NCBI GenBank assembly: GCA_035623825.1 | Contig: DASPSR010000022.1 | Span: 1 to 64,000, forward strand | Length of the DNA stretch: 64,000 nt | Reading direction: 5' to 3' | Source of the DNA: Nitrospirota bacterium | Lineage (GTDB): Bacteria; Nitrospirota; UBA9217 | Part shown: piece after piece, positions 1 through 64,000 of the stretch | Position numbering within the stretch: position 1 is the stretch's first letter | How the letters are laid out: every line of letters begins with the position of its first letter | Made by a program: the position numbers and the translations under genes | The notes under the pieces: model-generated | The model's database searches: none | The model's input: only the letters and a program-made list of their open reading frames with translations | What the model was told of the DNA's origin: nothing

Positions 1-79
1 AGGCACCGGGCAATTTCTCGGCTAACGCCAATAACTGTTCTTTCGATGCTTTATCGGGGTTTAAAGGGGAGGTATTCAT
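1..79 (-). CDS. 5' part of a gene running off the left edge (MNTSPLNPDKASKEQLLALAEKLPGA...)
   Basis: ATG at 79-77 with GGAGG just upstream; frame open to the window edge; product not identifiable. Confidence 0.45.
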   Translation of the reverse strand, partial: MNTSPLNPDKASKEQLLALAEKLPGA

Positions 80-463
80 GCCTCCCAGTATAGCATAAAT
101 CCAGCGAAATTGTAACAATATTTAGCGCGTTTATATTAGTATTAGAGCTTTCCTCATAGAATTTATTCCCCCTTTTAAGCGATTCCTGAAGCAATGCCTA
201 GGTTTTTTAAGCAATATCAAATTAGGGTGTGGATCATCGCTGTCTTTTATCCAGCGAAAAGATGGCATAACACACCAAGACGCAACTCTTTTGTTCTCGA
301 TTTTGTAGTGCTTGATCGATTTCGAGGAGAGATTCTCTTTTAGCAGATAAAAGAAAGTGGGAAGCAGATCCTAATTGAACGTAGCAGTGCCTTATTATTG
401 TGTCAACTAGTTAGATGGGGTATTTTTAGGGTAGTCACCACTCGCGTAACTCATTGGCGCGTA

Positions 464-523
464 TTATAGCTCGAAGGTCAGAGGCTTAAGTCTTGCCATA
501 TAGCACAATTAATCAACTACTTA
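464..523 (+). other. degenerate tRNA-fMet 3'-half relic plus IHF-consensus site (possible decayed att site)
   Basis: TTATAGCTCGAAGGTCAGAGGCTTAAGTCTTGCC resembles a generic tRNA-fMet TCATAACCCGAAGGTC..GGTTCAAATCCTGCC, differing mostly by transitions; AATCAACTACTTA at 511-523 fits WATCAANNNNTTR. Confidence 0.35.
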
Positions 524-606
524 CGGCACAAGCTGCACCCTCCTTTACCGTCACTGAGGAGAACGCACAATCTCCAGGAACGTTCGAGAGCCGTCGAGCT
601 CCAGTC

Positions 607-1368
607 TTACCGCACAAAATAGATGCCCGCTACGATCAATCCCACCGTGATGACCATCCAGCGTAGCACAGCCGGCCTGATCCTGCTCGCCACCCTGCCG
701 CCGAGCACTCCGCCCGCGAGCGAGCCAACGGTCATGACCGCGGCGGCAGTCCAGAGGACCTTGCCCGAGAAGAGAAAGAAAACGGCTGCAGCGCTATTTA
801 TAACGAATGAGAGCGCTTGCTTCAAGGCGTTCAGCCGGGTGAGCGAGTCATCAAGCACAAGCCCGAGGACCGCCAGCATCATCACCCCGAGTCCCGCTCC
901 GAAATACCCTCCGTAGACTGCGGCAGCGAAAACCAGCGGGATAGCCCAAACTTCATGCGGATGGGTGCGACCGCTTCCCCCCATGTGCGCCATCACCGCG
1001 GTCCGCAGACGGTCCTGGAAAGCAAGCAGTATGACAGCGGTCAGGATGAGATAGGGAATGAGCTTCATAAAGGTGGCATCGCTCGTGGAAAGGAGCAGGA
1101 CCCCTCCGGTGATGCCGCCCAGGATACCCGTAGGCAGAAGACTCCACATGCGTTTTTCTTGCCCCCGAAGGTCAGCCCTCTGGGCAAGGGCCCCGCCGAT
1201 GTACCCCGGGCAGAGCGCAACCGTGTTCGTTACGTTCGCGATCACCGGTGACACGTCTAACGCGGTCAGCGTGGGAAAGGTGATGAGCGTGCCTCCGCCC
1301 GCAATCGCGTTCGCGAACCCGCCGCATATCGAAGCTAATCCTATCAGGGTGATATCAAGATAACTCAA
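607..1368 (-). CDS. sulfite exporter TauE/SafE (TSUP) family membrane protein
   Basis: GFANAIAGGGTLITFP and VYGGYFGAGLG motifs; about 8 hydrophobic segments; TTG start after AGGAGG. Confidence 0.9.
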   Translation of the reverse strand: MSYLDITLIGLASICGGFANAIAGGGTLITFPTLTALDVSPVIANVTNTVALCPGYIGGALAQRADLRGQEKRMWSLLPTGILGGITGGVLLLSTSDATFMKLIPYLILTAVILLAFQDRLRTAVMAHMGGSGRTHPHEVWAIPLVFAAAVYGGYFGAGLGVMMLAVLGLVLDDSLTRLNALKQALSFVINSAAAVFFLFSGKVLWTAAAVMTVGSLAGGVLGGRVASRIRPAVLRWMVITVGLIVAGIYFVR

Positions 1369-1603
1369 TTGCCCTCCTACGAAGGAAAATTGTTGAAGAT
1401 GATACTATAGGCGTTGATTATATGCAAGACTATTAATGCTGATTATTGTTGCAGGGCAAAAGGGCAAGAAATCGAAGATCCAGTCAGTTCGATAGTAGTT
1501 ACTTGCCGATTAAAGTTTTTAAAGATAAAGCCGACAAGCATGGGAGAGGAGTATAAGGCTGTTAAGAACAGAGAAAAGGCGCAACGAAGAAAGAGCACAC
1601 TAA

Positions 1604-2041
1604 ATGTTCAGGACTGTTCGAATCATAACATGGGCGAGCCTCTTGTTATTGAACGTTTATTCCATGTTGCCCACCTATATTGTCCAAATCACCAGTGACG
1701 GCAGCGGACGGGTACAACCACATTATGCCAACGTCAGTACGTTGGCGAACCGGACATTCCGTTTACCGGGCACTGAAGAAATGGATGGCGATTTTCATCA
1801 CCACGACTCCCAAGGCAATGACCTCATCCGTGTTGTGAAAAAAAGCGCCGTCATCAGGGAAAGCGGCAATTTCAGGCCGCACCTTGTCTCGCAGGTTCTT
1901 GCCGTCGCGGACCCGGGTAATAACCTCCAGACTAACGTTCACGACGGTTTTCCGCCCATTGACAATGGCTCTCAACTGTTCGTGAACGATGGATTTCTTC
2001 CGCGAAAAACAGGCCATTCTCCTCCACTTCTCCCCCTGTAG
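1604..2041 (+). CDS. hypothetical protein, candidate leader/arrest peptide (N-terminal hydrophobic segment, HHH, C-terminal GHSPP)
   Basis: 145 aa ORF filling the gap before the DUF4382 gene; layout parallels the leader at 48973. Confidence 0.5.
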   Translation: MFRTVRIITWASLLLLNVYSMLPTYIVQITSDGSGRVQPHYANVSTLANRTFRLPGTEEMDGDFHHHDSQGNDLIRVVKKSAVIRESGNFRPHLVSQVLAVADPGNNLQTNVHDGFPPIDNGSQLFVNDGFLPRKTGHSPPLLPL

Positions 2042-2198
2042 CCGATTTTTCTTCATCATATATCATTCTGTACTGCTGCGACCACCCGCTTGCATGAGGT
2101 GCGCACGGATACCACTAGATGACCGGGATGAGCAGAAGGGGTATTTGACGCAGCGGCTCAAGACTCGCTCAACCCCTCATAATATTTAGGAGGTTGTC

Positions 2199-3842
2199 AT
2201 GAAACGCTGGAGTTTGATTGCTTTCGTTGTTGTACTTTTTTCCGGACTTTCGATATTTCTCGCTGCCTGCGGCGGCAGCGGAAGCTCATCTATTGGAGGA
2301 ACAGCTTCCCAGGGGACTGTCAACATGTCTGTTACCGACGCCCCCGGAGATTACGACCATGTGTACATCACGGTGAAAGATGCTTGGTTCAATACAAGCG
2401 ATGTAGCCGACCCGCGCGCGGCGGATTGGCACAAGATCCCGCTTGCGGCACCGGTGACCGTTGACCTCATGTCGCTCTCTAACGGTCAGATGCAGGCCAT
2501 CTGGAGCAACATAAACCTTACCGTCGGGGCCTATCGGCAGATCAGGCTGTTCCTTGTGCCGACCTATGCTTCAAATCCACCCGCAGGCCATCAGTATTAC
2601 AATGAAGTCGTCATAGGGTCGTTGACCTATCCGCTGTACATCCCGGACCCTGACCATGGCATCCAGATAATCGGCACATTTACTGTGTCAGGTGGAGGCA
2701 GGCTTAAACTTGCTTTCGACTTCGATGCTGGCGAAGACATTGTAGAATTCCATGACGGGGTGGATTATATTTTGAAGCCGCGGATGAAATATTTCGATCT
2801 GGACAATGCGGGAGCCATTATTGGCAAGCTCTCGTCCACCGGTACGTTCACAACGGCTTCTCATTACGTGATCAAGGCAGAGCGCCTTGCCACGGCGGCC
2901 GAAATGCTGGCCACCGGCAGTACGGGCACCTATCATGTGATAAGACGCTGGACCGTTCCCAACACAGACGGCACTTTTATCCTGTATCCCGTGTCTACTC
3001 TCGAAACGAACACTTGGGACGTGGTTATCCGCGGGGAGAACATCGATACTTTAATCATCAAAGGGGTCCCGATCACGAAAGGAGCGACCCCGGCTAGCGG
3101 CGCCACGGACCTCGGGACCATCATCACCACGCCGACAACTACGCCTAATAATGACTACATGGTCGCAGGAACCATTGGGTCGCCGACCGGTGCATGGGTG
3201 CAGTTCTATCAAACTCTTCCGGGCTCGGGAGAGTATCCGTATGAGATCCGGTTCAGGCACTTCAACCCCTTGTGGGGCGGGTTCCACCAGACTTTTATGC
3301 TGAACGACGATCAGGTGCAGGTCGGAACTTTTGTTAGCAGCGGCGCAACACTCACTTTCACTTCGGTGACCCCTGCGAACGGTATCGGCACATATGATGC
3401 CGTGGCCGGCGCCCTCATGTACCAACGCAGCGCCTCAACAGTCGTCACTTCAGCAACAACGACAGTTCCGTTTACGACTTTAAGCATCATATCGTCCTAT
3501 TCGACCAACACCGTAACAGGTAACATTTCATTGGGGACGGACGCAGCGATGCAAAGCATGATGTTGGGGCAAATGAACAGTGGCCTTTTGTTCGCCGTAC
3601 AGGGCGGCATGGTCGTCAACACGCTCAATAGCATTAACAGTACTATAGATAATCAAATGAGCAGTGGTGGGTCCTATCAAATCAATCTTCCGGGCGGTTA
3701 CCCTGGAGCATTCTACGGAATTGACGCAGTCGCTTGGGAGGCCCCCTTGCCGAGCATATATAAGGCGATAGCAATACCTCAGATCGTTGATCTGCGCACG
3801 GGGAACGATACTGCAAATATGCAGATGCTGCCCTTGTGGTAG
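2199..3842 (+). CDS. DUF4382-domain lipoprotein
   Basis: Lipobox LAAC followed by a G/S linker; VNMSVTDAP..YDHVYITV, GAYRQIRL, FDFDA and YILKP motifs; AGGAGG RBS. Confidence 0.85.
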   Translation: MKRWSLIAFVVVLFSGLSIFLAACGGSGSSSIGGTASQGTVNMSVTDAPGDYDHVYITVKDAWFNTSDVADPRAADWHKIPLAAPVTVDLMSLSNGQMQAIWSNINLTVGAYRQIRLFLVPTYASNPPAGHQYYNEVVIGSLTYPLYIPDPDHGIQIIGTFTVSGGGRLKLAFDFDAGEDIVEFHDGVDYILKPRMKYFDLDNAGAIIGKLSSTGTFTTASHYVIKAERLATAAEMLATGSTGTYHVIRRWTVPNTDGTFILYPVSTLETNTWDVVIRGENIDTLIIKGVPITKGATPASGATDLGTIITTPTTTPNNDYMVAGTIGSPTGAWVQFYQTLPGSGEYPYEIRFRHFNPLWGGFHQTFMLNDDQVQVGTFVSSGATLTFTSVTPANGIGTYDAVAGALMYQRSASTVVTSATTTVPFTTLSIISSYSTNTVTGNISLGTDAAMQSMMLGQMNSGLLFAVQGGMVVNTLNSINSTIDNQMSSGGSYQINLPGGYPGAFYGIDAVAWEAPLPSIYKAIAIPQIVDLRTGNDTANMQMLPLW

Positions 3843-3857
3843 CCGTTATGCGGTCAT

Positions 3858-3893
3858 AGGCCTTCCGGATTTTCCGGAAGGCCTGACTTTTTT
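3858..3893 (+). terminator. intrinsic terminator
   Basis: AGGCCTTCCGGA-TTT-TCCGGAAGGCCT hairpin followed by a T-run, 16 nt after the stop. Confidence 0.8.
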
Positions 3894-4492
3894 AATTGCT
3901 GAGTTCCAGTTTCAATCAATCGACATATCCCTGTCTTGCCAAACCCTTCGGGGATAGGTGGACAGAGGCGGATAGAATAAGACCAAGATGGCCGAACTGC
4001 AGAAGGATAAACCCTTTGGTGGCTCGGCCTTTTTGATTTGATCTGTGATCGGCGATATGACCGGAGAGAGATAATCTTTAGTGCCGCCCTATGTTCAACA
4101 CCAATAAGAACCTGCCCCGGAGGAAATGCAATGCTCCCGTAGGCGCGCAGCTCTCTTTTATCCCGGATTGGATGATTATCCGATGAGATAATAGTATTAG
4201 AGTTCCTGCCGGATCGTGGAGTCGAATTCATACGTCTGATTGACATTCATGCATAATTGCGCAATAATTTAACTAGTGAATGGGATTTGTCGATCTTGAG
4301 CGAATTATTCAGCATCGCTTGAGAAGTGATGATAAATGTGCCGATCCACGGGCATTGGTTGATTCAGTTGAGTCGAACCATTTCTGAAGCTTTAGCAATG
4401 CCACTGTCAAGTCCTCAAGAAACGGCTTCAGCGACCCCTCAGGAAAGAGTAAATCAACTTCGACGTGGTTGGCACGAGAGAGGAGATTGATC

Positions 4493-5350
4493 ATGAATTA
4501 CATAACTGTAGGTAAAGAGAATTCGACCGATATAGACCTATACTACGAGGATCATGGTACGGGTAAACCTATCATGCTGATTCACGGTTGGCCACTGAGC
4601 GGCGCTTCCTGGGAAAAGCAGGTGCCAGTCCTGGTAAGTGCCGGTTACCGAGTCATCACCTACGACAGGAGAGGGTTCGGAAAGTCCAGCAAGCCGCTGT
4701 CGGGCTACGATTATGATACCTTGGCAATGGACTTGGACAAGCTCATGACGAAGCTCAATCTTCGTGATACTACGCTGGTGGGCTTCTCGATGGGCGGCGG
4801 CGAAGTGGCCCGTTATATCGGCTTATACGGTACAAAGCGCATAAGCAAGGCGGTCTTCATGTCTGCGATTCCGCCATTCCTTTTGAAGACGCCTGACAAC
4901 CCGGAAGGCGCGGATGGCAGCATCTTCGATGGGATCAAGAGCGCCATAGTCGCAGATCGTCCGGCATTTCTCACGGCCTTTCTTTCAAATTTCTACAACG
5001 TTGACGTCCTCAAGGGAAAGAAGGTCAGCGAAGAAGTCGTACGTCTCAGTTGGACCATTGCTGCCATGGCCTCACCGAAAGGCACGCTTGACTGCGTCCA
5101 GGCCTGGTTGACCGACTTCCGGAAGGACCTGAAAAACATCGATGTTCCCACCCTGATCATTCACGGCGACGAGGACCGGATCGTTCCTTTCGCCGCAAGC
5201 GGAAAGCGGATGCCCGAGTTGATCAAGGGCAGCCGGCTGTCTGTGATCAAGGGCGGGCCGCACGGCATGAACTGGACGCATGCCGAGGAACTCAACCATG
5301 AGCTGTTGGACTTCCTGGGAGAGAAAAAGGTGGAGAAGATTGCCGCCTAG
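4493..5350 (+). CDS. alpha/beta hydrolase, non-heme haloperoxidase/arylesterase family
   Basis: LIHGWPLSG, YDRRGFGKS, GFSMGG nucleophile elbow, HGDEDRIVP, GGPHG; ATG 4493 after GAGGAG. Confidence 0.92.
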   Translation: MNYITVGKENSTDIDLYYEDHGTGKPIMLIHGWPLSGASWEKQVPVLVSAGYRVITYDRRGFGKSSKPLSGYDYDTLAMDLDKLMTKLNLRDTTLVGFSMGGGEVARYIGLYGTKRISKAVFMSAIPPFLLKTPDNPEGADGSIFDGIKSAIVADRPAFLTAFLSNFYNVDVLKGKKVSEEVVRLSWTIAAMASPKGTLDCVQAWLTDFRKDLKNIDVPTLIIHGDEDRIVPFAASGKRMPELIKGSRLSVIKGGPHGMNWTHAEELNHELLDFLGEKKVEKIAA

Positions 5351-5378
5351 CTGACGAGCAGTACTTTGTTCGTCATTT

Positions 5379-5491
5379 CCGGAGGTGGGGGACACGATAT
5401 TCGAATCTTCAATGCGTAGTTTCTCCCTGGAATAGGGGATATGGTAAAACATCCTGGCAAGACATGAGACGGTGTCCCTCACTTGCTCCGG
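5379..5491. repeat. imperfect long inverted repeat (REP/MITE-like)
   Basis: CCGGAG-GTGGGGGACAC ... GTGTCCCTCAC-TTG-CTCCGG arms enclosing about 75 nt. Confidence 0.45.
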
Positions 5492-5817
5492 TTAAAAATA
5501 AAAATCCTGCCTGCAGCCGTTCTATTCTCTTGGAAATACGTAATATTTACGCCGGGATCAGCATATCATAGTTCAGCATATACCAAATATATGATCCATT
5601 AGGTACGCTCTTCTTTTCAAGAGACAATGCCTTGCCTTGACAAGTCCTTTTCTGTCTGGTTAACTCAATTTGTACCTCGCTCATGAAATTATGAACATGA
5701 TGTTGCACGAATGAGCTTTTTTATGAATATGCCTTCTCTGATTCTTTTGACTATCGGCGATAGCCGATTGGCTGGTTTCAGTCTTTCATACGCATCAGGA
5801 TGAAAGGAGGAGATTGC

Positions 5818-6291
5818 ATGATCAACCTGAATATCAACGGGAAGACGTATCAAGTGGACGCATCTCCCGATACCCCGCTTTTATGGGTGATCCGGGAGCA
5901 TATGAAGCTGACCGGAACGAAATACGGATGCGGCGTCGCAATGTGCGGGGCCTGCACCGTGCACATTGAGGGCGAAGCGACCCGATCCTGCCAGGTCCCG
6001 GTGAAGGATGCAGTCGGCAAGAAGATCATGACCATCGAGGCTGTCGGGACAACGCAGGCAGGCAGAGCGGTGCAGGAGGCCTGGGTCGCTGAGGATGTGC
6101 CGCAATGCGGGTATTGCCAGTCCGGACACATCATGGCGGCAGCCGCCCTTTTGAGCGCGAACCCCAAGCCTTCGGAAGGCGACATCGACTCAGCCATGAA
6201 CGGGAACCTCTGCCGCTGCGGCACGTACCAGCGCATCCGGAGGGCCGTGCATCGTGCGGCCGATATGCTGGCGAAAGGAGGCAGGCCATGA
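5818..6291 (+). CDS. iorA: isoquinoline 1-oxidoreductase-type 2Fe-2S small subunit
   Basis: [24 protein letters not shown] and NLCRCGTY motifs; AGGAGG RBS. Confidence 0.92.
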
Positions 6292-8459
6292 ACGGGATCG
6301 CGAACATAAGCCGCCGTGATTTTTTGAAGACAGGCGCACTTATTGGGGGCGGCCTGGTTCTGGGCGTGTCCCTGCCGTCGAGCGCACTATCGGCGAAAAA
6401 GGGTGCGAAGGCAGAAAGCGCGTCCCTCAATGCCTTTGTCCGTGTCGGCGCGGACGACACTGTGACCATCATCGTGAACCATTCCGAGATGGGCCAGGGC
6501 GTGTACACGTCCCTTCCCATGCTCGTCAACGAGGAGCTCGAAGCGGACTGGGCGAAGGTCAGGTTCGAGGCGGCGCCCGTGGACCCCGCTTACAACCACA
6601 CCGTTTTCGGCTCGCAGACGACAGGCGGCAGCAGCAGCGTTTGGAGCGAGTACGACCGGCTCAGGCAGATGGGCGCAGCGGCCCGGATGATGCTGATAGC
6701 GGCGGCGGCAAAACAGTGGAAGGTGGATCCAGGTTCATGCCGGGTCGAGAACGGGAAGGTGATCAGTTCAAGCGGCAAGTCGCTCACCTACGGCAAGCTC
6801 GCTAAGAAGGCGGCAGCCATGCAGGTCCCGAAGGATGTGAAGCTGAAGGATCCGTCACAGTATACGATCATCGGGAAGCCAATGCACCGGCTCGATACGC
6901 CGGAGAAGGTGAACGGCGCTGCGAAATTCGGAATCGATGTATTGCTGCCAGGCATGCTGACGGCTGTGATCGCCCGCCCGCCGATCTTCGGGGCAAAGGT
7001 TTCGAGCTTGAAGGACGAAAAGGCGAAGGCCGCGGCTGGCGTAAAGGCAGTTGCCCAGGTGCCCTCGGGCGTTGCTGTTGTCGCGAAGGACTTCTGGTCT
7101 GCCGTAAAGGGCCGGGAATTGCTCGAAATCGTTTGGGACGAAGGACCCCTTGCAACGCTCTCGACGCCGGGGCTGCGGAAGCAGTACTCCGACCTCGCCT
7201 CAACGCCGGGGCTGACTGCTAAGAAGGAAGGCGATGTTGATTCTGCCATGGGAAAGGCCGCGCAGCGGATCAGCGCCGAGTATGAAGTCCCGTACCTTGC
7301 CCACGCGACTATGGAACCCATGAACTGCACCGTGGACCTGAAGAAAGACTCCTGCGATATCTGGACCGGCACGCAGATGCAGACCGGGGACCGGAAGGCG
7401 GCCGCAGACGCTGCCGGGCTAAAGCCCGAGCAGGTGAGAATACACACGATGTATCTGGGAGGCGGCTTCGGAAGGCGCGCCAATCCGGCGAATGATTTCG
7501 TGAAGGAAGCCGTGCACGTGGCAATGGCGGCCAAGGCGCCGGTGAAAGTGATCTGGACACGCGAAGACGACACACGGGGCGGTTATTACCGCCCGATGTG
7601 GTATGACCGTATAGCAGCGGGGCTGGACGAGCAGGGAAACCCAGTTGCCTGGAAGCACACCATTGTCGGCCAATCCATCCTTGTCGGGACTCCGTTCGAA
7701 CGCATGATGGTCAAGGACGGCATAGACGGTACCTCGATCGAAGGCGCAGCGGACCTCCCCTATGCCGTTCCGAACGTCCTTGTGGACCTGCACAGCCCGA
7801 AGACCGGCGTTCCGGTCCTGTGGTGGCGCTCTGTGGGCCATTCGCACACGGGATTTGTGGTAGAGACCTTCCTGGACGATCTGGCGCACGTAGCGGGAAG
7901 GGACCCCTATGAATACCGCAAACGGCTCCTCGAGGGCAATTCACGACACTTGGGCGTGCTGAATCTTGTTGCCGAGAAGGCCGGCTGGGGGGGTCCGCTT
8001 CCTTCGGGACGCGGACGGGGTATCGCGGTACACGCGTCCTTCGGCAGCTACATCGCGCAGGTAGCAGAGGTTTCGGTGAACCCGAGCGGAGCCATCCGGG
8101 TGCACAAAGTCGTCTGTGCCGTGGACTGCGGAAAATACGTGAACCCCGAGATCATCCGGGCGCAGATGGAGTCCGGGATTGTCTTCGGCCTTTCGGCGGC
8201 TCTGCATAGCGCCATCACGTTCAAGGACGGCAGAGTGGAACAGAGCAACTTTTACGACTATCAAATTCTGAGACTGATGGAGATGCCGGAAGTTGAGGTC
8301 CATATTGTCGAAAGCACCGAGAAGTCCGGAGGCATCGGCGAGCCGGGCGTTCCGCCCATCGCGCCGGCCGTGGCGAACGCAGTGTTCGCCCTGACGGGCA
8401 AGCGCATCAGGAAACTGCCGATGACGCCGGAGGTCGTCATGTCGGCACAGAAGGCATAG
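6288..8459 (+). CDS. iorB: xanthine dehydrogenase-family molybdopterin subunit (IorB-like), Tat-exported
   Basis: Tat motif SRRDFLK; [39 protein letters not shown]; ATGA overlap with iorA. Confidence 0.92.
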
Positions 8460-8469
8460 TTCAGTCGAC

Positions 8470-8622
8470 CAAACCGGCAGTGTTCCAAAAGACGGGTCAC
8501 CTGTTCGAGGGGAGGCGCAAGTCTCTTCCTGTCCGTAAAGAGAGACATCTTTTCGAGGTCTGCCGGGATGTCGTATTCGGTCCGATTTCGGGCGCGAATG
8601 ATCAAAAAACCTGTGCAATTTG
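8470..8622 (+). pseudogene. relic of a REP-associated tyrosine transposase (RAYT, IS200-like Y1)
   Basis: Translates KTGHLFEGRRKSLPVRKERHLFEVCRDVVFGP, then after a frameshift RARMIKKP; compare RAYT consensus GHLFQGRYKS..YLLELCRYIVLNPVRAGMVKKP. Confidence 0.65.
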
Positions 8623-8651
8623 ATCATTTCATTACGAAGAATGGCGCATAC

Positions 8652-9131
8652 GTGGACATTCAATATTTGGCAGATCATAAAGATGTTGTGTCGATCATTG
8701 CTGACTGGATATACGACGAGTGGTTCTATCTATATCCGGAGATGATACTGCAAGATGTTGTAAGTTTTTTGCGGGAGAGAATGAATAAAGAACAGCTGCC
8801 CCTTACCCTGGTGGCTTTCGAGGCCGGAGAACCAGTAGGGACAGTATCTCTTAAGATGTTCGACATGGAGACGAGGGGCGATTTGTCACACTGGCTCACG
8901 AGCCTCTACGTGGCCAAACCATGGAGGAGAAGGAAGATTGGCTCGCGTTTGGCGGAGACTGCGGAGGAAAAGGCCGCCGACTTGGGAGTATGCAAACTGT
9001 TCCTGTTCACAACCGATGCCAGTCTTCCTGGACAGTTCTACGCAAAATTAGGATGGATAGTGAAAGAGACGGCAATATATCACTCGTATCCTGTTATCAT
9101 TATGGAGAAGGACTTGTGCAATAAACGGTGA
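8652..9131 (+). CDS. GNAT family N-acetyltransferase
   Basis: WLTSLYVAKPWRRRKIGSRL acetyl-CoA motif and FYAKLGW; GTG 8652 chosen because the upstream part of the listed ORF is the RAYT relic. Confidence 0.85.
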   Translation: MDIQYLADHKDVVSIIADWIYDEWFYLYPEMILQDVVSFLRERMNKEQLPLTLVAFEAGEPVGTVSLKMFDMETRGDLSHWLTSLYVAKPWRRRKIGSRLAETAEEKAADLGVCKLFLFTTDASLPGQFYAKLGWIVKETAIYHSYPVIIMEKDLCNKR

Positions 9132-9274
9132 TCAGCTCGATCTTTAACGAGATCCGAGGTTTTACTGCTTTGGATATATAAAAACATCATCAATAAGGCG
9201 AAAAGTATCTTACTTCATGCAGTTCTTATATCACCGCTCTTTAAACGATTGGACGTGTCCCTGGGAACAGTAAA

Positions 9275-9508
9275 ATGAAAAACACACTGGTGTTGATCCT
9301 GGCGGCAGGCGCCATCGTCGCTATCCTCTTCTTTATTTCGTCGGCCGGGAAAAAGGCTCCGGATGTCCCCCTTGACAAAATTCACCTTCCTCTGAGCGCA
9401 CAGGAAGACTGTATAACATGTCATGCGCCGGGCAAACAAGCGCCTTTGAAAGACACCCATCCGCCGAAGGAGCAGTGTTTTATCTGTCACAAGACCAGTA
9501 AACGCTGA
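9275..9508 (+). CDS. small membrane-anchored diheme c-type cytochrome
   Basis: N-terminal TM/signal segment; CITCH and CFICH, each preceded by a His. Confidence 0.8.
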   Translation: MKNTLVLILAAGAIVAILFFISSAGKKAPDVPLDKIHLPLSAQEDCITCHAPGKQAPLKDTHPPKEQCFICHKTSKR

Positions 9509-9630
9509 TTTTGGGGACGGAAGAGGTGTGCATTCCTTCTTGTAATGTTCGATCATATCACCCATCCAAAAATTTGAGTCTTATCCAGAACTGCTACCAT
9601 CATAAGCACAATATTTAACACAGCTTTGCA

Positions 9631-9662
9631 TGAGATAGCCGGCCACGGCCATCTCTTTTTTT
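9631..9662 (+). terminator. intrinsic terminator
   Basis: GAGATAGCCG-GCCA-CGGCCATCTC hairpin (one mismatch) followed by a T-run. Confidence 0.6.
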
Positions 9663-9835
9663 ATTGTTAGAAATGCAGCAAAGTTGTATAAAGATAGCAC
9701 TTCCCGGATTTGGTCTTGGAACATCGGCAAGCCCAAGTGGTTGCCCGCGTGCGGGAAGCATAGCGGGGTTTTTGAATCTGAGCTTTTCTGGCGGCTGCGG
9801 TTACTCGCTCCAAAATGTATAATTAGGGGTCAATA

Positions 9836-10141
9836 ATGCTGAAAAATAAACAGATAAAATGTAATAGGTGCAACGGTATTTTTGATGCTGAAGAAAATCG
9901 CTTATTTGTATTCTCAAAGCTTCCACTGGAAGAGAAACGCTGGCCATACCCCGGTTTTGCAAATATACTGAAAGAAGGGATGAATTTTAATGTCGTCAAG
10001 TGTCCAAAATGCGGCAATAAATTTAAAACGAATAAGTTGAAGCTGCTTTACGTGTTTTCACCTTTGGGGCTTTTCGTATTCGTCGCTGTTTTTAAAATCT
10101 TCATAGCATTATACTTCTATAGGGCTTTTCTCAAGAAATAG
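9836..10141 (+). CDS. hypothetical Zn-ribbon membrane protein
   Basis: CNRC..CPKC pairs plus a C-terminal TM helix; AT-rich. Confidence 0.6.
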   Translation: MLKNKQIKCNRCNGIFDAEENRLFVFSKLPLEEKRWPYPGFANILKEGMNFNVVKCPKCGNKFKTNKLKLLYVFSPLGLFVFVAVFKIFIALYFYRAFLKK

Positions 10142-10341
10142 GTGTGGTATGCAGCAGTTGAAGGATCAGAATCGTCCGTCTTTTTCACCTCCTCTCTTCC
10201 CGGGAAGGCATCGAGGATTTGCACGATCTTGGAGCTAGTGAAGAGTACAGGTTGATCCTAGAACATGCAGATGTTAACTCGAAGAACCGCCCGTAACCAT
10301 CATTTCGAAATCTCCGCGGTCTGGAGCAGTAACAATCACCC

Positions 10342-11064
10342 ATGCGAAAAAGAGGTTCGAACATCAGGCATATATCCCATAGGATTGCAGTCCTGTACGA
10401 GGACAAGGAAATCCTCGTAGTGGACAAGCCTGCGGGCCTCCTGACCGTCGCTACCGAACATGAAAAAAAACGCACGGCTCATTCAATTTTAACCGAATAT
10501 ATACGGACAGGGTGTGGACGGTGCCGGAAACGGCTTTTCGTGGTCCATCGTCTGGATCGGGACACCTCCGGAGTGCTCATCTTGGCAAAGAGCGAAGAGG
10601 CGATGTTCCGCCTGAAGGCGAGATGGAAAGAAACCGAGAAGAAATATCTTGCAATCGTTCACGGCACACTGGAAAAGAAATCGGGAACGATCACCAGCTA
10701 CCTGGCAGAAGACGACAATTATACTGTCTATGCAACAACGGACAGTTCAAAGGGTAGGCTTGCTCAAACGGTATATACCGTCGTGAAAGAGAAAAAGGAC
10801 CTGTCCCTTGTCGAAGTGGTTCTGCTGACGGGCAGAAAGAACCAGATACGAGTGCATTTCGCAGGCATCGGACATCCGATTGCGGGGGACACCAAGTACG
10901 GAAAAGAGGATGACCGGCTTCCTCGCATGGCACTTCACGCCAGATCCATTTCTTTCGAGCATCCGTTCAGCGGCAAAAAACTCTCTTTCGAATCAGAAGT
11001 CCCGGATCTTTTTAACCAGTTGTTCGGGCATGAGTGTCAATCGTCTCTTTCGATTAGCAATTAG
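10342..11064 (+). CDS. RluA family pseudouridine synthase
   Basis: VVDKPAGLL, HRLDRDTSG, TGRKNQIRVH, GHPIAGD.KYG, ALHA. Confidence 0.95.
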   Translation: MRKRGSNIRHISHRIAVLYEDKEILVVDKPAGLLTVATEHEKKRTAHSILTEYIRTGCGRCRKRLFVVHRLDRDTSGVLILAKSEEAMFRLKARWKETEKKYLAIVHGTLEKKSGTITSYLAEDDNYTVYATTDSSKGRLAQTVYTVVKEKKDLSLVEVVLLTGRKNQIRVHFAGIGHPIAGDTKYGKEDDRLPRMALHARSISFEHPFSGKKLSFESEVPDLFNQLFGHECQSSLSISN

Positions 11065-11278
11065 TTTATAAGAGAATCGCTCCTCCACGGATTAAACGGC
11101 AATATAGTGCGGCTCGAGAAACAAAAGACAGATTTATGGCCCATTTTATTCTTCGAGTGATGCAATTGCTCCTATTTTTGACGGCTTTTATTACTCGTTT
11201 TATTATGAACGATACGGGAAAAACAGGTTCTGTGCGATTTTCAAATCGTATGCTTCATATGGAGAGGATAGGCCACTG

Positions 11279-11962
11279 ATGGCAGTCAATACTAAATTGC
11301 TTGTTGCACAAATTGCAATCCTGTTTTTGGTCATAGCAGTGGTCTTGTTTCTTCCGGCTGGTACCATCGCTTGGCGTTCTGGCTGGATCTTTTTCGGCCT
11401 TTTTTTGGGTTTTGTCGTTGCCATCACATCATGGCTTTACGGGCATGACCCCGGATTGCTCCAGGAGCGCATGATCGTGTTTAAACCCGGCCAGGAAGTG
11501 TGGGATAAGGTGCTGTATATTTTTATGGAAGTTCTCTTCTTTGCGTGGCTGGGCCTCATGCCCCTGGATGCGGCGCGATTTCACTGGTCGCGGATGCCGG
11601 TTTGGCTTCAGGTTTTCGGCGCAATTATCCTGTTATGCTCGTTCTATCTATTTTTCCTGACCTTTCGTGAAAACCCTTACCTATCATCGGCCGTACGCAT
11701 TCAAAAGGAACGAGGGCAGACAGTGATCTCGACCGGTCCCTACCACTTTGTGCGTCATCCGATGTATTCCGCCTTCATCCCCTTTGTTTTCGGGACCGCC
11801 TTATTGCTGGGGTCCTGGTACGGCGTTCTCTTGGGGCCAATCCTTGTGGTCATCGTTGCGAGACGGGCTGTGCTGGAAGAACGCATATTGAGGAATGGAC
11901 TCAAAGGCTATGACATCTATATGGTTCAGGTGAAGTATCGTCTCATCCCGCGCGTCTGGTAG
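11279..11962 (+). CDS. isoprenylcysteine carboxyl methyltransferase (ICMT/PEMT) family protein
   Basis: ENPYLSSAVRIQ.ERGQ.VISTGPY.FVRHPMYS, EE..L, YRLIP.VW. Confidence 0.9.
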   Translation: MAVNTKLLVAQIAILFLVIAVVLFLPAGTIAWRSGWIFFGLFLGFVVAITSWLYGHDPGLLQERMIVFKPGQEVWDKVLYIFMEVLFFAWLGLMPLDAARFHWSRMPVWLQVFGAIILLCSFYLFFLTFRENPYLSSAVRIQKERGQTVISTGPYHFVRHPMYSAFIPFVFGTALLLGSWYGVLLGPILVVIVARRAVLEERILRNGLKGYDIYMVQVKYRLIPRVW

Positions 11963-12078
11963 GGAGGTTGTCCTTGCCATTGAGACGCTACTCGCTATAA
12001 ATCTGCATGCGAGGTTAGTGGTCATTTTGGGATGGCGTCAAGGGAAGAGCGAGACAGGAAAAAAATTTTGGATCGAAC

Positions 12079-12414
12079 ATGGGTCGTCTGGTTCTCCCCT
12101 TTATGTTGAAACGGATGGAGCATTGGTATCTGGCACTTGTGGCATTCGTGGCGCTCTCCTGCATGGGTTGCGGCACGATCACCACGAGATATGTGGGCCC
12201 GAATTGGAGCCCCCCTGAACCGGCACTGTCGAGAGTCTACAGCGGCGCGGTGTTCGATTTCAGATGCTTCTTGTATCCGAAAATGCACGAGACGCAGGGG
12301 ATAGGAGGTTTCTGTCTGATTGATGTGCCGTTCAGCATCATTGCTGATACCGTTATACTTCCCCTAACAATCTATGAACAAATTAAATACGGCAGCTATT
12401 CGACAAGCAAATGA
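12079..12414 (+). CDS. YceK/YidQ family lipoprotein
   Basis: Lipobox MGC.GTI, VYSG, IDVPFSIIADTVILP. Confidence 0.8.
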   Translation: MGRLVLPFMLKRMEHWYLALVAFVALSCMGCGTITTRYVGPNWSPPEPALSRVYSGAVFDFRCFLYPKMHETQGIGGFCLIDVPFSIIADTVILPLTIYEQIKYGSYSTSK

Positions 12415-12543
12415 GCGCAGGGTGCTTAACGAACTAACTGCGTCCTTGAAGTTGTTTTCCGGTTGAAATCTTGATGAATTTATACAATAATAAACACCGC
12501 GCATAATTCTCGACCTGCGGGGTTTTGAGGAAGGAGTTATACA

Positions 12544-12831
12544 ATGTTTGTTATCTTGGTGAATTATATTAAACCCCTGAGCGAGATCGATGCGCTTTTG
12601 GAGGACCACCGTCGTTTTCTTGACGAAGGCTATGCAGCGGGCTTCCTCCTTGCTTCCGGACCTCGGATACCCCGTACGGGAGGAGTCATCCTTGCCCACG
12701 CCACAAGTGCGGAGGAGCTCAAGGCTTATATAGCCAAAGATCCCTTCTATCGTGCAGGCGTCGCAACATATGAAGTCGTGGAATTCACTGCAGTGAAGTT
12801 TGACCCGAGATTGCAGCAGATTGATGAATAG
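12544..12831 (+). CDS. YciI family protein
   Basis: H..FL....G.LLASGP..PRTGGVILA..DPFY; AGGAG RBS. Confidence 0.9.
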   Translation: MFVILVNYIKPLSEIDALLEDHRRFLDEGYAAGFLLASGPRIPRTGGVILAHATSAEELKAYIAKDPFYRAGVATYEVVEFTAVKFDPRLQQIDE

Positions 12832-13010
12832 ACGGATAGCCTCAGGATCACAAAACCCATTGCAATTTGAATAGGATAACTATTTTTGCACTTGCTGCAT
12901 AATGCTTCTCGGAAAACAAACGTCAATACATTTTTTTGGAAGAAGATCAGTAAGCTGAAATCTCGTAGCGCTAATTTTGTGCTCATCATCGTGCATTATT
13001 AGGATATCAC

Positions 13011-13775
13011 ATGAAAAAACCCTCTGTCACCGGGACACTGAGTAATTTATCAACGCGAGCCATAGTAGAATGTATGCTCATGCTTGTTACGGTCATCATG
13101 TCACTTACCTCATGCGAACACCAATCCGTGCCAAACAAAGTGACGATTGCGGAAAAGATTATCGAAACCTATGGGGGGAGGGAACGGCTGGCGAGGGTCT
13201 TATCGGTTGCTGCCGAGGGCCGGATAACAGCTCTGATACGGGGCGACGAAGGAACATATAAGCGTGCCATGAGAAGGGACGGCAAGTTGTTTGTCGATAT
13301 CAATTATACCCGTTCTACGGAACGAAGGATCCTGAACGGTACAAAAGGTTATCGGGGTATCGGAGGACAGCTCGAGGAAGTTTCTGGACCACGCTATCTT
13401 GCCATGGTCTACCAGTATGATGAACTTAGCCTCCCGTTCGGGTTGCTCGACGACAGCTTAACGGTAGCTGAGCCACGGAGGGACATCCTGAACGGCGCTA
13501 ACGTGCTCGTCCTCAGGTGCACTGATCGCACTGGTAATGATATGGAGGTGTTTGTGAGCGAAGAGAACTACCGCATCGTCAAAAGCATCGGTACTTTTTC
13601 CATGGGAAGTCAGTCAACGAGCTTGAGCTCTGAATTCAGCGACTTTAGAACTGTTGATGGCGTTCTTTTCCCCTTCAGAATTATCAATTACGCTGGCGGG
13701 AACAGAATCGCTGAAATCGTTATTACACGGTACCTGGTCAATCCCAAAATTGACGATTCGCTGTTTACTCCATGA
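13011..13775 (+). CDS. hypothetical lipoprotein (possible LolA-like/outer-membrane sorting fold)
   Basis: Lipobox LTSC; IETYGG.E.L start and C-terminal FSDFRTVDGVLFPF..VNPKIDDSLF. Confidence 0.65.
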   Translation: MKKPSVTGTLSNLSTRAIVECMLMLVTVIMSLTSCEHQSVPNKVTIAEKIIETYGGRERLARVLSVAAEGRITALIRGDEGTYKRAMRRDGKLFVDINYTRSTERRILNGTKGYRGIGGQLEEVSGPRYLAMVYQYDELSLPFGLLDDSLTVAEPRRDILNGANVLVLRCTDRTGNDMEVFVSEENYRIVKSIGTFSMGSQSTSLSSEFSDFRTVDGVLFPFRIINYAGGNRIAEIVITRYLVNPKIDDSLFTP

Positions 13776-13993
13776 CGGGACCAAGGAGAGTCCTGTGTTG
13801 AACAATCAAGCCATAAGGCATTAAACCTTCGTCCTGAAATATTTGATGGTGCGATTTATTAAAACATCCTCTATAAAAATCCTCATCTTTTTTTCTTTCT
13901 ATTTTCAAACAATTCTTTTATACTTTTCACAGCTAGTTACATGAAGCTTCCGGTATGGATTTGTAAATATACAATGAGTGGTGTGGCCTGTCA

Positions 13994-14863
13994 TTGATAT
14001 ACTTGATTACGCCTCGAAGGGGATGTCATTGGCACATGGATCGGGTCCGCTGGCCAGGGTTAACGCATGCAAGAGTAATTTTTAGCCTGCAGATACTGAT
14101 AATAACAATATTTGTTATCCCCGGTTGCGACCTGCAAAACAAAATGCTCTATTACCCCAGTCAATCAGTCCCTTCACAAGAAGCGCTTGCTGCAGATAAA
14201 ATTGCATTCTGGCCCTCAGGTATCGAAGGATATCGAGGCTTTGTCAGCATCGGTCCGGCCAACAGCCGCAAAGGCACAGTAGTGGTTTTCCATGGCAATG
14301 CAGGCACTGCGTTTGACAGAGCGTATTATGTGACAGCTTTAGTACCCCTTGGATTTCGAGTGATACTCCCAGAATATCCGGCATATGGAGGACGGAACGG
14401 AGAACTGGGAGAAACAGCATTCGTGAATGACGCAAGGGAGACGCTGCGTCTGGCACTGGAAAAATTCGGTGGGCCGATTTTTGTGCTCGGAGAATCCTTG
14501 GGATGCGGGGTAGTTGCGTCTGTCGCCAAGGACGCTCCTGTTCCAATCGATGGGATAATCCTTATTACACCTTGGGATACCCTCCTGTCCGTTGCAAAAG
14601 AGAAATTCCCATGGCTCCCGGTCCGTCTGTTCCTGAGAGATAAATATGACACCGTCGGAAATATGAAGGCATTTACAGGGAGGATGGCGGTTGTCGGTGC
14701 CGATCGGGACCAAATCATCCCGATACGGCACGCGCTTGCATTATATGAATCACTGCAGGGGAGCAGGAAGATGTGGATAATTAAAGGGGCCGGACATAAC
14801 GATTGTGCCGAACTCGTGGAGCGATCATTTTGGAAAGAGCTTACTGACTTCATCGCAGGTTGA
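13994..14863 (+). CDS. alpha/beta hydrolase (start uncertain)
   Basis: FHGNAG, EYPAYG, GESLG nucleophile, D.IIP, GAGHND; possible lipobox IPGC. Confidence 0.85.
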   Translation: MIYLITPRRGCHWHMDRVRWPGLTHARVIFSLQILIITIFVIPGCDLQNKMLYYPSQSVPSQEALAADKIAFWPSGIEGYRGFVSIGPANSRKGTVVVFHGNAGTAFDRAYYVTALVPLGFRVILPEYPAYGGRNGELGETAFVNDARETLRLALEKFGGPIFVLGESLGCGVVASVAKDAPVPIDGIILITPWDTLLSVAKEKFPWLPVRLFLRDKYDTVGNMKAFTGRMAVVGADRDQIIPIRHALALYESLQGSRKMWIIKGAGHNDCAELVERSFWKELTDFIAG

Positions 14864-14984
14864 CAGCAGAACGTTGAAGGAATATCTGGCCAGATATACA
14901 GTGGGTGCTGGTTAGTTCATAAAATGGCTCAAAACGTTGTATCCTGTAGCCCCCGATCTTTCGGGATTTTTAAAAGGAGGAACC

Positions 14985-15281
14985 ATGATGAAGAACAGGG
15001 AGGAATACATTGATAAGTTGGCTGCACAGCTTAAGGAGTGGTCCGCCAAGGTCGACGAGCTTGAGACTAAGGCCCGTGCGGCCAAGACCGATGCGAAAAC
15101 TGAGTATGAAAAACAGATCAAGCAAATGAAGGATAAGCGGGATGCCGCAATTCAGAAACTCCAGGAGCTTAAGGGTTCGAGCACAGATGCATGGGACGCT
15201 CTGAAGGCGGGTTCGGAAGCAGCATGGACAGAGCTTAAGAACGCTGTCACTGCGGCGAAAGAGCGGTTCAAAAAGAGCTAA
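14985..15281 (+). CDS. small coiled-coil protein (sll1863-like)
   Basis: REEYIDKLAAQLKEW...AWDALKAG.E.AW.EL pattern; AGGAGG RBS. Confidence 0.8.
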   Translation: MMKNREEYIDKLAAQLKEWSAKVDELETKARAAKTDAKTEYEKQIKQMKDKRDAAIQKLQELKGSSTDAWDALKAGSEAAWTELKNAVTAAKERFKKS

Positions 15282-15382
15282 AGAGAGCCGGGCGCGCAGG
15301 GACCGACCAGGGGACCGAGATAGCCCAATGGGATCGTGGAGGCTTTAATCAAGCTTCATCATCCACATAACGTAGGCATTGT

Positions 15383-16159
15383 ATGGCGATAATCTTGATT
15401 ACAGGATCTGCCGACGGGCTGGGAAAAATGGCTGCTCGGTCGTTGGTTGCAAATGGACACACGGTAGTAGTACATGCCCGCAGTCAAAATCGGGCTAAAG
15501 AAGCACTGCATGCTGTCCCCGGAGCTGAAACTGCTGTAGTCGGCGATCTTTCCAGCATTTCGGAAACCAAACATGTTGCGGAACAGGCAAATGAGCTCGG
15601 CTTGTTTGATGCCGTTATCCATAATGCAGGTGTGGGCTATCGCGAATCCTATCGTATCGAGACGATCGATGGGTTGCCGCAGGTCTTTGCCGTAAATTCA
15701 TTGGCCCCATACCTTCTGACATGCCTGATTAAAAAACCAAGGCGCTTAATATATATTAGCTCAAGCATGCATCGCAGTGGCGACCCTACCTTGAAAGATT
15801 TGACCTGGAATGACCGACCGTGGGACGGATCTGGCGCTTATGCTGATTCTAAATTGCATAATGTCATCCTTGCCTTTGCTGTTGCTCGTAAATGGCCAAG
15901 CGTATTATCTAATGCATTAGAACCTGGTTGGGTGCCCACCAAAATGGGCGGGCCGGGCGCACCAGATAGCCTCGAGGAGGGAGTTAACACGCAAGTCTGG
16001 CTGGCTACAAGCAAAGAAAAGGAAGCCTTGGTTTCAGGACAATATTTTTATCATCAAAAGCGTCGGAATTTTCATCCGGCGGCTGCAGATGCCGTGATAC
16101 AGGAAAGATATCTTTCAGAATGTGCACGTTTGTCCGGAGTTTCATTTCCGATGGCATAG
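15383..16159 (+). CDS. SDR family oxidoreductase
   Basis: ITGSADGLG, HNAG, YADSK, PGWVPTKMGG. Confidence 0.92.
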   Translation: MAIILITGSADGLGKMAARSLVANGHTVVVHARSQNRAKEALHAVPGAETAVVGDLSSISETKHVAEQANELGLFDAVIHNAGVGYRESYRIETIDGLPQVFAVNSLAPYLLTCLIKKPRRLIYISSSMHRSGDPTLKDLTWNDRPWDGSGAYADSKLHNVILAFAVARKWPSVLSNALEPGWVPTKMGGPGAPDSLEEGVNTQVWLATSKEKEALVSGQYFYHQKRRNFHPAAADAVIQERYLSECARLSGVSFPMA

Positions 16160-16211
16160 ACAATGGTATATCCTGTATTCTTAAAGATTACAGAGTCAGG
16201 GAGTGGAGACC

Positions 16212-16943
16212 ATGAATGACTTGAAAGGCAAAATTGGGCTGGTCACCGGGGCCAGCAGGGGCATAGGGAACGCTATTGCTTCGGCACTTGCTCGGGCGGG
16301 AGCCGATGTTGCCGTTAATTTTCGAATCGATGAAAGAGGTGCTCGGACGGTAACCGAGCAGATACGGCGGGAAGGGGCACGGTCAATTATGATACAGGCC
16401 GATGTCTCCTCCCAAACAGAGGTTACAAGGATGGTTGCCTTTGTCGAGAAGGAGCTGGGTCCCATCTCAATCCTCGTAAATAACGCCGGAATAGCCACGG
16501 CGCGAACGATTGATACGATTTCCGAACAGGATTGGGATCAAACCCTTTCCGTCAATCTCAAGTCGGCCTTTCTCGTCATCCAAGCCGTGTTGCCCGGAAT
16601 GCGGGAGCGGCAATGGGGCCGCATCATTAACATTTCTTCAGTAGCGGCGCAGATCGGAGGGATTGTCGGCGTTCATTATGCTGCGTCAAAGGCAGGAATT
16701 CTCGGGATCACCCATTACTATGCCGCGCAGCTTGCGAAAGAGGGTATTACGGTAAATACCCTCTCGCCTGGTCTGACCAGCACGGATATGGCACGGTCCC
16801 TCCCCCAGATCCGTCCCGATATAATTCCAGTTGGAAGATTGGGAACTGCAGAGGAAATCGCGGACGCAGCGATCATGATAATCCAGAACGCGTATATGAC
16901 AGGACAAACGGTGCAGGTAAACGGTGGCCGCTACATGAGTTAA
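16212..16943 (+). CDS. SDR oxidoreductase, FabG-like
   Basis: TGASRGIG, NNAG, YAASK, VNGG. Confidence 0.92.
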   Translation: MNDLKGKIGLVTGASRGIGNAIASALARAGADVAVNFRIDERGARTVTEQIRREGARSIMIQADVSSQTEVTRMVAFVEKELGPISILVNNAGIATARTIDTISEQDWDQTLSVNLKSAFLVIQAVLPGMRERQWGRIINISSVAAQIGGIVGVHYAASKAGILGITHYYAAQLAKEGITVNTLSPGLTSTDMARSLPQIRPDIIPVGRLGTAEEIADAAIMIIQNAYMTGQTVQVNGGRYMS

Positions 16944-17133
16944 TCTCTGGAAAAAACGCTAGACTCTCCGTCTGGCCTCAAGGATCAGTATGACAAGGAG
17001 CATATTGAACATTCAGCTATAATATGTTTCTCCCGGCTGACAATGACCTTTCCTTTGTGATTTCCGGAAAAGCCAAGAAGTTCTTTTTCATAGAGACTAG
17101 CTGCTTTAAACGATAAGCTATGGGCAAAAAACC

Positions 17134-18729
17134 GTGAATAAAAGGCCTGCAGCAATAGCCGTCGCAATCGGCATACTACTTTCCCGCATCATGGGGCTTG
17201 TGCGAGAGCGCGTTTTCGCTCATTACCTCGGCAACTCCGACGCCGCGGGCGCTTTTCGGGCCGCTTTGCGAATCCCCAATCTTTTACAGAATCTTTTCGG
17301 GGAAGGAGTGCTCTCTGCCTCGTTCATCCCGGTATACGCCAAGCTGCTGGCGGAAGGGAAGGAGGAAGAGGCTGGCCGGGCCGCTTCCGTCGTCCTTACG
17401 CTTCTTGTGTCCGTGACGGCATTGCTCGTGATCATAGGCGTAACATGCAGTCGGCCACTTATCGAGATCCTTGCCCCCGGATTTCACGGTGAGGTCCGGG
17501 AACTGACCATCAGAATGGTTGCTATCATGTTTCCCGGAACGGGACTCCTTGTGCTGTCAGCATGGTGCCTCGGTGTACTGAACAGTCACCGGAAATTCTT
17601 TCTCTCCTACGTCGCGCCGGTGCTCTGGAATTTGGCCATCATTGCAGTTTTGGTCGGTATTGGCGGATACTATCTGGCAAATCGCTCCCAGTCACAGGCA
17701 CAGCTTGTCATCTGGGTAGCGTGGGCGACAGTCATTGGTGCGGCGCTTCAATGGGGAGTGCAGTTCCCCTACGCCCTAAAGCTTAACGGCTTGTTCACGT
17801 TTTCGCTGAAAACCCGGCTGGCGCCCGTGCAGAAGATTATAACCAACTTCACGCCGGCGGTGGTCACTCGGGGGGTTGTGCAGCTGTCTGCCTACATAGA
17901 TCAAGTTTTAGCTAGCTATTTGGGACCCGCATCGGTCGCGGCCATGGCTTACGCCCAGACTATCTATACTCTTCCGGTGTCTCTGTTCGGAATGGCGATA
18001 TCTGCGGCCGCACTGACGGAGATGTCAAGAACCACCGGAACAAAAGTGGAAATTGTCCGGGAACTGGAAGCCCGGCTGACCGTCGGGACCAGGAGGATGG
18101 CATTTTTCGTTGTTCCGTCAGCCGTGGCGTTTATCGTCTTGGGCGATGTCATCACAGCTATGCTTCTTCAAACAGGGCACTTTGGAGGATCGGATTCGCG
18201 TTTCGTCTGGTTCATATTGGCAGGGAGCGCAGTAGGACTAGTGGCCACCACACAATCCCGCCTCCTCATCTCGGCCTTCTGGTCACTTGGCAACACCAAG
18301 ACACCGATGGGCATTGCATGTTTCCGTGTTGCTTTAACGGCCCTCTTGGGTTTCATTGTGGTGTTTCCCATGCGGTCCTTCTTTGCGTTGGATGCCGTAT
18401 ACTGCTCCGCTTCACTTACCGCATCTGCGGGTGTCGCCGGTTGGATCGAGTTTTTGCTTTTCAGATACGCTCTTTCTGCAAAAATCGGCCAATTCAAGCT
18501 CGGCGGCCGGATGATACTCGAGCTTTGGGGCATAGCCGTTGTCTCCGCCGCCATCGCCCTGGGAGCAAAATTTTACCTCCTTGGATTTCACGTCATTATA
18601 CGCGGGGTGGCCGTACTGGGACTTTACGGACTGCTGTATATTGGCGGTGCTACTGCAGCAGGAATCCCGGAAGCAGTGGAAGCGATTCGTCTGATAAGGC
18701 GTTACCTTTCAGGCACGAAGTGGAGGTAA
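17134..18729 (+). CDS. murJ: lipid II flippase MurJ (MviN)
   Basis: SRIMGLVRE, RIPNLLQNLFGEGVLSASFIPVY, LPVSLFG; about 14 TM helices. Confidence 0.93.
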   Translation: MNKRPAAIAVAIGILLSRIMGLVRERVFAHYLGNSDAAGAFRAALRIPNLLQNLFGEGVLSASFIPVYAKLLAEGKEEEAGRAASVVLTLLVSVTALLVIIGVTCSRPLIEILAPGFHGEVRELTIRMVAIMFPGTGLLVLSAWCLGVLNSHRKFFLSYVAPVLWNLAIIAVLVGIGGYYLANRSQSQAQLVIWVAWATVIGAALQWGVQFPYALKLNGLFTFSLKTRLAPVQKIITNFTPAVVTRGVVQLSAYIDQVLASYLGPASVAAMAYAQTIYTLPVSLFGMAISAAALTEMSRTTGTKVEIVRELEARLTVGTRRMAFFVVPSAVAFIVLGDVITAMLLQTGHFGGSDSRFVWFILAGSAVGLVATTQSRLLISAFWSLGNTKTPMGIACFRVALTALLGFIVVFPMRSFFALDAVYCSASLTASAGVAGWIEFLLFRYALSAKIGQFKLGGRMILELWGIAVVSAAIALGAKFYLLGFHVIIRGVAVLGLYGLLYIGGATAAGIPEAVEAIRLIRRYLSGTKWR

Positions 18730-18767
18730 CCTTTATCTCGAAACCGGGGGAATTACCCGGCAAAGCT

Positions 18768-20408
18768 TTAGTTCGAATCTTTGAGCTGAAAACAGAAGGG
18801 GTCTTTGCTTACGAAGACATTCAGGCCGTGGCTGTAGGCGCTGGCCAGACACCCGCCGCAGACCGGACGGACCATGCAAGACCGACACTCAGCGCTGCCC
18901 AAACGGTAATGCTGCGCCTGTTCCGAGTCGTAAATATTGGCAATACCCTGACGATGAATGTTACCGATGGGAGAGGGGAATTTCCGACAGGCATGGACCT
19001 CGCCGTCGGCGAGAAGGGTAATGAAGTTGAAGGCCGCACCGCAGCCGTAGCCGGTGCAGCCGCCGAACGGGGCATTACGGCGGTCTCGGCGGATGATGTT
19101 GATAAGATTATCCTTGATTCCCATAACGGGATTGTTGCAGGCCGCATCGAGATAGGATTCAAGAAAAGCGCGGTATGTTCGCACATCGGGCAATTTGAGG
19201 TTTGCACCCTCGCCGACCTTGGAGAGCCGGCTAAAATGAAAGACGTCAGCCTTGTCTCTGAGCACCTCGGCAAGCGTAAGCACTTGGCCGATATTCTCGC
19301 TCGTCAGTGTAAGCATGACCATTGACGATACCCCGAGTTCCCTCAGCACATCCAGGAACATCATGACCCGATCAAAATGACCGTGGCCGCGGATGGCGTC
19401 ATTGTGATCCCTGAGCCCCTCGAGGCTCACCTGGTAAAAGGACGGCATGTGGATCTCAATCAGCTCGGCGATCCTCTCCCGCGGCGCGGGGTTGCCGAGG
19501 ATGGCCAGGGCAAAACCACGCTCGGCGGCTGCGCGATAGATCTCCGAAAACTCAGGATGCAAGAGAGGGTTCCCCCCGGTAAAAGAGACCGCTCCTATAA
19601 CGTGTCTGCTGTTACAGAAAAGACGAAGTTCGTCGAGTATGCGGACTGCGCTGCTGAACGTTATTGGCGTTCGGGTGCTGCGGTCATAACAGTGTTTGCA
19701 GTGCAGGTCACAGGCCTGTGTGATATGCCATTGAAGAGTAAAGGAGGGCGAGGTCAGGTACAGCTCGGGAATGCTGTTTTGACTGCGAAAAAATTCAGGA
19801 TCCCGCCGGAGGCGGGACCGCGGCATGAGCAGGAGACCGCTTGCACCGGCACGATAGAGGGCGTTATCCACTGCCCCCACGGGCAATCCGCCCTGTGCCG
19901 CAACGGCTTCCGGAGCTATCCCCTCAACAACCATTTTGAGGACAAGAAGGTCTTCGTCCGTTGCAGGCCGTGCCATTACGCGCCCGGAAAGAGCATGATA
20001 CCAGAGGATGACCCGCTCGGCCTTTTGCGAAGGATGGATGTCGGAAAACTTGAGATGCCTGTGGAGAAATGATGTAAGATTGCTCCAAGATAATTCAAGG
20101 ATTCGCAGCGTCGGGTTGACGCTCGGCAGTTCTACTTCCCTCGGGAGGGATCCCTTGCTCTCCTCTACGGAGGCATGAACCTCCTCGAGACGGGCAAGAT
20201 CCTGCAAAAAAGGGGGAATCGAGCCGTCTTTATTCGGGCTTAATACGGTCGAAAGGGTGCGCGAAACAACGGCTTTTGACTCCCGTGAGGAGAGACGTAA
20301 CCACGCAGCCTTACCCAGCATATCCCGACATGCACGATATAGGGTCTCTGGTCCATTGGCGATCATATAATCCGTCAAGCCTGGGAGAGAGTATCCCGGG
20401 AATGTCAT
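18768..20408 (-). CDS. sbtM: thio(seleno)oxazole RiPP radical SAM/SPASM maturase (selenobiotic family); start may be 20366
   Basis: FTLQWHITQACDLHCKHCYDR (CxxxCxxC), FTGGNP, GGCTGYGCGAAFNF, SPASM cysteines CRSC..VCGGC..DPFC; long N-terminal extension; adjacent precursor gene. Confidence 0.88.
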   Translation of the reverse strand: MTFPGYSLPGLTDYMIANGPETLYRACRDMLGKAAWLRLSSRESKAVVSRTLSTVLSPNKDGSIPPFLQDLARLEEVHASVEESKGSLPREVELPSVNPTLRILELSWSNLTSFLHRHLKFSDIHPSQKAERVILWYHALSGRVMARPATDEDLLVLKMVVEGIAPEAVAAQGGLPVGAVDNALYRAGASGLLLMPRSRLRRDPEFFRSQNSIPELYLTSPSFTLQWHITQACDLHCKHCYDRSTRTPITFSSAVRILDELRLFCNSRHVIGAVSFTGGNPLLHPEFSEIYRAAAERGFALAILGNPAPRERIAELIEIHMPSFYQVSLEGLRDHNDAIRGHGHFDRVMMFLDVLRELGVSSMVMLTLTSENIGQVLTLAEVLRDKADVFHFSRLSKVGEGANLKLPDVRTYRAFLESYLDAACNNPVMGIKDNLINIIRRDRRNAPFGGCTGYGCGAAFNFITLLADGEVHACRKFPSPIGNIHRQGIANIYDSEQAQHYRLGSAECRSCMVRPVCGGCLASAYSHGLNVFVSKDPFCFQLKDSN

Positions 20409-20524
20409 CTACGGTCTTGCTCGACGCTCCCGGGATCGCGAGAACGAAACTGTTTCATGCATTTGGCATTGCGAGAGGCTGGCGCCTCCCTTATGTTCTT
20501 GGTTCTTTGATAGTGCAGACTGCA

Positions 20525-20803
20525 CTATTTGCTGCCGCCTGAGCTTCCGGATGGCGCTGGTTGATCCGGCTTCTCATTTGAACCGGTTCCGCTGCCTGAG
20601 GGAGCCGATGTCGGAGCAGCTTTTGTGCCGCTTCAACTGCTATGCGTTGCAGTCTGTTTTGTGGTAACACCTGTACCACTACCCGTACCGCTTCAGCTGC
20701 CTTCGGCTTTGTGCATGCTTCCGTCGATGACAAGACCGGCGCCGGCAATCAGTCCGACTATACCGAACCCCATCAGAAACTTTTTCAGTTCCCGATTATC
20801 CAT
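20525..20803 (-). CDS. sbtA: SbtA-like selenocysteine RiPP precursor, 92 aa if both UGA are read as Sec: MDNRELKKFLMGFGIVGLIAGAGLVIDGSMHKAEGS-U-SGTGSGTGVTTKQTATHSS-U-SGTKAAPTSAPSGSGTGSNEKPDQPAPSGSSGGSK
   Basis: AGGAGGTG RBS; ELKKFL.GF.I.GLIAG leader; UGA at 20695-20693 and 20635-20633, both in AGY-TGA-AGC-GGY; TAG stop; co-oriented just upstream of sbtM; absent from the ORF track. Confidence 0.82.
20661..20679 (-). promoter_or_regulatory. candidate bacterial SECIS for the first UGA of sbtA
   Basis: GUGGUAC-AGGU-GUUACCAC hairpin with a bulged U and a G-containing loop, starting 13 nt 3' of the UGA. Confidence 0.65.
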
Positions 20804-21168
20804 AGGTTCACCTCCTTTTTGTATGATGTTCGTTGATATGAAGAGTACACAAATCCGAGGTAAGATGAACTAAGGGGTTCACTCTATGACCTCATTAAAG
20901 AAGGGGGAGGTATGGTGCATACCGATGACTATTGCAAATAGTTATAGGTTAATTCTATATATTCTCCGTGCCGCTGTCAAGGTCGAGAGGTGATTTTGTC
21001 AGCCTATCTCTTCACATGATTCCCGAAATAGCATCACCTGGTCACAATCGCCTAAACAATTCAATACTTTTCAAATCAGGGCACCCGTTTAAGGCTGTGA
21101 AGAACGCCACTAGGAATGAAGGGCGGATTGAGGGGATAATCATGGTAAATCAGTCTGGTTCGCGTACC

Positions 21169-22236
21169 TTAACTGTACATCAGTTTTCGCTCCAGGTCTT
21201 TCGAGCGAGAGGTCCGCTTTGCCTCGTCGAGAGTTATGAATTCCGCCCGGCAGAGCTGGATGAGATGCTGGTCCATCGTCTGCATGCCGTATTCGTCTCG
21301 TCCCTTCTCGATGTACTGCTCAATATCATCGAGGTGGTTGTCCCTTATGCACGCCTTAATGGTAGAAGTCGCATACATCACTTCAAGGGCAGGCAGGATA
21401 GTCTCGCCGCTTTTCCCTCTTACGAGCCGCATAGATGTGATGGCCATGAGACTCTCCGCCAGCCTGTGCCTCGCATTCTCCTGAGCCTCAGGCGGAAAAT
21501 AACCGACGATGCGGTTGATGGACGAAGCGGTATTATGGGTATGAAGCGTGGATAGTACCAGATGCCCAGTCTCGGCGGCCTTAATACAGGCGTCTATGGT
21601 TTCTAGATCGCGCATTTCTCCGACCATGATGACGTCCGGATTCATTCTCATCGCAGACCGCAGTGCAACGCTGAAACTGTCCGTATCGATGCCCACCTCC
21701 CTCTGAATAACACAGCTTTTGTTTGAGGAGAACAGAAACTCGATTGGGTCCTCGATGGTAATGATATTGTAATCGAAATTATCGTTGATATACTTCAGCA
21801 TCGATGCGAGTGTCGTCGATTTGCCGTTGCCGGTCGGCCCGGTGACGAGTATAAGGCCATTAGGAACCTGCGCAATCCTGCCGAGGACGGATGGAAGATT
21901 CAGCTCCTCGAAGGTGCTAACCTGATGCGGTATGACCCGCATGACGATGCCGAGATTCCCGCGTTGCCGGAAGATGCTAACGCGGAAACGGCCGACGTTC
22001 GCCAGAGTATAGGAAGTATCAAATTCCTTCAAGTCTTCATGCAGCTTACGGTGATGCTGCTCCATGACCGCGTTTGCGACGAACTCGGTATCCTGTTTCG
22101 TCAAGCTCGCGAGCTTGGCGCGGATGAGATGGCCGTGTGCCCGGAACATCGGCGGGTTGTCGACCTCAAAATGGATGTCCGAGACCCTTTTTTCGAAGGC
22201 AATTTGAAGGATCTGATTCAGTATCGCATTGTCCAT
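21169..22236 (-). CDS. pilT: PilT/PilU-family type IV pilus ATPase
   Basis: SDIH, GRFRVSIFRQRG, GPTGNGKST, TIEDPIEF, PDVIMVGEMRD, AAETGHLVLSTLHT, GMQTMDQ. Confidence 0.9.
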   Translation of the reverse strand: MDNAILNQILQIAFEKRVSDIHFEVDNPPMFRAHGHLIRAKLASLTKQDTEFVANAVMEQHHRKLHEDLKEFDTSYTLANVGRFRVSIFRQRGNLGIVMRVIPHQVSTFEELNLPSVLGRIAQVPNGLILVTGPTGNGKSTTLASMLKYINDNFDYNIITIEDPIEFLFSSNKSCVIQREVGIDTDSFSVALRSAMRMNPDVIMVGEMRDLETIDACIKAAETGHLVLSTLHTHNTASSINRIVGYFPPEAQENARHRLAESLMAITSMRLVRGKSGETILPALEVMYATSTIKACIRDNHLDDIEQYIEKGRDEYGMQTMDQHLIQLCRAEFITLDEAKRTSRSKDLERKLMYS

Positions 22237-22278
22237 GATGGTCTTGCACCTCCGCATTTTCTCTTGGCCCGAGACCCG

Positions 22279-24087
22279 TTAAGGTATCTCTGATTTTTGG
22301 GACGCCTTGTTCACCTGTCTCCGGAAAAGACCATATTCCAGTAAAATGCCGACCTGTTGAGCAAGGATCTCGAGTATATCAAGCTGCACCGGGGACGCCT
22401 CCTTATTCCCGAAATCCCCATATACAATCGCTATTACTTTTCGATCGACTATCAGGGGCAGCAGGACAAAAACCGGGCTCTTGGGTTTGCCAATTTCCTT
22501 GAAAAGGTCCTTTATCGTTTCATCGCTGCTCTCCCCATAGTACGCCAGCCCTTTTTCGAGCACATCCCGGAAAACCGAAGGCTTTGAGAGCGGTATTTTA
22601 AGCCCATCGGCCGGGGTCGGCCCCATATCCTTTTCAGAGCTCATTCCTATGGCCCTTTCGCCAGTCAATTCTGAAGGACGCACAAAAAAAGTGACCGCAC
22701 GCTCGAACATTCCTGCAACACCGACGAGCATCGCCAGAATTACATCAGCAGGGTTGGTGCTTTCGCGAAGCGGTTTGATGTCGTTTTTTAGTTTTTTCAC
22801 GTATCGATCAATGGTGTCGGGTTGGTACTGAAAATTTTTAATATAAGACCTGAAGGCGTCGAGAAACTGCATCGTATCCTGGATGTACGTTTCTCTCCGT
22901 ATTTCTTTCAGCGGCCTAGGGAGAACGGCCCTGACACCGTCATTGTACGATTGAAGGATGAAATTACTCTCCAACGGAGAGGCGAATTGCAGAAGAGGGA
23001 CTGAAGAGTACTTTCCTCTCAACCGGTTCCGAAGGGCTATGATTTTTCCCTCGGAAAGCCCGCCCCCTGATCTCACGGGACTGTCAAGAACGACCGCGGG
23101 CATTCTCATGGCAGAGATGCATTGGGATACGATCCGTTCGAGGTCCATCTCATCGTCCGTTGCAAATACGGGTATTCCTTCATCATTGCATATCGTCATA
23201 ACAGAATGACTTATCAGCTTGTCACCGCTGAAAATGATTACAGCCTTGTCCGCCTGCTGCGCCGCAGCGCCGGGCGCGGCTTTGCGGGCTACGGATTTCC
23301 TCAAAAAGGTAACAAATGCTTCCTGCTCTTCGGAGGGAAAACCCGTGAGTATTTCCTTTATTTTCTGGCGATGGATTTCGACCGGGTTGAAGTTTTCCAT
23401 TTCAGACGCAGGCCGGGATATTTTTTTCTCAAGTCGATCAACATCGGCAAGCCCGAGATCATCCGCGGTAATTATCGACCGCGCTCCTTTTGTCTTGCCT
23501 GCGGTTCCCGCTGGAAAGACGTCGGCATAGAGTGCCTCGAAGGACTGAACTTCTTTCCCGATAGCACGGTCACGTTCACGCTCGTCAAAGATACGAGAAG
23601 CATCCATCAAAACCATCTGGGCATCGACCCCCACAAGCTGCTCAATGTCGCCGAAAGCAGGCTCACCTTCTGGAGAGAAGAAGATAGTGTCCGTATCGAA
23701 CGTAAAAGTACCCTTGGTCCAGCTCATCAGCTCGACGATTGTCATTTCGACCAGCTTTCTCAGCCCTCGAAGAGCATCTTCCGGCTTGAGCTTGCCCATC
23801 TGCATTAAAGTAACCATGATCGGCCTGCGATCCTTAGTGGCGTCGTTCTGGGCGTCCAATGCCTGCTTGAGATCTTCAAGTGTTATGGCGCCTGTCTTTA
23901 CCAGAACGGTCCCGATGCGGATGCTATCGTCGATGTGATTTGCACAAACAATGGATCCGTTGCTGAAGACAATATTACTCTCCCCCTTGTCCCCCTTAAC
24001 GGAAAAAATCCCTGACTTCCGCGTTGTGTGGACCAGCTGGATGATGTCTACTATCGGCAGATGTTCTAAATCCCCGGTAAAAGCCAT
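22279..24087 (-). CDS. DUF4388 (PatA-N-like) signalling protein with degenerate receiver-like and GAF-like regions
   Basis: MAFTGDLEHLPIVDIIQL..RKSG, IGTVLVKTGAIT, LMSWTKGTFTF; C-terminal VLLPL..KVIAIVYGD. Confidence 0.8.
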   Translation of the reverse strand: MAFTGDLEHLPIVDIIQLVHTTRKSGIFSVKGDKGESNIVFSNGSIVCANHIDDSIRIGTVLVKTGAITLEDLKQALDAQNDATKDRRPIMVTLMQMGKLKPEDALRGLRKLVEMTIVELMSWTKGTFTFDTDTIFFSPEGEPAFGDIEQLVGVDAQMVLMDASRIFDERERDRAIGKEVQSFEALYADVFPAGTAGKTKGARSIITADDLGLADVDRLEKKISRPASEMENFNPVEIHRQKIKEILTGFPSEEQEAFVTFLRKSVARKAAPGAAAQQADKAVIIFSGDKLISHSVMTICNDEGIPVFATDDEMDLERIVSQCISAMRMPAVVLDSPVRSGGGLSEGKIIALRNRLRGKYSSVPLLQFASPLESNFILQSYNDGVRAVLPRPLKEIRRETYIQDTMQFLDAFRSYIKNFQYQPDTIDRYVKKLKNDIKPLRESTNPADVILAMLVGVAGMFERAVTFFVRPSELTGERAIGMSSEKDMGPTPADGLKIPLSKPSVFRDVLEKGLAYYGESSDETIKDLFKEIGKPKSPVFVLLPLIVDRKVIAIVYGDFGNKEASPVQLDILEILAQQVGILLEYGLFRRQVNKASQKSEIP

Positions 24088-24488
24088 AGTGGTAATTATC
24101 CCTCAAGGGTGCTGACATATCAGCACCGAAAGTGGATGTCCCATAAATTGGGAAGCAAAAACATAGACTTTCCTTAGTTCGCAGCAAAACTAAACTTGGT
24201 TGAAATAGTACTCCTCTATAAAATGTATCACGGCATGATGCAATCTTCTCATCGGGATATTTTGATAAAACTTAAGGTATTTAAAGAGTTTATATGGTAG
24301 ATAGTACCGACCCGGGATGAAAATAATGTGCTTTTAAAAATGTCAACTTCAACTGCTTGAGGAAGAACCTGATTGAAATATCCTCGCTGAACCTGTTTTT
24401 CGTATTTAGGAAGGCGCGTTCTTTATAAACTGATAATCTGACAAAGGGCAGGGTTGGAGAGCATATATTATGACTTCTACAATTAATG

Positions 24489-24504
24489 TGTGAGTCAAAT
24501 CACA
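24489..24504. promoter_or_regulatory. CRP/FNR-family binding site
   Basis: Perfect TGTGA-N6-TCACA, about 90 nt upstream of the GH5 gene. Confidence 0.6.
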
Positions 24505-24591
24505 GATTCACCGGTGATTAACGGTCATAATCAATTATGCCTGCAATAAGGTCTTTGCCATTTAATTATGCTCGTCGTCGGGAGAGGTCTT

Positions 24592-25686
24592 ATGAAGCGG
24601 CTTAAATTATGCTCATCATCGCTCGCCCTTGCATTAATCGTTTCCTGTACGAGTGGCGGCACCACCTCGGGAGGATACACGACTGCCGGCGGTGACGGCG
24701 TCGACGGACTTCACGTAGTTAGCAATCAGATTCAGAACGCCAATGGTCAGGATGTCCGCATTCACGGAGTGAATCGCTCAGGCACTGAGTACGCTTGCAT
24801 CCAGGGTTGGGGCATCTTCGATGGTCCAAATGACGCCGCCTCGATACAAGCGATCAAATCTTGGAAAGCGAACGCCGTACGGATCCCTCTCAATGAGGAC
24901 TGTTGGCTGGGAATCAACGGCGTTTCGTCGCAATACGGCGGCACCAGTTACCAGCAAGCCATCTCAGACTACGTCAGCGCCATCAAGCAACAGGGGCTGA
25001 TTCCCATCCTTGAACTCCACTGGTCAGCTCCCGGCAGTTCGCAAGCCGTTTCTCAGCAGCCCATGCCAGACGAAGACCATTCCCCCGCATTCTGGACTCA
25101 AGTTGCGCAGATGTTTAAAGGCAACAGCTCGGTCATTTTTGAGCTTTTCAACGAGCCCTTCCCTGATTCCAATCAGGACACGGCGGCGGCTTGGACCTGC
25201 TGGCGCGACGGAGGCGTTTGCCCGGGTGCTACGTATACAGTAGCCGGCATGCAGGAGCTGGTTACTGCGGTTAGAGGCACGGGAGCGACCAACATCATCT
25301 TGCTTGGAGGGGTGGAGTACTCGAATTCATTGACAGGTTGGGTCTCGCACAAGCCCAACGATCCGCTCGGCAACTTGGCGGCGGCTTGGCATGTGTACAA
25401 TTTCAACATGTGCGCTGACGTGAGCTGTTATAACAGCAACACTGGGCCGGTGCTTTCCGCAGTACCGGTAGTGACCACCGAAATCGGCGAGAATGACTGC
25501 CAGGGCGTATTTATCAGCACGCTGATGGGGTGGCTTGATAATAACGGCGGCAGCTACTTGGCCTGGGTGTGGGATACGTGGGGATCGTCGTGCAGTTCCA
25601 TCTCACTGATTTCAGACTATAGCGGTACTCCCAGCGGCGCTTACGGCCAGACCTACAAAGACCATCTCGCCGCGCTCAATCCATAG
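24592..25686 (+). CDS. glycoside hydrolase family 5 (endoglucanase-like) lipoprotein
   Basis: Lipobox IVSC; HGVNRSGTEYAC, VRIPLNEDCW, FELFNEP (acid/base), WHVY, TTEIG (nucleophile), YLAWVW. Confidence 0.9.
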   Translation: MKRLKLCSSSLALALIVSCTSGGTTSGGYTTAGGDGVDGLHVVSNQIQNANGQDVRIHGVNRSGTEYACIQGWGIFDGPNDAASIQAIKSWKANAVRIPLNEDCWLGINGVSSQYGGTSYQQAISDYVSAIKQQGLIPILELHWSAPGSSQAVSQQPMPDEDHSPAFWTQVAQMFKGNSSVIFELFNEPFPDSNQDTAAAWTCWRDGGVCPGATYTVAGMQELVTAVRGTGATNIILLGGVEYSNSLTGWVSHKPNDPLGNLAAAWHVYNFNMCADVSCYNSNTGPVLSAVPVVTTEIGENDCQGVFISTLMGWLDNNGGSYLAWVWDTWGSSCSSISLISDYSGTPSGAYGQTYKDHLAALNP

Positions 25687-25965
25687 GTTCTTGAGTGTAG
25701 CAATGTATAGACGGAAAAGGGACACTCGCATGGAGTAATGGACATACGCGATCAAGATCACCGGCCTGAGCAGCCTCCCAGATGAGATTGAAGCGAAACC
25801 TCAACGATATTCAGGTTCATTCATAAGATATTTGCAGCACCATTATATCCTGAAGCCATTGCTTGTGGCTGACAGACCGAGGTGTATGCTTCATCCCCGA
25901 AACTTAGAGTAATCCTTCATCTCGACCTTTATGACATCGACCCGAAATGCATCGATTCGATATCG

Positions 25966-25994
25966 TTGACAACACAAAACAGAAAGAATATATT
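25966..25994 (+). promoter_or_regulatory. sigma-70 promoter
   Basis: TTGACA-N17-TATATT upstream of the 26124 ORF. Confidence 0.55.
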
Positions 25995-26123
25995 CGTGGC
26001 ATGATGCAGAAACAATAGCAGGCGGCGATAAGACTGTTCACCTATTCACCGATTTTTTGCGTAGCTTAAGCAGGGGGGGCGTGCTTAATAAATGGATAAT
26101 GTATTGCACCCCTGATCGGATCA

Positions 26124-26711
26124 ATGCGAACGGCAACAGCCGATGCGGAGAACAATCCCATGGGCCAGGTCGACCAGAAATTTGGCAAGCCCAACCCCAA
26201 TGCGCCGGCAGCTCTATCCCGATTTGCCTTTCTCATCGGCAGATGGCGGTGCGAAGCAAAAGCGAGGTCTGCCGATGGAGAATGGCAGTCGTTGCGAGCA
26301 ACGTGGCTAGGCCGCTTCATCCTCGACGGCTATGCAATCGCAGACGAATACAGGATGACAGGCTCGTCCGGAGAGCTGATCGTGCTCGGCATGAATCTCC
26401 GTACGTATGACGTTGCCAAACAGATATGGAACATGAAATGGCTAAATGCGCTGGCTGGAACGTGGGTGGACCTGGGACCGGAGGAACTCGGTGGAGTCAG
26501 GTTCGACGGTCAATCAATCATCTACGCCTTCAAAGAGCCTGTGGCCGCCCACTCTTACACGCGCGCCACGTACACGAATATTTCCAGTATGCACTTCACG
26601 TGGCGAGGCGAGAAGTCCGACGACGGGAAGTCCTGGAGCGAATTCATGGTCGTAGAGGCCTACCGCAGCAAGGAGCAGGAGACCGTCCTGAGCTTCACCC
26701 GCGGATCTTGA
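26124..26711 (+). CDS. hypothetical beta-barrel protein (DUF1579-like)
   Basis: FAFLIGRW, ILDGYAIAD, FTWRGEKSDDGKSW pattern. Confidence 0.7.
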   Translation: MRTATADAENNPMGQVDQKFGKPNPNAPAALSRFAFLIGRWRCEAKARSADGEWQSLRATWLGRFILDGYAIADEYRMTGSSGELIVLGMNLRTYDVAKQIWNMKWLNALAGTWVDLGPEELGGVRFDGQSIIYAFKEPVAAHSYTRATYTNISSMHFTWRGEKSDDGKSWSEFMVVEAYRSKEQETVLSFTRGS

Positions 26712-26883
26712 GTTCTCAGCGAACATTCAAGGTGCCAATCTTCTAAAACACTTCATGTTGCATTCAGTAACATTTGACGATATTTCTCCGTATAATGCTC
26801 CTGATTCTTCATTTATTTCCTAAAGTTATGTCATGAGGTTCCGATGAGAATATCAGGAAGTTTTCGTTAGGAGGGCCTTGAGC

Positions 26884-27435
26884 ATGAAGTTACATGATGC
26901 CGTTTTGTTGGCAGTACATGCCCGCAAGCTGCAAAAGAGCGTAGAGCCAAATACTAAGAAACCGGATGAATATTTTCGCCGGGTGAAGGCCCTTTTACGG
27001 GAAGGCAAACAAAAGGAAGCATTCATGCTTTTACAGGAGGCGGTTTCGATTTACCCGAATGAGCCTACTTTGATGTCATATTATGGATATCTTCTGGCAA
27101 CGGTTGACAGGAAATACCGCATGGGAATAGATACTTGCCTGAAAGCCATGAAAAATCTCAAGACCTTAGAAAAAAATTGTGATAAACGGGATGTAAGCGG
27201 GGCTTATCCTGTTTTTTATTGCAATCTCGGCAAGGCATATTCCGCTGCGGGCAAACGAAAAGAATCTTTGGATGCATTAAACAAAGGGTTGTCTTGCGAT
27301 CCGGGCAACAGCGATATCAAGAAGGAATTGCAGAGGATGGGTGTGAGAAGGAAGAAGCCCCCGATACCGTTTCTTGATCGGTCAAATCCGATCAACAAAT
27401 ATCTTGGGATTGCGTTATATAGACGCAAAAAATAG
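26884..27435 (+). CDS. tetratricopeptide repeat protein
   Basis: SYYGYLLA, FYCNLGKAYSAAG..A..GL..DP.N; C-terminal PPIPFLDRSNPINKYLG. Confidence 0.8.
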   Translation: MKLHDAVLLAVHARKLQKSVEPNTKKPDEYFRRVKALLREGKQKEAFMLLQEAVSIYPNEPTLMSYYGYLLATVDRKYRMGIDTCLKAMKNLKTLEKNCDKRDVSGAYPVFYCNLGKAYSAAGKRKESLDALNKGLSCDPGNSDIKKELQRMGVRRKKPPIPFLDRSNPINKYLGIALYRRKK

Positions 27436-27497
27436 CAATTTTGGGTGTGCTGCGGATACTTCCTGAGATTCTGCTCTTTTTACAAGGAGGATGGCTT

Positions 27498-28676
27498 ATG
27501 ACCGGTATTAGTATCCATAGAAGGACCTTGGTGCGGTTGGCATATCTGCTTGTTGCTGGATTTTTTATCGTAACAACGGGAGCGTCTCCTTCCCGCGCAG
27601 AGGAGCGCGGCGTAACGAATCAGGAGATCATAATAGGGATGTCGAATGCCCTGACGGGTCCAGCAGCGGCTCTGGGTACAGGGGTCAAAGCCGGTGCTGT
27701 GGCGTATTTTCAGAAAATAAATAATGCAGGAGGGGTGAACGGCCGCAAGATTAAAGTGATCAGCTACGATGACGGGTATGAACCTCAGCGTACCGTGGAG
27801 AACACAAACAAGCTGATGAACGAAGACAAGGTATTCGCCCTATTCGGATATGTAGGGACGCCGACGTCCACAGCGGTGCTGCCGATCATTAACAAGGATC
27901 ACGTGCTCTTCTGGGCGCCTTTCACCGGTGCGGAGTTCCTCAGAACGCCTGTAACAAAAAACATTTTTAACGTGCGCGGCAGCTATTTTGATGAAGCCGA
28001 GATGCAAGTAAAGTACCTGACAGAAACACTGGGTAAGAAGAAGATCGGAGTATTTATCCAGAACGATGCCTATGGGCTTTCGGTCAAGTTGGGAGTGGTC
28101 AAAGCCCTTAAGAAACGCAACCTCGAAATTATGGGTGAAGGGACCTATGAGCGGAACACGGAGAATGTCGATGCCGGTCTGGAAACCGTAAAATCCTACA
28201 ATCCCGATGCGGTCATCATGGTGGGGACCTATAAGGCCATGGCAGCATTCATCAAGAAGGCACAGGCGCAGGGATTCAAGCCCGTCTTTCTCAATGTTTC
28301 ATTCGTGGGGACGGCGGCCCTGGTCAAAGAACTTGCTGGCGCAGGGGGCGATGTCATGGTCACCGAAGTCATGCCGTCCCCGCATGATTCACCGTTGCCC
28401 CTTGTGCGCCAGTATCGTCAGGACATGCATGCCGCTGGACATCCCGAACTCGACTATACGGATCTTGAGGGCTACGTCGATGCAGTTGTATTCGTGGAAG
28501 TCCTGAAACAGATCACAGGTCCGCTGACCCGCGAATCATTCATTGCTGCAGCCGAAAAGTTGAACGCAACCGTCGGCGGGCTTCCCTTTGCTTTTACTGC
28601 CGAGAACCATCAGGCAATGTCCAAAATATACCTCACCAAGATTGTTGGTTCCAAGGTTGTTGAAATTCAAAAATGA
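27498..28676 (+). CDS. Leu/Ile/Val-type (type I PBP) periplasmic ligand-binding protein, orphan
   Basis: Signal peptide; IGMSNALTGP, GGVNGRKI..YDDGYEP, GYVGTPT. Confidence 0.9.
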   Translation: MTGISIHRRTLVRLAYLLVAGFFIVTTGASPSRAEERGVTNQEIIIGMSNALTGPAAALGTGVKAGAVAYFQKINNAGGVNGRKIKVISYDDGYEPQRTVENTNKLMNEDKVFALFGYVGTPTSTAVLPIINKDHVLFWAPFTGAEFLRTPVTKNIFNVRGSYFDEAEMQVKYLTETLGKKKIGVFIQNDAYGLSVKLGVVKALKKRNLEIMGEGTYERNTENVDAGLETVKSYNPDAVIMVGTYKAMAAFIKKAQAQGFKPVFLNVSFVGTAALVKELAGAGGDVMVTEVMPSPHDSPLPLVRQYRQDMHAAGHPELDYTDLEGYVDAVVFVEVLKQITGPLTRESFIAAAEKLNATVGGLPFAFTAENHQAMSKIYLTKIVGSKVVEIQK

Positions 28677-29116
28677 GGGTTTGATCACGATCCATCTGAT
28701 CGGCAAAAATCGTAAGAATGTCCCGAAGAAGCCAAGCATGCCGGCCTTACTCCTGCGGACTCGTTAATTTGGCTCTTCGGGAATGTTTCATCTGCAGTTA
28801 GTCCGTCGTTCCAAAGTGTTTGAGTTCTCTTTCATCACCGCTAACAGAGTTACGTTCAGTAATCAGTAAAACAGCCTCACTTTTGGCGAAGGCTCTTCCG
28901 GTCAGTCAAACGGCTGACAGTGTTCATCGGGATGATGACTTCCTCTATTCATTCGCCTTCAATAGTAAGTGCCTATAAAATTTGTAATTCTGATGTACTT
29001 CTAATTCTAGAATTTTAGAACTTGGAATTTTAGAATTTTGAGAATATGGTATTTTATTTGCAAAGAAGATGTTATGACTTTGTTCGACGATTTTTTTCTC
29101 CGTGGAGGTGGAATCA

Positions 29117-29476
29117 ATGAACGCACTTACATTCAAAACCTTCAAAGTCAAGCATCGGGCATGGACGACGAGGCTCAAGGACTTTCTGGAGGGGAAAGGC
29201 GGTCTTACTCTAGAGCAGGCTATCTCACACAAGGACTGCAGCCTGGGCAAGTGGATGTACGCCGAGGGGCTTGAACATTTCAGCACCATACCGGAGATGA
29301 AGAGCCTGGAGAAGGTGCATATCCACCTGCACGAGATCGTGAAGAACATTGTTTCTCTCAAAGGCGAGGGCAAGGCCGCCGAGGCCAACGCCGAGTACCT
29401 GAAGATCGGGCCGATCTCCGATGAGATCATCAATCTTCTCACGGTGATTGAAAAGGATGTTTCCTTAACGCGGTAA
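29117..29476 (+). CDS. stand-alone CZB (chemoreceptor zinc-binding) domain protein
   Basis: H..W, H.DCSLGKW, H..LH (3His/1Cys zinc site). Confidence 0.88.
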   Translation: MNALTFKTFKVKHRAWTTRLKDFLEGKGGLTLEQAISHKDCSLGKWMYAEGLEHFSTIPEMKSLEKVHIHLHEIVKNIVSLKGEGKAAEANAEYLKIGPISDEIINLLTVIEKDVSLTR

Positions 29477-29589
29477 CATTTACCATCGGGTCTATCCCGT
29501 TTGGAGGGAAGAAATTTCAGCCGATCTGCCGGCAGCCACTATTCTGCTCACAGCCTTAATAAACAATAATATTTCGAAGGAGCAAGATC

Positions 29590-29901
29590 ATGATTCAAAG
29601 GAAAACAAAATTGAATTGCTGGGAATTTAAACGATGCGGTAGGCAGCCCCAGGGTATTCACGTTCATGACCTTGGTGTCTGCCCCGCTACTCTGGAAAAA
29701 AGGCTTGATGGAGTGCACGAGGGCGTGAATTCCGGCAGGGCATGCTGGGCTGTTGCAGGAACCTTATGCCAGGGACAGCTCCAGGGGACCTTCGCTCAGA
29801 AATTTAAGAATTGCAAGCAGTGTGATTTTTATCTGAAAGTACAAGAGGAGGAGCAGGTGGATTTCCAGCTCTCTGCGGTTCTTATCAGCAAATTGAAATA
29901 A
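29590..29901 (+). CDS. two-CW domain protein (Cys-rich)
   Basis: NCWEFKRCGR..GVCPA..GRACWAVAGTLC.G..CKQCDFY. Confidence 0.82.
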   Translation: MIQRKTKLNCWEFKRCGRQPQGIHVHDLGVCPATLEKRLDGVHEGVNSGRACWAVAGTLCQGQLQGTFAQKFKNCKQCDFYLKVQEEEQVDFQLSAVLISKLK

Positions 29902-30063
29902 TCCTGAGCACTCCGCATGACAGTATCAGAAAGTGACGCAGTTCATACCATTGTCTGCCCCACCCTATAAGCGTTGCCTTCGGGTTTACAGCACCAAGGT
30001 CGTCGAGCACCGGACCCGTGATACGGGAGAGCGGAGATTTAATAGGAGCGGAGGGCGATGCTA

Positions 30064-30714
30064 TCATTTCACAAACCCGGCTGCTTTTAGTTCGCGCGCT
30101 ATTTTGCTTGTTGTAGCGTACATGAATGCCTCGGGTGTAGTGCTATCGATCGATCGCCCTCCAACCATGGTTTTCCCGAGCCAAGCGATGTTGCCGCTCT
30201 GGCGATCAAAAAGTCCCAGCTGTCCGTAGGCAACCCCTTGATACCCAGATTTTGATTCTAAGGCGCGTAGTACAGAATCATCTGCCCCGCCCCATAACGC
30301 CACATTCTTATAAAAATTTAATGAACCACTCGCTGTTGCCGAGGCTGATGAAGATAAGTCTGAAATCGTGCCGAAGTACTGCGTTTCCGATTGATCATCA
30401 ACACGCACCACGACGAGAATCGCGTCCGCGCCTGAATCTTGTAGGTACTTTGCGACCTCATCGGCTGTATAAAATTTAGCTTGAATGGTTGGCGGTAATA
30501 CTGATGTCCCAGGATTACATGGTGTCGGAGCAAGCTCCTTGCACATCTGCCGCTCGAATTCAATGCCATACCTGGGCGCCATGCCATGGGCAAAAACGAC
30601 TAACGCGGTAAACTGCCTGGTTGCGAATTCAGGATTTCGATATGCCGTGATTTTCGCAGTGGCACAGCCCGATAGCAGGAATGCAGAAATCAAAAGGCAG
30701 GTGAACCGGCGCAT
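30064..30714 (-). CDS. hypothetical lipoprotein
   Basis: Lipobox LSGC; GAGGAG RBS. Confidence 0.7.
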   Translation of the reverse strand: MRRFTCLLISAFLLSGCATAKITAYRNPEFATRQFTALVVFAHGMAPRYGIEFERQMCKELAPTPCNPGTSVLPPTIQAKFYTADEVAKYLQDSGADAILVVVRVDDQSETQYFGTISDLSSSASATASGSLNFYKNVALWGGADDSVLRALESKSGYQGVAYGQLGLFDRQSGNIAWLGKTMVGGRSIDSTTPEAFMYATTSKIARELKAAGFVK

Positions 30715-31008
30715 AATTAATCTCCTCAGGTTATCATGAAAACCGTGCTGGAACTAATATATGCCTGTTTCAGGGCGTTGTCAACGAGGGTGAATTAATA
30801 AGTTCGGAAAATGAAAGGCCCCGGTCTCCCGGGGCTATCCAATCCGTTTAATGAGAACGGGAAGGGTGCGGAGTGCACCTTTTCGGCGTGGGTGACCTAT
30901 CCTGTATCTATGAAAAGCATACCACAACCAGCACGCCTATGCTGCGGAAATTGCATCGAAGACGAGAATTATCTTTCAGGAAAGAGTTCTCGTAACCACT
31001 GCCGGACT

Positions 31009-32577
31009 TCAGCCTGCAAGCGAGGATTCTATCTCGCGCTCCTCTTCTTCCGCAATTTTGGCTCCCTTGTCGACATCAATGCGCAGAAGCAAAATGATGC
31101 CGATCATGAAGAAGACGGCGATTGACAGAATGCTCGATTTCGGGTTGTGCGTCACCTGCCCCACTACGGCATAGAGAAAGGGTCCCAGGATGCCGGCAAA
31201 TTTTTCGCTAAGCCCGTAAAGCCCAAAAAACTCTCCTGATCGCGAAGGAGGGGACAGCCTTGCATAGATCGTTCTGCTGAGGGCCTGGGTCCCTCCCTGG
31301 ACGGTTCCAACCAGCCATCCGAGCATAAAGAATTCCGCCTTCGTCGATAGGAAAAAACCCCAAATCGGGACAATCATGTATATCATCAATCCCACGATGA
31401 CTGCCCGTTTCGTATCGATCCTTGTAGCGAGGCTGGTAAACAGGAAGCGGCCGATAGCAAGCGAAAAGATAACACCCCCGATCTGGTCTGCAGCCACGAT
31501 GAGCAAGGCTGAAGGGAGATTGTCCGTACCAGCCGTTTTTGCATAGACACCGGCCAGCGGCAGGGTGATGGCGGTCCAGAGAAGCATCGAGAGGTACGCT
31601 CCCCGCCATCGGTTCCCCCGGTCGGGGATACGACCGAATAGGATAGCATACGGGAACGCCACAAACTGGGTCATGAGTAGCGTCGTAATGAGCACTCCCA
31701 TGTCGAGGCCGAGCGCCGCGCCGTATGCCGTTGCAAGAAGAATGATCGCGCCCACTCCCTCCATATAGAACCAGAAGGCAATGAGCATCTTGAAAAGCTC
31801 CTTATACCTCCTTATGTCTCGAATGGTCCGGGCAATCTGGACAAATGAGTCGCGCAGCGGCAGACTGCTTCTTCCCCAGCTCAGCGACAGTATCCGAGGC
31901 TCGGGGACATTGAAGGCATAGGGAATCGTGAAACCGATCCACCATACCCCGACGGACAGAAAAGCTGTCCGGATGGCAACATCATTGCTGATCCCAATGC
32001 GGCCGGCCAGGAAAAAGATCGTCGTATTCAGAGCCAGCAGCAGGCCACCACCGATATAACCCATAGCATAGCCAAGGCTGGATACGCGATTCAAGTCCTC
32101 AGGATGAGCAGTATGCGGCAGGAGACTGCTGTTCAGGCCAAGCGCAATGTTCATGATGACCTGGGTCAGAAAATACAGGACCAGCGCGGGTATCCACATC
32201 CCGTCCTTCAGCAGGAACATCGATGAGGCCAGGAGCCCCCCTGCAAAGGTCAGCCGGATCAGTATGCTCTTTCGCCTGTCGGTCAGATCGGCATACGTGC
32301 CGATAAGCGGGGCAAGGACAGCGGCGGTAAAAAGGGAGAGAGCAATCGTAAATGCAAAGATATTCGAAGCGCTGTCGCGTGCAAGGGCCCTTGCCGCTTC
32401 ATTTGTTTCGCCCATGCCCGTTGTCAGGAATGCTGGAACGGCCAGCGCAAGAAAATAAGGAGGGAAATAGGTCGTCGCCGTTGTCGTGATATAGGCGTGG
32501 TTTGCCCAATCGTACAGCGCCCATGAGAGAACACGGCGGCCATATGTTTTGTCATTTGTGTGCTGGATACGTCGCAA
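31009..32577 (-). CDS. MFS transporter, UMF1/ATG22-like
   Basis: WALYDWAN, RVSSLGYAMGYIGG, GGTQALSR..Y..L.P..SGEFFGLY. Confidence 0.9.
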   Translation of the reverse strand: MRRIQHTNDKTYGRRVLSWALYDWANHAYITTTATTYFPPYFLALAVPAFLTTGMGETNEAARALARDSASNIFAFTIALSLFTAAVLAPLIGTYADLTDRRKSILIRLTFAGGLLASSMFLLKDGMWIPALVLYFLTQVIMNIALGLNSSLLPHTAHPEDLNRVSSLGYAMGYIGGGLLLALNTTIFFLAGRIGISNDVAIRTAFLSVGVWWIGFTIPYAFNVPEPRILSLSWGRSSLPLRDSFVQIARTIRDIRRYKELFKMLIAFWFYMEGVGAIILLATAYGAALGLDMGVLITTLLMTQFVAFPYAILFGRIPDRGNRWRGAYLSMLLWTAITLPLAGVYAKTAGTDNLPSALLIVAADQIGGVIFSLAIGRFLFTSLATRIDTKRAVIVGLMIYMIVPIWGFFLSTKAEFFMLGWLVGTVQGGTQALSRTIYARLSPPSRSGEFFGLYGLSEKFAGILGPFLYAVVGQVTHNPKSSILSIAVFFMIGIILLLRIDVDKGAKIAEEEEREIESSLAG

Positions 32578-32620
32578 TTCAGTCCTTTTTATGCCGGTCG
32601 TTTTGCGGGTTAGGCTGTCT

Positions 32621-32800
32621 TACGGCACAATCTCCCTGGACATCGATATGCCGGTAATGGACGGCATTGGATTCCGCGGTGCGCGCACCATGCGGATTTA
32701 TTTCCGCACTGTCGGGCGTTTTTTAATCCGGATAGTCCGATTATCTGGAACAGACCGGCATCCGGTATCTGGCATAGCCAGCGTCAGAGAAATCGTGACC
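32621..32800 (+). pseudogene. response-regulator receiver-domain relic
   Basis: ISLDIDMPVMDGIGF (phospho-Asp motif), then a frameshifted TGIRYLA*PAS in which the KP lysine is TAG (32775-32777). Confidence 0.6.
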
Positions 32801-32857
32801 GATAAGAGGACATCCAGCCGGGGTATCTGGACCGTCGTCAAGAGCCAATGTTGCCGG

Positions 32858-35263
32858 TCATCTCCGACGTCGTGCCAAGGTCCAAATCCCGATCGCAGCA
32901 GCTCCAGCTATGAAAAGTCCCCAACCTGCCCGCAGAAGCGGCGTATGGTACTCAAAAACGACGCTATGGGTGCCAGCTTCCACCCAAACTCCGCGAGCCA
33001 GATAATTCGCAGGCAGGATTTCGGACGCGTGCCCGTCAACTGATACAGTCCAGCCTGGTGCATAGGCGTCGTTGAGGACCAACAAGGCCCGATGGTCTGA
33101 CCTTGTCTCTAATGCCGTATGTTCCGGTTCATCCTGAATGATCTTCGCATCGCCATATGACGGAGCATAATCAGTCGGGACTGACGACTCCAACACGACA
33201 AAACCTGAGGAAATTGCATTGGGCTCAAGAGCGAACATCAATGCCCCCTTATCGTCAGCCTCCATGAGCTTTTTCGCCAGGTAGGCGCGAGGGCGGTGCG
33301 GTATCTCGACTGCATAGGCAGGCAGCTCAGCATCGGTGCCTAAGACTCGATAAGGAGGCGGCACTTTTACCTGTGCTGCCGCGTCCGGTTTGTCGGGTAC
33401 AATCGCCGACGAAACTCCCCAAAGGCCTGCTCCGATCATCGGTGTGAAATTTGTCGCTAATTCGTATCTATACATCCTGTCCTGGATCATGCCTTCATAG
33501 GGCCGGAAATTGCCAACGTGAGAAGGCACATTCCACGGGGCATCCAGGGTATGAGCAAACCAGCGATACATCCTCTCAAATGTGTCCAATGACGGCCAGC
33601 GATCTATTTGGGGACCAAATGGAACGATCGTTCGCTGGATACCGTCCTCCTGATTCAAGGCTGAAGCCAACGGAGGAGGGCTCCAGTGGAGGTTGTCGCT
33701 CAGATAAAATGCTCCTCGGTTTGCCAATGCGACATCGACGATCAGTACAAAGACAAGTGCTGCCCGAGATGCACGGGGAATCCAGTTTCGGCTTATGGAA
33801 TAAGAAACCAATCCTAACGGTACGGATGCGAGTGCCACATGCAAAAAGCCTTTGAACAGGTTCATGACCAGGGCTTCAGCCAGTGCTTGATTGTTTCCTC
33901 GTAGAACAAGTTGCGAAGCAGCATCGGGTGCTAAGGCAAGTGACGCCGCCACTAAAAATGAGACGACAGATGCTGTTCCTGCCAAGACTGCGAGACGCTT
34001 TGCCAGATGCCGGTCATCAGCTACGGCATCGATGCCAAAAGCGGACGCCATCGATACAAACAGGGTTGTCCAGATGGCCATCTTCTCCCAGTACCGGAAC
34101 GATCTGAGAATCGGGATCTGGCCTGCTATTTCCCAAAAACCACCATTGGCTCCCATTGCCATCCATGCGAATAGCGCTGCAATGACCAGCATCCACCGCG
34201 CAGATCGCGCGCGAAATGCGCCCGTTACGGCAAGGGTGAAGCACACCGCCCCGAGATATATGGAGAGGGCCCACGGATAAGGTGTCCATTCATTACCGGC
34301 GTATAATTGATAGAGAGGGTTGGCCAAGCTCCCCGGATCGCCCCGGAAGACGTGGGGTACTATGAACTCGGCAAGTCGGAAGGCGTGCAAGTTCCACTTC
34401 TCATAATCGAGCGGTAGGAGAGCCATGTTACGCGATGTATGCGGCAACCAAGCGAACACAGGAAGGTAGAAAGGCGCCGCACTAACGACGCTTGCCAGCA
34501 ATGCGATGAGCCCGCGTGCGGCCGCGCGTGGGCGTCCTTCTTTCGGACCAGCGGCAAATATCGCATAAAACGGGAGCATCAGCACGACGAAACCCCAACT
34601 CTGGGGATCGCCCGCAGAAGCGCATAGCGCTGAGGCCAGGCATAGGAGTGCTAGTCGAGAAGGAGTACCATGAATGAACCAGGCATGTGCCACGGCGAAT
34701 ACGAGCGGGAGTGTTGCATATGCCGAAAGGAATTGCAGATTGCTGCTCTCGCTCACCAAGAACCCCGAGATCCCAAAGGCGAGACCAGCGCCGATCGAGG
34801 CATACCAGCTCCTTCCAAGGCAACGTGCCCACGCAAAACCTCCCGCCATGGCGATAAAATACATGAGGAGTATCCAGAGTTTGAAGCCTAAGTCAAGCGA
34901 AGGGAGCAGAAGCAGATTGAACGGATGCTGGGCAGAATCAATGGCTCCTGCCACGATGGGTACGCCCAATCCTGAATAGGGATTCCATGCAGGGAACCGA
35001 CCATGCAACAGTTCCTGCGAAATGTATCGCTTCATCGGCTCGAATAAGCGGCCGGTGTCCAAATACACAAACTGTGCGGAAGAGAATACAGCGGGAGCAA
35101 AAAAAACGACCAGGACTGAAGCCATCACTGCATGTGCGAGAAGAAGCGCATGTTTCGGGTTGCCTTTCTGAGACTGAGTGGTATCGTTGATTCGAATATC
35201 CATGTTGTCGTGAGAATTATCGTTCACCACTATCTCCTCGCCAGGCGGGTTCGCCATGTGCAC
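32858..35263 (-). CDS. YfhO-family polytopic membrane protein (GT-C-like glycosyltransferase); start uncertain
   Basis: G.FPAWNPYSGLGVP, PRAY, LVLNDAYAPGWTV.VDG, ANYLARGV.V..G.H.V.F.Y. Confidence 0.85.
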   Translation of the reverse strand: MHMANPPGEEIVVNDNSHDNMDIRINDTTQSQKGNPKHALLLAHAVMASVLVVFFAPAVFSSAQFVYLDTGRLFEPMKRYISQELLHGRFPAWNPYSGLGVPIVAGAIDSAQHPFNLLLLPSLDLGFKLWILLMYFIAMAGGFAWARCLGRSWYASIGAGLAFGISGFLVSESSNLQFLSAYATLPLVFAVAHAWFIHGTPSRLALLCLASALCASAGDPQSWGFVVLMLPFYAIFAAGPKEGRPRAAARGLIALLASVVSAAPFYLPVFAWLPHTSRNMALLPLDYEKWNLHAFRLAEFIVPHVFRGDPGSLANPLYQLYAGNEWTPYPWALSIYLGAVCFTLAVTGAFRARSARWMLVIAALFAWMAMGANGGFWEIAGQIPILRSFRYWEKMAIWTTLFVSMASAFGIDAVADDRHLAKRLAVLAGTASVVSFLVAASLALAPDAASQLVLRGNNQALAEALVMNLFKGFLHVALASVPLGLVSYSISRNWIPRASRAALVFVLIVDVALANRGAFYLSDNLHWSPPPLASALNQEDGIQRTIVPFGPQIDRWPSLDTFERMYRWFAHTLDAPWNVPSHVGNFRPYEGMIQDRMYRYELATNFTPMIGAGLWGVSSAIVPDKPDAAAQVKVPPPYRVLGTDAELPAYAVEIPHRPRAYLAKKLMEADDKGALMFALEPNAISSGFVVLESSVPTDYAPSYGDAKIIQDEPEHTALETRSDHRALLVLNDAYAPGWTVSVDGHASEILPANYLARGVWVEAGTHSVVFEYHTPLLRAGWGLFIAGAAAIGIWTLARRRR

Positions 35264-36004
35264 CGGCCCGTCCGACTATTGACCGCACCACATTGAACAA
35301 TCCAGAAAAAAGATGTGAAGCATGTGACCTGCACGAAATCACCAATCACGGAGGAAGGTGGTCTCGTTTGATGGCGACATTTATTATAATACTCAAACTA
35401 ATCCATATCAAGTACAACATGCTCGCAATCAATTGCACGAGCTGCCTGGTCGAAGATAAGGAGAAAACCATGAAACACCTTCCTCTTGCAGCGCTGCTCG
35501 ATGTCGCGGGGTCTTATCGGCGGATCAGGAACAAGTGAACGAAAGGGCGTAACGGCAAAAGTCGAGCATGAAAGGGTGATTTGGGCCATTTGGATGACCT
35601 AAACGTCAAGTACAAGTTGCGAATTACCGATCTGATTATTTGACCGGTGAGGCGTGCAAGAGAACGTAAGCACGCAGATTCGCAGCATAGACGGCTTGGA
35701 TATGGGTTATTTGTAAGGAGAGGTTGATGGCCGGAGGATTTTCGCGTGCTCACGCCTGCATTGATCGTGGATGCCTTCCCGATCATGCGCGGGGATTTCT
35801 ACAATTAGTGATTACGAATATCTGCCATTCCGCGACGGGATTTTTTCCCGCGATTCATGACTTCATTGTATCGATATTGGTGCCGCGATCCTGCAAACCA
35901 ACGCTATGAGCGGGGGCTGACGCTGGCGCTGCGCATAACTTTTCTTTTGTAGATCTTGTTTTATGCTCCTTCAGATTGGCTGTCGTGAGGCAGTCAAGGA
36001 CCGT

Positions 36005-36976
36005 TCACTCCTTTGCCGGCGTCCATGTCTTGTCGGGATTGTATGATTTCATCTGCTGGGCGATCTTCATGGTGTCCGGTCCGAGGTTCTTCTGGTATAT
36101 CTTCCCTTGCTGGTTAACGATAAAGGTCATCACTCCTGACTTGCCCCAGTCTGATGGGAATGCGACAAGGGCAAAGCCTCCGACCATGTTCCCATTGACA
36201 ATGTAATTGTACTTGCCTCCCGGGGCATACTTCCCCTGCCGGGTCAATATCTTGAAATAATATCCATGAAACGGTACCGGCTGTTCCTTGAAGAGGGACT
36301 TTCCTTTTTTATATCCCTCCGTGCGGGCTTGCGTCACGAGTTCGCCCAAGGGGCTTACTGGTTCGCCCGGCGCGTGCCTCCAGAACAGACCGTTCTTCTT
36401 GCCGGGATCACTCCGGAGCTTTTGCGCATACGCGAGGATTCCATTCCCCTCCCAGTCTATCAGGACATAGTCGCGCTGCGCCTTGACATAGGTGCGGCAG
36501 ACGAAGATGGCCGTCAGTTCATTTTCTCCGATACGCCGGTTCAGGATCTCCTCTTGTCCCGATGCGCTATCAAAGAACCATTGACCATGCTGTTTTACCA
36601 GGGGAATCGGAAAGGGCCAGTTTTCATTGCCTATGTAAATAATCGCCCTTGCATCATTCTCTTTGACTATGTTGGTCTTCTCAGCAACATGTTTGGCAAA
36701 TTCCTCGAATTCAGCGGCTTCCTGCACCTCATCGCTGGAGCGGAGGTCCTTTGCGGACGGTCCGAATATCTGCTCAAGCGCGGCCTTGTCGTGTGCCGTG
36801 ACCGCGTCGACGAGTCCCTTTAAGGCATCTTCAGGGGTGGCAAATAATCTTTGCTGTGCTTCCCCCATGAGCGGTGTGCTCCAAGAGGCGCACAAGGCCG
36901 CGGTAACCAAAAGCGCAGCGATAAAAGTTATGCCTCGCGGCGTACGAAATGAGAATTTCCATTGCATTGTCTCCAT
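36005..36976 (-). CDS. DUF2950 family protein
   Basis: FATPEDA, WPFPIPLVK, EILNRRIGENEL, PFHGYYFKILT.QG, SGVMTFIVNQ.G..YQKNLG. Confidence 0.9.
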   Translation of the reverse strand: METMQWKFSFRTPRGITFIAALLVTAALCASWSTPLMGEAQQRLFATPEDALKGLVDAVTAHDKAALEQIFGPSAKDLRSSDEVQEAAEFEEFAKHVAEKTNIVKENDARAIIYIGNENWPFPIPLVKQHGQWFFDSASGQEEILNRRIGENELTAIFVCRTYVKAQRDYVLIDWEGNGILAYAQKLRSDPGKKNGLFWRHAPGEPVSPLGELVTQARTEGYKKGKSLFKEQPVPFHGYYFKILTRQGKYAPGGKYNYIVNGNMVGGFALVAFPSDWGKSGVMTFIVNQQGKIYQKNLGPDTMKIAQQMKSYNPDKTWTPAKE

Positions 36977-37056
36977 AACGTTCTTCCTTTCCAGATTCAA
37001 TTTGTCCCGTCATATCGAAACGTAACTGACGCAATGCTGCAACCGTGTCATCGCTG

Positions 37057-38409
37057 CTAGCGCGGTCTCCCCGTCGGTGCATTCCCGCCAGCGGGGGCAC
37101 GTGCGTGACCCTCGGCGGACCCGGTCGGGCGCATCCTTTCAGCGCTTTGACGACTGGCCTGGCCACGGAGGCTCTGTTCCCTGGCTTCATTAGCACCTCT
37201 GTATCCGCCGAAAGCAACTGATGGGGTCCGGCCGGGCTGGCTCGAGGGGCTGCTGCTGACGCGCGGAGTAGCCGATGTCGGCTGCTGACCCGTCTCTGGG
37301 GTCGGCGTAGTCCGCTGCTCCCTTAGGTCGGAAGGAGGCACTGACGGTTGCTGGCCGAAAGCTGGGGCAGGCACGTTGGGCCGCGGGCTTACGCCTGGGT
37401 TCACTGGCTCAGGCGGTGTCCCGGCTATGCCACGGCTTTCTCGACCGCGACTGCTGTACGCGTAGGTGTCCCCCCTGGGGCCGAACATTCCTCCAGCCGG
37501 CCTCGGTTGTATCGCCGTCCGACCCTCGACCTCACCGGTACGCATGTGCCATTCTGCGTTCGGGCCGCTGGGGTGAGACGCGAGGTAACTAGCCGGACCG
37601 CCGTGCGATCTATCATGTATCCATGTCTGATTTACATACGGCCTGCTGCGGTCGATATATACATTCCTTACATGAACATATGGCCTTGCATTATTGACCC
37701 AGCCGGGGCGGTCCCATCCGTGGTAGATTACGTGGTGGTGACCCCAGTCAAAGTCCATGCTCAGCCAGCCTCCGATCGCAAGGCCATAACCAAACGTAAT
37801 GAAAGGCGGACCGCTCGGGATGGGTTCCTCGATATATACAACCGAAGGGTCATACTGGGGGACATAAACATACTGAGGTTGGGTCGGGACGATCTGTATA
37901 TAGTCTCCCTGGATGATGACGGTTTGTTCATTGTTACTGACTAGATTGCCGACAGACCGCGCCCGCCACCTGAGCCGCTGGATCGAATTGGCTACGTCTT
38001 CCGGCTGGTTGAGAAAGGCATCTCCCAAATTGGCCGTCCAGTCCATGTTAGCTGCCATCATCTGAAGAATATTTGGATAGTGGGCAATTGCCTTGACGGA
38101 ATCAGCCCAGTTCTGCTCATCAACAATTGACACATCCCCGCCGCTGTTAAGCCACGCCGCAGCATCGGCGACCTCCATCGGATACGTCGAGGCCGGAAGA
38201 ATCTGGGCCAGCAGGGGATCGGGGTATAGTGCTACGGGGGCGAGGAGATCTTCAAGCTCCTGGTCCGTAAAGGATGATGAGTATGACAGATCCGTGTCTT
38301 GCGCCCTGGCCTGAATGGACAGGAAGGTTGAAAGGAATAACAAAAACGCAAGCAGGAAGCCCTTTATAAGGGTGCTGTTCAAAGGCGCACGTCCTTTCTT
38401 TTTATGCAA
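37057..38409 (-). CDS. DUF3300 domain protein with Pro/Gly/Arg-rich tail; start uncertain
   Basis: LLAPVALYPDPLLAQILPASTYP, WADSVKA, LGDAFLNQ, YVPQYDP.VVY. Confidence 0.9.
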   Translation of the reverse strand: MHKKKGRAPLNSTLIKGFLLAFLLFLSTFLSIQARAQDTDLSYSSSFTDQELEDLLAPVALYPDPLLAQILPASTYPMEVADAAAWLNSGGDVSIVDEQNWADSVKAIAHYPNILQMMAANMDWTANLGDAFLNQPEDVANSIQRLRWRARSVGNLVSNNEQTVIIQGDYIQIVPTQPQYVYVPQYDPSVVYIEEPIPSGPPFITFGYGLAIGGWLSMDFDWGHHHVIYHGWDRPGWVNNARPYVHVRNVYIDRSRPYVNQTWIHDRSHGGPASYLASHPSGPNAEWHMRTGEVEGRTAIQPRPAGGMFGPRGDTYAYSSRGRESRGIAGTPPEPVNPGVSPRPNVPAPAFGQQPSVPPSDLREQRTTPTPETGQQPTSATPRVSSSPSSQPGRTPSVAFGGYRGANEAREQSLRGQASRQSAERMRPTGSAEGHARAPAGGNAPTGRPR

Positions 38410-38677
38410 CGGATCTTTATAGACGGTATTCGATTCTCTTCATGACGCCGAGTTTTTCCCAACTTATTCGATATTGTATTAGACACGATTTGAAGTTAAA
38501 AGTTGCACCGTTTTCCCCCGTTATCGAAAAATAATAGGAGCTCATGGTATCAATTTCTAAATGCCACATTGCTCGCGGCTGGATTCACACTATTGGAGCA
38601 CATGAATTTTTCCAGTTAAACGGAAAAATTAAAATGCTAGAATTGTCATATCATAAAAAAGCATAAAGAATATATCC

Positions 38678-38846
38678 TGTTTCAGAATGAAACACATATA
38701 TTCTCTAAAATGCTGTCGGATTAATCACAATCGATCTTAGAATTCAATGAAGTAACCCTCGGTAGATATTAATTTATTTCCTGATAATGGAGACGTGTCT
38801 CGCGAGTATTCACAGATAATGTTCGAACGTGTTTAATCATGAAACA
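38678..38846. promoter_or_regulatory. two palindromic TGT-N11-ACA sites, candidate enhancers for a sigma-54 activator
   Basis: TGTTTCAGAATGAAACA (38678-38694) and TGTTTAATCATGAAACA (38830-38846). Confidence 0.55.
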
Positions 38847-38899
38847 GCACTAGAAATCACATTACAATAAATTACCAATGATTACAACGTGTAGCGATC

Positions 38900-38915
38900 T
38901 GGCACCACATTTGCT
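38900..38915 (+). promoter_or_regulatory. sigma-54 (-24/-12) promoter
   Basis: TGGCAC-CACAT-TTGCT with exact GG-N10-GC spacing, 43 nt before the 38958 ATG. Confidence 0.8.
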
Positions 38916-38957
38916 CATAAATATATGGAAGAAATCATTCCATAGGAGGATTCTATC

Positions 38958-39494
38958 ATGCCCAGGGAACATATGTTGTTCGTAACTTACCATGACTCAG
39001 ATATCGAGGACGGGATTGCCTATGTGGTCGAATTAGCCAGAGCCTTGAGTGAGGATATCGTCGTTCTATTGATTCATAAAAAGGACACCATCCTGAAGAA
39101 GTTAGAAAATAAAATGATTGCAATCACGTTTGCTGAGGCCGGCGATCATAAGACAGCAGTGGAGATGGCTAAGCCGGCCAATGAAAAGAGTCCGAGAGAT
39201 GATAGCGGAAAAATCAGGGATCTCGTTCTCAGAATGCGTAAGTCAGGACTCCACCTGAGCGTAGAGAGCACTAATCAAAAGCTGGTTCCCGGCATTCGCA
39301 GTTATGTCAAACAATATCCCAGCGTAGACAAGGTCGTCCTGAGTCCTGCAGTGACCGAAAGCGAGGCATTGACCACGCGCGACCTGAGCGCTTTGGTACG
39401 GACGGCATCCCGTCCGCTTGTAACGATGACAAGACAAGCAGTTCGCGAAGCGCTCCACTCTGCAAATTCCCCAAAGAAAAGATTCGCCGCATGA
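38958..39494 (+). CDS. hypothetical protein, degenerate USP-like fold
   Basis: AGGAGG RBS; AITFAEAGDHKTA, VVLSP, RPLVTM pattern. Confidence 0.7.
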   Translation: MPREHMLFVTYHDSDIEDGIAYVVELARALSEDIVVLLIHKKDTILKKLENKMIAITFAEAGDHKTAVEMAKPANEKSPRDDSGKIRDLVLRMRKSGLHLSVESTNQKLVPGIRSYVKQYPSVDKVVLSPAVTESEALTTRDLSALVRTASRPLVTMTRQAVREALHSANSPKKRFAA

Positions 39495-39709
39495 GTATTC
39501 ATCGGCTCCGTGTTTTTTGATTTGCTTTGCCATCCCGGTTTATGCGGTGTCAGGCATTACCGGTCTGCTCCTTCCAGTCATTTAGATCCGGTTGTCAGTC
39601 CAAGTGAGGATAATTCGTGATAATTCTGTGCGCCGATGTTCCAGCCTGACAGGAAACGGTCAGTCGTCGCCGTACTGTTGATCCTGTATTGCCAAGAGGG
39701 CATCAATTC

Positions 39710-40531
39710 ATGAAGAAACGCGAAGTGCAAAATAATAAACTCAGGATTTTAAGAACCAAAGGAGCGATTTATCTCCTGTTTGCGGTTTTTATGATACAAG
39801 GTTTGAATACTTCATCCGCTCATGCTATGATCTCCATCAAGGCAAACCACGAAGACATCAAGATCGATTTCTTCTATCACGGAAGCACGGTAATTTTTTC
39901 AGGAGAGGCAGATGAGGGGACCGATCTCGTCATAAAGGTCGCTTCACCCGATAGTCATCAGATTATGAAGAAAAAGGGCAAGGTCGGCGGACTTCTCTGG
40001 ATGACCGTGGGAACCGTGAAATTCGAGCAGACGCCGAGCTTGTATCATATCCATAGCACAAAGGCGCTGGACGACATTCTCGGGGCCGAGGAGCAGCAAA
40101 AGTATGTAATCGGGTATCCCGCACTCAGGAAGCACGCGGAGATCGTCCCCGTCATCGACGAGGCCGATAAGAATCATTGGCTCAATGAGTTCGTGATGTT
40201 CCAGGAGCAGATGAGATTGTACACTGTGTCAGCCGGGAAGATCATTGCAACACCGCTTGGGAATGGACGGCAAAGATACAGCATCACGACCGAGTGGCCA
40301 TATCAGGCCGCACCCGGCAACTATACGGCCACAATCTATGCAGTAAAAGACAGGAAAGTTTTGGATCTTGCTGCAACAAAGATTTCGGTCGAGCAGACAG
40401 GCATCGTCGAGATGCTATCGACGATGGCGAAGAACAGAGCGGCCCTCTATGGGATTCTCTCCGTGGGAATCGCGCTGGCGGCCGGGTTCGGCGTGGGCAT
40501 ACTATTCAGAAAGGGAGGAGGTTCTCACTAA
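39710..40531 (+). CDS. TIGR02186-like conserved membrane protein
   Basis: Signal peptide, IDFFYHGS, KKKGKVGGLLWM, PGNY, C-terminal TM LYGILSV.IAL.AG.GVG. Confidence 0.75.
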   Translation: MKKREVQNNKLRILRTKGAIYLLFAVFMIQGLNTSSAHAMISIKANHEDIKIDFFYHGSTVIFSGEADEGTDLVIKVASPDSHQIMKKKGKVGGLLWMTVGTVKFEQTPSLYHIHSTKALDDILGAEEQQKYVIGYPALRKHAEIVPVIDEADKNHWLNEFVMFQEQMRLYTVSAGKIIATPLGNGRQRYSITTEWPYQAAPGNYTATIYAVKDRKVLDLAATKISVEQTGIVEMLSTMAKNRAALYGILSVGIALAAGFGVGILFRKGGGSH

Positions 40532-41388
40532 TGTACAACACGATAATCGTTGGCTACGATGAGTCCGAACCAAGCAAGGCGGCTCTCAAGGAATCGTCGC
40601 TCTGGGTCAAGAAGCACGGTGGGAGACTCTACCTGGTCCATGCCGTCTTCTTTAACGAGGAGGAGTTTACGAATTTGCCGGCACAACGGGAGCAGCGGCT
40701 GGAACTGGGCGGCAAGATATGCAAAACTGCAAAACAGACCGTCCTGGCAGAAGACGCCATTGAAGTGGAATCCCTCCTATGCGAAGGAGAGCCTCCAGAA
40801 GTCATTGCAGACGTGGCCCGAGGCAAGCAGGCGGACCTCATCGCCCTGGGCACCTACGGCAGAAGGGGACTCAGGCGGCTCCTGATGGGGAGTGTGACGG
40901 CAGAGGTCATCCTCAAGGCCCCATGTGATGTTCTGGTTGTGAAGAGGCAATGCAGCGAGTGCACCGGTCGATACAGTTCGCTTCTGGCTTCTTTTGACGG
41001 GTCGGAAAACAGCAGAAAGGCGCTTCAGCGCGCGTGCGAACTGGCCAAGGCTGACAATGCGGTTGTTTCCGTCCTCTATGTAATTCCGAGATATGAGGAG
41101 ATGATCGAGTTTTTCAAGACCGAATCCATCCAGAAGAGCTTGAGACGAGAGGCAGAGAATATTATCACCCAAGCGCAAAAGATTGCAGTGGAGTCGGGAG
41201 TGAACATAAAGACTTATATCCGGGAGGGAAACGCTGCAGATGAAGTTATCACCGCGACTGAAACAATTGAGAGCGACCTGATCATCATGGGCACTCACGG
41301 ATGGAAAGGATTCAGTAAAGCCGTCATGGGAAGTACGACGAGACGGGTTGTTACCCACGCATCCTGTCCGGTCCTCGTCGTGAAGTGA
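40531..41388 (+). CDS. tandem-domain universal stress protein
   Basis: Two USP domains: IIVGYD.S..S, DLIALGTYGRRG..LMGSV, DLIIMGTHG..MGS..CPVLVV; TAATG overlap. Confidence 0.93.
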   Translation: MYNTIIVGYDESEPSKAALKESSLWVKKHGGRLYLVHAVFFNEEEFTNLPAQREQRLELGGKICKTAKQTVLAEDAIEVESLLCEGEPPEVIADVARGKQADLIALGTYGRRGLRRLLMGSVTAEVILKAPCDVLVVKRQCSECTGRYSSLLASFDGSENSRKALQRACELAKADNAVVSVLYVIPRYEEMIEFFKTESIQKSLRREAENIITQAQKIAVESGVNIKTYIREGNAADEVITATETIESDLIIMGTHGWKGFSKAVMGSTTRRVVTHASCPVLVVK

Positions 41389-41852
41389 GGGGATTTTCAT
41401 CATTTCCATGCCAATTTCCTCTCTGCTCGCGGACGACCTACCTATATATTCTTGGCAACGCTTGCTTGCAATCGCGCCCTGCTGCGCCTTCGAGTTGCAC
41501 GAGGGTATGTTCTTCTTGAATTGAAGAATTACCGGCCTTTTCCAGATCGATCAAACTGGGATCAGCGAGATATGCGACTATCGCACTATTTGCCCGAAAG
41601 CGAACGCGGGACCTGCGGAAGGTGTGTAATAGTCCTTGCGTTTAAAACCCCATGTTTTATAATGTCATACAAGGGCGCGAGCTTCGCAGAAAAAGACACG
41701 GGAAAACTTTTCATCACGGACAAAGCAGACGGATTCCAGCAGCGATCGCCAGTGCAGCTTTGCGAAGCCTGATTATTTGATCAGGGGGGGCGATACGAGA
41801 CCCCGAAGCTTCCGCTTGGCCAAAGATCCTCTAACGAAAGGGAATAAGTACC

Positions 41853-42131
41853 ATGCCTCAAATAGAATCTAATCTCATTGAGTTCTTTTCCCGTTTTACA
41901 GCATTGATCATATTGATCGCCATCGCACTATTCCTTTTATGGCTTGTCACGATCATCGATATCGTGCAGAGCGACTTCAGAACAAATGCCGACAAAATTG
42001 TTTGGTTCTTTTTCGTTATGATGATCCCGCCGGTCGGTATGCTGTTATACTGTATTATCGGTCGATCGCAGAGGATTGAAACAGGACCTGTTGGGCGGTC
42101 AACGCGATATAGGGATGTCGGGCGGGACTGA
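41853..42131 (+). CDS. PLDc N-terminal (PLD nuclease N) domain membrane protein
   Basis: LW..IIDI..KIVW..PPVG.LLY.IIGR. Confidence 0.8.
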   Translation: MPQIESNLIEFFSRFTALIILIAIALFLLWLVTIIDIVQSDFRTNADKIVWFFFVMMIPPVGMLLYCIIGRSQRIETGPVGRSTRYRDVGRD

Positions 42132-42214
42132 ATATTATTAAAGGATAAGGTTGATGTTTTATTGCTGTCCTCCTCTGTTTGTGCCCGCCTGCGGTGTTGC
42201 CGGAGAGATGCGCA

Positions 42215-42790
42215 ATGAGTAAGGGACGAATGGAAGCGTTTAGCGATGGTGTGATCGCAATTCTCATCACCATCATGGTGCTTGAATTGAAGGTGCCGCA
42301 AACGGCTGACGTAGTCGTGCTGCGCCCGCTGGTCCCCGTATTTCTGAGCTATGTATTAAGCTTTGTGTATCTCGGAATCTACTGGAACAACCACCATCAC
42401 CTGCTCCAGTCGATCAAGAATGTCGATGGCCGTGTGCTTTGGGCTAACTTGCATTTGCTGTTCTGGTTATCTCTGATCCCCTTCGTCACAGGCTGGGTAG
42501 GCGAGAATAAATTTGCCTCGTGGCCTGTAGCGCTTTATGGAACAGTACTATTTTTTGCTGCCGTGGCTTATTTCATCCTTACTCGGGCTCTCATCGCCCT
42601 CCACGGCAGGGATTCGGTTCTTTCAGTTGCGCTTGGGCGTGACTTTAAAGGCAAGATCTCCATGATAATCTATCTTGTGGCGATTCCCTTCGCTTTCGCG
42701 GAATCATGGGTTGCCTTTGGGCTTTACATTCTGGTTGCGTCGATATGGCTCATCCCTGACCAACGCATTGAGAGGGCACTGTTGAAATGA
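42215..42790 (+). CDS. TMEM175-family potassium channel
   Basis: RMEAFSDGVIAILITIMVLEL, SYVLSF..GIYWNNHH. Confidence 0.92.
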   Translation: MSKGRMEAFSDGVIAILITIMVLELKVPQTADVVVLRPLVPVFLSYVLSFVYLGIYWNNHHHLLQSIKNVDGRVLWANLHLLFWLSLIPFVTGWVGENKFASWPVALYGTVLFFAAVAYFILTRALIALHGRDSVLSVALGRDFKGKISMIIYLVAIPFAFAESWVAFGLYILVASIWLIPDQRIERALLK

Positions 42791-42802
42791 GATGCTGACC
42801 AC

Positions 42803-43567
42803 ATGGATATAAAACCGCTCCTCGTACTCCTGGCGCTTGCCGTCATCTTTGCACTTGAAGGTGTGTTTCCTTATTACCGAGGGCGCAGAGCGAGGGTAAG
42901 ACACGCCATTCCTCACGTCCTGACGGCGATCATCAACGGCCTCTTGACTAGGTTTGCTCTTGCCGGCGTGACAATCAAAGCAATAGCCTGGGCAGGGAGT
43001 AACTCGCTCGGGCTTGTCGGCAGGCTCTCGCTTCCGGCGTCCGCGGAAACGATTCTCTTTTTCGTGCTCTTCGACGTGTGGACCTATTTTTGGCACATGG
43101 CGAATCACCGCATAGGCTTGTTGTGGAGATTCCACCGTGCGCACCATGCGGATATCGACATGGACACGACCACCGCCCTTCGGTTTCATCCCGGGGAGCT
43201 TGTTTTTTCAACATTTGTCCGTTTGCCCATCGTTATCCTGCTTGGAATGAGCTTTGCGCAGCTGGTCATCTTTGAGATCCTGTTGAACCTATCCACCCTG
43301 TTTCACCACAGCAATCTTGCGGTCCCGGAAAAATGGGATCGTGCGTTGCGCGTGGTCGTGGTGACGCCGAACATGCACCGCGTGCACCATTCGGCGGAAC
43401 GGTTTGAGACGGATTCTAACTTTACAAGCCTCCTGTCGATCTGGGACCGGCTGTATCGGACGTTCCGGATGAGGGAAGACACACGCGCAATCACCATCGG
43501 GCTGCCATTATTCAGGGAGCCAGAATATCAGCGACTGTGGGGGTTCTTGATAACACCGCTCCGGTGA
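42803..43567 (+). CDS. sterol desaturase / fatty acid hydroxylase family protein
   Basis: His boxes HMANH, HRAHH, FHHSN, HRVHH; RFHPGE; WDRL. Confidence 0.9.
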   Translation: MDIKPLLVLLALAVIFALEGVFPYYRGRRARVRHAIPHVLTAIINGLLTRFALAGVTIKAIAWAGSNSLGLVGRLSLPASAETILFFVLFDVWTYFWHMANHRIGLLWRFHRAHHADIDMDTTTALRFHPGELVFSTFVRLPIVILLGMSFAQLVIFEILLNLSTLFHHSNLAVPEKWDRALRVVVVTPNMHRVHHSAERFETDSNFTSLLSIWDRLYRTFRMREDTRAITIGLPLFREPEYQRLWGFLITPLR

Positions 43568-43762
43568 ACCCTACGGCGTAAATTTCAGATAGCAGACGTC
43601 AAGGTCGCCACTCCTTGTAATTCTTAAATATCAGCCAGCGTTTTATCTCCCCCAATCAATCATCTCCCTTTTCGCCACGATTGACATAATCCGGAATCGG
43701 GAATATATTTGGTATTGAAGAATAATTGAGACGGTGATCGTAGTAATAAGGAGAGATCCCAT

Positions 43763-44515
43763 ATGGTTGATGCGAACGCGATGCGTACGTTGCATGAGGC
43801 CATAGATGCGCATGGCGGGATGGATTATTGGAATAGTCTCGAGGCTCTTGAAATGGAAATATCGGCAAGCGGCTTCCTTTTCACGGCAAAGCGAAGGCCT
43901 ATTCTGCGACATGTTCGTATGAGAGCTGCCACTCGTGAACCGAGATTTACCTTCTTTGATTTCCCGAATGAGAATCAGACATCTGAACTCATCGGGAACA
44001 ACGAGGTCCGCATCCTTAACAGTGAAGGAAAAATCATTGGGCGGAGAGAGAACCCACGAGCGGCTTTTCGCGGCCTCCGCCGGCAGTTTGCCTGGGACGA
44101 TCTGGATTTCATCTACTTTGGAGGCTATGCTATCTGGAATTATCTTACGACGCCATTCCTGCTGGCGCGCGCGGGCTTTGTCGTCGAAGCCCTGAAACCG
44201 TTGCGTGGATCGCTGGCATCGCTGATCAGATTGCGAGCGACCTTCCCCGATGATGTTCCCACGCACTCTCGCAGGCAGATCTTCTACTTCGACGAGCGAC
44301 GATTGCTTCGGCGCCTTGATTATACGGCTGAGGTCGTTGGCGGCTGGGCGCACGCCGCTCACTTGTGCGAGGAATATCGTATGTTCGACAGGCTCAAGGC
44401 CCCGTGCCGACGGAAAGTGTTGCCGCTGCTCTTCGGACATAAGCCGTTGCCCGGACCGATTCTGGTCGCGCTGGACGTGCACAATATTACTCCGGTTCCG
44501 ACTGAAACGATTTAG
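43763..44515 (+). CDS. conserved hypothetical protein
   Basis: AIDAHGG..W, WDDLD..YF.GYA.WNY..PF, THSR.Q.FYFD..LLRRLDY. Confidence 0.75.
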   Translation: MVDANAMRTLHEAIDAHGGMDYWNSLEALEMEISASGFLFTAKRRPILRHVRMRAATREPRFTFFDFPNENQTSELIGNNEVRILNSEGKIIGRRENPRAAFRGLRRQFAWDDLDFIYFGGYAIWNYLTTPFLLARAGFVVEALKPLRGSLASLIRLRATFPDDVPTHSRRQIFYFDERRLLRRLDYTAEVVGGWAHAAHLCEEYRMFDRLKAPCRRKVLPLLFGHKPLPGPILVALDVHNITPVPTETI

Positions 44516-44592
44516 ATTTACAGATTTAAAGTGACTGATCGTCTTTTCAAAGCCTCAACAGGTCATCCAAATTTTTGTTAAAGGAGGAAATC

Positions 44593-44868
44593 GTGGAAGA
44601 CCGCGAACTTTACGAACGGGCAAGAAAAAGAGTTGAAACTCGGATTGGTTTTTATATCCACTTATTCGTTTATCTGGCGGTCAATGCATTGCTGATCTTC
44701 ATTAACCTTACTACGTCCCCTGATTATTACTGGTTCAAGTGGCCACTGCTTGGATGGGGTATTGGCCTGCTGTTCCATGCTTTAGGAGTTTATGCATCAT
44801 CCATAGGCGGATCTGTGAAAGACCGAATGATAAAAAAAGAAATGGAAAGGGAATCGTCGAGAAAATAA
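44593..44868 (+). CDS. 2TM domain protein
   Basis: YERARKRV..GFYIHL.VY..VN, WF.WPLLGWGIGL..H; AGGAGG RBS with GTG start. Confidence 0.88.
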   Translation: MEDRELYERARKRVETRIGFYIHLFVYLAVNALLIFINLTTSPDYYWFKWPLLGWGIGLLFHALGVYASSIGGSVKDRMIKKEMERESSRK

Positions 44869-44933
44869 GCAAAGTTATGCCGCATCATAATTTATGACGA
44901 TATCGTCGGATACGAAGTGCCGAGACGTTCGCT

Positions 44934-45464
44934 ATGGATAGAATGATAATCTTATACAGCATGATTCGCGTGGCCGTCGTAGCTCTCATCTTGACTCTAC
45001 CGGGGTGCACGTTCGTGAAACTGATGACCTTGGAGCAGCCAACATTCACCTATACGGGAAGCGAACTGGTCGAGTCTTCGCAAAGCACGACGACCGTGAA
45101 TTTTCTCTTCTCCGTGCATAACCCGAATGAAGCGGGATTGAAGAGCGTAACCTGCTCATACACGCTTTTTGTGGAAGGCAAAAAGATACTGAAAGGGAAT
45201 GAGATCCCCTTGACGCTTAAGCCGAAAGGCGACACGGAGATCAAGATCCCCGCAACGATCACCTATACGGACCTCTTCCCCGTTGTGGGGTCAGTCGTAA
45301 AGCGGATTTTATCCGGCCAGAAAACAATCCCCGTGGCAATCGACGTCGTCTTTTCCGGTAAACCGGCGATTTATGGCGAAGCAGGTAAAGAAAAACCGCT
45401 TTCCTTCGAGATGAGATTGATCAAGACGGCAGAGATTCCGTTGCCGCAAGTAGAGATGATGTAA
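44934..45464 (+). CDS. LEA type 2 (WHy) family lipoprotein
   Basis: Lipobox LPGC; VHNPN..L..Y.L.V.G. Confidence 0.8.
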   Translation: MDRMIILYSMIRVAVVALILTLPGCTFVKLMTLEQPTFTYTGSELVESSQSTTTVNFLFSVHNPNEAGLKSVTCSYTLFVEGKKILKGNEIPLTLKPKGDTEIKIPATITYTDLFPVVGSVVKRILSGQKTIPVAIDVVFSGKPAIYGEAGKEKPLSFEMRLIKTAEIPLPQVEMM

Positions 45465-46026
45465 GGACAGCGGGAGAATTCGATGCAATATCGGCGAAGC
45501 GGATAGCCGCTTCCAAAACTGTACACTTTTGGCGATCTGAGCCCGTGTTAAATTTGTGCCGGAAACTTACTATCGACGCTAATTTCACCACATGGTTGCC
45601 GTCGGAAGTCACGGTTTGGGTCAAGGCAGGGAGGAAATCTTCGCAACTTTTTAATTGACCCGATTCCCCGCTACCGGCTTGCGTGCAGAATCTCGCCTAC
45701 GACCGTGGCGGCGGGAGTCGACTGGTTAAGGAGAGAATGATTGCATCATCGAAGACGGCGCACAGCGCCTTCCTCCGGGACGCCGCGCCCCTTCTCCGGT
45801 CGCCCTCCTTTGAAGGAGACACACGTCACCTTGAAATAAACTGCAGCCTTGATTTTCCGAGGTGCACGGCAAGCGATGTCTTTGCTATCCCGAAGACGAT
45901 ACCGCCAAAAACTTTGCTGCCCCGGACGTACTGGCTGGTTCGCGCTTCCAGACGCCGTAAAGTTGATACGTCAAAGCAGGGCAGCGATCGGAGATAACCC
46001 TGTAAAATGCCGTTCAAGCGCGATAA

Positions 46027-46272
46027 TTAGCGTTCTCTTTCGCCGGCCTCAATGCCTTTCTTGGTCTGCTCAATGGCTTGATGCACAAGCTTAAGAGCTT
46101 TTTCGCGGTGCCCGCCCTTATTGTGCTCCGCAACTTCCAATTCCATCTGAGCTTTTTTCAGGGCCTCAAGGGCAGCCATCATATGTGGCTGTTGCATCGC
46201 AGCCCAACCGCCGATTGCACCGCCAATAACAAGACCGGTAACGAGAAGAACGACCGTAATCCTTTTTCCCAT
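46027..46272 (-). CDS. small secreted helical protein
   Basis: Signal peptide; QPHM.AAL..L..A..EL..A.HNKGGHREKAL; GGAGG RBS. Confidence 0.75.
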   Translation of the reverse strand: MGKRITVVLLVTGLVIGGAIGGWAAMQQPHMMAALEALKKAQMELEVAEHNKGGHREKALKLVHQAIEQTKKGIEAGERER

Positions 46273-46591
46273 ATGCCCTCCCTTTTCCAGGATAATTTAA
46301 CGAAAATTATATCACCGATAAATTGTGTTTGCAATCGCGATGTGATATAGTTAAAATTACTTCCTGAAACCGTGAGTCGCCGGAGCTCTTCGATATTCTA
46401 AGTTTCATGTCTCAGATCATTGCTCTTCTTTTAAGGAAAATGCGAGTTGCAGGTGGCTTCGACAAGTATCTGCGAGTTACTGATGTAGTTGCCAGAGCGT
46501 CTTTCTCCTGAGCTTAACAGAATTCCAAGCCCTGAAACTGCACGGAATAAGCAGTCATTGACTGCGCCGGAAAAGATAACAATAAAAGATT

Positions 46592-47191
46592 ATGCATTCA
46601 CTAAATCTCTTCATTTCATTTGTCGAGGCGCACCGATACTGGGGATACGGCTTGCTTTTTATGGCCATGATTTTCGAGGGAGAACTTTTTTTGACCGCAA
46701 CCGGCATGTTGGTTCGGCTCCAGGCATTTGATTTCTTCGATGCATTTTTCTTCGCCCTGGCAGGAGTGCTGACCGGAGATATGCTCTGGTATTGGGCAGG
46801 GAGATTGCTCCAATATAGATATCCGAACCATCGCATCACCCTGTTCGTCGTGCACCGCGTCAAGCGATATCTTCCGAGCATTGCGAGAAACCCTTTTCAT
46901 GTCATTTTCCTGTCGAAATTTATTTACGGTTTGAACCATTCAACCCTCGTAGTCCTCGGCTTTCTCAAAATCCCCTTCGGGCATTTTTTTCGCATCCAAT
47001 TTATTACCTCTTTCATCTGGTCGCTGCTCTTTTTGATCGTCGGATATATGTTCGGGGGCGTAGCGCTTACGATCACGCACCGAATGCAACGCTTCATGAT
47101 AGTCGCTTTTCTCTTCTTGGTGGCAGTTGCGGTGATCGATTACGTTGTCGGACAGTTTATTGAAAAGGCAGAACGAAAACATAAGGAATAG
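46592..47191 (+). CDS. DedA family membrane protein
   Basis: EGEL..G.L, GDMLWYWAGR, SKFIYG. Confidence 0.88.
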   Translation: MHSLNLFISFVEAHRYWGYGLLFMAMIFEGELFLTATGMLVRLQAFDFFDAFFFALAGVLTGDMLWYWAGRLLQYRYPNHRITLFVVHRVKRYLPSIARNPFHVIFLSKFIYGLNHSTLVVLGFLKIPFGHFFRIQFITSFIWSLLFLIVGYMFGGVALTITHRMQRFMIVAFLFLVAVAVIDYVVGQFIEKAERKHKE

Positions 47192-47357
47192 AAATAGATG
47201 GTTTCCCGTTTATAAAGACGCTTCGTTAAAGCAGCGTGGTTGCGGTTTCGCCGAAGTCCGTATTTGTACTATCATTTATGTAATTTTGTGTTATAATATA
47301 AAAGTGTCGATTTTGCCGGTTCCTTAATCCCTGCTTCAAAGCATGAGGAGGTACTTT

Positions 47358-47549
47358 ATGTTTGAAGGACTGTTTAGACCAATGCACTTGCTCGTGATAC
47401 TATTTATCGTATTAATCATATTCGGCCCTGGAAGATTGCCGGAAATCGGGGAAGGGCTGGGAAAAAGCATCAGATCATTCAAGAAAGCCTTCTCCGAAAA
47501 GGACGATGAGCAAAAGTCCATTGAACAAAAAGAAGAAAAAAAGGCGTAA
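47358..47549 (+). CDS. tatA: twin-arginine translocase TatA/TatE subunit
   Basis: [26 protein letters not shown]. Confidence 0.92.
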
Positions 47550-47583
47550 AAGAGCATTCTCGATAAGTTCAGCACCCTTCGAA

Positions 47584-47633
47584 AAATCGGCAGGTTTCGT
47601 ATCCGTAAATTCATGGAGCGTACCTGCCGATTT
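47584..47633. repeat. 12-bp inverted repeat (stem-loop) after tatA
   Basis: AAATCGGCAGGT ... ACCTGCCGATTT. Confidence 0.6.
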
Positions 47634-47829
47634 CGTCAATCCTAACCACTTCAAAATTTGATATGAAAAGGCCGATTCGTTGCACATATTGAAGACCATG
47701 GTGCAGCGGATCACGCTGTCACGGGCATTTTAAAGGGTTCAAATTAACGCGCGATGCCCACAGCGTTTTGGCGCACCTTTAATTTTGTAGCAGACGAGGG
47801 TTTTACGGGCATGCAGATTCCATGTTGAA

Positions 47830-48432
47830 ATGGAGAGGGAAAAAATGACTGAAGCAGAACTTCCCCGGCTTGAAGAGCTCGAAGAGGTCAAGTCAAAGAT
47901 TTTTACAAAACGCGTCGCCTTGACCACGGCAATATTTGCGGTGCTCCTCGCCATCACCTCGCTGGGCGGCAACTACACCATGAAGGAAATGCTGCTTTCA
48001 CAACAGCAGGCATCGGACCAATGGGCCTTTTACCAGTCAAAGGTCCTGCGGGAGCACCTCTACAAAACGAACAGCCGGCGGATCGAAATGGACCTTCTAG
48101 AGAGAGGCACGGGCATGGGTCCGGAGGCAAAGAGGCGGTATGAGGCCATGCTTAAGGACATGCGGGCGGAAGAAGCCAGATACGGCGAGGAAAAGAAACA
48201 AATAGAAGAAGAGGCCAAGCACCTCGAGGCTGAGCGGGACAGCAACCTCAGTAAGGACCCTTATTTCGACTTCGCCGAGGTCCTGCTGCAGATATCCATT
48301 GTATTGGCATCGATCTCGATACTGGCTGTCTCTCGCCGGATATTTTATTTCGCGATTGTTTCTGCGTCACTTGGCACCATCCTGATGCTGAACGGGTATT
48401 TGTTGATCTTTAAGTTGCCATTCTTCCATTGA
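47830..48432 (+). CDS. DUF4337 family membrane protein
   Basis: VALTTAIFAV, ASDQWAFYQSK, FDFAEVLLQISIVLASI. Confidence 0.85.
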   Translation: MEREKMTEAELPRLEELEEVKSKIFTKRVALTTAIFAVLLAITSLGGNYTMKEMLLSQQQASDQWAFYQSKVLREHLYKTNSRRIEMDLLERGTGMGPEAKRRYEAMLKDMRAEEARYGEEKKQIEEEAKHLEAERDSNLSKDPYFDFAEVLLQISIVLASISILAVSRRIFYFAIVSASLGTILMLNGYLLIFKLPFFH

Positions 48433-48520
48433 CCGCCGTTGGCTGCAAGTCAAGGTGTGCTTGCCGGGTGCGACCGGGATGATATCCGGAAGTTTCAGAT
48501 AGAATTTATCAGAGGCAAGC

Positions 48521-48784
48521 ATGATTGCAGAGGCCATAATTCAGGGCGCAAATATCGGTTTTCTGATCGGCATTATTTTTGCCACATACTACTGGTTTAA
48601 AGCATTTCAGCACAGAATAAAATCAGACTCCTCTTTGTTCGACTGGACGTCTTACGGCTTGTCCATTTTTTCTCCCAAGTATTTCACTGCGGAAGGCAAC
48701 CGATACAGGAAAAGATTCTGGCTTGCGACCCTGGCGGCCTTAATCATGCTTGCAGTCCCTTGGGTCGCAAGATATTTCAAGTGA
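48521..48784 (+). CDS. hypothetical two-TM protein
   Basis: 87 aa, two hydrophobic helices, FTAEGNRYR. Confidence 0.6.
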   Translation: MIAEAIIQGANIGFLIGIIFATYYWFKAFQHRIKSDSSLFDWTSYGLSIFSPKYFTAEGNRYRKRFWLATLAALIMLAVPWVARYFK

Positions 48785-48920
48785 TCGTGCATTTTGATTC
48801 TGGGCACTCCCTGCTTCTGACCGGCATGGCTATAATTTTCGCTTTTTAGCAGCATGTGATATCCCATCCGGGATTGTCGAGGCAAATGGCCGATCGGGGC
48901 CTTCGTGGGCCATTAACGTC

Positions 48921-48949
48921 TTGACAAATCGATCAGCAAAGATTAATCT
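48921..48949 (+). promoter_or_regulatory. sigma-70 promoter
   Basis: TTGACA-N17-TAATCT directly upstream of the leader ORF. Confidence 0.55.
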
Positions 48950-48972
48950 ATGCTCACCCGGAAAGGTGAGCC

Positions 48973-49242
48973 ATGCGCTGGTACAAACAGGTCATAGCTT
49001 TTTTAATACTTGTTCTCCTGGTCTCCGTGGTCGCTGCGGCGCTCCATCATCACGAGAACACCGCGGACAACCACGACTGCCCTGTCTGTCTTGTAAGCTA
49101 TCATCAGCAGGCAGCCAGCCGGGCCACGGTCGCATTTGACGGCATCCCCTTTATCACCGAAACAGTATATTCTGCCCCCGCGCCAGAGATTACCGAGCAG
49201 ACTTTCATCTCCCTTCTCGCCAATCGCGCTCCTCCGGCATAA
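48973..49242 (+). CDS. DUF2946-like metal-sensing leader/arrest peptide (CxxC plus RAPP)
   Basis: Signal-like N-terminus, HHH..HDCPVC, C-terminal NRAPPA-stop; first gene before a metal-uptake operon. Confidence 0.75.
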   Translation: MRWYKQVIAFLILVLLVSVVAAALHHHENTADNHDCPVCLVSYHQQAASRATVAFDGIPFITETVYSAPAPEITEQTFISLLANRAPPA

Positions 49243-49387
49243 ACCGTCTTCAGAAGTGATATCCTACTGCGAACGCGTAAGGACCATGCAGACCCGTGAA
49301 CGGTGTTCGTCCTGATGCTTTGGCATGATCCTGTGCGTGCGCTCGCCCTGGTATCGAGACATTACACTGTTTACTGACGGAGGTGTC

Positions 49388-50734
49388 ATGAAATCTATCG
49401 TCACTTCGTCTGGCATGTTCACGCTCATGCTCGTATTTTGCGCGGCACCAGTTTTTGCCGCCGACGTGGATGAGCGTCTGAACCAGCTGGAAGATTCGGT
49501 CAAGAAGCAGGAAGTAACAATACAGCAGCAACAGGAAACCATCAATAACCTTAAAGCTGATCTCGAGAAGCAAAAGGCTCAGACTGCCCCGCAGGAAGCA
49601 ACTCCCGCTCCCCAGGCGCCGAAAGCGAGCGGTCTGTTCGGCGGCAGCATTTTCACCAACCCGAGCATCTCAATGGTCCTTGACACTTTTTACTATAGAT
49701 CGAACCTCACGAACGACGAACTCGCAAATTGGACCATCCCGGGATTCACGACGCAGGGGCCGGACCAGCGGAACGGGTTCAATCTCGATTCGGTCGAGCT
49801 TTTCTTCTTTTCTCCCGTTGATCCCTATTTCGACATGTACGTCAATATTCCCGTGACCGACAACGGGGTGAGCATTGAAGAGGCCTATGTCGTAACCACG
49901 GACCTGCCTGAAGGTTGGCAGATCAAGGGCGGCAGGTTCAAGAGCAATTTCAGCAGGCTCGACGCCCAGCATCCACACGCGTGGGATTTCTGGGACATAG
50001 CGCTTCCCTATCGAGCGTTTCTCGGCAATGAGGGTCTGGGCGGCGAAAATGGCGTACAGCTAACCTATCTCCCCGTTCTGCCGGTATACACGCAACTAGG
50101 CGCTGAGGTCCTCCAAGGGGAAAACGACCTTCTGTTCGGTCCGGATGCCGCTCAAGGGCCGCACGCCTATAGTTTTTTCGTAAAGTGTTCTGTCGATACG
50201 AGCGACTATTCGACCTTTTACTTCGGACCGTCCGTATTGTTCGGCGAGACGAACAACCAGAACATTCTTCCCGGCTCAGTGGTCGCGGCTGACAGCGCCC
50301 TGTACGTTTTTGAAGCGGTCTGGAAATGGAAACCATCGAGCAGGGAGGCATTGACGATACAAAGCGAGTACCTGTTTCTGCTGCAAGAGGGCACCTCGAC
50401 GGGCCTGACGAGCGGTATCAGCGAATCTCTACGACGCAGACAGGACGGTTTTTACGTCCAGGGCGTCTATCGTAAGAACCGCTGGGGCGTTGGCGCTCGT
50501 TACGATGTGCTGGATCTCTTTCAAGACACGTTCAAGCTGGGCGGCGTGCAGCAGAACTTCGGCGGCAAGCCTCACCGCGAGACAGCCAGTCTCGAATACA
50601 ACCCGAGCGAATTTACTCGCGTAAGACTCCAGCTGAGCCACGATCAGTCCGATACGACCTCCGGGCGAACGAACGACGAGGCTATTTTGCAATTCAATTT
50701 CAGCATCGGGGCGCACCCAGCGCACTCATTTTAG
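49388..50734 (+). CDS. outer-membrane beta-barrel (porin-like) protein of metal-uptake operons
   Basis: Signal peptide, coiled coil, NPSIS, VDPYF, EEAY, QHPHAWDF, PSEFTRVRLQ, C-terminal IGAHPAHSF. Confidence 0.8.
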   Translation: MKSIVTSSGMFTLMLVFCAAPVFAADVDERLNQLEDSVKKQEVTIQQQQETINNLKADLEKQKAQTAPQEATPAPQAPKASGLFGGSIFTNPSISMVLDTFYYRSNLTNDELANWTIPGFTTQGPDQRNGFNLDSVELFFFSPVDPYFDMYVNIPVTDNGVSIEEAYVVTTDLPEGWQIKGGRFKSNFSRLDAQHPHAWDFWDIALPYRAFLGNEGLGGENGVQLTYLPVLPVYTQLGAEVLQGENDLLFGPDAAQGPHAYSFFVKCSVDTSDYSTFYFGPSVLFGETNNQNILPGSVVAADSALYVFEAVWKWKPSSREALTIQSEYLFLLQEGTSTGLTSGISESLRRRQDGFYVQGVYRKNRWGVGARYDVLDLFQDTFKLGGVQQNFGGKPHRETASLEYNPSEFTRVRLQLSHDQSDTTSGRTNDEAILQFNFSIGAHPAHSF

Positions 50735-50743
50735 GAGAAAACA

Positions 50744-51625
50744 ATGAGAAGACTACTCTTATCCGTTTCGCTCTTCATTACTCTTTCGACCCCGGCCTTT
50801 GCCGGGGTGAACGTCGTTGCCACTCTGCCCTGGATTGGAAGTCTTGCGCATGAGATCGGCAAGGACAAAGTCAATGTGACCGTCCTGGTAAAATCCAGCC
50901 AGGACGCCCATACGATAGAGGCGAAGCCGAGCATGATCCTCGCCGCGAGGAAGGCCGACATTATCATGTATGACGGGCTCGATCTGGAGATCGGCTATCT
51001 GCCGCTTATCATCGAATCCTCGAAAAACCCGAAGCTCATGCCGGGCAAGATCGGCAATTTCGACTGTTCGCAGTTCATCACGGTCCTCGAAAAACCGGCG
51101 ACGTTTGATAGAAGCATGGGTGACGTGCATCCGCTCGGCAATCCTCATTACCACTACTCGCCCTCAAGAGTGCTCCGGGTTGCCGAAGGGATGGCGAGAC
51201 TTTTCACCGATGCTGACAAGGTAAATGCCGATTTTTATCGTGCAAACTACAAGGCGTTTGCCGATCGGGTGAAGGCCAAGGAGACGGAATGGCGAGCCGT
51301 TCCGCTCAATGGGAAGAAATACGTGGCTTATCACAAGTACTTCGAATACCTTGCTAACGAATTCGGCTTTCGGCTCATCGGCTACATGGAGCCGAAGCCC
51401 GGCATACCTCCGTCTGCAGCTCATATTGAAGAACTGGTTCGCCTTATGAAGGAGGAAAAGCCGGACGCAATTCTCGTCACACCGGCGATTGGCAAGGAAG
51501 AGGCGGAGGCACTGTCCTCTAAGACCGGGGTCAAGGTCATCGTGCTGCCTAACGACGTCGGCTCCCTGGAGGGCACTGACGATCTGATTTCCTTCTGGGA
51601 TAAGGTCGTATCTCTGCTAAAGTAG
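50744..51625 (+). CDS. Zn/Mn-type ABC metal-binding protein (ZnuA/TroA family)
   Basis: QDAH, GLDLEIG, GDVHPLGNPHY, YH, EPKPGIPP. Confidence 0.92.
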   Translation: MRRLLLSVSLFITLSTPAFAGVNVVATLPWIGSLAHEIGKDKVNVTVLVKSSQDAHTIEAKPSMILAARKADIIMYDGLDLEIGYLPLIIESSKNPKLMPGKIGNFDCSQFITVLEKPATFDRSMGDVHPLGNPHYHYSPSRVLRVAEGMARLFTDADKVNADFYRANYKAFADRVKAKETEWRAVPLNGKKYVAYHKYFEYLANEFGFRLIGYMEPKPGIPPSAAHIEELVRLMKEEKPDAILVTPAIGKEEAEALSSKTGVKVIVLPNDVGSLEGTDDLISFWDKVVSLLK

Positions 51626-51689
51626 TCGTGTAAAAATCAGTTTGCCCGATCTGCTGACGGGCCAATTATTCTTATTTAACGGAGATGCT

Positions 51690-52478
51690 ATGGACGCAAT
51701 CAATTTTCTCGTGTATCCTTTCCTGGCCTGCCTCTTGCTGATCGTGATCCATGCCTATTTCGGCATCCACATCCTGCAGCGCGGCATCATTTTCGTCGAT
51801 CTGGCACTGGCCCAGTTCATCGGTATGGGAATCGCCTTGTCATTCCTTATCGGAGAGGAGCACGGCACGGTGCTCGCTCTCGCATTCGCCCTGATAGGCG
51901 CCTTCATCCTGTCGCTCTCGAAAAGGGTGTCGCGTCTCGTGAATATCGAGGCATTCATCGGCGTTCTTTATATCTTTTCCGTATCCGCGGCCATCCTGAT
52001 CCTCGACAGGTCTCCTCACGGACTTGAGGAATTCAAAACAATCCTGAACGGCAACATCATCTGGGTCACCCCGCACGAAGTGTTCACAACGTTTCTCGTG
52101 TACGGGGCCGTCGGGCTGCTCCATTTCGCCCTGCGCAGGCACTTTCTCGCACTTACCTATGAAGGCAAGGGGACCGCGCTCCTTGAATTCCTGTTTTTTG
52201 CCAGCTTCGCCGTGGTGCTGGTCAAATCGGTCAAAATGGCCGGCATTCTGCAGGTCTTTTCCTTTCTCGTTATTCCGGCGCTTATCGGTCGCCTTTACTC
52301 TCTCAGGCCTTTCGTGATCCTGATGATCGGGTGGATCGTCGGTGTTCTCATAACTATTGCCGGAATCGCCCTTTCCTACAAATTGGATGCGCCCACCGCG
52401 CCCGTCATCGTTGCAGGCCTGGCGACCGCTTTCTTTGTGCTTTTGGCCGTCAAGGCTGTTCGCCAAAAGGGCGAATGA
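51690..52478 (+). CDS. metal ABC transporter permease (ZnuB-like)
   Basis: GIHILQRGIIFVDLALAQ, EAFIG, GILQVFSFLVIPA. Confidence 0.9.
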   Translation: MDAINFLVYPFLACLLLIVIHAYFGIHILQRGIIFVDLALAQFIGMGIALSFLIGEEHGTVLALAFALIGAFILSLSKRVSRLVNIEAFIGVLYIFSVSAAILILDRSPHGLEEFKTILNGNIIWVTPHEVFTTFLVYGAVGLLHFALRRHFLALTYEGKGTALLEFLFFASFAVVLVKSVKMAGILQVFSFLVIPALIGRLYSLRPFVILMIGWIVGVLITIAGIALSYKLDAPTAPVIVAGLATAFFVLLAVKAVRQKGE

Positions 52479-52648
52479 ACGTTGAAAAGCCGGCAGAACC
52501 TTTAGGCCTTGCATGGAAGCAGATCTTCTGACGGCGAACGGGGCAGAGGCAATGAGAACGGAGCAAGAGAACAGGCCCCGTCGAGATCACCGAACCGGTC
52601 AGACATTCGTGATAAAATAAGAATAATTGATTCCGCCGAGGGCTCCTT

Positions 52649-54124
52649 ATGATGGGAATAAATGATGGACAACACCTATCCCTCTTGCGAAAAATCGCCC
52701 GTCGGGCGATGATCGAACGAGGGCTTCTCCCGGATTTCTCTCCCCGGGCGCTCGCCGAGCTGGAAAATATCCACGGGCCTGCGACAAAAGCTGAGGAGGC
52801 GGTGCGCGACCTGCGGCACCTTCCCTGGTGTTCGATAGACAACGATGATTCACGAGATCTGGACCAGCTCACCGTTGCGGAAGCAATGCCTGGCGACAGC
52901 GCGAAGGTCCTTGTCGCCGTTGCCGATGTAGATGCTCTTGTCAAGAAGGACTCGGCACTCGATGAACACGCTCACCAAAACACCACTTCGGTGTATACCG
53001 CGGCGGAGACATTTCCGATGCTGCCCGCGAAACTCTCGACCGACCTGACTTCACTCAATTACGAATCAGAACGATTTGCCGTGGTCGTCGAAATGATCGT
53101 CGCCAAGGACGGATCGCTTCAGAAGTCCGATGTCTATGTAGCGCTGGTCCGCAATCAAGCAAAGCTCGCTTACAACAGCGTCGCAGCTTGGCTGGATAAT
53201 GCAGGGCCAATGCCGTCGGAGATCGGCTCTGTTCCCGGCCTCGCCGAAACGCTGCGGCTTCAGGACCGTGTGGCGCAGCAGATGAAGACGCTCCGGCACG
53301 AACACGGTGCGCTGACCCTTGAGACAATCGAAGCACGCTTGGTTTTTGATGACGGCGAGCTCAAGGATTTTGAGGCAGAGAAAAAGAACAGGGCAAAAGA
53401 CATTATTGAGGATTTCATGATCGCGGCGAACGGCGTTACCGCGCGCTTCCTTGCTTCCAAAAGTCTGCCCTCATTGCGGCGCATCGTCCGGACCCCCAAA
53501 CGATGGGACCGGATCGTCGAGCTTGCCTCGGAACACGGCTTCACTCTGCCCTCGGAGCCTGATCCAAAGGCCTTGGAGCAGTTTCTCATACAGGCCAGAG
53601 CTTCTGACCCGCTTCGCTTCCCGGATCTTTCCCTTTCCGTCATCAAGCTTTTGGGTGCGGGTGAATACGTAGTCGAACAACCCGGGGGCACATCAGACGG
53701 CCACTTCGGCCTTGCAGTCGCCGATTATACCCATTCCACAGCCCCGAACCGGCGCTATCCGGACATCATCACCCAAAGGCTTTTGAAAGCCGCAATAGAG
53801 GGGCATTCACCTCCCTACGGGAACGACGAACTGGCAGCGCTCGCAACTCACTGTACGGAGAAGGAGAATGCCGCAAAGAAGGTCGAACGGCAGGTCAGAA
53901 AATCCGCAGCAGCGCTGCTGCTGGAACCACGGATCGGCGAGCAGTTCGATGGCGTGATCACGGGGGCAGCAGAAAAAGGCACCTGGGTCCGAATTTTCAA
54001 TCCGCCTATCGAGGGAAGGCTGACGAGCGGTTTTGAGAAGATGGACGTCGGCCACAGACTGCGTGTGCAACTGGTCAGTGCGGACGTCCAACGCGGATTT
54101 ATTGACTTCAGGAAGGTGGGCTGA
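52649..54124 (+). CDS. RNB-domain exoribonuclease (RNase II family) with C-terminal S1 domain
   Basis: SIDNDDSRDLDQ, IIEDFMIAAN, HFGLA..YTHSTAPNRRYPD. Confidence 0.93.
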   Translation: MMGINDGQHLSLLRKIARRAMIERGLLPDFSPRALAELENIHGPATKAEEAVRDLRHLPWCSIDNDDSRDLDQLTVAEAMPGDSAKVLVAVADVDALVKKDSALDEHAHQNTTSVYTAAETFPMLPAKLSTDLTSLNYESERFAVVVEMIVAKDGSLQKSDVYVALVRNQAKLAYNSVAAWLDNAGPMPSEIGSVPGLAETLRLQDRVAQQMKTLRHEHGALTLETIEARLVFDDGELKDFEAEKKNRAKDIIEDFMIAANGVTARFLASKSLPSLRRIVRTPKRWDRIVELASEHGFTLPSEPDPKALEQFLIQARASDPLRFPDLSLSVIKLLGAGEYVVEQPGGTSDGHFGLAVADYTHSTAPNRRYPDIITQRLLKAAIEGHSPPYGNDELAALATHCTEKENAAKKVERQVRKSAAALLLEPRIGEQFDGVITGAAEKGTWVRIFNPPIEGRLTSGFEKMDVGHRLRVQLVSADVQRGFIDFRKVG

Positions 54125-54303
54125 ACAGCTGCGTAGATCGCCGAGAGATCGCAACCCTGTGGATAAACTTTTGGGGCCTGTATGCTCGGCGGAATCAAGC
54201 CTTGGCGCAGCAGCACTCACGCAAAGGATAACGGCCGTGTAGCCTATAGCGTATGATGCGTTATCTGTCGCAATGAGGTATCATTCTAATATAGGGGGTC
54301 TGT

Positions 54304-54591
54304 ATGAATTACGATGCATGTCTACCGGATAAGTCGCACATTGCGCGCGAGATTCTGACGTATCTGGAAAAGCATCCGGATGCCCAGGATACGCTGGATG
54401 GTATTTCCAAGGGCTGGCTTCCTCCAGGTCGAGGGAGCAGGTATAAACCAACAGTTGTACGAGAGGTGATAAAGGACCTTGTTCTCGAGGGGACGATTCT
54501 AGAGAGTAAAATACCGGGTCAACATGCAGTATACCAGCTTAACCTCGCTAAGCGCAACAAATTGAAAGAATTATTGAAGAAAAAAGAGTAG
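54304..54591 (+). CDS. hypothetical winged-helix-like protein
   Basis: IAREILTYLEKHPDAQDTLDGI..W..V..LV..G..Y pattern. Confidence 0.65.
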   Translation: MNYDACLPDKSHIAREILTYLEKHPDAQDTLDGISKGWLPPGRGSRYKPTVVREVIKDLVLEGTILESKIPGQHAVYQLNLAKRNKLKELLKKKE

Positions 54592-54796
54592 TACTTCCCG
54601 GATTACGGGCTACCACAGTATTGCCGACTTGCACGTTGTTAAGGTGATTTTCAATCAGTCGCATTCGGACGTCTTTATATGATCCGGCTCTTGAAAGATA
54701 TCATTTTAAAGCCGATAAGAAATCCCTGCCTGCACGTCACTCCAAAAAACGAATTTAACAGGCATGATTCTCAGCGATACACGTGGCAGCATTCTC

Positions 54797-54825
54797 TTGA
54801 CATCAAATATATCCAGTGCTACACT
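54797..54825 (+). promoter_or_regulatory. sigma-70 promoter
   Basis: TTGACA-N17-TACACT upstream of the 54944 micro-gene. Confidence 0.6.
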
Positions 54826-54943
54826 AAAATCAAGATAAGGACTATCCTGTTATTTTGAATTCCATATTCTAGTTCGTGCTTGGAATGGATTTACGATTAT
54901 CAGGGTTAATTTTTACGGGTGTGCTGGAAGGGAGGTGTTGACC

Positions 54944-55108
54944 GTGGCGGAAAAGCTTAAAAAAATCGAATGTGATCCGAAGTGTGGCTTTATGGTGCGG
55001 AGCCATGACGAAAAGGAAGTGGTCGAAATCGCAATGAACCATGCGAAAAAAGCTCATAAAATGAGCATCACGGAGAAAGAATTAAAAGGCATGGTGAAGG
55101 ATGGGTAG
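54944..55108 (+). CDS. DUF1059-like small metal-binding protein, 54 aa (MAEKLKKIECDPKCGFMVRSHDEKEVVEIAMNHAKKAHKMSITEKELKGMVKDG)
   Basis: GGAGGTG RBS with GTG start; C..C.F..E.E..H...H; below the ORF-track cutoff. Confidence 0.8.
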   Translation: MAEKLKKIECDPKCGFMVRSHDEKEVVEIAMNHAKKAHKMSITEKELKGMVKDG

Positions 55109-55338
55109 AGCGGCCTTACTGCACCCTTTTGCATTTAAATGTTAGTTATACGTTATCCCTGTTGTAATTTCTTGCACGCCTGTCTCATCGCAGCTGCAGA
55201 GATTGAGCGTGAGTGCAGGCGTCGGAAAACAGGGTGGAGGAAACAGGAGTGAATCGACTGTCAGCCCTGGCCTTCCGATATAGCCAAGATGCCGGGGCGA
55301 GCTTGACTTAAGTCAGTAGCTTTGATAGATTAAAGACA

Positions 55339-55356
55339 GTGAGAAACGATTCTCAC
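55339..55356. promoter_or_regulatory. palindromic operator-like site upstream of the riboswitch
   Basis: GTGAGAA-ACGA-TTCTCAC, just upstream of a TTGACA at 55364. Confidence 0.45.
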
Positions 55357-55396
55357 ACGTTCATTGACAGAAAAAGGAAGATGTGAGTTTATATTC

Positions 55397-55491
55397 TTCT
55401 CTGCTCAGAGCAAACTGGGGGAAACCCCGGGACGCAGAGCAACGGGACTAGCAGGGTAACTGAAACGAATGTCCGCCGAGCCGCCAGAGAT
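55397..55491 (+). ncRNA. GEMM-I (c-di-GMP-I fold) riboswitch, A20 variant, predicted to sense 3',3'-cGAMP
   Basis: P1 UCUCUG/CAGAGA; A-GCAAAC; P2 UGGGG-GAAA-CCCCG; GGACGCAGAGC junction; P3 ending GCCGAGCCGCC; the base before GCAAA (55409) is A. Confidence 0.85.
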
Positions 55492-55509
55492 TATCTCTGG
55501 CGGCTTTTT
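55478..55509 (+). terminator. riboswitch expression-platform terminator
   Basis: GAGCCGCCAGAGA-TTA-TCTCTGGCGGCTT plus T-run; the 5' arm is the aptamer 3' strand. Confidence 0.85.
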
Positions 55510-55538
55510 ATATTTGTGGAGAAGGAGGAAGACGTGCC

Positions 55539-57308
55539 ATGGCCAATACATCGCGCAGCAGAGGCAGATCAAAAGAAAAGAGATCTACTCCTCGCAAAGC
55601 TGCGAAGAAGTCTGTGAAAAAAAAGAAAGTTCTCAAAAGGAAGGTCAGCAGGAAAGCTGCGGAGAAGATCGTTAAAAGATCCATTCCAAAACCGCAGAAC
55701 AAGATTCCTCTTCCCGGCAGTGAACGGTCTGCTCTTCCGGGGGCACGCGTTGTCGGTCCAGCCGATCCGACCGAACGCATCCTGGTGACGGTGCTCGTCC
55801 GGCGTCGTCCCGGAAGCAAGGATCTCACTGCCATGATCGAGGAGACGGGCGCCCGCAGGCCCCATGAACGCAAGCACCTGAGCCGTGAAGAATTCGCTGC
55901 TTCATATGGCGCCGATCCTCATGATATCAAAAAAGTTGAAGCGTTCGCTCACGACTACGGAATCGACGTTGTCGAATCCGACGCTGCGCAGCGCCGCGTA
56001 GTGCTCTCCGGAACCGTGGCTGCCCTCAGTACCGCCTTCGGCGCCTATCTGGCTGACTACGAACATCCGGGAGGCGCCTACCGCGGGCGTACAGGGTCCG
56101 TGCAGGTGCCTGAAGATCTCGCGCCCATTATCGAAGCAGTCTTAGGTCTGGATAACCGTCCCCAGGCCCGTCCCCACGTGCGTGTCTCGAAACAGCAAGA
56201 GGGAGCAGCCAGCCCCACGGAAAGTACCTCTTACACGCCGCTTCAAATAGCGCAGCTCTACAACTTCCCGCAGGGAGCAAACGGCAGAGGACAGTGCATC
56301 GCCATCATCGAGCTCGGTGGTGGATACCGGACTACGGACCTCAAGGACTACTACAGCGCCCTCGGAATTGCCATGCCGAAGATCGCGAGCAAGTCCATAG
56401 ACGGAGGCCGCAATAAGCCCATGGTGGATACGAATGCTGACGGCGAAGTGCTCCTTGATATCGAGGTGGCCGGGGCAGTCGCCCCGCTCGCGAAGATCGT
56501 GGTATACTTTGCTCCCAACACTGACGCGGGCTTTCTTGACGCGGTCAAGAGCGCTGTCCACGACAAGCGCAACAAGCCCTCGGTGATCTCGATCAGCTGG
56601 GGAGGGCCGGAAAAGGGATGGACTCGCCAGGCGATGCAGGCCATGGACCAGGCTTTCCAGGAAGCCGCAACTATGGGTGTAACCGTGTGCTGTGCGGCCG
56701 GGGACGCCGGGTCGTCCGACCTCCGCCCGCCGGAAGCCGATGACGGACTTCTCCATACCGATTTCCCTGCGTCCAGTACCTATGCACTTGCCTGCGGAGG
56801 CACCCGGCTGAAGGGGTCTGGTGCCATCATCAGGGAAGAGGTTGTCTGGAACGAAGGGAGAAATGACGGCGCTACGGGAGGGGGAGTGAGCGACGTATTC
56901 GACCTCCCGAAATGGCAGGCAGGGGCCAGCGTCCCTCCGTCGGCTAACCCCGGCGGACGCATCGGCAGGGGAGTCCCCGACGTGGCAGGAGACGCCGATC
57001 CAATCACGGGCTATCAGGTCCTGGTGGATGGACAGAAGGGTATTATTGGAGGAACCAGCGCGGTGGCTCCGCTCTGGGCCGGCCTGATCTCCCTTCTGAA
57101 TCAGAAAATAGGCTCCGCTGTCGGATATCTCAATCCGCTGCTATACAGCCTTCCCGCTGCTTCCGGGGCGTTTCACGACATAACGGCAGGCAATAACGAC
57201 ATCACCGGCAACAACGGGGCCTACAAAGCCGGCCCGGGTTGGGACGCCTGCACGGGATGGGGGTCTCCTGACGGAACCAAACTTTTGAGCGCCTTGAGCG
57301 GCAAATGA
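55539..57308 (+). CDS. S53 (sedolisin/kumamolisin) serine protease with prodomain and Lys/Arg-rich N-terminal tail
   Basis: GEVLLDIE (Glu/Asp), SISWG, AAGDAGS, GVPDVAG.ADP, GGTSAVAP (Ser), GWDACTGWGSP. Confidence 0.93.
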   Translation: MANTSRSRGRSKEKRSTPRKAAKKSVKKKKVLKRKVSRKAAEKIVKRSIPKPQNKIPLPGSERSALPGARVVGPADPTERILVTVLVRRRPGSKDLTAMIEETGARRPHERKHLSREEFAASYGADPHDIKKVEAFAHDYGIDVVESDAAQRRVVLSGTVAALSTAFGAYLADYEHPGGAYRGRTGSVQVPEDLAPIIEAVLGLDNRPQARPHVRVSKQQEGAASPTESTSYTPLQIAQLYNFPQGANGRGQCIAIIELGGGYRTTDLKDYYSALGIAMPKIASKSIDGGRNKPMVDTNADGEVLLDIEVAGAVAPLAKIVVYFAPNTDAGFLDAVKSAVHDKRNKPSVISISWGGPEKGWTRQAMQAMDQAFQEAATMGVTVCCAAGDAGSSDLRPPEADDGLLHTDFPASSTYALACGGTRLKGSGAIIREEVVWNEGRNDGATGGGVSDVFDLPKWQAGASVPPSANPGGRIGRGVPDVAGDADPITGYQVLVDGQKGIIGGTSAVAPLWAGLISLLNQKIGSAVGYLNPLLYSLPAASGAFHDITAGNNDITGNNGAYKAGPGWDACTGWGSPDGTKLLSALSGK

Positions 57309-57410
57309 AGTACATGGGGGCCGTAACATGAGATTGAGAAGTCCCCGGGGTCGGTCACACGGGTTCCCTCGGGTCCATGGCATACCCGCGTTAGGAGGGA
57401 GGAATGTCCT

Positions 57411-58406
57411 ATGCCGCAAAACAAACCCAACCCCTTGCAACATGTGGTAATGATTGTTAAAGAAAATCACTCCTTCGACAATTACTTCGGAACCTTCCCC
57501 GGAGCCTTAGGCGCAAAGATGGTGCACTCCGCCAATCCGCCATCGTCGGATCCCGATCATCGTCATGGTGCATGGTTGACGCGCGACAAGACCTCTGTCC
57601 GAATGCAGTTCATCGAAAAGGATATCCCCGACTACTTTGCCTATGCACGGCAGTTTGTCCTGTGCGATCGCTATTTCACCGATGTAGCAGGGCCATCGAC
57701 GCCCAATCACCTGATGCTCATAGCCGCTGCCTCGCCGATCATCGACAATCCGCCGCGCTACCGGCTTCCCGTAGGCACTCCGTTGTACAACCTTCCGTCG
57801 CTTCCCATGAGCCTGGAAAAGAAGGGGCTGACATGGCGGAACTACGGAGGTTACGCATTCGATTTTATCCAGGATCTCCACGGAAAGCCTCAGTTCAAGT
57901 CTGAGCAATTCGCTCAGGACGCGGCTGCGGGAAATCTCCCGCATGTCTCGTGGGTTTATGCGCCTCATGACGCGAGCGAACACCCTGCTGACCCGATCGA
58001 TAAAAGCAGCAATCCCTTAATCGGCAACGTCACCCATGGCATGGCATGGACCGTTGCCCAGGTCGATGCCATCGTAAAGGGCGGCTTATGGCCAAAGTCG
58101 GTCATTTTCATCACATGGGATGATTGGGGCGGCTGATTTGATCATGTCAATCCGCCTGAAATCGAGAAGTGGACCGATGGCACGCAGTTCCGCTACGGGT
58201 CGCGCGTCGGCTGTCTGGTGCTCTGCCCCTATGCCAGGCAGGGATACATTTCAAACACCGTGCATTCACACGTGAGCCTGCTCAAGTTCTGTGAAACCCT
58301 GTTCAGCCTGCCGGCGCTGAATGACCGCACGGCGAATGCAGATGATATGTCAGATTGTTTCGACTTCAACCAACAGCCCGCGGCTCCGCCGAAAAGCTCT
58401 TCGTAG
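57411..58406 (+). pseudogene. phosphoesterase (phospholipase C/acid phosphatase family), 331 codons, with one in-frame TGA at 58134-58136
   Basis: KENHSFDNYFG, GPSTPNH, SEHP, TWDDWGG*FDHV.PP, YGSRV, HVSLLKF.E; the frame continues unbroken into the 58218-58406 ORF. Confidence 0.8.
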
Positions 58407-58599
58407 CACGCTGCGGTCAGCGTTAGGCATACTCGAGAGCACCGGGGATCCGTTGGAACTTATCGAAACATGCACAAGCGCTATGGGTCGCGCCAAATAG
58501 CGCATAACCCGCCAAACCCTGACAAACCCGCCTCCGGAAAACTCTTCTTTTCGCAACCCGCCCGGCAGAACAAGAAAGAAAAATCGATCAAAAGAGAAT

Positions 58600-59364
58600 T
58601 CACTCTCCCTTTGCCGCCTCGTGCCTTGGGTACATCGAATAGGTGGCTGCGGCGAGGATCACCATGTACGCGGAGAGCACGGCGCACGTGACCCATTCCC
58701 AGAAGGCAAAACTTAAATACACAGGCACCCCGCGGGCACGCCATGGGAGCCCTACCCACGGGAGCTCGGGCAGCATAAAATGGACATACGCCTGAATCAA
58801 GCCCGCCAGCGCGATCGGGAACACTGCTGCGCTGGCCAGGATGGCTGCATACAGCCGCGCGTGGACGCTGAACCTGAGCATCCGGCTCAGCAGGGTCCGC
58901 TCAATGGTCTTGAACATCAGCTGGATCATCCCGATCAACAGGCCGGCAAAAGCCAGTACCGCGAGGATTTCGTGCCCTTTTTCTATCCGGCGAAGCCAGT
59001 GGGACAGCAAGGCGGCACACATCAGGCAGGAGTTTCCGAACTGCAGAGCCCTGACCCCGCTCAGCCGGCCTCCCGCACCTTCGAGCTTCCAGAGCCGGGC
59101 CAATACCGCCGCCCAGCACAGCCCGCAGAGGCCGCATATCACGACACCCGCCGACGCCCATAGATAGCCGGCTGGGTCGCGGCCGAGAGAGAGAAGATTG
59201 GACACCGGCATGTACCGCCAGTCATACTCAGAAGAATACCTCCGCGCCGCCATCGCCATGCCGCTCCAGAACGCCACTACTCCGAGAGGCGCGGTCACTT
59301 GAGAGGCCCGTAGCAAGAACGACTTATCCAAAATTTCTTTTTTGAGTTCGGAAAAGGGAGACAT
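58600..59364 (-). CDS. hypothetical polytopic membrane protein (DUF998-like)
   Basis: YDWRYMPVSNL, HEILA, WEW; about 6 TM helices; start chosen downstream of the 59552 terminator. Confidence 0.65.
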   Translation of the reverse strand: MSPFSELKKEILDKSFLLRASQVTAPLGVVAFWSGMAMAARRYSSEYDWRYMPVSNLLSLGRDPAGYLWASAGVVICGLCGLCWAAVLARLWKLEGAGGRLSGVRALQFGNSCLMCAALLSHWLRRIEKGHEILAVLAFAGLLIGMIQLMFKTIERTLLSRMLRFSVHARLYAAILASAAVFPIALAGLIQAYVHFMLPELPWVGLPWRARGVPVYLSFAFWEWVTCAVLSAYMVILAAATYSMYPRHEAAKGE

Positions 59365-59551
59365 AACCGGGCATGTCCCGTCTTTGACGTCCTTCCGCGG
59401 CTGTCTTGAGTCTTGTCGAGGGCATCCCTCTCTGGAGGCGCCGCGGCCAGATCGTTCATGTAAATATTGCAATGAAAGGGGAGAGACTCTACAGCTTTCG
59501 TGCCGTCTTAGCTGTTCATCCTGCTTAACTCTATTCTTGCTCCTAAGCAAT

Positions 59552-59579
59552 AAAAAAGACTGCCCTAAAGGGCAGTCTT
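59552..59579 (-). terminator. intrinsic terminator of the 36-aa micro-gene
   Basis: AAGACTGCCC-TTTA-GGGCAGTCTT followed by a T-run on the minus strand. Confidence 0.8.
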
Positions 59580-59599
59580 GGCAGGACGCCGATACGCAC

Positions 59600-59710
59600 T
59601 TATTTTTTCTTGTGTGTTCCGCAATACGCCGATTTTGCCATTGCGGGCTTCTTGCACTTTGTTCCCTGTTTTGTCTTGCCGGCGCACATTGCTTTCTTTG
59701 CAGATGCCAT
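59600..59710 (-). CDS. 36-aa basic C3H zinc-finger micro-protein (MASAKKAMCAGKTKQGTKCKKPAMAKSAYCGTHKKK)
   Basis: GGAGGTGA RBS, own terminator, C-x3-T-x2-G-x2-C-x10-C-x2-H pattern. Confidence 0.75.
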   Translation of the reverse strand: MASAKKAMCAGKTKQGTKCKKPAMAKSAYCGTHKKK

Positions 59711-59836
59711 ATTCACCTCCCTATAATCGTTTATCTTTGCTAGAATTATATCATATAAAAACCGGAGAATCTGTTTCCAAGAACGGTTTGTGCACTGGAG
59801 TTGGATCAGAGAAGCAGCTCTGGGAGAGGAGTGACC

Positions 59837-60238
59837 ATGGAGAAAAGAGATTGCAATGACAGGATGACTCATTGGGTCATATTGCTTTGCGTGATTGTAC
59901 TCCCTGGATGTGCAGGCCTTGAGGTGCCCGACACGACGAGCCTGCTCTTTCCCAGGTTCCATCGGTCTGAGGTTTTTGGCTTTGTGGCGGGCCTGGGGAC
60001 GACCTTCGCCGCCTTTCCCGATCTGATAAAGATGCTCAAGCGGCGGTCAAGCAAGGGTATGAACCCGATGATGGCGGGCATTATGGGCATCTTCCAGGTC
60101 GTCTGGATCTATTACGGCCTCTTGATTGCGTCGCGGCCGGTGATCGTATGGAACATGATCGCCGTGGTTATCAATTTCCTGACCGTCGGTGCGTACTTTC
60201 GATTCGCACGGAGGGAAGGGACTAAGGATAACGCATGA
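59837..60238 (+). CDS. SemiSWEET/PQ-loop family transporter with N-terminal extension
   Basis: GFVAG.GTTFAAFPD..K..SSKG, WIYYGLLI.S.PVIVWN. Confidence 0.8.
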   Translation: MEKRDCNDRMTHWVILLCVIVLPGCAGLEVPDTTSLLFPRFHRSEVFGFVAGLGTTFAAFPDLIKMLKRRSSKGMNPMMAGIMGIFQVVWIYYGLLIASRPVIVWNMIAVVINFLTVGAYFRFARREGTKDNA

Positions 60239-60631
60239 ACGCGTCCGGCCATCGGCATATCCGAGCGCGGCCTTCTGCTTCCGGAGGATGCTTCTTAAAA
60301 AGAGGGAAGCAATGGCCAGCCGGTTTTCTGATCCGACATCACGTGCATTTGATTGTTATTCGCCTGCTGTCTCACGGGCGTCCGACGGGGAATGACATTC
60401 GTGCAGTATACCCGAAGGTCATCTGAGGTCATGCGTCCGTTCATGAGCAACATGTGTTTTTAGCGTTGGTCCCCCGGCTGCAACCTTGATTACTTCTAAA
60501 TAACATCACCGCGTCCGAAAACCTCATTTTTTTGCGTTCCACGCACCAATCGGCACTACCGCGATAGAACAATAGCTATATCCCCTCCAGTAAAATCTTT
60601 TAAACGATACTCACGCCCAAAACGTAATTTA

Positions 60632-60910
60632 TTGATAAAAAAGGGGAAAATCCTGCAACTCTGCCTCAATGGCGGCGTGGGGAATGACGCTTATATTCTT
60701 GGCCCTCAATCCGCCAATTATGTTCTCAGCATCAGTACGGGCAGTGCGTTCACTTCTCTCAATCCAGGCGGGGGTAATTACACACTGGCACAGCTGATAG
60801 GCGGTTCCGCGCCCCAGATAACAGTTACCACGCGGATCGCGATCTGGGTCGGGATTAGTGTCAATTCTGGCAGTAGTACGGCCACGGTGCAATCTCTGGC
60901 GATAAATTAG
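60632..60910 (+). pseudogene. probable C-terminal fragment of a secreted beta-rich protein
   Basis: Ser/Gly/Thr/Asn-rich protein-like frame with no good start or RBS, followed by a GC hairpin near 60950-60973. Confidence 0.3.
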
Positions 60911-61088
60911 TGCCGGGGAGAACAAGAACGACATCGGGTATGTAAAAAAGGGGGCCCGGATCAACCGGCCCCTTGATTTGAACTTCTCGCGATATTCCAG
61001 TAAACCATCATTTTATCCTTTATCTTACCGAGAAATTCCACTATTATACATCGCAGGTCTGGCCAATGCTTTCTTCACTGGTTGACGC

Positions 61089-63545
61089 ATGAAGGTAGAG
61101 CCAAAGCTGATCACCATCGCGCTTCGCGATTTCGCCCTGCCGGTCCCCAGAACGGGTAGTATCGAGGCCTGTTCTGGATATGGGCGGGCGGCTTCCGCGG
61201 GGCAGGAAATCCACGTCCGTGCGCAGAAGAAGCGTTCGAACTCCGATCCTGCGTACGAACCCGAGGTCCCGATAAGCCACTCATTCGGCCGGGGACGGTA
61301 TCTATTTCAGATCGACGGCCGCATGGACGGTATTTTTCGCCGAGATCCTCCAAAGATCGAGGAGATCAAGACAAGCTTCGATGTCGACGATATGGCGCAC
61401 CGGCTCGCCGGCGATCCGACAGCTCATCCATACTGCCTCCAGCTCCTGACGTACGGCTACTTCTATTGGCTCGATCATAAGGTACTTCCGCTGCTCAGCT
61501 TTCATCTGGTGTCGACCCGAAACAGGGAGTCCCTGGACCTCGAATGCAAACTCGATCTCTCCGCTTACGAGAGATGGCTGGATCTCCGACTTGATGAACT
61601 CGTTGTCGAGGCAAGAAATGCCGAAAGACGCGTCCTCCGCCGCAGGAAGATCGCATCCAATTTCTGCTTCCCTTTCGAGAACCCGCGTCCAGGTCAGGTC
61701 GAGATCGTTCAGATGATCGAGCGGGGAATGCGCGAGGGGCTCCGGCTTCTCATGCAGGCCCCGACAGGGATGGGGAAGACGGCCGGGGTCCTCTCTCCTG
61801 TCTTGAAGGACGCTATGAGCCGAGGGCAGAAAGTCATCTACGTCACGCCCAAGAACAGCCAGCACTCCGTTGCCGAGGACGCTGTCCAGCGTTTCCAGGA
61901 GGCGGGTTCCAAGATCAAATCGCTCACGATCACGGCAAAGGGAAAGATATGCTTCAAAAACGAGCCGCTCTGCAACCCGGTTTATTGCGAATACGCCAAG
62001 GATTATTATTCTAAGATCCATGAACACGGGGTCCTCGATATCCTTGCGAAAAAGAGAAGGTTAACGGGCCGAATGTTCCGCGATCTGGGCGAGGAGCACG
62101 AGGTCTGCCCCTTTGAACTGCAGTTCGACGCCTCACCGGATGCTGACATCGTGATCTGCGATTACAATTATGTCTTTGCCCAGCGTGCTGCCGTCGGGAG
62201 GGTTGCGGCGATCACCGCCGGCCAGGTTGGCAAACCCAATCTCGTCATCGATGAAGCGCACAATCTTCCCTCACGCTCAATGGAGTACTATTCCCCCTCG
62301 CTCTCGTCCTCCATCCTCGAGAATATGCGGGGAGAGATCAGAGGAGTCCCCGTTTCCTTTCAACGCCAGGCAGAGGAGCTTCTCGATGACTGCATTCAGA
62401 CAATCGTATCGTGCCGGCCCGATGACGGCTCGAAACCGGCGAGGATCGATCCGCCGGCCGGATCGTTTATAGAACAAGATGCAAGGCTCCGGGCCTTCCT
62501 ATCCCGGTACCTTGACTCCGGAGTAGATATAAAGCCGCATGATGTGATCATGAGGCTTTGCTTCTCCTGGTCCGAGTTCACGGAAGCCCTCGGGTATGTA
62601 GCCGATCTTGAAAGAGAGGAGTTCTTCGCGACCTTTCACCCCCATTCGTGCGGAGGCACCGTTAAGATAACCTGCTGCGATGCATCGGAGATGATAAGGG
62701 ATCGCTATGACGAATACGAGCATGTAGTGGGGTTCTCGGCGACGTTGAAACCATTTGATTATTATGCAGGGCTTTCCGGGCTTGATCCTGGGGCGGTGAA
62801 AACCGCTGAATTTCCGAGCCCGTTCTTGAGAGAAAACCGCAAGATTCTTGCCATTCCCCAGATCTCGACCAAATATTCGGATAGAGAAAGAAACTACCCA
62901 AGAATTGCCGATGCCATCCAGCGGATTGCGGCGCTTCGCAAGGGGAATTATTTCGCGTTCTTCCCGAGCTTCGAATTCCTGGAACGCGTGCTCGGCCTTT
63001 TTCAGCCTCCTCACGGTTTCGCGGTTCTCCGGCAGGAACGGCACATGAAGAGGCATCACATCGAGGAAACCCTGGACCATCTCAGGGCGTGTACCGTCCC
63101 GACGATCGTGTTCGCCGTTCAGGGAGGAATGTTTTCCGAGGGAGTCGATTACCCGGGAGACATGTTGATCGGCGCATTCGTCATCGGACCGCCGCTCCCG
63201 AATTTCGACCTCGAACGCGAAGAGATGCGGCGATATTATGAGCGGCGCTACGGTGCGGGTTTCGATTATGCCTATTCGATCCCTGCGATGGCCAAGGCGA
63301 TCCAGGCCGCCGGAAGGGTCATCCGCTCAGAGACCGACAGAGGGCTTATAGTCCTCATGGACAGCCGTTTTGTGCAATCCTGCTATTCCCGTTCGATGCC
63401 GGCAGATTGGTACGAGTCCGGCGCAGCAGATCTCGTTTCCGAAAGAATCTTAATGGAAGTATCCGATTTTTGGGAACGAAGCCTTACTTCGGAAGACCGT
63501 CTTGCTGAAAGCGCGGTCAGAAAAATGCTTCCTTCCGGACGATGA
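61089..63545 (+). CDS. Rad3/DinG-family Fe-S DNA helicase with N-terminal PD-(D/E)xK nuclease-like domain
   Basis: GRMDG..IEEIKT; QAPTGMGKT; C..C..C..CPFE Fe-S ligands; DEAH; SATL; FSEGVD; QAAGRVIR. Confidence 0.92.
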   Translation: MKVEPKLITIALRDFALPVPRTGSIEACSGYGRAASAGQEIHVRAQKKRSNSDPAYEPEVPISHSFGRGRYLFQIDGRMDGIFRRDPPKIEEIKTSFDVDDMAHRLAGDPTAHPYCLQLLTYGYFYWLDHKVLPLLSFHLVSTRNRESLDLECKLDLSAYERWLDLRLDELVVEARNAERRVLRRRKIASNFCFPFENPRPGQVEIVQMIERGMREGLRLLMQAPTGMGKTAGVLSPVLKDAMSRGQKVIYVTPKNSQHSVAEDAVQRFQEAGSKIKSLTITAKGKICFKNEPLCNPVYCEYAKDYYSKIHEHGVLDILAKKRRLTGRMFRDLGEEHEVCPFELQFDASPDADIVICDYNYVFAQRAAVGRVAAITAGQVGKPNLVIDEAHNLPSRSMEYYSPSLSSSILENMRGEIRGVPVSFQRQAEELLDDCIQTIVSCRPDDGSKPARIDPPAGSFIEQDARLRAFLSRYLDSGVDIKPHDVIMRLCFSWSEFTEALGYVADLEREEFFATFHPHSCGGTVKITCCDASEMIRDRYDEYEHVVGFSATLKPFDYYAGLSGLDPGAVKTAEFPSPFLRENRKILAIPQISTKYSDRERNYPRIADAIQRIAALRKGNYFAFFPSFEFLERVLGLFQPPHGFAVLRQERHMKRHHIEETLDHLRACTVPTIVFAVQGGMFSEGVDYPGDMLIGAFVIGPPLPNFDLEREEMRRYYERRYGAGFDYAYSIPAMAKAIQAAGRVIRSETDRGLIVLMDSRFVQSCYSRSMPADWYESGAADLVSERILMEVSDFWERSLTSEDRLAESAVRKMLPSGR

Positions 63546-63748
63546 AGCGGTGCCGGGCAATCTGCAGAGAAAAAGCGCTTCGTGGCCAGTCTTCATTCCG
63601 GGAGGTGCAACCTGTCATTGTGCCGTGCAAAGTACGGAGCAGTCAAAAGTTCATCCCGAATTGCTCGTGATTGCCCTTAAAATTCCCATTTACCATTGTT
63701 GACATCATTTTGGATCGGGCATAAGGCCATTCAGCTCGGAGGTGTCAA

Positions 63749-64000
63749 GTGAGGAATAGTGGAATATCAATAATCACTGCCGCGTTCATTCTATTATTGA
63801 GCGGGTGTGCCGGAACGACACCAATTAAAAACCTGGCGTTACCTCCCGTAAGTGTGATCGAAGGGAGAATCACCCAACTTGATGAGGGTGGATTTACTCT
63901 AACGGATAGCTCCGGATCAATCTTTGTCAGGGCTGAGTTGCCGGACAGTAGAAAATTAAATTTATCCATTGATGAGAATGTCAAGGTATATGGTAATTTA
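63749..64000 (+). CDS. OB-fold-like lipoprotein, truncated by the window edge
   Basis: GGAGG RBS with GTG start; lipobox LSGC; IEGRIT..FTLTDSSGSIFV..VKVYGNL; frame open to the end. Confidence 0.7.
   Translation, partial: MRNSGISIITAAFILLLSGCAGTTPIKNLALPPVSVIEGRITQLDEGGFTLTDSSGSIFVRAELPDSRKLNLSIDENVKVYGNL

What the first reader, a model, noticed from the sequence alone, without database searches (positions are those of the whole stretch)
18768..20803. Hidden multi-selenocysteine RiPP precursor plus radical SAM maturase
Seen: an unannotated ORF with a strong RBS reads through two UGAs at codons 37 and 57, each in the same S-U-S-G-T context (AGY TGA AGC GGY ACR), then a Ser/Gly/Pro-rich tail to a TAG. 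It lies directly upstream of a radical SAM/SPASM gene. Known: the SbtA/SbtM (selenobiotic, TIGR04081/TIGR04082) family has Cys/Sec precursors whose maturase forms thio(seleno)oxazoles. The family is described; what is unusual here is a precursor with no Cys at all, two repeated Sec cores, a third copy with Gly in place of Sec (S-G-S-G-T-G-S) and a long follower. No protease, transporter or other tailoring gene is adjacent. Inference: a poly-selenium modified peptide, possibly retained in the membrane by its hydrophobic leader rather than released as a bacteriocin.
Basis: partly seen in the sequence, partly recalled or inferred. Interest (0 to 1): 0.88.

Follow-up and report, generated by a model that had tools for sequence, protein, structure and literature searches.

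The report
Two-selenocysteine SbtA precursor and SbtM maturase
A small gene that gene callers cut short at an in-frame UGA encodes a peptide with two selenocysteines next to its radical SAM enzyme; it is a regular member of an already described family of selenium-containing modified peptides, not an unusual one.

Summary
A minus-strand ORF (20803..20525) with an AGGAGG ribosome-binding site reads through TGA at codons 37 and 57, both in S-U-S-G-T, and ends at TAG. A 546-aa radical SAM/SPASM gene lies 117 nt downstream. Both curated NCBIfam models pass their cut-offs (SbtA 34.3/30.5 bits; SbtM 703.9/350), so this is an SbtA/SbtM thio(seleno)oxazole pair.

The features called unusual are mostly normal for the family. 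Of 73 precursors compared, 54 have two or more internal UGA codons, 10 have no Cys, and S/G-U-S/G-G is the standard core. The long tail (6 of 73) is two decayed cores: GGA and TCA stand where the nearest relatives carry TGA or TGT.

Sec decoding is supported by Cys codons at both UGA columns in close relatives, and by selD and two fdhA genes with in-frame TGA in the same genome. However, selA, selB and tRNA-Sec are missing from this 89.65%-complete assembly.

New here: the conserved N-terminus looks like a signal peptide. It carries a lipobox in 43 of 73 precursors; the window has Ser at that Cys position. No transporter or protease gene is conserved nearby. This suggests an exported, membrane-tethered product.

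Verdict: new member of a known kind, modest interest.

The parts
20525..20803 (-). sbtA: 92-codon precursor read with TGA = Sec at codons 37 and 57, including the TAG stop
   Evidence: TIGR04081 34.3 bits against a cut-off of 30.5 on residues 1-25
20811..20816 (-). AGGAGG ribosome-binding site, 7 nt before the ATG
   Evidence: read from the sequence; conserved in the 4-way alignment
20952..20980 (-). Promoter-like site TTGACA-17-TAGAAT (11 of 12 matches), about 150 nt upstream of sbtA
   Evidence: It is a consensus match only: 1 site found against a mean of 1.7 in shuffles
20717..20803 (-). Codons 1-29: conserved leader that looks like a signal peptide (K/R n-region, about 19 uncharged residues). 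Ser29 stands where 26 relatives have the lipobox Cys
20693..20695 (-). TGA codon 37 (Sec core 1, G-S-U-S-G-T)
   Evidence: The same column is TGC in L029, TGA in L039 and TCC in L028
20661..20679 (-). SECIS-like hairpin after core 1: 7-bp stem with one bulge, loop AGGU starting 21 nt after the UGA
   Evidence: The geometry and GGU loop resemble the hairpins after the UGA of this genome's own fdhA and selD. Its stability is not above shuffles (z +0.46)
20633..20635 (-). TGA codon 57 (Sec core 2, S-S-U-S-G-T)
   Evidence: The same column is TGT in L028 and TGA in L029 and L039
20580..20612 (-). Extended hairpin after core 2, apical loop CAGGC about 35 nt after the UGA; a less canonical SECIS candidate
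   Evidence: z -1.50; 19 of 200 shuffles fold as well
20588..20590 (-). Decayed core 3: Gly72 GGA opposite TGA (L028) and TGT (L029)
20540..20542 (-). Decayed core 4: Ser88 TCA opposite TGA in L029 and L039 (GGA in L028)
   Evidence: TCA is confirmed in contigs of further DNA runs and one RNA run with 0 differences (records 3, 15, 19)
20511..20527 (-). Hairpin overlapping the TAG stop (7-bp stem, loop GUC). In relatives it is the SECIS-position hairpin of the last Sec. Here it is kept although that Sec codon is gone
   Evidence: z -2.02; 10 of 200 shuffles fold as well. Apart from one loop base, it is identical in all 4 aligned loci
18768..20408 (-). sbtM: 546-aa radical SAM/SPASM maturase. 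It has an N-terminal helical region, an RRE-like beta3-alpha3 domain at about residues 100-190, CX3CX2C at C233/C237/C240, and SPASM cysteines
   Evidence: TIGR04082 703.9 bits against a cut-off of 350; Pfam Radical_SAM and SPASM; invariant Cys columns; model pLDDT 86.8; best fold matches SkfB, CteB and SuiB

Best explanation
This is a two-gene sbtA-sbtM cassette of the described thio(seleno)oxazole RiPP family.

Proposed mechanism:
1. sbtA is translated through two UGA codons as selenocysteine, giving a 92-residue peptide. This step is inferred.
2. The cytoplasmic radical SAM/SPASM enzyme SbtM converts each Sec into a 5-selenooxazole, with the carbonyl of the preceding residue and a loss of 4 H per site. 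This chemistry was shown in vitro for a homolog from another organism and is inferred here.
3. The conserved N-terminus is a signal peptide that sends the modified, disordered Ser/Gly/Thr/Pro-rich peptide through the general Sec pathway. That would explain why no dedicated transporter or protease gene accompanies the pair. In most relatives the signal is of lipoprotein type. In this copy the lipobox Cys is replaced by Ser29, so the product would stay as a signal-anchored peptide or be cut by signal peptidase I. This step is inferred.
4. This copy keeps two of four ancestral Sec/Cys cores. Its long tail is what remains of the other two.

The biological role is unknown. My best guess is soft-metal binding or redox chemistry at the outer face of the cytoplasmic membrane, by two selenolate-bearing heterocycles.
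For: Family identity:
- SbtA scores 34.3 bits (cut-off 30.5) and SbtM 703.9 bits (cut-off 350).
- SbtM has the CX3CX2C and SPASM cysteines, invariant in 32 homologs.
- Its model (pLDDT 86.8) best matches the RRE-bearing RiPP maturases SkfB, CteB and SuiB (E about 1e-13, 440-480 aligned columns).

Pairing: a leader-like ORF lies beside SbtM in 74 of 80 related loci. This genome has only one such leader.

Sec decoding:
- Both UGA columns hold Cys codons in a close relative: TGC in L029 at codon 37 and TGT in L028 at codon 57. They hold TGA in the others.
- After the first TGA, substitutions are fewest at codon position 2 (10, 7 and 4, against 19, 16, 13 at position 1 and 18, 23, 15 at position 3).
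- Family-wide, the 55 nt after 175 UGA sites fold better than the 55 nt after 42 Cys-core sites (mean -15.2 against -10.8 kcal/mol, Mann-Whitney p = 1.5e-7).
- 82 of 175 UGA sites have a hairpin of 4 bp or more with GGU in the loop, 13-42 nt downstream. Only 2 of 42 Cys sites do.
- The same genome has selD with TGA at G-A-G-U-A-C-K, and three molybdopterin-oxidoreductase genes (two of them fdhA over the cut-off) with TGA at C-A-R-x-U-H. Each is followed by a GGU-loop hairpin at the same distance.
- selA is over its cut-off in 10 of 12 other genomes of the same family, and in all 5 other SbtM-bearing relatives.

Chemistry: SbtM from another organism removes 4 H from Cys and Sec peptides and forms a thio(seleno)oxazole (PMC9204691 and PMC11002830, passages read).

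Export:
- A PROSITE-style lipobox (pattern recalled) occurs in 43 of 73 precursors, with Cys at position 29 in 26 of them. Shuffled controls give a mean of 6.6 and a maximum of 13.
- Most of the other precursors end their hydrophobic stretch in A-x-A-like motifs.
- No neighbouring gene is conserved. The largest cluster of flanking genes occurs in 9 of 81 loci.

Leader-enzyme contact (weak): complex prediction of SbtM with residues 1-36 scored 0.59, against 0.02 for the best of 3 controls. The mark was reached by 58 of 80 solved complexes and 2 of 110 mismatched pairs. At 0.60 or under, it was reached by only 7 of those 80 and by both passing mismatches. The runs agree in at least 86% of contacts and the partner pLDDT is at least 69. 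My own alignments were used, and similar leader-maturase complexes are solved, so the pass may reflect likeness.

Transcription: contigs from a peat metatranscriptome cover 20028-20817 with 0 or 1 differences (run X8). A second RNA run (X10) covers 20400-20562.
Against: - selA, selB and tRNA-Sec were not found in this assembly (89.65% complete, 67 contigs). A same-genus genome, G003, also lacks selA.
- The hairpin after codon 37 is no more stable than shuffles (z +0.46; 127 of 200 fold as well). Its sequence is also conserved in L028 and L029, where the codon is not TGA, so its conservation may be at the peptide level.
- The hairpin after codon 57 is non-canonical and far from the UGA.
- The UGA-versus-Cys comparisons use related, non-independent sites. 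The Cys sites come from few precursors.
- This copy lacks the lipobox Cys and has no good A-x-A site (H-K-A, or D-G-S), so its export and processing are uncertain. No signal-peptide predictor was available.
- Two of four cores are lost, which could mean decay.
- A synthetic 'minimal peptide' was enough for SbtM in vitro (PMC9204691), so the leader may not be needed for recognition.
- RNA contigs cannot prove a transcript, its strand or translation. The tool warns that DNA can be present in RNA libraries.
- Nothing here shows selenium in the product.
Confidence: 0.8

Rival explanations
1. The TGAs are ordinary stops. The gene would encode only the 36-residue hydrophobic peptide, and the downstream frame would be non-coding.
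For: Gene callers produced exactly this 36-aa product (P0001). selA, selB and tRNA-Sec were not found in the assembly. The first hairpin is not unusually stable.
Against: The frame after the TGA is kept in 72 relatives' precursors with the same repeated cores. Cys codons replace TGA at both columns in close relatives. All-Cys versions of the family exist (6 of 73). Substitutions show a codon-position pattern. The genome has other genes that need Sec decoding: selD and two fdhA genes. SbtM would have no Cys or Sec substrate in a 36-aa product.
Confidence: 0.04
2. This is a decaying cassette. The precursor has lost its lipobox Cys and two of four Sec cores and no longer makes a working product, even if it is still transcribed.
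For: Ser29 stands at the modal lipobox-Cys position. GGA and TCA stand at two former Sec/Cys columns. SbtM was not found over its cut-off in any of the 3 other genomes of the same genus searched. That fits a dispensable, patchy trait.
Against: sbtM is intact with all invariant Cys. The two remaining cores are canonical. The three nearest relatives also lack a lipobox Cys yet keep 2-5 Sec/Cys, so this is a lineage variant rather than a lone wreck. 27 of 73 precursors have exactly two internal Sec. RNA contigs cover the gene.
Confidence: 0.08
3. The product is a released antimicrobial peptide (bacteriocin-like), as the old name 'selenobiotic' implied, and not a cell-associated factor.
For: RiPPs made by radical SAM/SPASM maturases with RRE domains are often antimicrobials; the best fold matches, SkfB, CteB and SuiB, are RiPP maturases. 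The window copy could be cut by signal peptidase I and released into the periplasm.
Against: No immunity, ABC-transporter or leader-protease gene is adjacent or conserved. 43 of 73 precursors carry a lipobox, which predicts lipid anchoring. The cores are long, low-complexity and variable in number, unlike compact antimicrobial scaffolds.
Confidence: 0.08

Closest known systems
SbtA/SbtM thio(seleno)oxazole RiPP system (NCBIfam TIGR04081/TIGR04082). First predicted by Haft and Basu 2011; SbtM characterised in vitro by Lewis et al. 2021. Neither paper was held; I know them through PMC9204691 and PMC11002830
   Same: Both HMMs pass their cut-offs. The layout is a precursor followed by the maturase. 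UGA codons sit in small-residue cores, followed by hairpins. There are multiple Sec per peptide. No other dedicated genes are present.
   Different: The host is a peat bacterium whose nearest SbtM relatives are Nitrospirota MAGs. [quoted passage not shown] The lipobox Cys and two cores have been lost.
Bufferins (MNIO/DUF692-made 5-thiooxazole periplasmic copper-binding RiPPs; preprint 10.1101/2024.03.18.585515, passages read)
   Same: Cys-derived 5-thiooxazole heterocycles. The precursor has an N-terminal Sec-type signal peptide. No dedicated exporter. Two or more heterocycles per peptide.
   Different: The bufferin enzyme is an O2-dependent non-haem iron MNIO with a DUF2063 partner, not a radical SAM enzyme. 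Bufferin cores fold like small proteins, whereas SbtA cores are low-complexity. SbtA uses Sec and mostly lipoprotein-type signals. Metal binding by SbtA is untested. SbtA is a functional analogue at most, not a member.
RRE-bearing radical SAM/SPASM RiPP maturases SkfB, CteB and SuiB (PDB 6efn, 5wgg, 5v1t)
   Same: The overall fold is an N-terminal peptide-binding domain, a radical SAM barrel and a SPASM domain (E about 1e-13).
   Different: Sequence identity is only 16-20%. Those enzymes make thioether or C-C cross-links, not oxazoles. SbtM has about 90 extra N-terminal helical residues.

Membership tests
SbtA (TIGR04081) | Score at or above the curated HMM cut-off | tested here: met
   34.3 bits against a cut-off of 30.5, residues 1-25. 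The margin is narrow, and the model covers only the 27-residue leader
SbtA (TIGR04081) | Encoded beside an SbtM radical SAM gene | tested here: met
   117 nt upstream on the same strand. The same pairing occurs in 74 of 80 related loci
SbtA (TIGR04081) | Sec (UGA) or Cys in small-residue cores after the leader | tested here: met
   G-S-U-S-G and S-S-U-S-G. SSUSG occurs at 18 sites and GSUSG at 9 sites among relatives. Cys stands at both columns in close relatives
SbtA (TIGR04081) | Host genome has the selenocysteine-insertion trait | tested here: inconclusive
   selD and two fdhA genes carry in-frame TGA at the known Sec positions. selA, selB and tRNA-Sec were not found in the 89.65%-complete assembly
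SbtA (TIGR04081) | SECIS hairpin directly after each UGA | tested here: inconclusive
   Site 1 has a GGU-loop hairpin at the expected distance, but z is +0.46. Site 2 is non-canonical. The family-wide signal is clear
SbtA (TIGR04081) | Selenium actually incorporated and converted to selenooxazole | not testable with these tools
   Needs mass spectrometry or 75Se labelling
SbtM (TIGR04082) | Score at or above the curated HMM cut-off over the full length | tested here: met
   703.9 bits against a cut-off of 350, model positions 2-516 of 516
SbtM (TIGR04082) | CX3CX2C radical SAM motif and SPASM cysteines | tested here: met
   C233, C237, C240, C451, C456, C474, C508, C511, C517, C520 and C539 are invariant in 32 sequences. 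Pfam Radical_SAM and SPASM match
SbtM (TIGR04082) | Fold of a peptide-modifying radical SAM/SPASM enzyme with a peptide-recognition domain | tested here: met
   Model pLDDT 86.8, with a beta3-alpha3 unit at about residues 100-190. Best matches are SkfB, CteB and SuiB
SbtM (TIGR04082) | Catalyses oxazole formation on Cys or Sec | not testable with these tools
   Shown only for a homolog from another organism (PMC9204691)
Bufferins (considered as an analogue) | MNIO (DUF692) enzyme with a DUF2063 partner | tested here: not met
   The only adjacent enzyme is a radical SAM protein. No conserved neighbour in 81 loci
Bufferins (considered as an analogue) | [quoted passage not shown] | tested here: inconclusive
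   A lipobox rule is met in 43 of 73 family members, against a shuffled maximum of 13. The window copy has the n- and h-regions but no Cys and no clear cleavage site. No dedicated predictor was available

The most novel reading that the evidence does not exclude
The SbtA 'leader' that TIGR04081 models is a Sec-pathway signal peptide, of lipoprotein type in most members. SbtA peptides would then be exported, membrane-tethered poly-(seleno/thio)oxazole chains. That makes them a radical SAM, oxygen-independent counterpart of the periplasmic bufferin metallophores in anaerobes, and a second RiPP class that uses the general secretion pathway. The window copy would be a lineage variant that swapped lipid anchoring (Cys29 to Ser) for a signal anchor or signal peptidase I cleavage, and that tunes its valency by gaining and losing Sec cores. 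I found no statement of this in the papers I could read (searches). The two primary papers on the family were not held, so it may already be in print.
Probability: 0.4. Interest if true: 0.6.

Novelty: new member of a known kind. Interest (0 to 1): 0.3.

Why it matters
For this locus, little changes. It adds a correctly delimited two-Sec SbtA to a family that already has curated models and a characterised enzyme. It also shows that the public protein collection searched here holds this precursor only as its 36-residue stub.

The family-level by-products are more useful:
- Multi-Sec precursors are the rule. In this sample the family occurs in MAGs labelled Nitrospirota, Desulfobacterota-type groups, Syntrophales, Brocadiia, Chloroflexota and others.
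- Sec cores turn over by single-base changes: TGA to TGY, GGA or TCA.
- The conserved N-terminus behaves like a lipoprotein or Sec signal, and no transporter gene is conserved nearby.

If this is confirmed, the unknown biology of these selenium RiPPs would shift from 'antibiotic' towards a cell-envelope metal-binding or redox role in anaerobes. That can be tested directly.

Tried and rejected
- Rfam scan of 18000-22000 at E up to 10 gave only a chance snoRNA-like hit. There is no curated bacterial SECIS match to lean on.
- Single-hairpin thermodynamics is not decisive for this locus: site 1 has z +0.46. I rely on comparative data instead.
- MurJ (17134..18729) as a possible exporter is rejected. 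It is convergent and housekeeping-like and is not conserved beside SbtM in relatives.
- PilT-like and DUF4388 genes upstream are likewise not conserved neighbours.
- A second precursor elsewhere in the genome: none found.
- Public homologs of 50-161 aa: none at E <= 0.01. This reflects truncation by gene callers, not absence of relatives.
- PF27804, which is precomputed for the 36-aa stub, is not in the local Pfam copy, and Pfam gave no hit for the precursor.
- In the read laying, parts of sbtM and the flanks had no RNA contig. I draw no conclusion from that.
- One DNA contig in X6 skips 20537-20650 (depth 3.48). I did not follow it up.
- Rows dropped before the precursor counts: L056 (run of N); L050, L069 and L084 (read through a terminal TGA into downstream sequence, more than 160 aa); and 6 of 80 loci with no leader hit at E <= 1e-3, several of which are cut by a contig end.
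- Counts of U include TGAs near the C-terminus that could be true stops. One search gives the conservative count.
- The lipobox pattern and the usual bacterial SECIS spacing are recalled, not taken from a call.
Supplements were not requested.
- Lewis et al. 2021 and Haft and Basu 2011 were not held. Their text and supplements may already contain the signal-peptide observation and multi-Sec lists.
Full report
WHAT IS THERE. On the minus strand, an ATG at 20803 follows an AGGAGG site at 20816..20811. It opens a frame that meets TGA at codon 37 (20695..20693) and codon 57 (20635..20633) and ends at TAG (20527..20525). Read with TGA as Sec, the product has 92 residues. It starts with a charged N-terminus (M-D-N-R-E-L-K-K) and an uncharged stretch of about 19 residues. 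Two S-U-S-G-T cores lie 20 residues apart, followed by a Ser/Gly/Thr/Pro/Lys-rich tail. There is no Cys. A 546-codon gene starts 117 nt downstream on the same strand (20408..18768). A good sigma-70-like site (TTGACA-17-TAGAAT) lies about 150 nt upstream of the small ORF. It is a consensus match only.

FAMILY. NCBIfam places the small ORF in TIGR04081 (SbtA, 34.3 bits, cut-off 30.5, residues 1-25). It places the enzyme in TIGR04082 (SbtM, 703.9 bits, cut-off 350, full length). Pfam sees Radical_SAM and SPASM in the enzyme and nothing in the peptide. In an alignment of 32 SbtM homologs, the CX3CX2C cysteines and eight further cysteines are invariant. An AlphaFold model (pLDDT 86.8, pTM 0.85) shows four parts:
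- an N-terminal helical part;
- a three-strand, three-helix unit at about residues 100-190;
- the radical SAM barrel;
- the SPASM domain.
Its best PDB matches are the RiPP maturases SkfB, CteB and SuiB, over 440-480 columns. These enzymes carry an N-terminal peptide-recognition domain.

The published chemistry comes from passages of PMC9204691 and PMC11002830. SbtM from another organism removes four hydrogens from Cys or Sec peptides and forms a thio(seleno)oxazole. The product can still be alkylated. [quoted passage not shown]

IS THE PRECURSOR UNUSUAL? A scan of one genome per species found 181 stretches encoding SbtM relatives, and the best 80 were kept. The nearest, at 64-67% identity, are Nitrospirota MAGs. 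A leader profile built from the window's first 36 residues finds a read-through ORF beside SbtM in 74 of these 80 loci, and two loci have two. I dropped one ORF with a run of N and three that read through a terminal TGA into other sequence. That left 73 precursors, including the window.
- TGA codons per precursor: none in 6, one in 8, two in 22, three in 26, four in 10 and five in 1.
- Counting only TGAs followed by at least four codons, 54 of 73 have two or more.
- Ten of 73 have no Cys at all.
- The residue before U is S at 76 sites, G at 73 and A at 19. The residue after U is S at 95 sites and G at 50.
- Median length is 80 residues (range 54-152), and 28 are at least 92 long.
So two Sec residues, repeated cores, the absence of Cys and the S-U-S-G context are all ordinary here. 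Only the 35-residue tail after the last Sec is uncommon (6 of 73, median 4).

WHERE THE TAIL COMES FROM. In the DNA alignment with L028, L029 and L039, the four columns of interest read as follows.

| Column in the window | Window | L028 | L029 | L039 |
|---|---|---|---|---|
| Codon 37 | TGA | TCC | TGC | TGA |
| Codon 57 | TGA | TGT | TGA | TGA |
| Gly72 | GGA | TGA | TGT | gap (L039 lacks this segment) |
| Ser88 | TCA | GGA | TGA | TGA |

The window peptide is therefore a four-core precursor that keeps two Sec. Each lost core is one base away from TGA. Contigs from further DNA runs and one RNA run confirm the TCA.

The hairpin that overlaps the TAG stop (20527..20511; 7 bp, loop GUC; z -2.02) is the SECIS-position hairpin of the last Sec in relatives. 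Apart from one loop base, it is identical in all four loci, including the two that have lost that Sec. It may also serve as an RNA-stability or attenuation element between precursor and enzyme. I did not test this.

IS UGA READ AS SEC? Four lines of evidence support it.
- Cys/Sec column equivalence in close relatives, as tabulated above.
- Six all-Cys family members.
- A codon-position pattern of substitutions after the first TGA, with position 2 changing least.
- A family-wide RNA signal. The 55 nt after 175 UGA sites fold to a mean of -15.2 kcal/mol, against -10.8 after 42 Cys-core sites (p = 1.5e-7). Hairpins with GGU in the loop, 13-42 nt downstream, occur at 82 of 175 UGA sites and at 2 of 42 Cys sites. 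These sites are related to each other, so the p-value overstates the case.

In the window, the first UGA is followed after 13 nt by a 7-bp stem with an AGGU loop. This matches the geometry and loop motif of the hairpins after the UGA of this genome's own fdhA genes (loop GGUCU) and selD (loop CAGGUCC). Its stability alone is unremarkable (z +0.46). The second UGA has only a longer, less canonical hairpin (z -1.50).

The genome itself gives mixed evidence. selD carries TGA at G-A-G-U-A-C-K. Two fdhA genes over the cut-off, and a third molybdopterin enzyme, carry TGA at C-A-R-x-U-H. So the organism must decode Sec. Yet selA, selB and tRNA-Sec are absent from the assembly, which is 89.65% complete in 67 contigs. 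Among 20 relatives, selA is over its cut-off in 13, including 10 of 12 of the same family and all five other SbtM carriers. I read the gap as unassembled sequence, but it is not proven.

SURROUNDINGS. Downstream, on the opposite strand, lies MurJ. Upstream lie a PilT-type ATPase and a DUF4388 protein, and further on two short-chain dehydrogenases. An all-against-all comparison of flanking ORFs in 81 loci finds no conserved neighbour. The largest real cluster occurs in 9 loci. SbtM over its cut-off is patchy: 6 of 21 genomes, and none of the three other genomes of the same genus.

THE LEADER LOOKS LIKE A SIGNAL PEPTIDE. The 27-position family model covers only the N-terminus. Applying a PROSITE-style lipoprotein rule (pattern recalled), 43 of 73 precursors have a lipobox, with the Cys at position 29 in 26 of them. 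Shuffling residues 11-45 gives a mean of 6.6 and a maximum of 13. Four more precursors are near misses. Most of the rest end the hydrophobic stretch in A-Q-A, A-H-A, A-W-A, S-Y-A or A-N-A-like motifs. The window has Ser29 in the lipobox-Cys column. Its three nearest relatives also lack that Cys.

Together with the lack of any conserved transporter or protease gene, this suggests export by the general Sec pathway. Most members would then be lipid-anchored. The window copy would be signal-anchored or cut by signal peptidase I.

A complex prediction of SbtM with residues 1-36 gave weak support. The score was 0.59, against 0.02 for the best of 3 controls. The mark was reached by 58 of 80 solved complexes and 2 of 110 mismatches. 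At 0.60 or under, it was reached by only 7 of those 80 and by both passing mismatches. Contact agreement between runs was at least 86%, and the partner pLDDT was at least 69. My own alignments were used, and solved look-alike complexes exist. The leader may therefore also contact the enzyme, although a synthetic minimal peptide sufficed in vitro.

The bufferin preprint describes its MNIO-made thiooxazole copper-binding peptides as the first bacterial RiPPs with Sec signal peptides. The parallel with SbtA is striking: the same heterocycle, a signal peptide and no exporter. But the enzyme class differs, and metal binding by SbtA is untested.

EXPRESSION AND HABITAT. The stretch occurs in peat metagenome runs. 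Two metatranscriptome runs hold part of it. Laid contigs of RNA run X8 cover 20028-20817, which is all of sbtA, the spacer and the 5' end of sbtM, with 0 or 1 differences. Run X10 covers 20400-20562. Contigs cannot show strand, transcript ends or expression level, and DNA carry-over is possible. Loose ends of other contigs at 20650-20680 show co-occurring strain variants that keep TGA in the first core within different neighbouring residues.

VERDICT. This is a real, correctly spotted and mis-annotated two-Sec SbtA with its SbtM maturase. It is a new member of a known kind. The traits put forward as special are typical of the family or are remnants of lost cores. The most novel reading still open is at family level: an exported, mostly lipoprotein-type selenium RiPP of anaerobes.

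Noticed in passing
G000:C48:65582-66493 (outside the window): selD carries an in-frame TGA at G-A-G-U-A-C-K, so selenophosphate synthetase is itself a selenoprotein in this organism. A hairpin with loop CAGGUCC follows.
   Followed up: partly
G000:C22:12211-14214, C60:4828-6831, C39:37575-38018 (outside the window): Two formate dehydrogenase alpha genes and a third molybdopterin oxidoreductase each have one in-frame TGA at C-A-R-x-U-H. The two fdhA genes share the hairpin GUGGCC-GGUCU-GGCCAC.
   Followed up: partly
whole assembly G000: selA, selB and tRNA-Sec are not in the 67-contig assembly, although at least four genes need them. ARAGORN finds no tRNA-Phe or tRNA-Ile either, so tRNA regions are under-assembled.
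   Followed up: partly
window 20511-20527 (-): The hairpin overlapping the sbtA stop codon is, apart from one loop base, identical in four loci that are only 77% identical overall. Two of these have lost the Sec codon it would serve. It may have a second role as a spacer element between sbtA and sbtM.
   Followed up: partly
L033, L044; L079, L051, L086, L045, L038; L041, L037, L043: The gene order of the cassette varies. Some loci have two precursors. Some have the precursor downstream of SbtM or on the opposite strand.
   Followed up: no
L067:2567-2959; L056:1866-3413: Extreme all-Cys relatives. One precursor has 11 Cys in T-S-C-S-G-type repeats. Another has tandem K-T-S-C-S-G-K-T units interrupted by an assembly gap (run of N).
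   Followed up: no
window 20537-20680, runs X5, X6, X8: Peat runs hold several strain variants of the precursor that break assembly inside the repeated cores. One position (20539) is polymorphic in a DNA run and an RNA run. One DNA contig skips 20537-20650.
   Followed up: no
window 21169-24087 (-): A PilT-type ATPase (T2SSE) is followed upstream by a 602-aa DUF4388 protein. They are not linked to SbtM in relatives.
   Followed up: no
G001:C10:284212-285600: A same-genus genome has selA split into four pieces with internal stops. This is either a sequencing-error artefact or a pseudogene.
   Followed up: no

Follow-up and report, generated by a model that had tools for sequence, protein, structure and literature searches.

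Upstream of a kumamolisin-type protease gene in the genome of a Nitrospirota peat bacterium lies a GEMM-I riboswitch aptamer with adenine as the ligand-reading base, followed by an intrinsic terminator that shares the 3' end of the aptamer. On balance, this leader would appear to operate as an ON switch, with 3',3'-cGAMP as its most likely ligand, ahead of the protease gene and a phosphoesterase gene or pseudogene. The region was analysed in a window of 64,000 nucleotides, which is the whole stretch of DNA studied (positions 1 to 64,000 of contig DASPSR010000022.1). The features assigned are listed below; PMC6140456, PMC6274999 and PMC9262584 are cited here and throughout from excerpts of their text.

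55303–55331, forward strand: promoter-like site, TTGACT and TAGATT separated by 17 nt (9 of 12 positions matching, TG ahead of the -10 element)
55398–55403, forward strand: P1 5' strand, UCUCUG (six of six pairs with 55485–55490)
55399–55488, forward strand: GEMM-I (c-di-GMP-I, RF01051) aptamer (cmscan of window and genome)
55404–55409, forward strand: J1/2, CUCAGA, ending in the ligand-reading base A55409 (cmscan alignment; junction layout from PMC6274999 and the RF03167 structure line)
55410–55435, forward strand: P2 hairpin with GAAA tetraloop (cmscan alignment, fold)
55436–55438, forward strand: equivalents of A47, G48 and A49, G55437 being the G of GCAGAG (cmscan alignment)
55439–55482, forward strand: P3 hairpin and tetraloop-receptor region (cmscan; inner part poorly aligned, posterior probabilities 2–6)
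55478–55515, forward strand: intrinsic terminator, hairpin 55478–55506 followed by TTTTTATATTT, the 5' arm being the 3' end of the aptamer (scan, fold)
55483–55484, forward strand: J1/3, C55484 being the equivalent of Vc2 C92 and Gs1761 C75 (alignment; PMC6140456, PMC6274999)
55485–55490, forward strand: P1 3' strand, CAGAGA (pairing with the P1 5' strand)
55522–55528, forward strand: Shine-Dalgarno (SD) sequence AAGGAGG (by sequence)
55539–57308, forward strand: pro-kumamolisin-like S53 peptidase gene, 589 aa (PF09286, PF00082; alignment with 1t1e)
57411–58406, forward strand: PF04185 phosphoesterase gene (phospholipase C/acid phosphatase AcpA family) with an in-frame TGA at 58134–58136 (PF04185; ortholog comparison)

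The aptamer and its pocket bases

A cmscan search of the whole window gave one RF01051 match, on the forward strand at 55399–55488 (score 48.1 bits, gathering cut-off 35, E 2.5e-6), which covers the full model (positions 1–87 of 87) and was also above the cut-off in the Rfam search of the whole genome. The first-pass annotation, which had described a full GEMM-I aptamer with A at the position of Vc2 G20 and proposed Infernal as the check, was borne out on both points. RF01051 model position 11, the G that closes the 6-nt J1/2 directly before P2, aligns with A55409. Vc2 G20 corresponds to A14 of Gs1761 (PMC6140456), which is the final base of the 6-nt J1/2 preceding P2 (PMC6274999), and A55409 is therefore the equivalent of G20. 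C92 of Vc2 and C75 of Gs1761 are the cytosines that pair with a ligand guanine (PMC6140456, PMC6274999), and both their equivalent C55484 and the intercalating A (A55436, equivalent to A47) agree with the Rfam consensus. Next to position 20, the base pair follows the Rfam consensus in being G-C, versus C-G in the other copies in this genome. Across the subclass defined below, the ligand-pairing C is present in 69 of 69 sequences, and the P1 core occurs as CUCUG/CAGAG in 23 and as CUUUG/CAAAG in 41, a covariation that may stem from just one or two evolutionary events.

The stretch 55434–55439 reads GCAGAG where the Rfam consensus has GCAAAG, a difference previously suspected of altering specificity. 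Position 48 is G in 63 matches in the class and A in five, and the two bases alternate among orthologous switches ahead of orthologous genes. G48 is therefore probably without effect on the ligand, and the suspicion is weakened. A literature search, with several primary GEMM-I papers outside its reach, returned no work on Vc2 A47/A48. As a separate observation, the excerpted PMC6274999 gives P3 as A42-U73, by which position 48 would pair with a base that is C in 69 of 69 sequences here, while in the Rfam structure lines it is position 49, not 48, that pairs with this C, which would be an A·C mismatch; the two sources thus conflict over G48 as part of a compensatory G-C pair.

Two pocket-adjacent positions deviate from the Rfam consensus, and Rfam already has separate variant GEMM-I families, of which RF03167 is also matched in this genome. 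The A20/G48 pocket might accordingly read another signal, either a linear dinucleotide or a cyclic one of another mixed type. Given that the ligand-pairing C and A47 are retained, that G48 and A48 are exchanged between orthologous switches, and that A20 is a known solution for cGAMP, such a signal is very improbable, and a guanine-containing cyclic dinucleotide is the preferred ligand.

Terminator and proposed mechanism

The terminator scan identified a stem of 13 pairs (8 G-C) at 55478–55506, followed by a T-run. Folded alone, this hairpin has a predicted energy of -24.5 kcal/mol, and it dominates the MFE structure of 55385–55520. Its 5' arm (55478–55490) takes in C55484 and the P1 3' strand at 55485–55490, so that the bound aptamer and the terminator are mutually exclusive as judged by sequence and the switch reads as ON, which agrees with the overlap and logic proposed earlier. 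The Geobacter pilM cGAMP ON switch has the same architecture, its terminator sequestering C75 (PMC9262584). Among 26 type-A relatives of the present switch, 16 have a terminator of the same kind, and in the remaining 10 the SD box contains or adjoins a stretch resembling CAGAG or ACGG/GCGG that is able to pair with the P1 5' strand; this predicted pairing is again of ON logic.

A transcript starting near 55338, downstream of the putative promoter, would fold into a GEMM-I aptamer with adenine as the ligand-reading base. Binding of a cyclic dinucleotide with at least one guanine would keep P1 (55398–55403/55485–55490) and C55484 in the aptamer, block the terminator hairpin at 55478–55506 and allow RNA polymerase to continue into the protease gene of kumamolisin type and the phosphoesterase gene or pseudogene, presumably with production of active enzyme. 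In the ligand-free state, the terminator would prevail. For the ligand, 3',3'-cGAMP is the likeliest candidate, and c-di-GMP may also elicit some response.

The A20 subclass across genomes

The subclass motif was found in 47 of the 64 genomes of the organism's class, where a reversed control gave 0 matches, and in 69 of the 401 genomes of a phylum sample, other families included. All 68 of the subclass matches have A20, and no match with G20 was seen in that context. The genome itself holds 19 GEMM-I switches, 11 with G20 and eight with A20, and three of the eight have the scaffold of the genome's G20 copies. Invariant A20 beside 11 G20 switches in one genome fits the use of two separate signals. 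By its sequence, the switch ahead of the protease gene belongs to a conserved A20 subclass of the known GEMM-I class, which elsewhere stands before Big_2 (surface) lipoproteins or an envelope operon.

The Geobacter GEMM-Ib cGAMP switches (Gs1761 before pgcA; G. metallireducens pilM) share the Rfam family and the fold, and likewise have A at the G20 position together with the conserved ligand-pairing C and the intercalating A (PMC6140456). The number of copies per genome, 19 here, is 17 in G. sulfurreducens (PMC6456294). The present switch differs in coming from another phylum and in having a G-C pair next to A20 and G at position 48. Outputs also differ, being cytochromes and pili in Geobacter, and here Big_2 lipoproteins, an envelope operon and, in this genome only, the kumamolisin-type protease. 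Vc2 of Vibrio cholerae has the same fold and the G-C pair after position 20 that is found in the Rfam consensus, but carries G20 and senses c-di-GMP, and its G20A mutant is dual-specific (PMC6140456).

Ligand and candidate synthases

A20 is the published determinant of cGAMP sensing (PMC6140456, PMC6456294). Its presence here does not settle the ligand, because the affinities of Vc2 G20A for c-di-GMP (53 nM) and cGAMP (120 nM) are alike and a natural Clostridium A20 switch is dual-specific; A20 RNAs, Gs1761 among them, bind c-di-GMP with an adenine that is protonated (all PMC6140456). In the genome, 17 GGDEF matches were found, 13 of them canonical Asp-type. One predicted GAF-GGDEF protein, encoded on contig C13 at 236907–238040, has the Hypr enzyme GacA (GSU1658/Gmet_1914, 6d9m) as its best solved relative and shares a Ser aligned with Ser348, but has no receiver domain. 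An ortholog is present in 62 of the 64 class genomes, and the Ser is kept in all 30 orthologous loci compared. The protein and these 30 orthologs combine the Ser with GGEEF, not GGDEF. The Ser and GGEEF combination is reported to be inactive, natural Ser/Thr enzymes being exclusively GGDE[F/Y] (PMC6456294). The search for Hypr-type GGDEF proteins, which the first-pass annotation had proposed, thus recovered the Ser at the GacA 348 position together with GGEEF in place of the accompanying GGDEF.

Two membrane HAMP-GGDDF proteins, encoded at C27:67586–69028 and C35:20022–21425, likewise carry Ser. They agree in Ser and GGDDF with the description of GSU1937, a second cGAMP synthase (PMC8835794). 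Taken together, these enzymes are ambiguous evidence that cGAMP is made in this organism. No ortholog of the GAF-GGDEF protein was detected at E 1e-90 in the 337 genomes beyond the organism's own family, and the A20 motif is nevertheless present in 21 of these. Since the GAF-GGDEF protein is confined to that family, the idea that the motif tracks it across the phylum sample was abandoned. The HAMP-GGDDF family is found in 9 of the 21 non-family genomes with the motif as against 32 of the 316 without, a co-occurrence that is suggestive only, with five of the nine belonging to one family, a narrow motif and relatives that are not independent.

Some of these data point to a working switch whose signal in the cell is c-di-GMP, alone or on a par with cGAMP, and whose A20 tunes affinity without changing the ligand. 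A20 RNAs do bind c-di-GMP, including a natural dual-specific switch (PMC6140456), 13 of the 17 GGDEF domains are canonical, and the sole enzyme resembling GacA pairs Ser with GGEEF, for which inactivity is reported (PMC6456294). Against this, A20 is invariant in the 68 subclass matches, the genome has conserved GGDEF and GGDDF enzymes of the Ser type, and it keeps 11 G20 switches, which would make another class with the same ligand superfluous. A c-di-GMP or dual response is judged unlikely, though a serious possibility, and cGAMP is retained as the preferred ligand.

The protease and phosphoesterase genes

The product of the gene at 55539–57308 includes Pro-kuma_activ (PF09286, 8e-23) and subtilase (PF00082) domains and aligns with pro-kumamolisin 1t1e over residues 55–586 (E 1.4e-184). 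The catalytic motifs DGEV.LDIEVAG, AAGD.GS and GGT[S]AVAP (Glu/Asp, oxyanion Asp and Ser) are aligned with those of 1t1e, which, by its letters, is a Ser-to-Ala mutant at the place of the catalytic Ser. The predicted protein, earlier called a sedolisin, is a close homolog of kumamolisin in the S53 family. It shares the S53 motifs of kumamolisin and kumamolisin-As (1t1e, 1sio), whose precursors have no signal peptide, and differs from them in a Lys/Arg-rich N-terminal tail of ~50 aa and in its placement under a cyclic-dinucleotide riboswitch.

That both hydrolases are without signal peptides holds, the N-terminal translations showing no hydrophobic signal-like stretch. A crude script likewise found a hydrophobic 12-mer in none of the N-termini of S53 homologs at the 62 of 80 loci scored, the other 18, including the three nearest relatives, having been dropped as they had no start codon before the match. 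The alignment with 1t1e begins at residue 14 of the latter. The missing signal peptide, which the kumamolisin-like family shares as a whole, is thus not a mark of an unusual intracellular output.

In the phosphoesterase gene, PF04185 matches the 241-aa ORF at 57411–58136 with 3.8e-32, and with the TGA read through the match improves to 5.6e-52 and the profile reaches 356 of 356; PLC and acid phosphatase are its relatives of solved structure. The earlier assignment of a phosphoesterase gene therefore stands as to family, but its end at 58406 is reached only via the in-frame TGA. An intact 335-aa ortholog has Trp at the place of the TGA, and selenocysteine was set aside on this ground. The TGA letters are identical in contigs of three further runs (X5, X6 and X7). 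A phosphoesterase gene stands beside the S53 gene in one of 80 homolog loci (L072, truncated where the contig ends), and the two are also adjacent in the same-genus ortholog, G004.

The promoter-aptamer-terminator module, 213 nt long with its first base at 55303, is present in two copies in the genome. Between the stretch 55303–55515 and the second copy, on contig C31, identity is 79.5% over 215 nt. Protease output under the switch was seen in this genome only, at these two loci, each with a kumamolisin paralog. Homology to the ortholog in G004 extends over 55522–58418, beginning at the SD sequence; no GEMM-I element was found within 1.5 kb upstream of that operon, and Rfam at E 0.01 gave no match at the same-genus locus L237. 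The genes as such can thus do without control by the switch. Among the 80 loci of S53 homologs, a search with an nhmmer profile of the genome's 19 aptamers and a loose regex gave two chance-level nhmmer matches (E 0.37 and 5.7), and Rfam on the eight loci of the nearest relatives gave none. Six regex matches were rejected, being without fold and none in leader position. The idea that S53 and phosphoesterase homologs share the riboswitch is therefore weakened. The earlier remark that such an output is not known to have been described agrees with a literature search, which returned no paper on a riboswitch ahead of an S53 peptidase, the gene lists of Nelson 2015 and Kellenberger 2015 lying outside its reach.

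An association seen in one genome only, a same-genus ortholog without the switch and a phosphoesterase nonsense codon fixed in contigs of three further runs would also suit a decaying or neutral duplicated leader, without regulatory role, before a cassette being lost. However, the pocket bases, P1, tetraloop and terminator are all intact, as is the S53 gene with its catalytic motifs. Both genome copies keep the functional bases at ~80% overall identity, and so differences have accumulated outside them. There is accordingly little to recommend decay, which is considered most unlikely, over a functional ON switch. Contigs of an RNA-library run (X8; Logan, depth 2–6) are identical to 55302–55464, 56211–56547, 56737–56893, 57197–57398 and 57629–57849, with DNA carry-over possible. 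Because of this, and as contigs cannot show ends, X8 says nothing on termination, and the uncovered stretch 55512–56147 carries no weight.

Implications

A wider reading, offered tentatively and held to be rather doubtful, is that a whole uncultured peat/soil lineage that does not belong to the Geobacter group operates a second channel of cyclic-dinucleotide signalling. This channel would consist of invariant-A20 GEMM-I switches whose signal is made either by rule-breaking Ser/GGEEF cyclases, conserved across 62 of 64 genomes, or by GGDDF enzymes resembling GSU1937, and would be wired twice in this species to signal-peptide-less, polylysine-tailed kumamolisin acid proteases. If this is true, a surface-lifestyle signal would be tied to protein scavenging in acid peat.

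If the A20 class senses cGAMP, Hypr-type cGAMP signalling would extend to another phylum, and 69 closely related natural A20 aptamers, with two P1 types and A48/G48 variants, would be available for studies of selectivity. For the Goldilocks model of GGDEF substrate choice, nature offers a direct test in the conserved Ser/GGEEF cyclase. The wiring to the protease is confined to a single species and illustrates a promoter-riboswitch-terminator module that is portable; it hints at an acid protease deployed with a surface-associated lifestyle.

Identity of the aptamer

The sole Rfam match in the 64-kb window is to the covariance model RF01051 (c-di-GMP-I), on the + strand at 55399-55488. The full model was matched with 48.1 bits (gathering score 35 bits), and the complete GEMM-I aptamer reported in the first-pass annotation was thus recovered. 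In the Rfam alignment, A55409 stands in place of the consensus G that closes the junction ahead of the first hairpin, and GCAGAG at 55434-55439 in place of the consensus GCAAAG. Positions were assigned from the available parts of PMC6140456, which equate Vc2 G20 with Gs1761 A14 and have C92 pairing with the second guanine, from the Gs1761 layout in the available parts of PMC6274999 (P1 1-8/76-84, J1/2 9-14 (6 nt), P2 from 15, J2/3 A41, J1/3 G74-C75), and from RF03167, a related Rfam model whose structure line also has a 6-nt J1/2.

Features of the riboswitch and the genes behind it
55303-55331, +, promoter-like site
55398-55403 with 55485-55490, +, P1, 6 of 6 pairs formed
55404-55409, +, J1/2, CUCAGA, from the Gs1761 layout
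55409, +, A55409, G20/A14 equivalent, from the Gs1761 layout
55436, +, A55436, A47/A41 equivalent, from the Gs1761 layout
55484, +, C55484, C92/C75 equivalent, from the Gs1761 layout
55478-55506, +, terminator-like hairpin, 13 pairs, 8 of them G-C, then TTTTTATATTT
55522-55528, +, SD box
55539, +, start codon of the first ORF
55539-57308, +, first ORF, S53 protease (Pfam), 589 aa
58134-58136, +, in-frame TGA of the second ORF, PF04185 (phospholipase C / acid phosphatase)

The Rfam alignment and the published Gs1761 layout, as far as the latter was available, agree with the earlier placement of an A at the Vc2 G20-equivalent position (A20). On every feature that sequence can test, the element is a member of the GEMM-I family; it bears the A20 mark of GEMM-Ib and counts as a candidate member of the cGAMP-selective subclass.

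Expression platform

The terminator hairpin alone was calculated at -24.5 kcal/mol. In the minimum free energy structure of 55385-55520 the terminator forms and P1 is lost, and P1 forms in the aptamer-only RNA. The 5' arm of the hairpin includes the ligand-pairing C55484 and the entire 3' strand of P1, which is the overlap from which ON control had been predicted. The pilM cGAMP switch of Geobacter metallireducens has the same build: its C75 is sequestered by a terminator, and termination is prevented by ligand, according to the available text of PMC9262584. Given this shared overlap, the ON reading is well founded in sequence, and an ON mechanism would be far more probable than a preference for cGAMP.

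The A20 subclass in the genome, class and phylum

The genome that includes the window measures 3.24 Mb in 67 contigs, at 89.65% completeness. Its GEMM-I matches (loci L001-L019) number 19, of which 18 exceed the cut-off; position 20 is G in 11 copies and A in 8. Three A20 copies contain CUCAGA followed by GC...GCAGAGC, namely the window copy, its near-twin on contig C31 and, on contig C53, a form whose P3 is long; two have a G-U second pair, and three have the scaffold of the G20 copies, one of these being below the cut-off. RF03167 (c-di-GMP-I-GGC) outscores RF01051 in 4 of 10 GEMM-I copies of this genome that were rescanned.

The class of the organism consists of one family with 19 genera and 64 genomes. 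The signature AGAGCAAAC-N12-22-CGCAGAGC was found in 47 of these, and the reversed control pattern had 0 matches in the same 64 genomes. When both variable bases were left open, all 68 matches had A at position 20, and position 48 (G55437 in the window) was G in 63 and A in 5. Of 401 genomes sampled from the phylum, 69 have the A20 motif: 48 belong to the organism's own family (64 genomes) and 21 to the 337 others.

Two types can be told apart among the fetched copies (64 with G48 and 5 with A48). The 26 type-A copies, the window copy and all five A48 copies among them, have a short P3; the P1 core is CUCUG/CAGAG in 23 and CUCUG/CGGAG in 3, the junction of these 3 being longer by one base. The 43 type-B copies have a long insertion in P3, and the core is CUUUG/CAAAG in 41. 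The middle P1 pair thus differs on both sides between the types, which supports P1, though this covariation may reflect only one or two evolutionary events. The terminator design of the window recurs in 16 of the 26 type-A copies. The other 10 have no terminator; a stretch in or beside the SD box can pair with the 5' strand of P1, a predicted arrangement that is ON logic again.

The GCAGAG junction had been suspected of altering specificity. The genes behind all five A48 copies are orthologous, or closely paralogous, to genes under G48 copies, and this exchange without a change of regulon argues against an altered ligand.

Proteins encoded behind A48 and G48 copies
L247 and L248 (A48) against L181 (G48), 79-83% protein identity, same genus
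L246 (A48) against L164 (G48), 69% protein identity
L245 (A48) against L158 (G48), 73% protein identity, 6.8 kb apart in one genome

All 69 sequences have C at the base equivalent to C55482, a possible partner of G48; the Rfam structure lines differ by one register from the crystal-structure description in the available text of PMC6274999.

Ligand and candidate synthases

A20 is the published cGAMP determinant in the available parts of PMC6140456 and PMC6456294, and its invariance in the subclass, alongside the G20 switches of the same genome, was counted in favour of cGAMP. As the guanine-pairing C is kept, the ligand should have at least one G. Selectivity is called into question by Vc2 G20A and by one natural A20 switch, each of which binds c-di-GMP as well as cGAMP (PMC6140456, available parts). 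A cGAMP preference of the window switch would stand at roughly even chances.

There are 17 GGDEF matches in the genome, one of them the GAF-GGDEF protein listed here.

Candidate synthases
C13:236907-238040 (L199:910-2043), GAF-GGDEF protein, 378 aa, Ser where the guanine-reading Asp would stand
C27:67586-69028 (3.6 kb past the window end), membrane HAMP protein with GGDDF
C35:20022-21425, membrane HAMP protein with GGDDF
C17:8713-10095, membrane HAMP protein with GGDDF

The best solved relative of the GAF-GGDEF protein is GacA (6d9m, E 1.4e-30), a Hypr enzyme, i.e. a GGDEF enzyme making 3',3'-cGAMP, whose Ser348 aligns with its Ser. A Hypr-type candidate is thus present, but its Ser is combined with GGEEF. 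According to the available text of PMC6456294, Ser348/GGEEF is inactive and natural Ser/Thr enzymes have exclusively GGDE[F/Y] (the Goldilocks rule), from which this protein departs. Near full-length orthologs (at least 56% identity) occur in 62 of the 64 class genomes, the Ser is kept in 30 of 30 fetched loci, and within the phylum sample the protein is restricted to this family. It is either an exception to the Goldilocks rule or no synthase. One ortholog (G014:C8:95114-96190, 56% identity) has three internal stops (2 TGA, 1 TAG) and is probably a pseudogene.

The base-reading position of the HAMP proteins is Ser in two and Asn in one. In description they resemble Geobacter GSU1937, which according to the available text of PMC8835794 is another synthase of cGAMP. 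The family is found in 96 of the 401 genomes; outside the organism's own family it occurs in 9 of 21 genomes with the A20 motif versus 32 of 316 without, a weak comparison. On C31 (locus L250), a GGDEF gene of the canonical Asp type (frame of 634 aa; domain 5131-5592) runs divergently from the second module copy, whose riboswitch lies at 3353-3442 on the opposite strand.

Genes behind the switches

Type-A switches are followed by Big_2-repeat lipoproteins in 16 of 21 G48 copies and, by similarity, in all five A48 copies. Behind type-B switches lies a conserved operon (complete in 35 and truncated in 2 of 43 cases). It encodes a CarboxypepD_reg-like lipoprotein, a PEGA/TPR protein of 857 aa, a PD40 beta-propeller and a TPR protein. 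Surface and envelope products such as those of both types are typical of the GEMM-I family. The four-gene operon behind the long-P3 A20 switch is seen at L249 (C53:24600-30900) and about 36 loci among L131-L188, covering most class genomes. Two further A20 switches (C26:744-822 and C61:63-141) have no terminator and directly precede genes whose products begin with a signal peptide and a CxxCH-like motif; these are probable cytochromes, recalling the Geobacter regulon.

The first ORF, labelled a sedolisin in the first-pass annotation, does belong to family S53; more precisely, it is closely homologous to pro-kumamolisin (1t1e; E 1.4e-184 over residues 55-586, catalytic motifs aligned). Its N-terminus has about 50 Lys/Arg-rich residues (55539-55700) and no hydrophobic signal-like stretch, in line with the earlier description. 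A tail of this kind is present on the C31 paralog (L250) and on the ortholog in the same-genus genome G004 (L237:1495-1650) and absent from 62 scored homologs of other phyla, where the proteins begin 10-20 residues ahead of the conserved prodomain. None of these 62 has a hydrophobic N-terminus, as scored by a crude script that dropped 18 of 80 loci, and the pro-kumamolisin chain (552 residues) aligns from residue 14; the lack of a signal peptide is hence a family trait. As kumamolisin was isolated from the culture fluid, the protease may act outside the cell.

The second ORF matches PF04185, as expected for a phosphoesterase, but the end at 58406 first assigned to it is reached only across the in-frame TGA. 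The G004 ortholog is intact (335 aa) and has Trp at this position, making selenocysteine unlikely. The window DNA is present in peat metagenome runs, and contigs of three further runs have the same TGA letters with no alternative, in assemblies that omit rare variants and from runs that may represent one campaign. The TGA is read as a probable nonsense mutation.

Distribution of the protease output

Species-representative genomes gave 265 relatives of the S53 protein. None of the best 80 loci, drawn from many phyla (nearest 68-69% identity), had a GEMM-I upstream. Within the class, G004 alone has an ortholog (80% identity); a further genus has relatives at 32-33% identity in four genomes. In G004 the phosphoesterase gene adjoins the S53 gene, and the 1.5 kb upstream contain no GEMM-I. 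Sharing of the riboswitch by homologs of the pair, raised earlier as a possibility, was thus found at none of these loci, and the wiring is not general. A search for literature on riboswitches with sedolisin or kumamolisin, in which the gene tables of two 2015 discovery papers were not covered, found no relevant report.

DNA homology between the window and G004 spans 55522-58418, from the SD box to just beyond the second gene. An RNase II-type exoribonuclease gene (RNB and S1) upstream on the same strand (52649-54124) has no homology to the G004 locus, placing the S53 cassette in different contexts in the two genomes. The segment 55303-55515 (promoter-like site, leader, aptamer and terminator) matches the C31 copy with 79.5% identity. 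Behind the C31 module come a di-haem oxidoreductase (PF06537) and then the other kumamolisin paralog, which has 77.6% identity and is truncated at the contig end; both paralogs thus lie behind the same module. This lineage may have recruited the module, or G004 may have lost it. Overall, the element is a real, well-built switch of predicted ON type that probably responds to cGAMP; its protease output is confined to one species, and the second gene behind it is broken.
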